From the IMG/VR virus record IMGVR_UViG_3300020220_000207, positions 1-31,943 of that record: a DNA stretch of 31,943 bases, one strand, 5' to 3'. The position numbers were made by a program, and so were the translations under genes. A model generated the notes under the pieces. The model was not told the origin of the DNA. It did no database searches and was given only the letters and a program-made list of their open reading frames with translations. This DNA comes from a virus (taxonomy: Duplodnaviria; Caudoviricetes). Shown piece by piece: positions 1 to 31,943 of the stretch (positions within the stretch are counted from its first letter, which is position 1; every line of letters begins with the position of its first letter).

Positions 1-1
1 G

Positions 2-94
2 GCTATACATCCGGGTCGAGCCAGCAAATACTTGCCCCCCAATCAGATTGATAGGTTTCAAGCCGTAGGGAGCGTCAATAACAGGATAAGCCAT
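2..94 (-). CDS. 5' part of a putative virion structural (head-region) protein, runs off the left edge
   Basis: Own translation from ATG at 94: MAYPVIDAPYGLKPINLIGGQVFAGSTRMYS; GAGGT SD upstream; follows scaffold-region genes. Confidence 0.65.
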   Translation of the reverse strand, partial: MAYPVIDAPYGLKPINLIGGQVFAGSTRMYS

Positions 95-106
95 TTTTGA
101 CCTCGT

Positions 107-544
107 TTAAGTTGTTCCACGGCCAAATGTTGTCACGCTTTGCCTTTCTTTAAACAAAGGCATACGCGCATCACTTTGACGCAGGAAATGATTGTCAACA
201 GAAGTAATCAGCGAATCCGTTTGTTTCTGATGAAACTCGGTACGCTGTTCTACAAACTCAATTGGTGTTTTGCAAAGCAACAACCCTCCGATCTCAACAC
301 TGTCTGGAAACCTTGTGGTTGAACCAGGCATCATATAAATTTCTGGATGTTGCGACGCTTTGACAGGCTCCCAACCTTCGCGTAGTTTCGAGGCAATATG
401 ACGCGCATCCGCTTCGCCTAAATTGGCAACACGAATCCAACGGAACTGATAACCCGGCTCCGGCTCAGGATCTGGCAACAACTGCGGCGGACTCCACTTA
501 CGCATTGAAGCTTCCCGCGTCTCCCTGACTTCACGTTTTTCCAT
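107..544 (-). CDS. Phage head-region protein of unknown function
   Basis: 145-aa ORF tightly packed in the head operon (starts 1 nt after the upstream stop); FRWIR...EGWEPV...GGLLLCK pattern. Confidence 0.7.
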   Translation of the reverse strand: MEKREVRETREASMRKWSPPQLLPDPEPEPGYQFRWIRVANLGEADARHIASKLREGWEPVKASQHPEIYMMPGSTTRFPDSVEIGGLLLCKTPIEFVEQRTEFHQKQTDSLITSVDNHFLRQSDARMPLFKERQSVTTFGRGTT

Positions 545-545
545 A

Positions 546-1409
546 TCACCCTCGTTGAAGTTTTGCTACTTCTTGTGCATACCGCTCCAAGGGAATCTTG
601 TAGCGTTTTGCATACTCCACCTGCTTCGTCGTAAGGCGCACCTTCGTCGGTGCAGAACTACGGGTAGCGGGTGCCACATTTGATTTGGTTCTCTGACGCG
701 GTTCCTCAGGCTCAAAGTAATCCGGGAACACCTGCCGCATACGAGCGTCAATCTTCTCGTAGTATTCTTCAGATGAAGTGTCAACTCCTTGTTTTACAAG
801 CTTTGAATGATAAGCCAGTACAAGAGCCGTCATCTCTTCATCATTGCCAAACCAGGCATTACGCGATCTCCAGGACTCTGCCTTTTGATCGCTTCGCGGC
901 ACCTCCACTTCTGGAGGCGGTTCCTTATTAGGCCGGAAATTATTGACCTTGTCAAGCTTGATCTTTGCCGCAGTCAACTCCTCCTGCGCATTCACCAACT
1001 CATCGCTGTTTCCAGCTTCATAAGCCTGCTTGTACTTGGTCTTCGCATCCTCAACCTCTTTTGAGACCGTCTTTTTTGCTTGCTCTAACAGGACGGCCTG
1101 GTTCTCAGACAATGACCCCTTGAGCCTCTTGTTTTCTTCCGTGGCTGCTTGAGCAATACGAAACGCTTCTTCCCTCGATTTCTCCGCCTCCTCTGCGCGG
1201 CGCTTCTCCGACTGATACCCCTTGTAGAGATGATCAATACGGTTCCTTACCCGCTCACCATACTCCTTGACCTCCTGATCATCTAGAGGTTTTGGCTCCT
1301 CACGCAGTTTGGTAAATTTGGGCTTTTCCCCTTCAACAATCTCGATCTCTACCGCACTATCTTTTTCCTCCGGTTCCTGCTCATCCGGAAATTTGAACTC
1401 TTCGTTCAT
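546..1409 (-). CDS. Putative capsid scaffolding protein
   Basis: Acidic N-terminus, long E/K/A coiled-coil, basic helical C-terminus; located between portal/GroES and capsid region; AGGAG SD. Confidence 0.6.
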   Translation of the reverse strand: MNEEFKFPDEQEPEEKDSAVEIEIVEGEKPKFTKLREEPKPLDDQEVKEYGERVRNRIDHLYKGYQSEKRRAEEAEKSREEAFRIAQAATEENKRLKGSLSENQAVLLEQAKKTVSKEVEDAKTKYKQAYEAGNSDELVNAQEELTAAKIKLDKVNNFRPNKEPPPEVEVPRSDQKAESWRSRNAWFGNDEEMTALVLAYHSKLVKQGVDTSSEEYYEKIDARMRQVFPDYFEPEEPRQRTKSNVAPATRSSAPTKVRLTTKQVEYAKRYKIPLERYAQEVAKLQRG

Positions 1410-1417
1410 AGTAACTC

Positions 1418-1759
1418 CTATCGCAAAATGCCGCGTGGATCGTCTACTACCGCCTCCACAGCGTCGTCGTTGATGATTCTAAATTCCTGCCCGTGAATCT
1501 TGAGCCTCGTCCCCGTACTTGGCCTAACCAGCACAAAGTCCCCTTCCTTACATGAAGGGCCGCTTGGGAACCGCACCTTGTCCTTGTACGCATCTGGGCC
1601 GATCTTCAAAACACAAAGCACCGGAGACAACACCTCTTCATAAAAGATGGTTTGTCCCGCCTTCACCAGCCCACTTTCGTACTCCGCGTCGCTTTTCGGC
1701 AACGCACACAAAAGGTGATAGGTCACCGGCTCCGGTAATTGTGTGGGTTTTTCACTCAT
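1418..1759 (-). CDS. groES: GroES/Cpn10-like co-chaperonin
   Basis: P..YHLL, SGLV, IGPDAY, CKEGDFVLV, EFRIINDDAVEAVV match the Cpn10 pattern; start moved to MSEKP, which overlaps the upstream stop (ATGAGTGA). Confidence 0.8.
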   Translation of the reverse strand: MSEKPTQLPEPVTYHLLCALPKSDAEYESGLVKAGQTIFYEEVLSPVLCVLKIGPDAYKDKVRFPSGPSCKEGDFVLVRPSTGTRLKIHGQEFRIINDDAVEAVVDDPRGILR

Positions 1760-1940
1760 CCTCTTCTTCCTTATACCGTTTGGCAAGGTCTATTACCTCC
1801 GCTTGTGCGAGGCGCAGACCTCGAAGCACTCCGCACAACTCTTTATATTCCACAAAATCTTTTGTTCCGTCCAGCACCACAGCTATGAAGGAATTCATAT
1901 GCTCTGTTATTTTTTTGTCAAGCATGTCAAACGCTGTCAT
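1752..1940 (-). CDS. Small hypothetical phage protein
   Basis: 62 aa, overlaps both neighbours in coupled fashion; DFVEYKELCGVLRGL. Confidence 0.7.
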   Translation of the reverse strand: MTAFDMLDKKITEHMNSFIAVVLDGTKDFVEYKELCGVLRGLRLAQAEVIDLAKRYKEEEDE

Positions 1941-3046
1941 TTAAACTCTCCCTCTCTGATCCATTTTGTAGCCACCCACTTTACCGATTTTGGAGGAGTA
2001 CCCGCGTGTAACGACTCCCGCTCCTGAGCCGGATATCTGAATAACAAAGCATGCCCACGTATCGCCGGTACGCGGATTTTTAATTCGGGAAATTCTGTCG
2101 CCCCTTCTACCGGGGTGTTAAGATATAACAGCATCGTTGCCACACGCTGCCCGCCATTTTGTGTGGCCTTAACAACCTGGGTGTCTTTGTCAAAAAAGAA
2201 ATCGTGGTGCGGCTCATATTCCTGCCCCGGTTCGTATTTAAGAATTTGCAAATCTTCCCCATTTTGTACGGGCGTATTCGTAAATTGCGCTATTTTGTTT
2301 TCCAACTTTTTTATTAATAATGTAGACTGCCTTTTAAGGAATGTCTGCTGGCTTGTTCGGCCTTTGTGGTCTTTTGATGCGCCGGTATCATAATCAATAA
2401 CGGTGGATGGCACCAACTGTGGCGCGGCCATGTTAATTAACTCTTGGCATTCTTCCGGGGTAATAAAGTCTTTATATACTTCTATCTCTATTTGATTTTT
2501 GTATTCAAATATCTTTTTCTTTGAAAACGTCCAGTGAAAGAACAAATAGATTGCTCGTTGTTTTTCGCCGCACAACAACTCGTCTCGCCAGTGAGGAAAT
2601 CTTCGTCCCTCGACCACGGCCCCATAACCTACGCCAATATGCGCCTGCACATGGATGTCTTTGAAATTTCGTTCGTTAAAATCCCATGTCTCGCCCGTAA
2701 ACTCTTGTGTTGATACCTTAAGCGGCCACTCTAAATTATTTTTGTCTTCAAGGCATACTGATAAACTTACGTCTAAACCCTTTCTGTCGGTGTGTATTTT
2801 TAATACACTGTGCCGTTGATAGCACCTTGTGTAAGTGTTTGCAAATATCAAATCATCATATCTGGTGAGCAGTGACTGTGCGCGGTCTATATATTTTAAT
2901 GAGCCTGGTTGATTTTGAAACCCATAGCTGTTTTTATAAAACTCCGGAGATTGATTTTCATCAAAATGCCGGAGTGTAAAAAATTCTTGTACAAGCTCCT
3001 CGCATTCTTGCGGCGTAAAAAATTTAAGGTCACTATGATAGATCAT
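1937..3046 (-). CDS. Tandem 2OG-Fe(II) oxygenase: N-terminal phage-type domain plus C-terminal prolyl 4-hydroxylase alpha-like domain
   Basis: Domain 1: LKIHTDR...PHWR. Domain 2: RTS, EDLQILKY..GQEYEPHHDFF, QRVATMLLYLN, LHAG.P...KWVATKW. Confidence 0.85.
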   Translation of the reverse strand: MIYHSDLKFFTPQECEELVQEFFTLRHFDENQSPEFYKNSYGFQNQPGSLKYIDRAQSLLTRYDDLIFANTYTRCYQRHSVLKIHTDRKGLDVSLSVCLEDKNNLEWPLKVSTQEFTGETWDFNERNFKDIHVQAHIGVGYGAVVEGRRFPHWRDELLCGEKQRAIYLFFHWTFSKKKIFEYKNQIEIEVYKDFITPEECQELINMAAPQLVPSTVIDYDTGASKDHKGRTSQQTFLKRQSTLLIKKLENKIAQFTNTPVQNGEDLQILKYEPGQEYEPHHDFFFDKDTQVVKATQNGGQRVATMLLYLNTPVEGATEFPELKIRVPAIRGHALLFRYPAQERESLHAGTPPKSVKWVATKWIREGEFK

Positions 3047-3062
3047 GTTTTCTAACTAGTAT

Positions 3063-5255
3063 CTAACGTTTTTGAGTTTGTATTCGTTCCTGTTCTACGG
3101 CTAACCGGGCTTTTGCCAGTTCAATATCCGCCCGATCTTTTGCCGCTTTCCGTTGTACCTCTTCGGATTTAATTTTCAATTCTGCCTGTTGTATTTGAAC
3201 AAGTGGGTCTTGGGCTTGTTGTTGGGCTTGTTGTTGTTGGGCTTGTGCTGTATTCATCTGTAGGAGTTGGACTCCTGCCAGGGCTGTGAGTCGTGCTAGT
3301 TCGACTTCGACATCCTCGGGCAGTTTCTCGTTTGGTGGTGGTAGTGGAACCCCCATTTGTTCTTCGATCTTCTTCCGATATAGAAATGCCAGATGTTCTG
3401 CAATATGAGCCTGTACTGCGGCGGCCAATTTTTGCGCCATAGGGTTCTGTCCTATGGTTTGCGCCACTAGCGGGTCGTCTATGAAGGTTTTATGCACCGC
3501 AATATGTGCGTCGTGGTCCTGATAAATGAACGCTTTGGTAGGTTCCCCCTTCAAAAATGACATATTTTCTGATACCGGGTCTCTTGGATGTTGCTCTTCG
3601 GGCAAAGGAATCAGTTTTTCTGCATTTTTTACCCCTAAAACCTCTACCATTTGCCGATGTAGCTGTGGGAGGTCATAAATTTGCGGAGCATTTGCTGATA
3701 ATTGGATGACCGCTTGATATTGCATGATTCTTTGCGCCATTGTGGCCGCATTTGGGTCAGAAACCGGGATAATTTCGACGTATTCGTAGTCTTCTTGTTT
3801 GGCTTTTCGGTCTCCACCCTCTGGAATATAGGCATACTCCTCTTCTGTGTAGTCTTTAATAAGTTCTTTGAGTAACTTAAACTCCTGTTTCATGGAAGAA
3901 TGTACTCTGGCTTGTACTGCACTCATTGTTTTCAGAGTTCTTTCTAGAATTGCCAGGGTTGTGCCGACTGGAGCTTGTGCTGACATGTCGCTTACCTTCA
4001 TATCTGCAATCGCACCGAGTCTTCGCCCTTCATCGCTGATCTTGTCGAGCAGGACTGCTAATACCTGGCTTGGCTCTTTGTACGGCAGCATCATAATATT
4101 GTCTTTGATCGCGCCGGTTGGGATATCCACATCTCTAAATTCACCCGGTGAGATCGGCGTATCGTCCCCTTTGACGCGCAATCCCCGGCTTTTTAATCCT
4201 CCGGGCAAGTTACTTAACGTCCCTGCGTCTACGAGTTGCCTCAGGAGCATTGTCCCTGCCCGCGCATATCCGCCTATCAAATGAATATAGCCAAAACCAT
4301 ATGCCCCAAAGCCCGGTACATAATCATATTGCACCAGATGCTGCCGTTTCTTGAATAAATAATCCCCCTCGCGGTAGTTTCTATAAATTGCCAGGATTTT
4401 ATTTGTGCCGCGATCAATCGTGATTATATATGGCACGGCCACTTCTTCTTCAAATCCGGCCAGGTGATAATCTACCTGGATTTCGCAGATCTGATGCCGG
4501 TCGTCGTCGTTGATTGAAAATCCGGTCTCGTCGGCTTTTTTCTTTTCTACGTCGTTTGTTATCGGCGCGGGTTCTCCGAGTTCCACATCCCTGTAGAATC
4601 CTTTGACCTGGAGCCGTTCCACATCGTTTTTCGTTTTCCTCATGATGTGGGTTACCCGTTCGGCTGTTCTGGCCCCTGAGGATCCGTAGGGGATAATGAC
4701 ATCTTCTGCCGGGATAAATATTGCCGTTTCTCTTCCGAGGCCGGGATCAAAATAAACCTTTTTAAATGCGGAGCCGCACAAGCCGAGGTTGAATAATAAT
4801 CGTTCGTGTTCTGCGCGGTATTCGGTGATTGTTTCTGTGAGTCTAAAATTCATATCGTCGCGGACGCGTTGCGCGGCGTCTTCTTTTTCTTTTGTGATTT
4901 GCCCGATGATTTCGGTTTTGACCGGGCCTTGTGCTGGAAACGTTTCGATGATCATTTCCGACTGGAAGCGGACTGCGGCTTCTGTGAGGAGGGTGCTGAA
5001 GACGCCGCAGGCTCCGTTCCAGGGTTCTGTGCGTTCTTCGTATTTCATTCCGAGCACTTCCAGGCCTTTGACGTAGATATCCACCCAGTCTTTTCGGGAG
5101 CTTATATCGGCGTCAAGTTCATCCATGAGGTCATTTGCCAAGGTGCTGAGTTCGCTTTCTGTCATATGCTCAGCGAGGTTGGCATCGAATGGGATGTCAT
5201 CTATTGAAACCACTTCTTCGAGGATTTCGTCAATAATCTGGATTTCCATGTTCAT
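3063..5255 (-). CDS. Portal protein (P22-like)
   Basis: 730 aa directly after TerL; GSAFKKVY, YGFG.IHLIG, APVGTTLA motifs; Q-rich coiled-coil C-terminus. Confidence 0.85.
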   Translation of the reverse strand: MNMEIQIIDEILEEVVSIDDIPFDANLAEHMTESELSTLANDLMDELDADISSRKDWVDIYVKGLEVLGMKYEERTEPWNGACGVFSTLLTEAAVRFQSEMIIETFPAQGPVKTEIIGQITKEKEDAAQRVRDDMNFRLTETITEYRAEHERLLFNLGLCGSAFKKVYFDPGLGRETAIFIPAEDVIIPYGSSGARTAERVTHIMRKTKNDVERLQVKGFYRDVELGEPAPITNDVEKKKADETGFSINDDDRHQICEIQVDYHLAGFEEEVAVPYIITIDRGTNKILAIYRNYREGDYLFKKRQHLVQYDYVPGFGAYGFGYIHLIGGYARAGTMLLRQLVDAGTLSNLPGGLKSRGLRVKGDDTPISPGEFRDVDIPTGAIKDNIMMLPYKEPSQVLAVLLDKISDEGRRLGAIADMKVSDMSAQAPVGTTLAILERTLKTMSAVQARVHSSMKQEFKLLKELIKDYTEEEYAYIPEGGDRKAKQEDYEYVEIIPVSDPNAATMAQRIMQYQAVIQLSANAPQIYDLPQLHRQMVEVLGVKNAEKLIPLPEEQHPRDPVSENMSFLKGEPTKAFIYQDHDAHIAVHKTFIDDPLVAQTIGQNPMAQKLAAAVQAHIAEHLAFLYRKKIEEQMGVPLPPPNEKLPEDVEVELARLTALAGVQLLQMNTAQAQQQQAQQQAQDPLVQIQQAELKIKSEEVQRKAAKDRADIELAKARLAVEQERIQTQKR

Positions 5256-5257
5256 TC

Positions 5258-6739
5258 CTAATAGTAAGCTTTTCTGCGGGCGACGGGTTCATCGACCTCG
5301 TCGGAGTTTAGTCTAAGGAAGCCGCCTTGTCGAAACCTTATGAGAGCCTGGACGCTGGAGTCCACGAGGTCATCGTGTTCTGCGTGTGGGAACGCGGCCA
5401 TCTGTTCGACCACTTCATGTGCCCATCGTTTATCAGGCCTCCATACCTTACCGGATCGGAAGAGGTCTGATACGGAGTTGATTCTTACAAACTTGTCGTT
5501 CCCTCTCACGGGGGTATATTCTGACACAGGCACGCCTATTTTCCTCAATTCGTAGACCAATGGCGCTCCAGCCGCCTTGGCCTCGATGATACAAGCATCT
5601 GGCTCCCACTCCTTATAGTGCTCCAGTGCCTTATCTTTCAACTCGGGAAACTCCATTCTTTTTTGAAACGCATCCAGCAGTATGATATGCGGATCTTTTT
5701 TATCTTCATCTTTATAAAAGACCCCCCATGTAGTACATGCCGAGTAGTCAGATCTTTCGTTTTTTGTAAATGCCGTATCCCAACTCTGGATGACAAATTC
5801 GCATTTTGGCGGCTCTTCGTCATCCCATGACTGCCACCATTCTCTTTTAATTATCGCGCCTTCTTCGCCGGTTGGTGTTTGTTGGTATTGTGCGTTCCAC
5901 TTCGATACGGGTAGTTCTTCTTTAAGAGCTTGTAATTCTTCGATAGACCAAAATTCTGGCCAGAGAGGATTGCCGCTTGGGAGTATTGCTGGTAGTTCGA
6001 TAAGTTCCCATTCTTCACGCTTATCGCGCTTCAGAGCCTCTTTCATAAGCCGCCCTGTCAAATCCTTCTCCGCCCATCTTGTCATCACTATAACGATAGA
6101 CGCTCCCGGCTGAAGTCGTTGTCTTACACCGGACGTGTACCACTCAAAGACCCTGTCAAAAACAGCAGGATCACCCTGTATTGCCTCCTGTTCGCTATGT
6201 GGATCATCAATAATTAACAAATCCGCACCTTTTCCAGTGACTGTTCCACCAACGCCGATGGCAAAATATTCACCGTTGTGATTTGTAGCCCATCTTCCTG
6301 CCGCTTTTGAATCTTGCCGTAATGAAACATTCGGAAAAACATCACCATAGTAGTCATTACTGACAAGGTTTCTCACTTTTCGCCCGAAGGAAACTGCAAG
6401 ATCTGCTGTATTAGAGCTTTGTATCACCTTTTTCTGCGGGAATTTGCCTAAAAACCAGCTTGGCAACAGGTAACTTGCAAATTCTGACTTTGTGTGCCGT
6501 GGTGGAAGGTTAATAATCAATCTTTTCAGCTTCCCTTCTGCAATTTCTTCAAATTTGCGCGCGATCAAACCATGATGACGGCCCAGAATAAACCCCGGCC
6601 ACATCTTTTTGACATACGTCATAAAGCTCTTATGACACTTCTCCCTGTCTAATGCCTTCTTGTACTCCAATACCTGTACAAGAACCCTTTGCTGATCCGC
6701 TTTAGACAGCTTGCCCAGCACATCTTCCAGCTTACTCAA
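5258..6739 (-). CDS. terL: Terminase large subunit
   Basis: Walker A-like NLPPRHTKS, Walker B LLIIDDP, VMTRW, nuclease motifs SWDTA and HDDLVDS. Confidence 0.95.
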   Translation of the reverse strand: MSKLEDVLGKLSKADQQRVLVQVLEYKKALDREKCHKSFMTYVKKMWPGFILGRHHGLIARKFEEIAEGKLKRLIINLPPRHTKSEFASYLLPSWFLGKFPQKKVIQSSNTADLAVSFGRKVRNLVSNDYYGDVFPNVSLRQDSKAAGRWATNHNGEYFAIGVGGTVTGKGADLLIIDDPHSEQEAIQGDPAVFDRVFEWYTSGVRQRLQPGASIVIVMTRWAEKDLTGRLMKEALKRDKREEWELIELPAILPSGNPLWPEFWSIEELQALKEELPVSKWNAQYQQTPTGEEGAIIKREWWQSWDDEEPPKCEFVIQSWDTAFTKNERSDYSACTTWGVFYKDEDKKDPHIILLDAFQKRMEFPELKDKALEHYKEWEPDACIIEAKAAGAPLVYELRKIGVPVSEYTPVRGNDKFVRINSVSDLFRSGKVWRPDKRWAHEVVEQMAAFPHAEHDDLVDSSVQALIRFRQGGFLRLNSDEVDEPVARRKAYY

Positions 6740-6956
6740 TGTTCTGATACCTCACATACTTAGGCTTGGCAGACCTCCACCTCCCCCCAAACCTCTGTAT
6801 CGCCCCCATCTCCGCCAATGCTACCAAAATCCTGTGCGTGTTCCCAATTCCCACCCTGCCCCTCAAATAAGCTAACTCCTTCATCGTAGGCCCATGCCCA
6901 TACTCCTTCCAATACTCATCAATCAAAATATATACGTCCCTCTGCACCGGAGTCAC
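6732..6956 (-). CDS. LexA N-terminal-like winged-helix DNA-binding protein (no peptidase domain)
   Basis: TPVQRDVY..I..YWKEYGHGPTMKELA...HRILVALAEMGAI resembles the LexA DNA-binding domain; GTG start; overlaps TerL start. Confidence 0.7.
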   Translation of the reverse strand: MTPVQRDVYILIDEYWKEYGHGPTMKELAYLRGRVGIGNTHRILVALAEMGAIQRFGGRWRSAKPKYVRYQNIE

Positions 6957-6990
6957 TTACAAGTTCCTTCTTAATTACACCACCCCCAAG

Positions 6991-7013
6991 TTCTCACCTG
7001 TAACGTTACAGGT
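6991..7013. promoter_or_regulatory. Palindromic operator-like site, copy 1
   Basis: Perfect 18-bp palindrome ACCTGTAACGTTACAGGT at 6996-7013; 6991-7010 is the exact reverse complement of 19547-19566. Confidence 0.65.
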
Positions 7014-7168
7014 AGCAAAGTGGGAAACGGTACACATTTGGTGAAAATTTTTATACCTACCCCCACATTTTTACAGCCAAATCATGCCGGGGAGGTTGTT
7101 ACAAATAGGCCGAGCAAAAACACTAGAAATAATGGCAACGCTTAAGACACTTTGAGTGGGATAGTATG

Positions 7169-7777
7169 TCATAGGTCGTGCGGATCCGATTGTTCATCTT
7201 GGGGGGTCGGGGTGGGGTGGGTCGTCTCGCCAGGTGATTGGCTAGGCTCGCCAGGTGGCTCGGAGGTCAACTCCCCCAACAATCCCTCGACATCGACAGC
7301 CTCGTGTACCGACTCGCGCAGGACTTCAAGGATCCGCGACCGCGCATCGTCGCTTCCCGTCACCGCCACACTGTGACGCTGAGTGAACGCCGACACTTCC
7401 GTAACGTTACCGAGCGCTCTAATAGCTGAAACACGAACGCTAGCCGGAGTGGAAGGATCGAGGGTTGCCTGCACCAGGCTATGGATCACCAACTCCCGCA
7501 GATGTTCGGGGGTGCGCCACCTCGCCGACTCGATTGCCAGTTTATATGCCTCAATCTCGGCTTGTATCCGGGGATCCCTTGCAAGCGCGTATGGCGAAGT
7601 CAAAATCGTCGTCGGAGTGTAGGAGTAGGTTTCACGATATGCCTGCGCCTTAGTCTGGCCTTCCGCTATCTTGCGAGCGAAGCTTTTCTGGCGCGCCGTG
7701 AGTTTATTCGCGCCCATGATACTTTCCATGGGAATTGTTTTGAGTGCTTCGCGCGCTTGCCGTCGGGTGATCTTCAT
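7169..7777 (-). CDS. Putative terminase small subunit
   Basis: LTARQKSFARKIAEGQTKAQAYRETY HTH typical of TerS; upstream of TerL; acidic/Pro-rich tail. Confidence 0.7.
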   Translation of the reverse strand: MKITRRQAREALKTIPMESIMGANKLTARQKSFARKIAEGQTKAQAYRETYSYTPTTILTSPYALARDPRIQAEIEAYKLAIESARWRTPEHLRELVIHSLVQATLDPSTPASVRVSAIRALGNVTEVSAFTQRHSVAVTGSDDARSRILEVLRESVHEAVDVEGLLGELTSEPPGEPSQSPGETTHPTPTPQDEQSDPHDL

Positions 7778-7902
7778 AGGGACTCCGGAAGTTTTGGGGA
7801 TGATATCCGATGAAAGGTCGAATGTCTAGCGTGAACGGTGCACAAAAGTGTGCCAGACCGTGTATGATCCTCACTCTACTCATTCAATCATGGGGGGCAT
7901 CG

Positions 7903-8574
7903 ATGACGTACCATTTTGTGAAACAATCCGGAAACGGCAAGACCGGGTCAATCCCTGTTACGTACAGTCAGCGCGAAACATGCCCTGAGTCCTGCCCTTG
8001 GCAAGGTAACGGCTGTTATGCGGAGTCGTGGCCTGTAGCGCTGCATTGGCGCAGAGTGGCAGACCGTGGCGATACCCTCGCCGCACTGTGTCGATCGATC
8101 GAAGCACTGCCAGACGGTCAATTGTGGAGACATAACGTCGCAGGCGACTTGCCTGGACTAGGTGAGGACATCAATGCGCGCGCGTTACGGAAGATTGTAC
8201 GCGCCAACCACAAAAAACTCGGGTATACGTATACACACAAGAAAACGGCAAGGGCACTAACCTTAGCGCGTAGAGCAACACGGGCAGGTTTTGCGGTCAA
8301 TGTGTCATGCGACAGTGTATATGAGGTTGACGCGATGATGGCGCGCGGTCTGCTTTGCGCGGTTGTAATGCCGTCCTCAGCGCCGCGCCGCACTATCACA
8401 CCGAAAGGAAATATCATCGAACAGTGCCCCGCTACCTATGACAAAAGCGAAATTACATGCGCCGATTGCAAACTATGCGCGCGCACTAATCGTAGAGTCG
8501 CAGTCGGCTTTCCAGCGCATGGATCACGTTACCGTAGCATCAATCTAAAACTTGAAAGGATTACACATGGATGA
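7903..8574 (+). CDS. Cys-rich phage protein, GP88-like (possible Fe-S/radical-SAM-like)
   Basis: SGNGKTG, TCPESCP...CYA, RHNVAGD, YTYTH, CPA...TCADCKLC; start moved to ATG 7903 after a G-rich SD. Confidence 0.65.
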   Translation: MTYHFVKQSGNGKTGSIPVTYSQRETCPESCPWQGNGCYAESWPVALHWRRVADRGDTLAALCRSIEALPDGQLWRHNVAGDLPGLGEDINARALRKIVRANHKKLGYTYTHKKTARALTLARRATRAGFAVNVSCDSVYEVDAMMARGLLCAVVMPSSAPRRTITPKGNIIEQCPATYDKSEITCADCKLCARTNRRVAVGFPAHGSRYRSINLKLERITHG

Positions 8575-8770
8575 TCTAGATTATGTAAGAGACCTTGACC
8601 GTGAACTAGCGGAGTCGGATCCGGAGGCCGCGCGAGCCGCCGGACGTTACATGCGGAGGTCTATGCGCCGTTCGAGGTCAAATATCTTACAAATCGGTGG
8701 AAGAGAATACTACCGCAACAAGAAGGGGCGGTGCGAAGATGCACCGTGTTGCGGTTGCTGCAACATATGA
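8567..8770 (+). CDS. Small protein with C-terminal RCEDAPCCGCC motif
   Basis: AAGGA SD, overlaps upstream stop, five-Cys C-terminus. Confidence 0.6.
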   Translation: MDDLDYVRDLDRELAESDPEAARAAGRYMRRSMRRSRSNILQIGGREYYRNKKGRCEDAPCCGCCNI

Positions 8771-8834
8771 GTCCATCGGTCAGCCCACGCCCGTGGGTTG
8801 CACGATGCATTCCGCATCATTACAGGGGATAATT

Positions 8835-9008
8835 ATGAGCATCTACACTAACGAAGGTTTTGCCAATCGGCGCGAGTACCTCGAAGATCTAGCCGATCAG
8901 ACGGGCGTCGATCTGGAAACTGTATTAATCCTCGCCGACTTGTTCGGTCCGAATGAGGACTTCGACGGGCTAGTAACAGCCCTCGAAGATCACGCCCAAG
9001 GATACTAA
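8835..9008 (+). CDS. Small acidic hypothetical protein
   Basis: MSIYTNEGFANRREYLEDLA...LFGPNEDFDGLVTALED; AGGGG SD. Confidence 0.65.
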   Translation: MSIYTNEGFANRREYLEDLADQTGVDLETVLILADLFGPNEDFDGLVTALEDHAQGY

Positions 9009-9011
9009 CCC

Positions 9012-9032
9012 GTAGGGGCTACGGCCCCCTAC
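9012..9032 (+). other. Intergenic UNCG-tetraloop hairpin (processing/stability element or weak terminator)
   Basis: GGGGC-TACG-GCCCC at 9015-9028, extendable with one bulge, followed by a short TTT. Confidence 0.5.
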
Positions 9033-9044
9033 TTTGGAGATGCC

Positions 9045-9290
9045 ATGTCTATTGATATCAAAAGAGTACGCAACGACGTTAACGGCAATTCGCGGTACGT
9101 GATCTGGTGGGCACGTTTTCTCCACCCAGAGTCCTCTCGGTCACTCGAAAACTACAATAGCATACTGCGAGCCGCGCGCAAAGTCGGCGGCAGAATGTAC
9201 TCAGGCAAGGATTTTGGCGGCGGTATTGTGTTTACGACTCAGGAGTGGGAGATACCCAGACTTATTGAGCGGGTTCGAGCACTGCTATGA
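9045..9290 (+). CDS. Hypothetical protein
   Basis: GGAG SD; 81-aa ORF in the plus-strand cluster. Confidence 0.6.
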   Translation: MSIDIKRVRNDVNGNSRYVIWWARFLHPESSRSLENYNSILRAARKVGGRMYSGKDFGGGIVFTTQEWEIPRLIERVRALL

Positions 9291-9370
9291 GGTCCGGCAA
9301 CCTTACCCTTATCCTCGGCGGGGCTGTATTTGGCGCAGTCTTCGCCGTCATTCTTTTCGCATTTATCTAA
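9287..9370 (+). CDS. 27-aa single-pass membrane peptide (not in the ORF track)
   Basis: MRSGNLTLILGGAVFGAVFAVILFAFI; ATGA overlap with upstream stop; fills the gap before the next gene. Confidence 0.55.
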   Translation: MRSGNLTLILGGAVFGAVFAVILFAFI

Positions 9371-9379
9371 GGATATACT

Positions 9380-9784
9380 ATGATCACGTATAAACTCGAC
9401 AATCTTTCAGAGAGGGATGCACTGTTTCGGCAATTCCCTCGTCAGTATGACGTTCAGCCCGCATACGTTCAGATGGACGAAGATGGTATTGTATCAGCGT
9501 ACTATTCTGGCGAGATCGGCTATTCCGTTCCATCCTACGTATGGCATAACCGCACACTCCGGTGGCGCGTACACCCTTCAACCGACGGTCATGCTTTGCG
9601 TGACCTATTGACTGTCCAATCGTTCGAGAAATATGCGAACGATTGGGCGTTCAGTCGCATCGACGACAAATCGTTGACGGTCGGTGACTGGACAATCACC
9701 CCATGGCGCGATGCACCCACCATACCAGAAGACCCCAGCGATTATATCGGCATGGGCTGGGTTGGACACGACGGTCGCCCGTAA
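9380..9784 (+). CDS. Hypothetical protein
   Basis: AAGGA SD, 134-aa ORF. Confidence 0.55.
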   Translation: MITYKLDNLSERDALFRQFPRQYDVQPAYVQMDEDGIVSAYYSGEIGYSVPSYVWHNRTLRWRVHPSTDGHALRDLLTVQSFEKYANDWAFSRIDDKSLTVGDWTITPWRDAPTIPEDPSDYIGMGWVGHDGRP

Positions 9785-9840
9785 AGTTTCTCGACCCGGG
9801 GGCACACATCAACGCCCCCTTTAAAAAAGGACACTACAAC

Positions 9841-10002
9841 ATGAACACTGCGCAAAACACCATTCACCACCGTAAGATTGAAATTATTGTGGCTGTTTGG
9901 ATTGACGAGGACGCGAACGTACAGGATGTCGTCGCTGACCTGCATTATCAATTCGAGCATCCTGCCATTCGTGGTTATGCAGTTGCTTCAGTCGAATTTT
10001 AA
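9841..10002 (+). CDS. Hypothetical protein
   Basis: AAAGGA SD before ATG 9841 (MNTAQNTIH...). Confidence 0.5.
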   Translation: MNTAQNTIHHRKIEIIVAVWIDEDANVQDVVADLHYQFEHPAIRGYAVASVEF

Positions 10003-10027
10003 CCCCGCATTTGCAATTGAGGTGATC

Positions 10028-10231
10028 ATGCTTACTTCCGCACGACTTAACTATTCTTTGGCGATGGATCTTCTGCCCGACAACGAGTGGGAGATCTCCT
10101 GGGGATCGCTTGATGCGCCATCCGTTCTTTGCGCAGGGGCGACGTATCAGTACCCGATTGGCAAGATGCTGTTCGGCCTGCCCTTGACCTACATTCGTCC
10201 TGGACATTGGAGCGAATATGTACATTGCTGA
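10028..10231 (+). CDS. Hypothetical protein
   Basis: GAGGTG SD before ATG 10028 (MLTSARLNY...). Confidence 0.5.
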   Translation: MLTSARLNYSLAMDLLPDNEWEISWGSLDAPSVLCAGATYQYPIGKMLFGLPLTYIRPGHWSEYVHC

Positions 10232-10496
10232 AATTCCGTACTACCACAACGGACTCCATCTTACAATCGGGGTTTCCGATTGGGAACCCTACGTTCCCGG
10301 AGTAACGCACCTCGCACCTGATCACTGCTATCCCCCGGAAGGGGGATTCGGAGAATGGGAGATCATCGAACCCGAGTGCCAGCATTTGGAACTCGACGAT
10401 GAGGACGTACAAAATTTGATTTGGAGCTACTTTGAAATTGAAAATCAAAAAGGAAAGATGGATGTCCGCCTTTCAACTCGCCTTGATTTCGATTGA
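10218..10496 (+). CDS. Hypothetical acidic protein
   Basis: GGAG SD; APDHCYPPEGG.GEW motif. Confidence 0.6.
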   Translation: MYIAEIPYYHNGLHLTIGVSDWEPYVPGVTHLAPDHCYPPEGGFGEWEIIEPECQHLELDDEDVQNLIWSYFEIENQKGKMDVRLSTRLDFD

Positions 10497-10585
10497 CGAC
10501 CGCTGGCTCGGGAAAATCAATTGGGACAGCGCCCTACACTACTATTTTCTAGGATTGTCCGCCGAAGAGGCGGCAAAAAAATATA

Positions 10586-10774
10586 ATGAATACCAGCCCT
10601 AAACTGTATGACATCCCGTTTTTCTCCGCATTCACCCTTGCGCGAGACGGCAAGAAATATATCAAAGTCGGAGCACTCAACGGCGACTACCGATATATCA
10701 GGTGCCGGGATGACCAAGGCTCAACGAAAATTCTTTCAACCTATTCAAGGATTAAAAATGAACCCGTGGAATGA
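10586..10774 (+). CDS. Hypothetical protein
   Basis: 62-aa ORF in gene-dense plus cluster. Confidence 0.45.
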   Translation: MNTSPKLYDIPFFSAFTLARDGKKYIKVGALNGDYRYIRCRDDQGSTKILSTYSRIKNEPVE

Positions 10775-10988
10775 TCCATCTGATGACGCCTGGGACTTCA
10801 CAATGGGAATCGGCTACTCCCATAAGGAACTTGAGGTGTTTATACTAGAGGTGCTGCAAACCGAACGAGGTCGCCACGCAGCAGCACCTATCCTCGCAAA
10901 CTTCCTCCATCGGGAAAAGTTAGCGACGAAACCCCTCGAAAACGACTTCCGGCATGAAGTCATGCTGGCTTGGGATAATGCTCACTAG
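10758..10988 (+). CDS. Hypothetical protein
   Basis: AAGGA SD before ATG 10758 (MNPWNDPS...). Confidence 0.5.
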   Translation: MNPWNDPSDDAWDFTMGIGYSHKELEVFILEVLQTERGRHAAAPILANFLHREKLATKPLENDFRHEVMLAWDNAH

Positions 10989-11030
10989 GCTGGCTCTTGA
11001 TGCAGTTATCATGATAATAGCCCTCTATCA

Positions 11031-11234
11031 ATGCATCAAGAACAAACTCAGGTAGTCTTCAGCATCGTCTTGGTCGAAAAAGACGGTCGCGTTTCCATCC
11101 ACGCAGACTATCTCGGGCCAGAAGGATACACCTGGGAGCTTGGTATGTATATCATTCAAAATCTCAGGCGGATCGCCGACCATAATCCGAGAATCTTTGT
11201 TAACCCCATTTTCAAGGTTTCAAAGACCCAATAA
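11031..11234 (+). CDS. Hypothetical protein
   Basis: 67-aa ORF; its 3' end overlaps the convergent primase 3' end. Confidence 0.45.
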   Translation: MHQEQTQVVFSIVLVEKDGRVSIHADYLGPEGYTWELGMYIIQNLRRIADHNPRIFVNPIFKVSKTQ

Positions 11235-11964
11235 GCGCAAGGCCAGCCCTTGCGGTGCCCACCTCCCGGTGGAAATCATTAAAATCCCCCTCCGGGGGGA
11301 GAAAGTACGGACGCCCCGTCTTCATCGCGGCATCCTCGCCCGCACGATCATTGTCGGCCACGACAAACCCAGATCGCACTTTCGATAACTCCCCAGCAGA
11401 AAAATGTACATGGATCTTGTACCTCCTCTTCATCGCCCTCAAAACCTCACGAATCGACAACCCGGTCGCAAACCCCTCACAATGAATGTCCATACCGGAA
11501 TTGTCAAAACAAAACTCAGCCCCGGAACACCTCTGCCCAGCTAAAAACCTCTTCTCTCCATCCTCGGAAATCAATTGCGCTCCCACCAGATTACCAGAAT
11601 ACATGGGCACCACCAGCTTCTCCTGGTAAACATTCCACTGCAAATCAGGAAAACCTTTCCGCTCTAAATACTTGTGCGTCTTCATCATACTGTTTTTTAA
11701 TATACCATCTGCGCGCAGAGCAGCCGCCCTTTGCTTATCCTGCGTCCTATCTTCATACGTGATTTTGCCGATGGTCTGGCCACGCCAGATTGATACCTCC
11801 GCATCCATAGCATGGTTCTGCGCAAACCCAATCGAACCTAACCACTTCACCGCGCCATTTCGTTTGTTTGGATGATCCTCGGTTCTGTATCTTTTCCATA
11901 CGCCCGGTACAGGCAAGCGGTCGATTAAAATTCCATGCGACCTGCAAAATTCAATGAAGGTCAT
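11212..11964 (-). CDS. Toprim-domain primase
   Basis: YLERKG, LVVPM, CEGFATG, ADND, GDFND motifs; coupled to helicase. Confidence 0.85.
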   Translation of the reverse strand: MTFIEFCRSHGILIDRLPVPGVWKRYRTEDHPNKRNGAVKWLGSIGFAQNHAMDAEVSIWRGQTIGKITYEDRTQDKQRAAALRADGILKNSMMKTHKYLERKGFPDLQWNVYQEKLVVPMYSGNLVGAQLISEDGEKRFLAGQRCSGAEFCFDNSGMDIHCEGFATGLSIREVLRAMKRRYKIHVHFSAGELSKVRSGFVVADNDRAGEDAAMKTGRPYFLPPEGDFNDFHREVGTARAGLALIGSLKP

Positions 11965-13421
11965 TTGCGCCCCCTCAAATACAACATGAGCCGATGCCTG
12001 ATAAATTTCTCGACCTCTGCCGTTGGAGGCTTTGATACGTTTCTCAAATTCCTAGGCCATACTCCAAACTTTTCTTTGAATGTATGCGCCGCACGACCCT
12101 CCCTCCATCCCGCAAATTCCACCTTATACCAAAGCTGAGACCACCAGTCTTGCTTGTTTGCCGTGTTCGATGCACCAATCTCTACAAGCCTCCCAGGCTC
12201 AGCTTCAACCTTGTTCTTGCGCTCCCGAACATGCCCACAATGTGAACATACGTCCGAATTCGGAGGCCACAATGCATTGCATTTCGGGCACTTTGACTTC
12301 TCCTTGGCAACCTTGTCAATCTCTTTTCTGGGCTTTTCTTTCTCATCCGAAAGCGCCAATACCCCGTCATTAAATACCTCGTCCCATTGATCCCGGAATC
12401 TAAGATAGTTTCCTGAATGATCCAGCCATAATGCGTCACCTTTCCCATCACAACCCCTCATCACCCTCCCCATTTGCTGAATGTGGGATGATAATGATTT
12501 GGCAAACGGCCTTGCAGATACGCCGATACGAACATCCGGCACATCAAAACCTTTTGTCAGAATATCCGTTGCAATTAATCCGTGAATCGTTGTGTCCGGC
12601 CTGCTAAAATCCTTGATAATGTCTCTCTTGAATTGATCATCATCAAGATAGGATATGGACACAAAGTTATAACCGTGCTCTGCAAACTTTCTGGAGATGT
12701 CTGTGCCGTGAGCTACGCCAGCACAAAACACAATGGTCTTTTCCGGCTTGTTATAAATCTCATGCGTCTTGGCAATCCACTCCTGAACAATGTCTCCCGT
12801 AATTTTCATTCCGCGCTTTTCAATCTCGTCTGTAGACCACTCTCCGGCGACCTTCTTTGCGCCCTCCATATCAATCTCGGTGGATACAAACACCCTGAGC
12901 GGCACCAGTATGCTCTGATTCACCAGTTCTTTTGTCGTTGTTATTGAGACAACATTCTGATAAATGTCAGACAGCCCCTTTGTGAATGGGGTGGCGGTAA
13001 GACCCACTACCTTGATATTTTGGTTGTTTTTGATAAAGTCCTTGGTTTGTTTACGAGCGACATGACACTCGTCTACAATCAAAAGATTCAATCCCGGGAA
13101 CGATCCCCGGGCTTCCAAGGTCTGCGCAGAACAAACCTGGATGGGTTCGCTCGGCCTGTAGCGCCTATGCTTTGACTGTAAAACCCCGTGGTCGATGTTG
13201 TATCGATCCAACCGCTGACTGGTCTGATCGCATAAAATAATCCGATCCAAAACCATCGCAGCACGGCTTCCTTTGGTTTTGGCCGCATGGAGCAGAGCGA
13301 TTGCCATCTCGGTTTTGCCTGCCCCAGTGGGGGCGTAAAGGATCTGCGCTCTCTTGCCCTGCGCAAACCCCTTTCTCAGCGCGTCAAGAGTCTCCTCTTG
13401 ATACGGCCTTAAATGAAGCAT
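11961..13421 (-). CDS. SF2 DExH helicase with C-terminal Zn finger
   Basis: APTGAGKT, DECH, TAT, GFDVP, QQMGRVMR, CPKC...CSHC. Confidence 0.92.
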   Translation of the reverse strand: MLHLRPYQEETLDALRKGFAQGKRAQILYAPTGAGKTEMAIALLHAAKTKGSRAAMVLDRIILCDQTSQRLDRYNIDHGVLQSKHRRYRPSEPIQVCSAQTLEARGSFPGLNLLIVDECHVARKQTKDFIKNNQNIKVVGLTATPFTKGLSDIYQNVVSITTTKELVNQSILVPLRVFVSTEIDMEGAKKVAGEWSTDEIEKRGMKITGDIVQEWIAKTHEIYNKPEKTIVFCAGVAHGTDISRKFAEHGYNFVSISYLDDDQFKRDIIKDFSRPDTTIHGLIATDILTKGFDVPDVRIGVSARPFAKSLSSHIQQMGRVMRGCDGKGDALWLDHSGNYLRFRDQWDEVFNDGVLALSDEKEKPRKEIDKVAKEKSKCPKCNALWPPNSDVCSHCGHVRERKNKVEAEPGRLVEIGASNTANKQDWWSQLWYKVEFAGWREGRAAHTFKEKFGVWPRNLRNVSKPPTAEVEKFIRHRLMLYLRGRK

Positions 13422-14152
13422 TACTTCCTCCTAATCTGTCGTTTCAATTGAGCATTCTCATCCTGAAATTGATCGCGGCTCAGCCTCAGCGCTTCGTTCT
13501 CAATCTTCAACAAACGAATCTCCTCCCGAAGCTGACGAATTATCGTTTCTGCGTCTACACCCTCAGGAAACTCCAGCTTTGAAGTCGCCAACTGCGTCTT
13601 CAACTCTTCGTTCTCTTGGTGCAAAACATTGATTACATCGTGCTTGATGTCGTCTTCGACCTCCTCCTTGTTCACCTTCATTGTGGTAACTTTACCACTC
13701 TTGTGTTGGAATTTTTTCACAACCTTGGTCTGCTTTTGCTCTTTTCGCAATTTTGCAACAAAGGGGTGCGAGACATGGCACAGCCGTGCGATCTCCGCAT
13801 CCGACCAGTCACTCCACTCTACGTCCTCCAACATGATGAACACGCTGTTACGTTTGTCGTCGTTGGTTCGCCGCAGACCATGAAGTGCGTTGGCCCCAAG
13901 CGAGTGGAGCACCGCATCCCGAAGCGTCCCCGACACGACTTCCGCAACAATTTCCTTTCTTTTCGCACGCTTATGTGCAAAGTAACGGTGGAAACCATCT
14001 GCAAGATAGTTTTTTATGCCATCAAAGTATACAATGATCGGCGGGAAACATGCGCCCTGCAAAATCGCCTCCGCATAGTCCGCAACCGTCTCTTCGTTGA
14101 TCCTGGACCGACTTTGCGTTCCCCCATCAATGGTGATCTGATCAATGTTCAT
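13421..14152 (-). CDS. ParB/Srx N-terminal domain protein with HTH and coiled-coil
   Basis: TQSR..INEETVADYA, PPIIV, LADGFHR; WSDAEIARLCHVSHPFVAKLR HTH. Confidence 0.8.
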   Translation of the reverse strand: MNIDQITIDGGTQSRSRINEETVADYAEAILQGACFPPIIVYFDGIKNYLADGFHRYFAHKRAKRKEIVAEVVSGTLRDAVLHSLGANALHGLRRTNDDKRNSVFIMLEDVEWSDWSDAEIARLCHVSHPFVAKLRKEQKQTKVVKKFQHKSGKVTTMKVNKEEVEDDIKHDVINVLHQENEELKTQLATSKLEFPEGVDAETIIRQLREEIRLLKIENEALRLSRDQFQDENAQLKRQIRRK

Positions 14153-14348
14153 TGTGCCCCCTCATTTGCCAGCCTAACCTGAACCAACGCCAGTACGTTT
14201 GTATGTTTTTCGTCACATACTTTCGTCCATCCCACTCCCCAGGAATCCTGAGAAGCGACTCAAAGACCTTCCTTGCCTTCGCCTCTGGGTCGTGCCGGGT
14301 CCATGACTCATCCTTGACCGAGCCAAAGAGCCTCGTCTTTTCCTCCAT
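14142..14348 (-). CDS. Hypothetical protein
   Basis: AGGAGG SD before ATG 14348 (MEEKTRLF...); first gene after leftward promoter. Confidence 0.6.
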   Translation of the reverse strand: MEEKTRLFGSVKDESWTRHDPEAKARKVFESLLRIPGEWDGRKYVTKNIQTYWRWFRLGWQMRGHNEH

Positions 14349-14371
14349 GTCAACCTCCTGTGAAAGACCAC

Positions 14372-14400
14372 AGTTTACCACTTGACTGCACCGCCGTCAA
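14372..14400 (-). promoter_or_regulatory. Sigma70-type promoter for the replication operon
   Basis: Minus strand TTGACG-17 nt-TAAACT with TGn extension. Confidence 0.6.
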
Positions 14401-14411
14401 CCTGCTACACT
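14382..14411 (+). promoter_or_regulatory. Sigma70-type promoter for the Cro-like/Tas/TIGR operon
   Basis: TTGACT-18 nt-TACACT with TGn extension; overlaps the divergent promoter. Confidence 0.55.
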
Positions 14412-14456
14412 TCTTCGCATCCATCAGGTGGATGGACAACCCAACCAAGGAAAGTC

Positions 14457-14732
14457 ATGGAATCAGCTCAAGAATTGTTGAATCGTTTGCACTTCAAGGG
14501 GTGGAAGAATGCGACCATCTCCTCCACTGCGCGAATCACCATCCCAACCCTTATCAAGATTGTGAAGGGAGGCGATTGCAGGTTTTCAACCTACACTAAA
14601 CTCAAGGAACTTGAAGACCAAGATCCCCCGGTTCGCACAAAACGCCTCACCGCGAACGCGGCCCTGAAACAAATCCTCAACGCACTAACGCTTGAAGAAG
14701 CTCAGCAAGTCGCTCGCGCCGCCCTTAAGTGA
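14457..14732 (+). CDS. Putative Cro/XRE-like HTH regulator
   Basis: AAGGA SD; GWKNATISSTARITIPTLIKIVKG..CRFSTYTKL resembles a Cro-type HTH; next to divergent promoters. Confidence 0.5.
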   Translation: MESAQELLNRLHFKGWKNATISSTARITIPTLIKIVKGGDCRFSTYTKLKELEDQDPPVRTKRLTANAALKQILNALTLEEAQQVARAALK

Positions 14733-14739
14733 CACAAAA

Positions 14740-14757
14740 CCCTCGCTCCGGCGAGGG
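14740..14757 (+). other. GC-rich UNCG hairpin upstream of the Tas gene
   Basis: CCCTCGC-TCCG-GCGAGGG, 7-bp perfect stem, no U-tract. Confidence 0.55.
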
Positions 14758-14779
14758 ACTCAATCGAACGGAGTGATGC

Positions 14780-15586
14780 ATGGAATCTAACATGGAATCG
14801 TTGCAAAAACTAACCAAAGACTTAAAGTTGGCGGCCAAAACACTCACCGCTCGCGAAGTCCGGTTTCTGGTTGACTACTACTATATCGCACAAGAGGATC
14901 GCAAACGTGGAGGCAATCAGGTTCGCGCTCTCACAAAAACCGGAGAGCCTAGCAGCGTCATCGGCTGGCTGACTCTCCAAACCTCTACGCTCGAAGAAGA
15001 AATACGGAAAGCGCTTAACGCATACACACAATCTCATATCATGGGAGGCTGGGCACGGGAGGTCTATGGGATCGGTCCTGTCATTTCTGCCGGATTGCTG
15101 GCACACATCAACATCGAAAAAGCCCCCACGGTTGGGCACATCTGGCGCTTTGCGGGTTTGGACCCTACGACCTCTTGGCGCAAAGGTGAGATACGCCCGT
15201 GGAATGCTCGCCTCAAGTCTTTATGCTGGAAAATTGGGCAGTCTTTCATGAAATTTTCCAACCGGGATGACTGTTTTTATGGACACGTTTACAAACAAAG
15301 AAAAGAATACGAGGTTTCACGAAATGAATCTGGTGCCAATCGCGAGCTTGCAATTTCTATTGCAGAATCCGGGAGGTTTGGAAAAACCACCGATGCATAC
15401 AAGTCTTACTCATCGGGATTGCTGCCTCCTGCACAACTTGATGCCCGTGCCCGACGTTACGCTGTAAAGCTTTTCCTCTCCCACCTGCATGGAGAGTGGT
15501 ATCAGCGGCATTTCAATACCCCGCCTCCGTTGCCTTACGCGATTGCGCATTTGAATCACGCCCACTTTATTCCTCCGCCTCATTAA
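14780..15586 (+). CDS. tasA: TIGR-associated Nop-domain (IS110 Transposase_20-like) protein, TasA type, no evident nuclease domain
   Basis: Helical N-terminus, VYGIGPVISAGLLAHI, IWRFAGLDP, WNARLK, ARRYAVKLFLSHL match the IS110/Nop RNA-binding fold; no DEDD RuvC, no HNH; array starts at its stop codon. Confidence 0.85.
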   Translation: MESNMESLQKLTKDLKLAAKTLTAREVRFLVDYYYIAQEDRKRGGNQVRALTKTGEPSSVIGWLTLQTSTLEEEIRKALNAYTQSHIMGGWAREVYGIGPVISAGLLAHINIEKAPTVGHIWRFAGLDPTTSWRKGEIRPWNARLKSLCWKIGQSFMKFSNRDDCFYGHVYKQRKEYEVSRNESGANRELAISIAESGRFGKTTDAYKSYSSGLLPPAQLDARARRYAVKLFLSHLHGEWYQRHFNTPPPLPYAIAHLNHAHFIPPPH

Positions 15587-16769
15587 AACATCAGATAGGA
15601 GAGCGCCATATCCCCAGATTGAAACAGTGCTATGGAGCGCACCACAAACAGAGATTGAAACACTGTTACCGAGAGCACCACAGAGCAGGATTGAGACAAC
15701 GACAACGAGAGCACCAATCGGCCAGATTGAAACAACGACCACGAGAGCACCAATGGTCGAGATTGAAACACTTAACGGGAGAGCACCAACGCATTAGATT
15801 GAAACAGTTATCGGGAGAGCACCACTCAAGCAGATTGAAACAAGTGCTGAGAGAGCACCACTTTGTTGGATTGAAACATCAGCCAAGAGAGTTCCAAAGC
15901 TTTAGATTGAAACAAGAGCACCATATATGGCGTTTGAAACAAAACGCCCGAGAGCACCAGATCGAAAGATCGAAACACCGTTAGGGAGAGCACCACTCCA
16001 GCAGATTGAAACACGATCCACGAGAGCACCACTCAAGCAGATTGAAACACGCTCCACGAGCGTACCATATAGACAGATTGAAACACAGCGCATGAGAGCA
16101 CCATTCGAAAAGATTGAAACAATAAAACCGAGAGCACCATTTGAGCGGATTGAAACAGCTCCGAAGAGAACACCACTTTTGAAGATTGAAACCTCCACGG
16201 CGAGAGTACCAAGTTCAACGATTGAAACACTCTCGGTGAGAGAACCAAGCTGATCGATTGAAACACTGAAACCGAGAGCACCATTGGCGATGATTGAAAC
16301 AATTGATCGGAGAGCACCACGTCTTGAGATTGAAACACCATAAAAGAGAGCACCAGAGCAAAAGATTGAAACACCATCTCCAAGAGTACCAGTGACCAAG
16401 ATTGAAACACACGCTCAGAGCGCCCCATACATGTAGATTGAAACGCCTGCCTTGAGAACACCAAGCTGAAGGATTGAAACACGCGAACTGAGAGCACCAA
16501 TCGTCCAGATTGAAACACCCGGCAAGAGAGCACCACTTGATGAGATTGAAACACTTGACGGTAGAGCACCACGCCCGCAGATTGAAACAGTTCCATGGAG
16601 AGCACCACGCCCTTAGATTGAAACATTGGCCGATAGAGCACCAGCCGGACAGATTGAAACCGGATATACGAGAAAACCATGCGCGATGATTGAAACGATG
16701 CCGTTGAGAGAACCATGATCCTAGATTGAAACAGCCCCAGAGAGAGAACCATCACCCTAGATTGAAACA
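15581..16769 (+). ncRNA. TIGR-like dual-repeat guide-RNA array: 33 units plus a terminal repeat, 36-nt period
   Basis: GATTGAAAC recurs every 36 nt (15617, 15653, 15689 ... 16760; 30 of 34 copies exact), alternating with GAGAGCACCA (17 of 33 exact, terminal CCA invariant) and two variable ~8-nt segments; one 27-nt unit at 15905. Confidence 0.9.
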
Positions 16770-16829
16770 ACCAGGCTATTAGGATCGCATTACCGTCCCT
16801 AAATCGATGTTTAATAATCCATTTAAGCT

Positions 16830-17111
16830 ATGAACCCCATGAAACTAAATGAAGCACAGGAAAGGACGATGCAACCTGTGCTCATACTTGAAGGCATCAT
16901 GTATCTACCACACTACGTACAAGTTAATCGGTGGTGTGGCCCCGGTACAAAAATTAGTCCGTGGGGTAGTCCCGAGGATACAATACCTTTCACTACAGAA
17001 AATCTTATTGGCCGAGGGGCTGTGTGGGGGTCTTACCCACTTTGGCCCCGCAGATGGACGGAACTGTTATTGAATGCGCCACCTTTTACGGAGAAAACTG
17101 GAGAGGAATAA
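16830..17111 (+). CDS. Hypothetical protein
   Basis: 93-aa ORF after the array; start uncertain (possibly MQPVL after AAAGGA). Confidence 0.55.
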   Translation: MNPMKLNEAQERTMQPVLILEGIMYLPHYVQVNRWCGPGTKISPWGSPEDTIPFTTENLIGRGAVWGSYPLWPRRWTELLLNAPPFTEKTGEE

Positions 17112-17122
17112 GCGAAACATGA

Positions 17123-17566
17123 TTGATAATGATGGAAATTACCCCAATTAATTTGGATGAAGCAAATGCTTTTGTGGCCATTCATCATCGGCATCACAAA
17201 CCCATGCCCGGTTGCAAATTCTGCGTGGCCGTATCCGAAGACAAAGTGGTTGGCGTTGCTATTGTTGGTCGGCCCGTAGCCCGATTGCTCGATGATGGTT
17301 GGACCCTTGAAGTCAATCGATGTTGTACTGATGGGACAAAGAATGCATGTTCAATGCTTTATTCTGCCGCATGGCGAGCTGCAAAAGCCTTGGGGTATCG
17401 GCGATTAATTACCTACACATTGCCTGGAGAAGGCGGCGCGTCTTTGCGAGCATCAAATTGGAAATGCATAGGATTGCGCGGGGGGGGCAATTGGAATACG
17501 ACATCGCGACCGAGGATTGATACCGATGCTTTATTGCGAGGTCAAAAACTTTTATGGGAAGCATAA
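17123..17566 (+). CDS. XF1762-family protein (GNAT/Mom-like fold)
   Basis: EANAFV..HHRHH, VGVAIVGRPVAR.LDDG.TLEV.R.CTDG, NACSMLY, LITYTL..E.GASLRA; exact start uncertain. Confidence 0.75.
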   Translation: MIMMEITPINLDEANAFVAIHHRHHKPMPGCKFCVAVSEDKVVGVAIVGRPVARLLDDGWTLEVNRCCTDGTKNACSMLYSAAWRAAKALGYRRLITYTLPGEGGASLRASNWKCIGLRGGGNWNTTSRPRIDTDALLRGQKLLWEA

Positions 17567-17567
17567 T

Positions 17568-17762
17568 ATGACTAAAATCTGGACTCAAGAGCACTGGACC
17601 GATTACGAAAAGGGCATTATTGATGCCGAGCGTGAAAGGGTTGCCCAGTTGCTGCGCGAGCAAGCCGAGTTTTGGAAAAAGTGGGAATATCCTGAGGAGT
17701 ATATTTTTGCCGTGGATGTGCTTTTGGAGCGCATCAAATGCAAACTGAAGGATAACGCATGA
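17568..17762 (+). CDS. Hypothetical protein
   Basis: MTKIWTQEHW...AERERVAQLL; packed between neighbours. Confidence 0.55.
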   Translation: MTKIWTQEHWTDYEKGIIDAERERVAQLLREQAEFWKKWEYPEEYIFAVDVLLERIKCKLKDNA

Positions 17763-18211
17763 GTTCTGTCGTAACAGTCCGCGAGCTTAATAAAAAGTGC
17801 GGAGAATGCACGGCCTGCTGCTCTGGCCACCTCTATGGGGAGGCGCATGGGCATAAGTTCTACAAGGGTAGGCCGTGCTTTTTTGTCACAAAAGCCGGTT
17901 GCAGCATTTATGACGACCGGCCCGACAGCCCCTGCAAGATCTTCAAATGCGGATATCTGACGTTCCCCTTTTTCCCCGAGTGGATGCGCCCGGACCAATC
18001 AGGAGTGCTCGCCACACAGGGCATCTTCAAAGCCGGGGATGAAACCAAATCCTATCTCCAGATTTCTGAGTACAATAAGCCGATGACTGCGCTGTCCCTC
18101 TGGTGGTTCATCGAAAAATATCTCGACGGCCAGCTTCCTAACCTGCTTATCAGCATCGGAGGATCCCACCATAGATTGGGAACCGAAGACTTCCTTAAAG
18201 CCGCCCTGTGA
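17759..18211 (+). CDS. CxxCxxCC (YkgJ-like) Zn/Fe-chelating protein
   Basis: CGECTACC, PCFF...GCSIYDDRP..PCKIFKC. Confidence 0.75.
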   Translation: MSSVVTVRELNKKCGECTACCSGHLYGEAHGHKFYKGRPCFFVTKAGCSIYDDRPDSPCKIFKCGYLTFPFFPEWMRPDQSGVLATQGIFKAGDETKSYLQISEYNKPMTALSLWWFIEKYLDGQLPNLLISIGGSHHRLGTEDFLKAAL

Positions 18212-18217
18212 GGACAT

Positions 18218-18391
18218 ATGGATATCGCCGATAATATACAGTACTGCGAGAAAGCCTTGAAAGAACTGTACCATCACATCGCCCTTCGTGAATTTGATAA
18301 AGCCGAAGAGAAATGTGATGAAGCCCTGTTCCAAATACGCCTGTGCAAACTGTGGTTTCGCGATGCTATGCCCCGTCTGCCGCACAGATAA
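18218..18391 (+). CDS. Small hypothetical protein (not in the ORF track)
   Basis: GAGGA SD; MDIADNIQYCEKALKELYHHIALREFDKAEEK...; fills the gap between neighbours. Confidence 0.55.
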   Translation: MDIADNIQYCEKALKELYHHIALREFDKAEEKCDEALFQIRLCKLWFRDAMPRLPHR

Positions 18392-18557
18392 CCACGAAAT
18401 CAAAACCGAAGTGCTCGAAACCCGCATAGAAAACCTTAACGAACGCGAGGAACGAGTGCGCCGCAGACGACGATGCCTGCGATGCGGGTTCCGCTTCCAC
18501 ACCTACGAGTACGCTAACATTAAATGGACCGACGGATTTGAAGGATATCAACGATGA
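18363..18557 (+). CDS. NrdR N-terminal-like Zn-ribbon protein (no ATP cone)
   Basis: MLCPVC...TEVLETR...RRRRRCLRCGFRFHTYE. Confidence 0.75.
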   Translation: MLCPVCRTDNHEIKTEVLETRIENLNEREERVRRRRRCLRCGFRFHTYEYANIKWTDGFEGYQR

Positions 18558-18793
18558 CCCTCCAGGAACGCCTTAGAACGGCCTCAGGGCCGTTTATTGT
18601 TTCCGGGCTAGGTTGGGATGCCGCCACCCGTATCGACGCGCTGGAGGCCGAATTAGAGGCTTTGCGGGCCGATGCCGCCCGATACCGAAAGCTCCGCACC
18701 TACGTCGTGGCCGTAGATGTCAAAGGCGACGAATGGGTGGGAACCAAGTCCGGATTGGACGACCTGGTGAGCAGACTCCCAGGTAACTCGTAA
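18554..18793 (+). CDS. Hypothetical protein
   Basis: AAGGA SD, ATGA overlap; DAARYRKLR motif. Confidence 0.6.
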   Translation: MTLQERLRTASGPFIVSGLGWDAATRIDALEAELEALRADAARYRKLRTYVVAVDVKGDEWVGTKSGLDDLVSRLPGNS

Positions 18794-18898
18794 TGGCGAG
18801 TTGTACTTGATACTAGAACTAGATGGGCAAAAAAAAGAAAATCTATATTAGGTAACATCTATTAATTTACGCTGCCGGTTCAGCCTCGGCTTGCAGGC

Positions 18899-18940
18899 AA
18901 AATACTCACCTAGCTGGAGGTGAGTCCAGCCCAGTGAGTA
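18899..18940 (-). terminator. Putative intrinsic terminator
   Basis: TACTCACTGGGCTGGA-CTCACC-TCCAGCTAGGTGAGTA-TTTT on minus strand (16-position stem, two G-U pairs, one mismatch). Confidence 0.45.
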
Positions 18941-19226
18941 CCGATTCACGCCGCTCGGACGAGCCTACGGAATTGGCGCGGGAGTTTTACGCATATCTCC
19001 GCTATGGCTGTTACGGCGCTGCGACGCCCCTGTCCTGGTCAGCCATCCCTCTTTCGAGGTCACTCATGTCAGTTGCGCCTATGACAGTCCCCCGTGGCGC
19101 TCTCACTCAGTTACGGCGGCTTTTAATGCGGTCTACCTGAGCCAGTTAATCGTCGGTCGGCTGGGTTCTGAGTCCCACTTCCACGGGGCGAACTTTGGTC
19201 CCCGCTCCTACAACTGTGACGACAAC
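18899..19226 (-). ncRNA. Candidate structured ncRNA (~330 nt), family unassigned
   Basis: Lies downstream of a near-consensus promoter, has no long minus-strand ORF, carries several stems including a GAAA tetraloop, and ends in a hairpin plus U4. Confidence 0.5.
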
Positions 19227-19232
19227 GAGAGA

Positions 19233-19261
19233 ACTATAACCCGCCCTCAACCCCTTGTCAA
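19233..19261 (-). promoter_or_regulatory. Near-consensus sigma70 promoter
   Basis: Minus strand TTGACA (19261-19256)-17 nt-TATAGT (19238-19233). Confidence 0.7.
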
Positions 19262-19537
19262 GTCGAGGATGTCAAGAGCCTCCTGCACACTGTAGACAAT
19301 ATACAACTTGCCCCCCTTCCACTCCTCGAAGAACTTCAACTCACGGTCTGTCAGCCGGGTCTGCGAAGGAGGCTTCGAGCCGTCCTTCACCTCCATCAAA
19401 ATGGTCTCCCCGTTGTATCCCACCAACAGATCGGGCAGGCCATCCCCCTGCGAAAGATAGCGTACATACGCCCCATACTTTCGTAGGGCGTCTACAATAT
19501 CACCTTGATTATGATCAGTTTTTGCAGCGCGTTTCAC
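19247..19537 (-). CDS. VRR-NUC-like PD-(D/E)xK nuclease, possible Holliday junction resolvase
   Basis: D.NQ..IVDALR..GA, GLPDLLVG, LMEVKDG, LT..E..FF..W.G. Confidence 0.8.
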   Translation of the reverse strand: MKRAAKTDHNQGDIVDALRKYGAYVRYLSQGDGLPDLLVGYNGETILMEVKDGSKPPSQTRLTDRELKFFEEWKGGKLYIVYSVQEALDILDLTRG

Positions 19538-19543
19538 ATTGCA

Positions 19544-19566
19544 ACATGTAACGTTACAGGTGAGAA
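19544..19566. promoter_or_regulatory. Palindromic operator-like site, copy 2
   Basis: ACATGTAACGTTACAGGT (17/18 match to copy 1) in a divergent intergenic region. Confidence 0.65.
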
Positions 19567-19574
19567 TTCCCTGC

Positions 19575-19603
19575 TTGACAGTTCCGAATGCACCTGCTAC
19601 ATT
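19575..19603 (+). promoter_or_regulatory. Sigma70 promoter for the recombination operon
   Basis: TTGACA-17 nt-TACATT with TGn; AGGAGGTG SD at 19615-19622. Confidence 0.75.
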
Positions 19604-19626
19604 TGGCGGAACTCAGGAGGTGATAC

Positions 19627-20505
19627 ATGAGGTTTACCAACAAGTTCGATTTGCCCGAAACATTTGTCAATGTCATCCACCGTCCAACCTATAGTAAGGG
19701 CGACGCTCACATCTCGGTGACCGAACTGCTCAATTCCCCACAAATCGTAGGGTTAAAGCGCAAACATTGGGACGAGATTGAGCAGGACGTATCGGAAATG
19801 GTGTGGCAGCTTTTCGGGTCTGCCGTACACAAAGTCCTGGAGCACGGCAAAGGTGACAACCACGTCATTGAAGAGCGTCTTTCGGTGGACTTTGAGGGAT
19901 GGCGCATCTCAGGCCAGATTGACCTTCAGGAAGTTACCCCTGAGGGCATCATCATCTCCGACTACAAGGTTACCTCGGCATGGTCTGCAATGGCAGAAAA
20001 GAAAGACTGGCACGACCAACTCAACACCTATGCATGGCTTGTGGAGACCGTCAAGAAAACGCCCGTCATCGGAGCCAGGATCGTTGCCATCATCCGCGAT
20101 TGGTCCGCCAAAGAAACCAAGGAAGGATATCCCAAGTCCCCCGTACATGTCATCAACATCCCCATCGTGCCCAGCGAAGAATTTATAAAACAACGTATCC
20201 ATCTTCATAACGAATCCTACTTCTGCGTTGCTACTGGAGAGCCACTCCCTGAATGCACCACAGAAGAGATGTGGGAACGACCCGCAACCTACGCACTTAT
20301 CAAACCTGGAAACATCCGCGCCAAAAGCGTTCACTTGTCTTTGGAGGAAGCCAACGAAAACCTAACCCCACCGTATGTTATCGAAGTTCGCCCGGGTAAA
20401 AGAATCCGGTGCGAGTCCTACTGTCAGGTAAACAAATTTTGTAGGCAATATGAAAACTATCAGTCAACTATCGCAGGAAGCGAAGGATTTGAAAAAATGT
20501 CTTGA
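19627..20505 (+). CDS. PD-(D/E)xK (Cas4/RecB-like) exonuclease
   Basis: FGSAVH, ISGQIDL, ISDYK, QLNTY, C-terminal RCESYC.VNKFC; precedes ERF. Confidence 0.85.
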   Translation: MRFTNKFDLPETFVNVIHRPTYSKGDAHISVTELLNSPQIVGLKRKHWDEIEQDVSEMVWQLFGSAVHKVLEHGKGDNHVIEERLSVDFEGWRISGQIDLQEVTPEGIIISDYKVTSAWSAMAEKKDWHDQLNTYAWLVETVKKTPVIGARIVAIIRDWSAKETKEGYPKSPVHVINIPIVPSEEFIKQRIHLHNESYFCVATGEPLPECTTEEMWERPATYALIKPGNIRAKSVHLSLEEANENLTPPYVIEVRPGKRIRCESYCQVNKFCRQYENYQSTIAGSEGFEKMS

Positions 20506-20635
20506 TGTTTTTGAAAAACTTCAAGACTTTGAAGAAAACGACCGGGCTTTCATGTTATATCTTCTTTATGATATGAGAACAATTCTTGTTAATTTAGAAA
20601 AGATCATCCGAGGCGAAAATGAAAGAAATCGCTAG
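20450..20635 (+). CDS. Small hypothetical protein
   Basis: Bridges exonuclease and ERF genes; start uncertain. Confidence 0.4.
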   Translation: MKTISQLSQEAKDLKKCLDVFEKLQDFEENDRAFMLYLLYDMRTILVNLEKIIRGENERNR

Positions 20636-21260
20636 TGCATTTGTCAAAGCGCAGTCTGACTTTAAGCCCGCGCTTAAGAGTTCTACAAACCCGTACTTCA
20701 AGAGAAAGTACGCAGATTTGTCGAGTTGCCTTGAGGCTGTTCTGAAGTCTTTAAACTCCAACGGAATTGCGGTCATCCAACCTACCTACGACCACGCAGA
20801 CGGCGTGATGGTTGAGACCCTGTTCCTCCATACCTCCGGCGAAACGCTGAGCGGAGGCAAGCTTTTCATGCCCGCCGTGAAGGGCGAGCCACAGGCTTTC
20901 GGATCAGCGCTGACCTACGCAAGAAGATATTCCCTCATGTCCGCCTGCTGCATCGCTGGAGAAGATGACGACGCCGAAAGCGCGAAACGAAAACCTCCGG
21001 CAGTCCTCAAAGGCGAAGACCATGATTGGCAAATCACCGTACAGGCCGATCCCCAAGCCAGCCCCGAAGATTGGGTCAAAATGGTTTCCGAGTTTACAGT
21101 TTCCGGATTAGGGTTTTGCAGTAATGTCGAAGAGGTCATGACCCTTTTTCGGGTCAATAGAAATATTTTTGACCAGCTCAAAAATATTGACGGAGATATG
21201 TACAAGAACCTAATGCAACAATTTACCAATGTCAAGAACGTTTTGAAGGAAAAGAAATGA
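20619..21260 (+). CDS. erf: ERF-family single-strand annealing protein
   Basis: NPYFK.KYADL, H.SGE, Q.FGSALTYARRYSL, EDDDA. Confidence 0.9.
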   Translation: MKEIASAFVKAQSDFKPALKSSTNPYFKRKYADLSSCLEAVLKSLNSNGIAVIQPTYDHADGVMVETLFLHTSGETLSGGKLFMPAVKGEPQAFGSALTYARRYSLMSACCIAGEDDDAESAKRKPPAVLKGEDHDWQITVQADPQASPEDWVKMVSEFTVSGLGFCSNVEEVMTLFRVNRNIFDQLKNIDGDMYKNLMQQFTNVKNVLKEKK

Positions 21261-21607
21261 TCAACAAGGTTATTTTATTAGGCCATGTAGGGCGTGACCC
21301 AGAAATCCGCGCCACCTCTATGGGTGTGACGATTGCTAACTTAACTCTGGCGACAAAAACCCATCGGGATGAAACTCAATGGCATCGCTGCGTTTTCTTT
21401 AATAAGCAGGCCGAGCTTGTTCAGCAATATGTCAGAAAAGGTTCTTTGATTGGAGTCGAGGGGTTTATTCAATACAAAAAATATACCGACAAATCTGGTG
21501 CGGAAAGGATCTCTACGGACATTGTTGGTAACAATTTGACGCTTGTTAATCGCCCTCCAGAGCTTGAGAAAGGCGAGATAACTAACGAAGAAGATGTGCC
21601 ATTTTGA
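21257..21607 (+). CDS. ssb: Single-stranded DNA-binding protein
   Basis: INKVILLGHVGRDPEIR, TQWHRCV, KGSLIGVEG, acidic C-terminus EEDVPF. Confidence 0.95.
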   Translation: MINKVILLGHVGRDPEIRATSMGVTIANLTLATKTHRDETQWHRCVFFNKQAELVQQYVRKGSLIGVEGFIQYKKYTDKSGAERISTDIVGNNLTLVNRPPELEKGEITNEEDVPF

Positions 21608-22035
21608 AAACATCGCAATTTGAAGCGGCAAAGGTAGCGATCAAGCAGGACAAGAACGGCTACATCCTGACGTTGTGCATTCATCCTGACGAAATCCCGG
21701 ATGAGATTCTTCGGGATTTTGTGGGGTCCACATATCAGGTTGTTATGGTTCGCCTGTCTGATCATCAACCAATGAACCGCGAACGCGAACTTCGCGACCC
21801 AGTGCGCGCGGCTGCCATTTTGTGTAAAGACAAACTCTTTGCCAAGTTCCTTGTAGATACTGGAAATATCTTTGAGGAAACCGAAGCAAAAGCCGTAGAG
21901 TGGCTTAAGTCCTATTTGGATATTAAGTCCAGAGCTACTCTTAAAGACAATCCTGAAGCCGCGAAACAACTTTATAGAATTGAGCAGGAATTTATTTCAT
22001 GGAAAAACGCCTCATACCATACTCCGTCTATTTAA
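21604..22035 (+). CDS. Hypothetical phage protein
   Basis: TTG start overlapping the ssb stop; 143 aa. Confidence 0.65.
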   Translation: MKTSQFEAAKVAIKQDKNGYILTLCIHPDEIPDEILRDFVGSTYQVVMVRLSDHQPMNRERELRDPVRAAAILCKDKLFAKFLVDTGNIFEETEAKAVEWLKSYLDIKSRATLKDNPEAAKQLYRIEQEFISWKNASYHTPSI

Positions 22036-22301
22036 AAGAAGACATTTACCTTCGACTTAAAGAGGTGGCAAAAGATCGCAAGGCCACCTCGTTGGTTCGC
22101 GATGCTATCACAATGATTATTGAGGGTGACGATCTCTTCAATGCCGGATACAATAAGGCCATCCGGGACGTCATGGATCTTATCTCTCAGGATGCACTAT
22201 GTAAAGACGTGGCTTTTCAGGGGGTGGTGCTATATCAATATCTTAACGACTTGTTATCTGATATGTTTATGAATCAATCGCCAAACAAGGAGAGCGCATG
22301 A
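21999..22301 (+). CDS. Hypothetical protein, possible ribbon-helix-helix DNA binder
   Basis: YSVYL.EDIYLRLKEVA....TSLVRDAI pattern. Confidence 0.55.
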   Translation: MEKRLIPYSVYLKEDIYLRLKEVAKDRKATSLVRDAITMIIEGDDLFNAGYNKAIRDVMDLISQDALCKDVAFQGVVLYQYLNDLLSDMFMNQSPNKESA

Positions 22302-22516
22302 AAGGCGTAGAGTCATTAGTAGAGCACAAAAGTGTTTCCGAGTTAACTCTTTTGGATTGGTATGCTAGTTTTGCCTTGGGGGCTTTCGACCCTATGGAAA
22401 GGCAGTTTTTGAGAAACGCAAGCTCGGAATGGAGGAAACAAAACAGTGAGTCAATTGCTAAGACTGTATTTGATATTGCTGAGGCGTGTCTTGAAGAGCG
22501 CAAAAAACGCGTTTAG
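22298..22516 (+). CDS. Hypothetical protein
   Basis: AGGAG SD; LTLLDWYA..A...IAEA.LEER. Confidence 0.6.
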   Translation: MKGVESLVEHKSVSELTLLDWYASFALGAFDPMERQFLRNASSEWRKQNSESIAKTVFDIAEACLEERKKRV

Positions 22517-22540
22517 GAAAATCTTTTTCCCTGTGTTTTT

Positions 22541-22798
22541 GTGAATAACAAATTAAACGACAAAGAGCGCAGACATTTATTGAATGTCAAGTCTTTGCCG
22601 TGTTCGGTATGCGACGCCTCGCCTCCGTCAGATGCCCACCATATAAAACAACATAAGCAATACTTGGTGGTAGCCTTATGCAAGGATTGCCACCAAGGTT
22701 CTTTAATGGGATGGCACGGTCAGAAACGTGCCTGGGCGATTCGCAAGATGGATGAACTGGATGCCTTGGCGATAACCTTGGAAAGATTATTTAAGTGA
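22541..22798 (+). CDS. Ref/DUF968-like HNH Zn-binding nuclease
   Basis: LPCSVC...DAHH...LCKDCH....GWHG. Confidence 0.7.
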   Translation: MNNKLNDKERRHLLNVKSLPCSVCDASPPSDAHHIKQHKQYLVVALCKDCHQGSLMGWHGQKRAWAIRKMDELDALAITLERLFK

Positions 22799-25700
22799 CT
22801 TGCGGACTTCTTCTGCCTGCTTTGCCAGTTCTCCGAGAATAATTTTCAACCTATCAATTTCTTCCCGCTTGTCAGCGCCTGACATTGTAGGGTCTGCAAC
22901 AACCACGCGAATGTACTTGCGAACATCGCTCATCTGCTCGGCAGTCTTTTGATAGAATTTAGCGAGCGCGATTTTGTCTCCCTTTTCCTCAATGATCTCT
23001 TCAACCTTTTGCGCATCCCCAATCGCGGCATAATGACGCATGTCTGCAAAAGCCTGGTTGATGGCTTTTCCATTTTCATAAAATGCCGTGACATATCTTG
23101 ACTGGGTAGAGGGAAGCTCTTTAATCATATTTAGCGAAGCCCGCTCCATCCACTTCGCATCCGGGAGTGTTGCTTCCTTGAATGGCATGACCGCATAATT
23201 GGAGATAACCCCTGCCGTGCCTCCCGCCCACCCAAGGAGAGCATTGATTAGATACTCTGCTTGTACGGGTGACAACTCGGTTTTTTCCCCGGGAAATAAA
23301 GATGTAATGCCTCCTATTGCTTTGGCAAGCTCACTAGTATTGTCGGCAATCCGTTCCTGTTTGGAGAGTCTTTCCAATCCAACTGATTCAATAGGAGCGC
23401 CGGTGAACGACGAGGTGTTGGCGTACAAATCGAAAAATGGTTTGATGACTTGTGGAAAGTTTATGGCAAAGGTTTGCGTAATCATCCGACCAAACATATC
23501 CGCGACTTCTTTTCCTTCTGCGCCTTCATCGTAGACTTGTCTCAAGACATGTTCGGTTACTGTCCCTAGCGCACCTAATTCAAACGGCTTGGGTATGCGG
23601 AACGCGGCCTCCATTCCCGGCAAACGAATCCACCAGAAGTTATCTCGATCCCACTCATCACGTTTCTTATATTCCTCATCGTCTTTGAAGGCATAAAACA
23701 ATGTAGCCGATGCAAGCATGACAGCCATTGCCACTTTGGCAAATCGCTCTCCCTGTTCGCGTTCGGTCCCTGTAGAGGGTTTGCCATCCTGATTATAAAA
23801 CAGCCTTGCGGTCGGGATAATCCCATCTCTTCCAAGTTTATAAAGCCCCTGCACCCGGGCATTTAAGAATGGTATGGTTTGTGTAAGGTAACGGAACGAC
23901 TCCCAGGAGCCGTGCATGGAGAAGTCCAACAGGTCTCTCGCCTGGTAACTTGCTTCTAAATGGCTCAAGCCTTTTTCCCGAAGTTGTTTGTACAAAGCAA
24001 GACGATTGGCATTTTCTGCCGCATTCCCAGCCTCCTGATATTTGTCCCAGATCTTACGCAGGCCTTTGGTAATTTTATCTTTGGTGTCAAGAATGTTGTC
24101 GGGATTAATGCCGTTGTCAATTAACCGTTTTATGAGTGGCGCGGTTTCGCCCTCATAATAGGTGCCAAAATTGAAAATCGCGCCACCAGCCATTGCCGAT
24201 ATATAATTATCCGCCTTCTTGTTGTATATGGAAATCCCTTCGATAGCGTTTGAGACGGGGTCTGCTTTTAATCCTGACAATGCTATAGATTGAATGCTGT
24301 CTCGCCAAAGATTATAAACTCTAAACTGCGGGCTGATGGTTACGCCCCACTGGAGTATGTTTTTCATTGTTTTGGCGATGCGCAGGAATGTGCTTTGTTT
24401 TCCCATATAGTCAAGCGCAACCATCGAATCAAACAGCAGCGGGTCATTTATTTTGAAGTATTGTTTTTGCCCGTCGATCATAGCTTTGATTGAGCCTGTA
24501 GGTTCTTTAGTAAGCTCAACAACCGGAACACCACCAATAGAAGCTTTGGATGCATCTTGAAGCGTGGTTACAAGCGCCTGGTTTTTCATCGAAGCCGACA
24601 GTATATGGCTCCAGTTTCTAAGCGTGTTTTCTACCAGATCTCCAAATTGCTTCTCCCCGCCCTTTAGCTTCTTGGAGAAATATTGATTTGATAAGCCTGA
24701 TGCTGTGGACGGGCCTTCTACGTCCTTACCTTCCATTTCCTTATAAAAAGGAACATAATAATTATCTTTGGAAAACTTTTCAAATGCTTCGTCATTAATT
24801 AAACCTGTATCCTTGGCTACAGTTAGCACCGACTTGTTCAGCGCATTCATATCTTTAAGAACGGCGTTATACACCTCTATTCTTGGCTTGCCATTCAATT
24901 CTCCAGCGCTAAGCATGGGGGCGTTTTGCATGATTGAACTTGGGATGGAGGCGTCCTTTCCTTGTTTAAGCAGTTCAAGTTCGCGATTGACGGCCACCCA
25001 TATCATGAAATTATCGACCTCGGTTCCAACCGGCTTTAGGGTCTCAATAAGTCCTTTGCCTTTTCTGATATTGAGCGCCCCTCCATCATTAAAGACCTCT
25101 CCATAAAACAACAAGCCTTCAAGACCTCCGTCGATGGCTGGTGACAGTCGCGCCTGCTTGTATCCACTTTCACTATATTCTTTTACTGTACGGAATTGAT
25201 CTGCAATGTTTTGTGCCAGTCTCTGCCAAAAATTATCTTTCAGTGCTTCGATCTTATCAATAATCGTTACATTTCCCGGTGCGAAATTATTTTTCAAATC
25301 TTTTTTGAATTCTTCCGATGTTTCCGGCGAAAGTTTTAATGGCTCTCGTTTCTGTAATGCTTGCTGCGCAGTGCCAATTATTTTGTCTTTCAATGATTCT
25401 TTTTGTTTTTCCTCGGCGCTTAATACAATATCTTTTGAGAAAATGGATGATGGTCTTGGTAGTTTCCCAAGAGATTCTGTAAGACTTAATACTTGGGTAA
25501 GAACGGTTTTATTTTGAATACCAAGCAGATTGGCCACAAGTTCTACAAATTGCGACCACACACTCTTGTTTCTTGCATATGGAATATTGGCTATAAGAAG
25601 CTGGAATTCCGGGTTTGATAAAGCTTCCGTGACAAACTCAAACCCTTTTTCAAACGGATCTGTTGCGGTATCAAACGCATACCATTTTCTACCCGACTGA

Positions 25701-28700
25701 GGATCAATGAGTTTTCCGCGTTTCCGTAATTCTTTTTCTGTGTAATCTCTAAGAGTTTTTATTTGTTCTACAAACTTTTTGGATTTTGCGTCGGGTTGTA
25801 TTTGTTGTTTTACTACAAGCGCGTGAACCATTTCATGTATGGTTATTTGCTCGTTATCTATATAAGACAAATCCATCGTAATAGTATCATATCGTACAGA
25901 ATATTCCACAGCGTTTCTTCTAAGTTTTTTTGGTTTTACCAGTTTAATTTGCTTTCTATATGGCTCAAGCAATTCTGCGACTCTTTGATATACTGGATTG
26001 GGATGTTTTTTAAAGTAATCTAAAACGCCGCCAAAGTTTCTTGCAAGGTGTAATTTTGCCAATTCCGGGGATCTTTTTGTCGGAAGAACGTTTAACAGTC
26101 CGGCTAAGTCTGTGACCTTTCCGGTTGGAGGCGGAGGAGGCGGCGGGGGAGGCGGAGGAGGCGGCGGAGGAGGTGGAGTAGGCGTTCCAGTTTTGTTAAC
26201 TTTTTTAAGCGCATTTTGAATGAACGCTCTTGGTATCTTGTTTTGTTTGTACGCGTCAAGGAAGGCCTTTGTCTTTTCGTACTGCGATTTTTCTTCGTTT
26301 GTTGTAAGGCTTTTCGGATCAACTTTTGTGCGATCCGTTAGAAGGCGGATGTAGTAATCTACCGGATCAACGTTTGTATTGTTAACAAACTGAAGCGACG
26401 GTAGTTCTATTTTGCTTGTCGGTTCTACTTGTCCAGAAGCAACATTCCACGTTTTGGTTTCCAACTTGACTGGCGGAAACGGTGAAAACGGTCCTTCTGC
26501 GGGTAGCGGCACAACTCCGATATTACGCACAGGTTTTTCAAAGACATCTTTAACGCCTTCAAGCGTAGGTCCAGCTATAGGCTGTTGAGATATCTTTGCC
26601 CCAGGCGATCCAAGGAACGTTAAAGGCGGCAGGTTCAACAGTTGACGTTCAGTCTGTAACGCACGTTCGACATCCTCTCTTGTGATGCGCCCTGCGTCCC
26701 AGTCTCTGACAAAACGCTGTGCCGCTGGTGTATTGGTTTCGCGTGCAATCTTTACATACGCCTCTACCGGATCGATGACTACAGGTGTCTCTGGCGTACC
26801 AAATGCCGTAGCTTGAATTTCTTTCGATAGTTTAAACGGCAAGTCAAAAGACTTGATGGCAAATTTGTTTTTTGCCGATGGATGCGGAACGACGTGCAAA
26901 CTATTTGGATCGCCGCCCTGACGCCTGAGAAGATCTTTTAATATGAGGAGCCGATTGTTCGCATCCTTTTCTGACATTGGTCTTGGATCGACAAGTTTCG
27001 GTCTTGGGGAAACTGTAGGTATTGCAGGTTCTGCGATTGTTGAGGTTCGTTTAGCTTTCCTTGCTTCTTCGAGTCGTTGTTTTAAATCTTCCCGATCTTG
27101 CGGAGTAAGAGATTGGCTTTGGAGTTTTCTAACAATCTCCAATTCTTGTTGTTCCGATTGCTTTCTTAACTCGGGCGTCATGACAGACAACCCAGAGGCT
27201 TTTCTCTGTTCTTCTATCTTTGCTTGTTTTTCTGCAACATCCAATGTTGGGGCGGGGAGTTTTTGTGCAAGCGGGCCTTCACGTTTTGCTTGTGGGGCGA
27301 TTTCACCTTCTGCCGTTGGGCGGGGCGGTCCTTGCCGTGGTTGCGGTTTTGGTTGTGCCGCTAATTCTACAAGTCTTTTCTTTAGGTAATTAATTCTTTC
27401 CTTGGTGGTTTGTGAGTTGGGTAGTTTTGATAATTCTAATTCTCGGATAATTTCTACCATTTCTGAAGATGCGGCCCGTGGTCCTCCCGGAGGTTTTTCG
27501 GGAGCGGTTTTCTTCAGTTGCGCGATTTCCTCTAATCTTTGATTTAGACTGGTTCGCTCTTCTGTTGTAAGCGGTATATCTGTACCGGGCTTATTTGCTA
27601 GTTCGATCCGTTTGCGGATATTGGCTTCTTCTTCTTCCAGTCTTTGTAGTACGGGTATGTTTTGGGCTTGTAAATTTTCTCTTGCGGTTTTTTGTTTTTG
27701 TTCTGCTTCTTGTGAAATGCGCTCCCGTTCTGCGGTATCTTCTCCAAGGGGAGTAACTTCTACACGAGGAGAGGGTCCAAACTCTGGCAACGTAGCTCTT
27801 GCTTCTCCTGGCTGGAGGGGTGAAGGCGGCGGAGGAGGGGCCGGGGGCGGCGGCGGTAGAGGTTCAGGGGGTGGGGGAGGAGGGGGCGGAGGTGGTGGAT
27901 ATTCGGTGGGTCGCCTAATGAGACCTGAAATGCCTCCGAGTCCTGCACCTCCAATAGCCGCCATGCCAGCGGTCTCGCCAAGACCTTCTGTGAGCCTTTG
28001 CTCGGGCTTAACCTCCCGCATAGCAAGGTTTTGCGAAAACCGTCCTCCTGTTTCTTCAGCGATCTCCGAGGCGGATTCCCCAAGCGCTCCTCGACCTACG
28101 CGCAACGCCCGACCCTGAATGCTGGGAACGCCCGCAAAGGCCTCTTCTAAGGCTTTGGCACCCGGCAATCTCTGAGCAAGTAGGGAGATGACTGCTCCAG
28201 ACGCTCCCGCAGCACGGGCCAAATTCAAGGCTCCCTCGGCGGCCTCTCTGTCTGAAGCACCTTTAGACTTAAGTTCTGCATAGATGTTTTCGTATGCACC
28301 AGCACCTACGTCTGCACCTTGCTGTACGGCTGCGGCACCAATAGCCCCACGTACACCAGCTTGTGCTGCGGCCTCCGCCCCACGAGCCGCCGTCGCAACT
28401 TTGGCAATCTTTGCCGCGCCAAAAGGTACAAGTAATTGAGGAGCCTGCTCTGCAAGAAAATTTAACAACAGGCCGGGATCTTTGACTGTCTCCCCAAGAG
28501 CCGTTTTGAACGCACCAAACTCTCCCTGTTTTGCCGTGGCTTCTTCAATCGCCTGTCGTCTGGCTTGCTCACGCGCAATCAGGCCGGGGGACTTCAGTGT
28601 TTCTGCATATTCCGAAATGTCTTTACCAAGACCCAAAGTGCCCGTACGACGCATGTCTCCCGTCGCAAGCCCATACAATTGACCTGGAAGCTGTACTAAC

Positions 28701-28894
28701 GAACCAATACCACCGACTACACCAGCACCAATGTCTTGAAGCGCCTCGCCATATGTGCGCTCTTTAGACGGTGGTTGTTGCGGTGCAGGAGCCTGTAACG
28801 ACCTAATGTAATTAGCTAGTTTCCTTGCGCTTTCAGTATCACCAGCAGCATCCGCACGACGCAGTGCGTCATATAGGTCGTTCATATTTGCCAT
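22787..28894 (-). CDS. Large polyvalent, probably internal virion/ejection protein with HExxH motif and LPD38-like C-terminus
   Basis: 2035 aa; Gly/Ala-rich N-terminal region, poly-Pro linkers, TIHEMVH...FEFVTEALSNPEF, C-terminal IPFLNARVQG...RIPKPFELG. Confidence 0.75.
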   Translation of the reverse strand: MANMNDLYDALRRADAAGDTESARKLANYIRSLQAPAPQQPPSKERTYGEALQDIGAGVVGGIGSLVQLPGQLYGLATGDMRRTGTLGLGKDISEYAETLKSPGLIAREQARRQAIEEATAKQGEFGAFKTALGETVKDPGLLLNFLAEQAPQLLVPFGAAKIAKVATAARGAEAAAQAGVRGAIGAAAVQQGADVGAGAYENIYAELKSKGASDREAAEGALNLARAAGASGAVISLLAQRLPGAKALEEAFAGVPSIQGRALRVGRGALGESASEIAEETGGRFSQNLAMREVKPEQRLTEGLGETAGMAAIGGAGLGGISGLIRRPTEYPPPPPPPPPPPEPLPPPPPAPPPPPSPLQPGEARATLPEFGPSPRVEVTPLGEDTAERERISQEAEQKQKTARENLQAQNIPVLQRLEEEEANIRKRIELANKPGTDIPLTTEERTSLNQRLEEIAQLKKTAPEKPPGGPRAASSEMVEIIRELELSKLPNSQTTKERINYLKKRLVELAAQPKPQPRQGPPRPTAEGEIAPQAKREGPLAQKLPAPTLDVAEKQAKIEEQRKASGLSVMTPELRKQSEQQELEIVRKLQSQSLTPQDREDLKQRLEEARKAKRTSTIAEPAIPTVSPRPKLVDPRPMSEKDANNRLLILKDLLRRQGGDPNSLHVVPHPSAKNKFAIKSFDLPFKLSKEIQATAFGTPETPVVIDPVEAYVKIARETNTPAAQRFVRDWDAGRITREDVERALQTERQLLNLPPLTFLGSPGAKISQQPIAGPTLEGVKDVFEKPVRNIGVVPLPAEGPFSPFPPVKLETKTWNVASGQVEPTSKIELPSLQFVNNTNVDPVDYYIRLLTDRTKVDPKSLTTNEEKSQYEKTKAFLDAYKQNKIPRAFIQNALKKVNKTGTPTPPPPPPPPPPPPPPPPPTGKVTDLAGLLNVLPTKRSPELAKLHLARNFGGVLDYFKKHPNPVYQRVAELLEPYRKQIKLVKPKKLRRNAVEYSVRYDTITMDLSYIDNEQITIHEMVHALVVKQQIQPDAKSKKFVEQIKTLRDYTEKELRKRGKLIDPQSGRKWYAFDTATDPFEKGFEFVTEALSNPEFQLLIANIPYARNKSVWSQFVELVANLLGIQNKTVLTQVLSLTESLGKLPRPSSIFSKDIVLSAEEKQKESLKDKIIGTAQQALQKREPLKLSPETSEEFKKDLKNNFAPGNVTIIDKIEALKDNFWQRLAQNIADQFRTVKEYSESGYKQARLSPAIDGGLEGLLFYGEVFNDGGALNIRKGKGLIETLKPVGTEVDNFMIWVAVNRELELLKQGKDASIPSSIMQNAPMLSAGELNGKPRIEVYNAVLKDMNALNKSVLTVAKDTGLINDEAFEKFSKDNYYVPFYKEMEGKDVEGPSTASGLSNQYFSKKLKGGEKQFGDLVENTLRNWSHILSASMKNQALVTTLQDASKASIGGVPVVELTKEPTGSIKAMIDGQKQYFKINDPLLFDSMVALDYMGKQSTFLRIAKTMKNILQWGVTISPQFRVYNLWRDSIQSIALSGLKADPVSNAIEGISIYNKKADNYISAMAGGAIFNFGTYYEGETAPLIKRLIDNGINPDNILDTKDKITKGLRKIWDKYQEAGNAAENANRLALYKQLREKGLSHLEASYQARDLLDFSMHGSWESFRYLTQTIPFLNARVQGLYKLGRDGIIPTARLFYNQDGKPSTGTEREQGERFAKVAMAVMLASATLFYAFKDDEEYKKRDEWDRDNFWWIRLPGMEAAFRIPKPFELGALGTVTEHVLRQVYDEGAEGKEVADMFGRMITQTFAINFPQVIKPFFDLYANTSSFTGAPIESVGLERLSKQERIADNTSELAKAIGGITSLFPGEKTELSPVQAEYLINALLGWAGGTAGVISNYAVMPFKEATLPDAKWMERASLNMIKELPSTQSRYVTAFYENGKAINQAFADMRHYAAIGDAQKVEEIIEEKGDKIALAKFYQKTAEQMSDVRKYIRVVVADPTMSGADKREEIDRLKIILGELAKQAEEVRKSLK

Positions 28895-28902
28895 AGCGAA
28901 AC

Positions 28903-31900
28903 CTATTTAGGATATCTTTTAAGTATTTCTTGAATCTCTGGCGGAGTGTCTTGCTTAGCTATTTCTGCAATAACTTGCGGCAAACGTTTGCGAAGTTTTT
29001 CAACATCGTCTTTTGAAAGCCTGCTAGAAAGCAAGGGGTCTCCAAGCGTTGTGCGAATCTGATCTGCTTCTGTTTTTAATGCTCTAATGCGAGCATTTTC
29101 TTCTGGACCACCTCGTCCAAGCTCTTTGTACGCAGAAAAAGCTTCATGATATTTTTTGTTGGGATTTGCTTGCAAATAGCTTGTTATAAATGAATTAATA
29201 GTTTGTTGTTCAGGCGAGGGCAGTCGAGCGATTCTTTCACGAGCCTCACGATCCAGTTTGGCTTCTAATGCTCGGGCTTGCATTTCCGCAACAGATCTTA
29301 CATTTGCTGCGTTAACTTTATACTGGACGCGTTGTGTATCCGCTTCAATACGTGCAAGAGTCTGCGCGATCTGGGCTTCAATTTGCCGATCTTTTTGAGC
29401 ATATTCTGCGGCGTTACGCTCATGCACCATTTGATCTTTGAATCGACCTTCTGCTGCGGCGGTTCGGGCGCTTTCAATTTCTTGCATCAGTTTTACACGG
29501 TTCATTTCTCTGGAACGGACGAGTTCGTTTTGTTTTTCTGCCCTTACTTGTGAAGCCTCAAGTTCTTGTGCAGCAGTTCTGCCATACCCGGCCATCAGTC
29601 CGCCTAGTCCCCCGCCTCTCGAACCCTCTCCGGCTGCGATGAGAGAATTAATGATACCTGTTAGAGCACGATCTTTTTGTGACTGTTTGAACCGTTCCTC
29701 ATCTGCGCGATCCCTTTCTTCTAGCTTGCTAATATATGCTTCTAATTGACTCCCTGGAAGTTTTCCAAGATATGGATCTGCGGCTTTCGCCTGTTCAAAC
29801 CGTTGTTGATAGTTCGGATATGGAATTTGTGGCCCCATTTGTAATGCAGCCAATCCTGTTTGTGCTGGCCCTGCGGCTGGATATGAGACGGGCTGCGGGG
29901 CTATCGGCGGGGCTTGCGGGGCAGGTTGCGGGGCGGGCTGCGGGGCAGCTTGGACGCGTGGAGATGATGGAGGCGGCGGAGAAGAAGCCGGGGGCGGCGG
30001 CGGTCGAGGTGGAGACGGTGGAGGCGATGCCCCTGAAGGCTGAAAAAATGCTTCTGAAGCACCTGCTGCCTCACTGCCCGCTTGTCCAAGAATTTCTGCT
30101 GCCAACATTGCTCTCGGGTCTATTTCTCGCCTGTTTCTCTCTGCTCTTTCGGCTGCCTCTCTTAATCTTCTCTCCGTTGTTATCGGGTTTGGTACTCTTG
30201 GATTATAAATACGCGCACTAGAACCCCCTCCTTCTTCGGGTGGAAGCCCCCCGTTTCTAAACGACACAATACCACCCGATCTCAATTCCATAGGAACGGG
30301 TAACGAAGCAACACCTTCCTCAGGAACCTCGGGCTGCGGCACCCCCTCTGGAGCAGGTCCAGGTTGCTGCGCCATTTGCTGCATTTGCTGCTCTTGCATT
30401 TGCTTCTGGCGTAACGCCTCCATTTGCATCCGCTGTAATGTTTGCTCTTGCAAAGCCCCAATGCCTATTTCCTCTTCTATTTTATCTTTTATGGTGCTCT
30501 GCGGCATTTGCGCGGGCTGCATCCGCTTTTCCATTTCTTTACGTCGGTTCAATTCTGCCAGCGCAACATATGGAGGAACCTCTGGATTTGACCCATTGGC
30601 AAAATTCATGACCGCTTCAATCGGCATCCCCTTGAGGCGTTCGGAAATCTGTATAAGATTTAATCCCAAACTCCCGCCAGCCATGCGACGATCTGGCATA
30701 CCTGTAGGTAGTTCCATGATCCCTCCGCTATTTCCTTGCTCCATTACTCCGCCCTGTGTGTTAGATGCATTATCTAGCATTGTGACTATACCACCTTCGT
30801 TGTAGCCATTTTCCTGCATACGGACTTCTCCGCCGTTTTTGTAAGACGGAAACTCCTTGCGAAACTGTAACAATTCTTCAGAATTAACAAAACGCGGAAC
30901 CTCTCGACCAGCAGCTTTAAGGTTCCTGGCTAAATCACTCGTGGGGTCAACTTCATACAAACCGATGTTTTGTAGGTCTTTGACACTAAACCAGTTTCCA
31001 CTTTTTACAAAATCTTGCCCAAAGTCCCAGTACTTTTTGGCTACCTCACCATTGCCCTTGCCTTTAATTTGTTGAATCAACGGAGGCATTTTTTCTTTAG
31101 CTAATTCGGTTGCCAATTCAGAGATTTCTCGCTCGTCTGCATTGGTAACTCCGCGAGCACGCAGCATTTCCTCGGCTTGCGGTAAATATTCTTTGACGAC
31201 CCGCCACCTTGGAGCGTAAGGATTAGATTGAACTTCAACCGTCACATGCGGCTGACCCTTCTCATCACGAAGGGAGTAGACCTTGGCCTTTCCTGACTGA
31301 ATGGCCTTGAAGCCACCAAGCCCATAGTAGTCACTGCCCCCATTTTCAGGAGGCTCGTAACCACGGACTGAATGACCCATAGCATCGGACTCGGCTGCAA
31401 ACTGCCCAGGCCTATTCAGTTGCACCCAACGATACTTCTGCTCCGGATAAGCCTTGTAGAGATCCGCCTTGAGCGTCTCTTCAATTTGAAGCTTTTGAAT
31501 ATTCTCTACGCGCCACTTGTTGATCTTATCCACTAGTTCAACCGCTTGAGGCACCGTGACCTTTTGCAGCTTGTCTGGGCTGAGTTGCAACGAACTCGGC
31601 AACCCTGAGTTGGGGTTAGTGGCGTTTCGTAACTCATCAATCAAGTGTATAAAACCTAAGTTGTCATTGTCTCTCTGGGCATCATACAGGGCACGGCTTG
31701 ACATAGAATACAGCGGGGTCTCTGGGCTTAACTTTTTAATCCAGGGGTTGTCTGCTATAAACTTTCGCGCACTGGGAAAATATCTTTCTGCCGATCGTAC
31801 ATAGTCTTCTTGTTTTGTTATGTCAATCTTTCTATCGGCCATGTCTTCCCAGCGTTTGGCCAGATCACTTTGAGCAACACCTTCTTCAGGAAATCCTTCG

Positions 31901-31941
31901 CGCCGACGTCTGTACGTCAAGCCGTAGATGTCCTCGTCATG
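28903..31941 (-). CDS. 5'-truncated large protein: PcfJ-like domain plus Q/P-rich coiled-coil region (probable virion protein)
   Basis: Frame stays open to the window edge (HDEDIYG precedes the track start); ES..MGHSV.GY, VYSLRD..G.PHVTVEV, IQQIKGKGN. Confidence 0.7.
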   Translation of the reverse strand, partial: HDEDIYGLTYRRRREGFPEEGVAQSDLAKRWEDMADRKIDITKQEDYVRSAERYFPSARKFIADNPWIKKLSPETPLYSMSSRALYDAQRDNDNLGFIHLIDELRNATNPNSGLPSSLQLSPDKLQKVTVPQAVELVDKINKWRVENIQKLQIEETLKADLYKAYPEQKYRWVQLNRPGQFAAESDAMGHSVRGYEPPENGGSDYYGLGGFKAIQSGKAKVYSLRDEKGQPHVTVEVQSNPYAPRWRVVKEYLPQAEEMLRARGVTNADEREISELATELAKEKMPPLIQQIKGKGNGEVAKKYWDFGQDFVKSGNWFSVKDLQNIGLYEVDPTSDLARNLKAAGREVPRFVNSEELLQFRKEFPSYKNGGEVRMQENGYNEGGIVTMLDNASNTQGGVMEQGNSGGIMELPTGMPDRRMAGGSLGLNLIQISERLKGMPIEAVMNFANGSNPEVPPYVALAELNRRKEMEKRMQPAQMPQSTIKDKIEEEIGIGALQEQTLQRMQMEALRQKQMQEQQMQQMAQQPGPAPEGVPQPEVPEEGVASLPVPMELRSGGIVSFRNGGLPPEEGGGSSARIYNPRVPNPITTERRLREAAERAERNRREIDPRAMLAAEILGQAGSEAAGASEAFFQPSGASPPPSPPRPPPPPASSPPPPSSPRVQAAPQPAPQPAPQAPPIAPQPVSYPAAGPAQTGLAALQMGPQIPYPNYQQRFEQAKAADPYLGKLPGSQLEAYISKLEERDRADEERFKQSQKDRALTGIINSLIAAGEGSRGGGLGGLMAGYGRTAAQELEASQVRAEKQNELVRSREMNRVKLMQEIESARTAAAEGRFKDQMVHERNAAEYAQKDRQIEAQIAQTLARIEADTQRVQYKVNAANVRSVAEMQARALEAKLDREARERIARLPSPEQQTINSFITSYLQANPNKKYHEAFSAYKELGRGGPEENARIRALKTEADQIRTTLGDPLLSSRLSKDDVEKLRKRLPQVIAEIAKQDTPPEIQEILKRYPK

Positions 31942-31943
31942 TG

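Follow-up and report, generated by a model that had tools for sequence, protein, structure and literature searches.

The window analysed here is the whole stretch of 31,943 nucleotides from a tailed phage, which contains a gene for a 268-aa protein, tasA, followed by a tandem array of short units. Judged from the letters of the gene and the array, the locus is a TIGR-TasA system of the dual-repeat class, and neither a TasH or TasR nuclease nor an IS110 transposon. The coordinates of the cassette and of the features around it are summarized in Table 1.

Table 1. Features of the tasA gene, the TIGR array and their surroundings in the window.
Feature	Positions	Strand	Description
ParB-like gene	13421..14152	-	phrog_1033, E 2e-18; divergent from tasA
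91-aa ORF	14457..14732	+	upstream of tasA; structural neighbours mostly HTH, atlas feature scores under 0.9
7-bp G+C hairpin	14740..14757	.	between upstream ORF and tasA; terminator-like on minus strand
tasA	14780..15586	+	268 aa; coiled coil and Nop domain (by homology), no N-terminal nuclease
W150 to K158 codons	15227..15253	+	equivalent to SpTasH W203/K211, DNA unwinding junction
Y253 to H260 codons	15536..15559	+	equivalent to SpTasH Y289/H296, pre-tigRNA processing pair
dual-repeat TIGR array	15581..16769	+	anchor recurrence, column information, motif copies
27-nt unit	15905..15931	+	lacks spacer A and one base after spacer A; also in L002
extra-unit site	15968..16039	+	in L002/L057 and L058, spacer A (16004 unit) joined to spacer B (15968 unit)

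To characterize TasA, we compared it with solved structures. With the single sequence, the PDB search returned SpTasH (E 5e-10) and TaTasR (E 1.6e-9), and the matches below E 0.001 were Tas proteins only (2 of 4 listed). With a profile built from 78 of the 120 listed homologues, the E-values reached 4e-16 for SpTasH and 1e-12 for TaTasR, while the same profile matched IS110 enzymes at 1.5e-4 and 1.5e-3 and covered only positions 33-131. The Tas structures outrank the IS110 transposases by 8-12 orders of magnitude in the profile search. By these matches, from which its fold is deduced, TasA belongs to the Nop-domain Tas family. The motifs GIGP and WRFAGLDP, on which the earlier note had relied, are both present in its reading frame. 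It turned out that about 65 N-terminal residues of SpTasH, which bear the HNH domain, have no counterpart in TasA (26% identity in the alignment), and neither alignment nor Pfam nor PHROG revealed a RuvC, HNH or other nuclease family in the protein; the description as nuclease-less therefore stands. The residues equivalent to the functional pairs of SpTasH are well kept among the 78 aligned sequences: W and K each occupy the positions of W150 and K158 in 77 of them, H is found at the position of H260 in all 78, and the position of Y253 holds Y in 68 and F in 10.

The array on the plus strand contains 33 units and closes with a complete terminal edge repeat (16760-16769). The unit starts run from 15581 to 16724 at 36-nt steps, with a single 27-nt step at 15905, so the strict 36-nt period claimed for the array holds in 32 of 33 units and fails in one. 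Each full unit has a 10/8/10/8 layout, in which an edge repeat of 10 nt, spacer A of 8 nt, a loop repeat of 10 nt and spacer B of 8 nt follow each other. Over the 32 full units, the conserved columns are 1-10 (GATTGAAACA) and 19-28 (GAGAGCACCA) with 0.9-2.0 bits, while both 8-nt variable segments carry at most 0.3 bits, column 36 excepted (0.81 bits; A in 24 of 32 units). Exact copies of GATTGAAAC occur 30 times in the window and those of GAGAGCACCA 17 times, all of them inside the array. Anchors and column bits thus bear out 33 units built from two alternating repeats and two variable segments, except that the first repeat measures 10 nt and not 9 as first described. The first edge repeat (CATTAAAACA, 15581-15590) is degenerate and includes the TAA stop of tasA, which agrees with the reported start of the array in the stop-codon region of the 268-aa gene.

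The 27-nt unit is likely a dead guide. The base 3' of each 8-nt spacer is mostly G, and because of this base and of the short unit, which lacks exactly 9 nt, a 9+9 reading of the guides is also possible. A hairpin and terminator scan found no terminator 3' of the array, an Rfam search of the array gave no match, and the promoter scan gave 5 sites against 2.8 +/- 1.6 in shuffles. Since the layout equals that of the SpTasH tigRNA, which is 5+8+10+8+5 nt in Table S3 of Faure 2025 (PMC12045711), the guides are predicted to be 36 nt long, to be released by cuts at the centre of the edge repeat and to recognise 16 bp. As a separate observation, spacer A of the 16220 unit (16230-16237) is perfectly complementary, in reverse, to a junction of spacer and loop repeat that occurs at three places in the array; chance alone would produce about one match of this kind, and the partner spacer finds no matching sequence there.

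Parsing of the window and 164 loci, redundant ones included, yielded arrays of this layout next to the gene in 118 of these 165 sources. Among 1,069 distinct units, the two edge-repeat pairs are standard in 1,050 and 1,063 units respectively with several pair types, counts that are biased upward by the repeat library used in the parser, and the loop pair is G-C in 915. Across the arrays, G-C, A-U and U-A occur at one edge pair and C-G and U-A at the other, and these two inner edge-repeat pairs covary. Within the limits of these library-biased counts, both repeats show pairing of the Box C/D type together with an extra covarying edge pair. Among 102 array consensuses, U-A at both edge pairs is found only in the four copies of the phage in the window. 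Besides, more distant Tas relatives (L030, L041, L042, L045-L054, L035) have periods of 37, 38 or 34 nt. A second TasA with 66% identity (L097:92-1330) is preceded by an array of 31 or more units, many of them repeated or re-paired within it. A 72-nt period is seen in distal units of L004, L007 and L013, where successive units carry one or the other of two edge-repeat forms in turn; the pattern looks like a duplication of blocks of two units.

The locus resembles several described systems. Like the dual-repeat TIGR-TasA systems of the FpTasA type described in Faure 2025 (PMC12045711), it combines a solo Nop-domain protein with a downstream array of 36-nt units, but it has 33-34 units where 5-15 are usual, variable segments of 8 nt where FpTIGR has 9, and a full terminal edge repeat with no detected terminator. 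With SpTIGR-TasH of Salicola phage CGphi29 (PDB 21KL, 9W03, 9W04), it shares the 10/8/10/8 layout, a similar loop repeat, the W/K unwinding pair and the Y/H processing pair, while the HNH domain of that system is absent here, and the two U-A edge pairs stand in place of the G-C and C-G of SpTIGR and most relatives. MbTasA (Xu 2026, 10.64898/2026.09.09.750476) and PlTasA (Guan 2026, 10.64898/2026.08.11.744272) are likewise nuclease-free Tas proteins, and they bind DNA under guide control. The guide of PlTasA is a stem-loop and MbTasA appears in a stem-loop figure, whereas the array here is dual-repeat; the stem-loop clades lack the Y/H pair, which TasA here contains. The RNA-binding domain with the GIGP motif is common to TasA and the IS110 bridge recombinases (IS621, ISCro4), but there is no DEDD recombinase domain here and a guide array replaces the one bridge RNA.

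The system is already known, since the TasA protein is catalogued and is an ordinary example of the family described in 2025. In the accessible part of Table S1 of Faure 2025 (PMC12045711), its N-terminus opens at least 13 rows, of which, compared by eye, 12 are identical to TasA and 1 differs in one residue; all 13 belong to cluster node35190node, an id carried by at least 565 rows of that part. Together with the PDB matches to SpTasH and TaTasR and the SpTIGR layout, this presence in the table confirms the earlier identification as TIGR-TasA. The Tas family has 6,685 annotated arrays, and the annotations accompanying Xu 2026 (supplements, TIGRSafari) may already include the present one. The locus adds little as a system, with the family, the nuclease-free class, repression and the TasA protein itself all in print. 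Its use lies in serving as a test case for two questions, which targets TIGR guides have and how new guides enter the arrays; Faure 2025 (PMC12045711) and Xu 2026 (10.64898/2026.09.09.750476) call both targets and spacer acquisition open.

The phage encodes in the window a portal protein, a large terminase, a helicase, a primase, a ParB-like protein, an exonuclease, Erf, SSB, a Mom-like protein and an LPD38 protein. Its terminase shares 52-57% identity with the terminases of Pelagibacter phages HTVC027P and HTVC023P, phage 023Pt_psg01 and DSL-LC04, and all 21 listed runs containing the stretch are lake-water metagenomes from 2018 and 2025. A longer contig of the same phage, G001, has 46.5 kb and is about 75% complete. 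To see how widely the cassette is distributed, we looked for tas in related phages: among loci that carry the helicase gene and extend 4.5 kb or more upstream it was found in 1 of 43, that one being the same phage; it was found in none of 15 related records (7 of them at least 90% complete), and not in the complete G002, whose terminase is 81% identical to that of the phage in the window, with G001 as positive control. TIGR-TasA is an accessory cassette with a patchy distribution among relatives.

The ORF upstream of tasA is possibly a Cro-like helix-turn-helix regulator, which we regard as a lead only; its longer reading (from 14382) had no match in Pfam or PHROG. The hairpin between this ORF and tasA has a z of -2.0 and is a consensus match only. 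Immediately 3' of the array, at 16785-17140, the stretch is entered and left by contigs of much greater depth, and this short ORF region, common to other, more abundant elements, may mark the right edge of the cassette. Other genes in the window include a Mom-like gene for DNA modification, located 3' of the array (17123-17566; phrog_1384, E 1.5e-41), one for a virion-type protein of 2,035 aa that contains an LPD38 domain and repeats rich in proline (22787-28894, minus strand) and a 2OG-Fe(II) oxygenase gene that adjoins the portal gene (1937-3046, minus strand).

As for the function, we consider it probable that the transcript of this phage-borne TIGR-TasA cassette is cut into about 32 guides of 36 nt, with which TasA would likely bind to foreign DNA and keep it from being transcribed. 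We ascribe processing, binding and repression to TasA because they are known for FpTasA, SpTasH and MbTasA. The array would be co-transcribed with tasA, Y253 and H260 would cut the transcript in the middle of the edge repeat to give the 36-nt guides, and each TasA dimer would take one guide. Spacers A and B would pair with opposite DNA strands over 8+8 bp, as do those of SpTasH, for which Guan 2026 (10.64898/2026.08.11.744272) gives 8-bp heteroduplexes. The DNA site would read spacer A and then the reverse complement of spacer B, which is the order of the TaTasR target in Table S3 of Faure 2025 (PMC12045711). The bound complex would block RNA polymerase, and the array appears to renew itself as units are duplicated, halves are paired anew and point mutations arise. 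DNA binding that leaves the DNA uncut, and repression, both suggested in the earlier note, are published for other Tas proteins. Repression by MbTasA in E. coli is given in Xu 2026 (10.64898/2026.09.09.750476) in a figure on stem-loop systems, and Guan 2026 (10.64898/2026.08.11.744272) reports that nuclease-dead dual-repeat SpTasH represses transcription.

To find the targets, we searched the phage itself, the array and several Mb of related phage DNA, a range within which the power to find targets is low. In the published gapless geometry, 0 of 32 guides matched the window at up to 2 mismatches, and with both orders and gaps of 0-3 the window matches stayed at chance level. The search of 38 kb of G001 also gave no gapless match at up to 2 mismatches and stayed at chance level. 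Within the own array, none of the 32 guides of the window had a target at up to 2 mismatches, and none of 1,128 guides from 67 arrays had one at up to 1 mismatch. When 962 pooled guides were compared with 3.1 Mb of DNA, there were 1 exact and 54 one-mismatch matches against 1.2 and 57 for shuffled pairs (100 shuffles). The largest excesses in this search occurred in wrong-order geometries (3 exact against 0.7; 71 against 56), which indicates the noise level of the search. The guides of the window showed no clear excess on 111 related-phage loci (8+8, gaps -1 to 2), and one predicted 16-nt site searched over all viral contigs gave 75 matches in 60 contexts, inseparable from background. Matches of guides to tas genes were not above chance (3 against 2.1 expected). 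The three guides concerned come from the arrays of L148, L098/L099 and L160/L163, and each differs by one mismatch from a tas gene of another element. Guide variants have no codon periodicity, so nothing here shows that they track coding targets. The earlier note was right that the letters alone do not disclose the targets, and these searches yielded none above shuffled controls.

Two apparent signals were tried and rejected. With 450 guides on 0.9 Mb in the published geometry, 13 matches were obtained against 6.7 (maximum 10 in 10 shuffles), but the excess came partly from mis-phased units and vanished in the 962-guide search. A post-hoc 9+9 model gave 6 against 1.6 on related phages (p 0.006), as one of about 20 tests, and 5 against 1.6 on G002 at 3 mismatches (p 0.02); the excess was not seen for 482 sister guides (22 against 22.7) nor for 459 other guides, and a retest fixed beforehand on 167 new loci (1.93 Mb) gave 3 against 2.7.

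Given that no guide fits the phage's own DNA, the targets are most likely competing, co-infecting mobile elements or genes of the host, and not the phage itself. The first alternative is that the protein and the repeats are functional while most guides have no current target, the array drifting by slippage and mutation as a random repertoire that selection samples only occasionally. The absence of target enrichment in any set searched, changes over all spacer positions without a codon period, spacers that are alike within a class and the persistence of the 27-nt dead unit are in line with such drift. Repeat pairing and spacing are strictly kept, however, some guides are common to 10-13 sister-group arrays, and the searches were low-powered, so we hold this to be unlikely, if still worth keeping in mind.

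Somewhat less probable still is that the TasA complex serves as an RNA-guided architectural or recombination aid, bending DNA or recruiting the ParB-like protein or Erf recombinase without repression. Such a role was proposed for TasA in general in Faure 2025 (PMC12045711), and ParB-like, Erf-like and exonuclease genes are located within 6 kb of the cassette. But scans of 36 and 28 window proteins turned up no integrase, and the window and 38 kb of G001 gave no self-targets. The ParB-like gene, moreover, is divergent, is carried by most related phage loci that have no tas and is near only 3 of 99 long tas loci; being divergent and common in tas-less relatives, it does not represent the operonic ParB link of tas noted in Faure 2025. 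It is part of the replication block of the phage and lies outside the TIGR cassette.

We give very little credit to the idea of self-regulation, in which the guides would act on genes of the phage or on the array; the cassette does sit at the divergence of two gene blocks, next to the HTH-like ORF, but the lack of matches in the window and in the own arrays speaks against it, within a genome of which about three quarters is covered (G001). That tasA is a truncated IS110 transposase next to an unrelated tandem repeat is refuted for practical purposes. In its favour are a weak PF02371 match (19.3 bits, under the cut-off of 21.3) and the 'transposase' label of its PHROG family; against it stand the lack of a Pfam match to an N-terminal DEDD catalytic domain, the far higher scores of Tas structures, the presence of the protein in the Tas table and the same-layout arrays beside most homologues.

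Returning to the guide cassette that we favour, we compared arrays to see how its guides might be renewed. Copies of the array in other assemblies differ in duplicated, moved and re-paired units, with hardly any change in the gene. Duplication, re-pairing and mutation of units are seen in these arrays, and we infer that they may be the main source of new guides. Our tentative proposal, which we regard as somewhat less than an even bet, is that guides are renewed without an acquisition enzyme and several times faster than tas changes, by out-of-register duplication of 36 nt (which re-joins A and B), by copying and moving of units and by point mutation. If true, this would answer how TIGR arrays gain guides, and the array would be a combinatorial diversity generator and not a record of infections. 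We found no paper on TIGR array turnover in a literature search that was thin on subscription journals. The 21 lake runs with array variants make read-level array genotypes and same-sample target searches feasible.

Two other assemblies of the same phage (L002/L057, which are one contig, and L058) contain 34 units. At the site of the extra unit, a short contig with about twice the flanking depth was found in run X13, and the window may have lost (collapsed) one unit in assembly. Spacers of the same class in the array resemble each other more often than expected, with 7 close A-A pairs against 3.0 (p 0.03) and 12 close B-B pairs against 4.0 (p 0.0002), and there is no excess for A-B pairs across the classes (5 against 4.9). 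Among the 457 distinct guides of 43 sister arrays, the partners are 1-2 bases apart for 45 A and 39 B spacers and unrelated for 5 A and 18 B spacers, where chance would give about 2 identities.

A variant array was present in two 2025 runs of one study, including X21. In X21, the gene and its upstream DNA have 11 other letters in 916 nt, and the array side has 77 other letters in 1,198 nt (three pieces, mostly array), with units skipped and re-ordered; these data are contigs of repeats from two runs of one study, which possibly represent a different strain and not change over time. At 15833-15868, X21 reads like the 15617 unit. In pieces from the two 2018 runs, the array differs from the window by 0-1 letters.

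Follow-up and report, generated by a model that had tools for sequence, protein, structure and literature searches.

Does the alternating repeat that directly follows the tasA gene of this phage encode guide RNAs, and if so, which spacers are joined in one guide and what DNA would such guides address? The window (the whole 31,943-nt stretch of DNA that was analysed) is a tailed-phage fragment with terminase, portal, helicase, primase, ERF and SSB genes. The array's carrier is a lake podovirus-like phage whose closest cultured relatives, by terminase and portal, are 53–65-kb phages (33–57% identity) of Pelagibacter, Roseobacter, Caulobacter, a gammaproteobacterium and cyanobacteria. The stretch is present in 21 of the 22 runs listed, all labelled lake water metagenome and none recorded as RNA. 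The phage encodes a 2OG-Fe(II) oxygenase, and a search for its host found none.

The neighbourhood of the locus has several features of its own. A ParB-like gene (window 13421–14152, minus strand) heads the helicase-primase operon and is divergent from tasA; links between tasA and ParB were remarked on in the founding TIGR paper (PMC12045711). A strong hairpin (window 14740–14757), terminator-like on the minus strand, lies between a 116-aa orphan ORF and tasA. The small gene behind the array (window 16785–16951) also occurs, without the array, in contigs of far higher depth, which are possibly related phages that lack TIGR.

Table 1. Features of the tasA-array locus (positions in the window)
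Feature	Position	Strand	Description
tasA	14780..15586	+	268-aa Nop-domain protein, no nuclease domain; array directly behind
Dual-repeat TIGR array	15581..16769	+	Edge GATTG/AAACA, spacer A 8 nt, loop GAGAGCACCA, spacer B 8 nt; 32 complete units
First predicted 36-nt guide	15586..15621	+	Starts at half edge AAACA; putative cut site modelled on SpTasH guide ends
Unit 15761	15761..15806	+	Predicted 16-bp target exact at L500:3313-3328 (-), conserved L-N-G-N-A motif, 739-aa methylase-like gene
Defective 27-nt unit	15905..15931	+	Spacer A removed by 9-nt deletion, as in related locus L002
Tandem duplication of similar spacers	15968..16075	+	Local; L002 has one extra 36-nt copy
Unit 16112	16112..16157	+	Predicted 16-bp target exact at L500:5842-5857 (+), within 84-aa ORF

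Repeats of the GATTGAAACA type recur with a 36-nt period from 15581 to 16760 and alternate with repeats of the GAGAGCACCA type, and each 36-nt unit is composed of two 10-nt repeats and two 8-nt spacers that lie in CA-N8-GA. An earlier note on this DNA had identified a TIGR array, rightly, and the repeat alignment bears out its division of each unit into CACCA-N8-GATTG and AAACA-N8-GAGAG halves; of its 33 units, 32 are complete and one (15905–15931) is 27 nt long and lacks one spacer. Across 35 aligned repeat matches, 1 of them spurious, the repeat columns hold 0.9–2.0 bits of information and the spacer columns 0.01–0.26 bits, the exception being the last base of the post-CCA spacer with 0.69 bits. 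The first element of the array is the half edge AAACA, whose bases overlap the stop codon of tasA, and the last is a full edge; a terminator was looked for behind it and none was found. A box C/D base pair is present in both repeats and an additional covarying pair in the edge, the edge pairs here being T-A and T-A (box C = ACA) and the loop pair G-C only. A CRISPR array, with one repeat of ~25–36 nt and spacers of similar size, was rejected in view of the two 10-nt repeats and 8-nt spacers.

When the TasA sequence was searched against the PDB the matches were TasH and TasR only, and the best structural matches of its model (pLDDT 87.6) were 9MTY and 9W04, which are TasR and TasH structures. 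No N-terminal HNH or RuvC nuclease was found in TasA; its N-terminus is short and helical, and the HNH segment of SpTasH is a gap in the alignment. Y253 and H260 of TasA align, as judged from sequence, with Y289 and H296 of SpTasH, which are reported to process precursor RNA (PMC13421893), and both are invariant in 6 of 6 aligned proteins. An identical 268-aa protein is present in the published Tas catalogue (Table S1 of PMC12045711), 13 rows of which contain the TasA stretch that was searched for. TasA also has a weak match to Pfam PF02371 and a fold match to IS621, and it has the Nop fold in common with IS110 transposases and the Nop proteins of box C/D snoRNPs; unlike these it lacks a DEDD/RuvC domain and is accompanied by an array of 36-nt units in place of a bridge RNA, and an IS110 transposon was rejected for the absence of that catalytic domain. 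In TasA relatives L021, L024, L033, L037-L040 and L055 internal insertions split the alignment (matches of 840–960 nt vs. ~790).

The system, its geometry and its protein are known, and the 8+8 guide layout is already published. SpTIGR-TasH of Salicola phage CGphi29 (PMC12045711; PDB 9W03, 9W04; PMC13421893) has the same 36-nt unit, 10-nt edge and loop and 8+8 spacers, as well as a repeat start RAG/RAD, two edge base pairs, the Y/H pair and an array directly behind tas. The earlier note was right to read 8-nt spacers and wrong to see in them a departure from typical 9-nt spacers, since SpTIGR was published with 16 variable nt (Faure et al. 2025, PMC12045711). The synthetic SpTasH guide has the form AGCCA-N8-AAGACAACCA-N8-AAGCG, that is, 5-nt half edges, 8-nt spacers and a 10-nt loop (PMC12045711); a preprint describes DNA pairing of the 8-nt spacer A in the structure, and in another structure paper the DNA duplex starts again at position 17. 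The present system differs from SpTIGR-TasH in that its TasA has no HNH domain (23% identity over the alignment), its edge pairs are T-A/T-A rather than G-C/C-G, it has 32 units rather than about a dozen, and the last base of spacer B (B8) is biased to A. Dual-repeat TIGR-TasA systems such as FpTIGR (PMC12045711) likewise pair a solo Nop-domain Tas with a phage-borne dual-repeat array, but FpTIGR has 18 variable nt (9+9).

We consider it very probable that this locus is an SpTIGR-type 8+8 dual-repeat array behind a nuclease-free TasA, whose transcript is cut mid-edge into 36-nt guides that direct binding of 16 bp of DNA without cutting. The array would be co-transcribed with tasA, and TasA residues Y253 and H260, on the model of SpTasH, would cleave the transcript between GATTG and AAACA to give the 36-nt guides. 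Each guide should then address, again as in SpTasH, an abutting 16-bp site made up of spacer A and the reverse complement of spacer B, with no PAM; a TasA dimer would bind these 16 bp without cutting and, as other TasA proteins do, might repress transcription sterically. In bioRxiv 10.64898/2026.09.09.750476 such repression is shown solely for stem-loop TasA and dead TasR, which likewise are nuclease-free and bind DNA under RNA guidance, the tested ones being stem-loop systems. The most likely targets would be genes of the host or of co-infecting elements, and not the array phage or its TIGR-carrying relatives.

Which repeat is the edge decides which spacers share a guide. Arrays were parsed in 49 of 58 related sequences and then in 139 of 162 further loci, and 192 arrays form 113 groups with a modal period of 36 (105 groups) or 37 (8 groups). 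The parser presupposes 8-nt spacers and an edge that starts with RA, and because it does so the case for 8+8 in the relatives rests on near-uniform base use at the 8 positions and fixed bases next to them. Array ends are of mixed type, a point against the reading proposed above: 38 of the 113 groups end in a half edge and 45 in a full edge. Several side observations came from this set: a related TasA in a Woesearchaeota MAG contig is followed by 35-nt units with a 10-nt edge, 8-nt spacers and a shortened loop (L061:4868-5500); a further TIGR array, of 17 units and without an adjoining tas gene, lies in one phage record (L333, G046:C1:53937-73936, minus strand), ~40 kb from the tas gene of that record (23073–23936); and in a post hoc count over the 1353 guides of all parsed arrays the last bases of spacers A and B within a guide are complementary less often than by chance (286 vs. 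335, z −3.35).

Comparative evidence shows GATTGAAACA to be the edge. The earlier note had taken it as the loop; homology with SpTasH, covariation and co-inheritance all reverse this and make GAGAGCACCA the loop. GATTGAAACA falls in one class with the SpTasH edge AAGCG/AGCCA, and GAGAGCACCA equals the loops of relatives or differs little from them. In the edge-class repeat, pairs 3-8 and 4-7 form in 472 and 478 of 529 units (797 and 814 of 868 new units), while the loop's inner pair is present in 105 of 529 (120 of 868 new units). By the founding paper (PMC12045711) and by the TIGRFinder heuristic alike, the repeat with the extra pair is the edge. The edge pairs of relatives are A-T/C-G or G-C/C-G, and the outer T-A pair is common to six other groups. 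Length variation among the repeats lies in the loop. A spacer common to two arrays is accompanied solely by its partner on the far side of the loop in 132 cases and solely by its partner on the far side of the edge in 2; in 75 new groups the figures are 220 and 16 (these counts are of non-independent events). Within the array phage, five units are skipped (16219 to 16400) in two runs of one study, with the break at the edge, and one of these runs has unit 2 further down with A, a loop variant and B together. Three cases run counter: the duplication at 15968–16075 copied a B-edge-A block, unit 3 of L001 retains A with B altered, and in one run unit 16328 has a nearly unchanged A with a new B. 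We conclude that the gain, loss and movement of guides mostly involve complete A-loop-B units, on top of which there are point changes. In runs X19 and X20 unit 1 is retained, a new guide stands at position 2 (window 15617–15652) and the old unit 2 lies further down; new guides may enter behind unit 1, an observation from one study only. The target rule of the earlier note, A plus the reverse complement of B, was right, and its five listed 16-mers follow correctly from the pairing it used; since loop and edge were swapped, each of the five combines the B spacer of a guide with the A spacer of the guide that follows.

What do the correctly paired guides match? In the window and further parts of the same phage (G001, G002) neither register gives a match within 2 mismatches, which agrees with the earlier note's failure to see one; no self-target was found in this DNA at that stringency. 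The 548–553 guides of the clade have no exact match in relatives' DNA. Targeting of TIGR-carrying relatives was rejected: 18 guides matched with one mismatch vs. 10.8 expected (3 of 300 shuffles), and in a further 1.45 Mb of DNA the excess was absent (10 vs. 10.0 and 9 vs. 12.4 expected, 0 exact). Terminase and Mom-gene relatives gave chance levels, and 1100 new guides gave 5 exact matches vs. 2.5 expected (12 of 150 shuffles). Scans with the guide at 16004 and its variant hit 41 and 34 records, among which no second exact guide match was found; single 16-mers match 8 to 41 viral records, and therefore one match means nothing. No unit is common to this array and other arrays within 3 mismatches. 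A literature search found no reports of natural TIGR targets, and where such targets and the acquisition of spacers are discussed, in two TIGR papers, both are called open.

A Markov test of the A/rc(B) junction (z 1.6–3.2, K=5–6, 485 guides) was rejected as evidence after its pre-set replication failed on 868 new guides (z 1.1, p 0.13–0.15); a dinucleotide version (z 2.06 and 2.51, pooled 3.36) was devised post hoc and is a hint. In the corrected register 29 of 74 clusters of variant guides are silent in some frame, where 20.1 are expected (3 of 200 shuffles), and the register of the earlier note gives 13 of 56 vs. 14.5. The dinucleotide test and the silent clusters both point, as weaker hints, to contiguous coding targets in the corrected register; mod-3 spacing among guide variants was not significant. 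The dinucleotide signature of the spacers resembles that of natural DNA (TA 0.75, GC 1.16).

Could the array be processed and most of its guides nevertheless be stale, having drifted by duplication and mutation until they have no current target? Near-identical spacers within the array (≤1 mismatch) do exceed chance, with 3 for A vs. 0.27 and 4 for B vs. 0.35, and both the missing exact matches of the clade guides and the modest yield of the 1100 new ones fit such drift; but units turn over rapidly within the array phage, the natural-DNA signature and the silent variants speak against it, and the DNA searched for targets was that of relatives and of viral records. That most guides are stale is, in our judgement, unlikely.

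One record bears on whether guides of the 8+8 array have a living target. A scan with the predicted target of unit 15761 hit 8 records, and one of them, the Smithella prophage fragment L500 (14,397 nt), is also matched exactly by unit 16112, 2.5 kb away (Table 1). Its integrase is identical to a protein named for Smithella sp. SCADC, and it carries RuvC-like and YqaJ genes. In L500 none of 992 non-native pairs is exact, nor is any guide in gapped layouts or in the register of the earlier note, which gives no exact match in L507 either; the two exact 16-mer matches were found solely in the corrected register without a gap. Of 2944 non-native joins, 4 match exactly across the 83 scan loci (1.18 Mb), and the number of second matches expected by chance for 30 guides is 0.04 (0.017 under uniform composition), two registers having been tried. 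No third match was found in the whole L500 record, even at 1–2 mismatches, and no further exact match in 79 methylase-gene loci and the rest of 16 such phage records (0.39 Mb), or in the rest of the 6 other records matched by the unit 15761 guide; at two mismatches, with the scanned guide left out, the 79 methylase loci have 23 matches vs. 15.5 (3 of 60).

The 739-aa methylase-like gene is widespread and the first target site lies in its conserved motif. In two other runs unit 15761 has alleles with changes at target positions 3 and 15, and in one of these runs at position 1 as well; positions 3 and 15 are third codon positions of L-N-G-N-A, and the alleles could be assembly chimeras. Against a natural target here, the same frame fits other matches of this target as well, one of which reads like what we take to be a portal motif. 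L500 has its own Tas gene and 15 units of the 9+9 type (L500:11250-12663, minus strand); this Tas is 23% identical to the TasA studied here and has a Cys-rich insertion, and none of the 15 guides matches the array phage within 2 mismatches. Smithella derives from methanogenic cultures (PMC4208337), in contrast to the array phage with its 2OG-Fe(II) oxygenase and with cultured kin that infect aerobes, and the hosts of the two probably differ. That two guides exactly match two genes of L500 (G053) 2.5 kb apart could mean that this is a natural TIGR target, the phage silencing a competing prophage by RNA-guided binding; we put this forward tentatively, as a possible but doubtful reading, within which the guide alleles would track synonymous changes in the conserved motif of the methylase gene.

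The same matches bear on guide length. Ordinary 9+9 guides with the ninth base fixed as G, addressing 18-bp targets with a central GC, seem very unlikely to us: although box C (3) + 9 + box D (2) + a 4-nt gap also totals 18, in keeping with the 4-bp repeat gap of TIGRFinder, and TasR accepts gaps of 1–2 bp, SpTasH with the same spacing pairs 8 nt, the ninth base is G or A depending on the array and is not free (517 of 529 in loops), and both exact matches lack the central GC of the 18-bp form. The register of the earlier note, with GATTGAAACA as loop and guides made of a post-CCA spacer and the following post-ACA spacer, we find harder still to credit. The TasR loop is A-rich and GATTGAAACA contains GAAA, one local duplication is in that phase, and the failed junction replication gave z ~1.5–2.1 for it; these points are set against the orthology of GATTGAAACA to the SpTasH edge, the two covarying pairs, the 132:2 and 220:16 ratios of co-inheritance, the skips and moves of units in the array phage and the empty searches of L500 and L507. 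A protein-coding 12-residue repeat or an array of DNA binding sites can practically be dismissed, since, despite ORFs of 108–245 aa that overlap the array and a 9-nt deletion that preserves frame, no ORF spans it, the spacer columns have no codon pattern, the covariation is of the RNA type and includes G-U pairs, and TasA is adjacent.

The bias to A at the final base of spacer B, given by the earlier note as 24 of 33, is real (binomial p 5e-7 vs. 0.30; 16 of 23 and p 1e-4 with near-duplicates collapsed) and peculiar to this array: at 74% it is the highest among 65 groups with at least 12 units, the next being 7 of 12, and B8 is A in 33% and 27% of guides in two sets of relatives. The suggestion that information is lower on this account holds for the diversity of the array as a whole, which is down by ~0.7 bit; the readout of a single guide need not fall, and in both exact matches B8 agrees with the DNA, being A in one and G in the other. 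Our guess is that repeat homogenisation has spilled one base into the spacer; alternatively, T may be favoured at target position 9.

This analysis contributes three things to a known system: a corrected pairing of the spacers, evidence that units turn over as wholes, and one target that is uncertain. The new pairing yields 32 predictions of 16-bp sites, each from the two spacers of one guide, for a phage present in 21 public lake-water runs, and the turnover of whole units at the edge repeat, seen both among relatives and within the array phage, constrains the ways in which such arrays can grow. If the Smithella prophage match is true, it would provide direct evidence for a role of TasA in competition among mobile elements.
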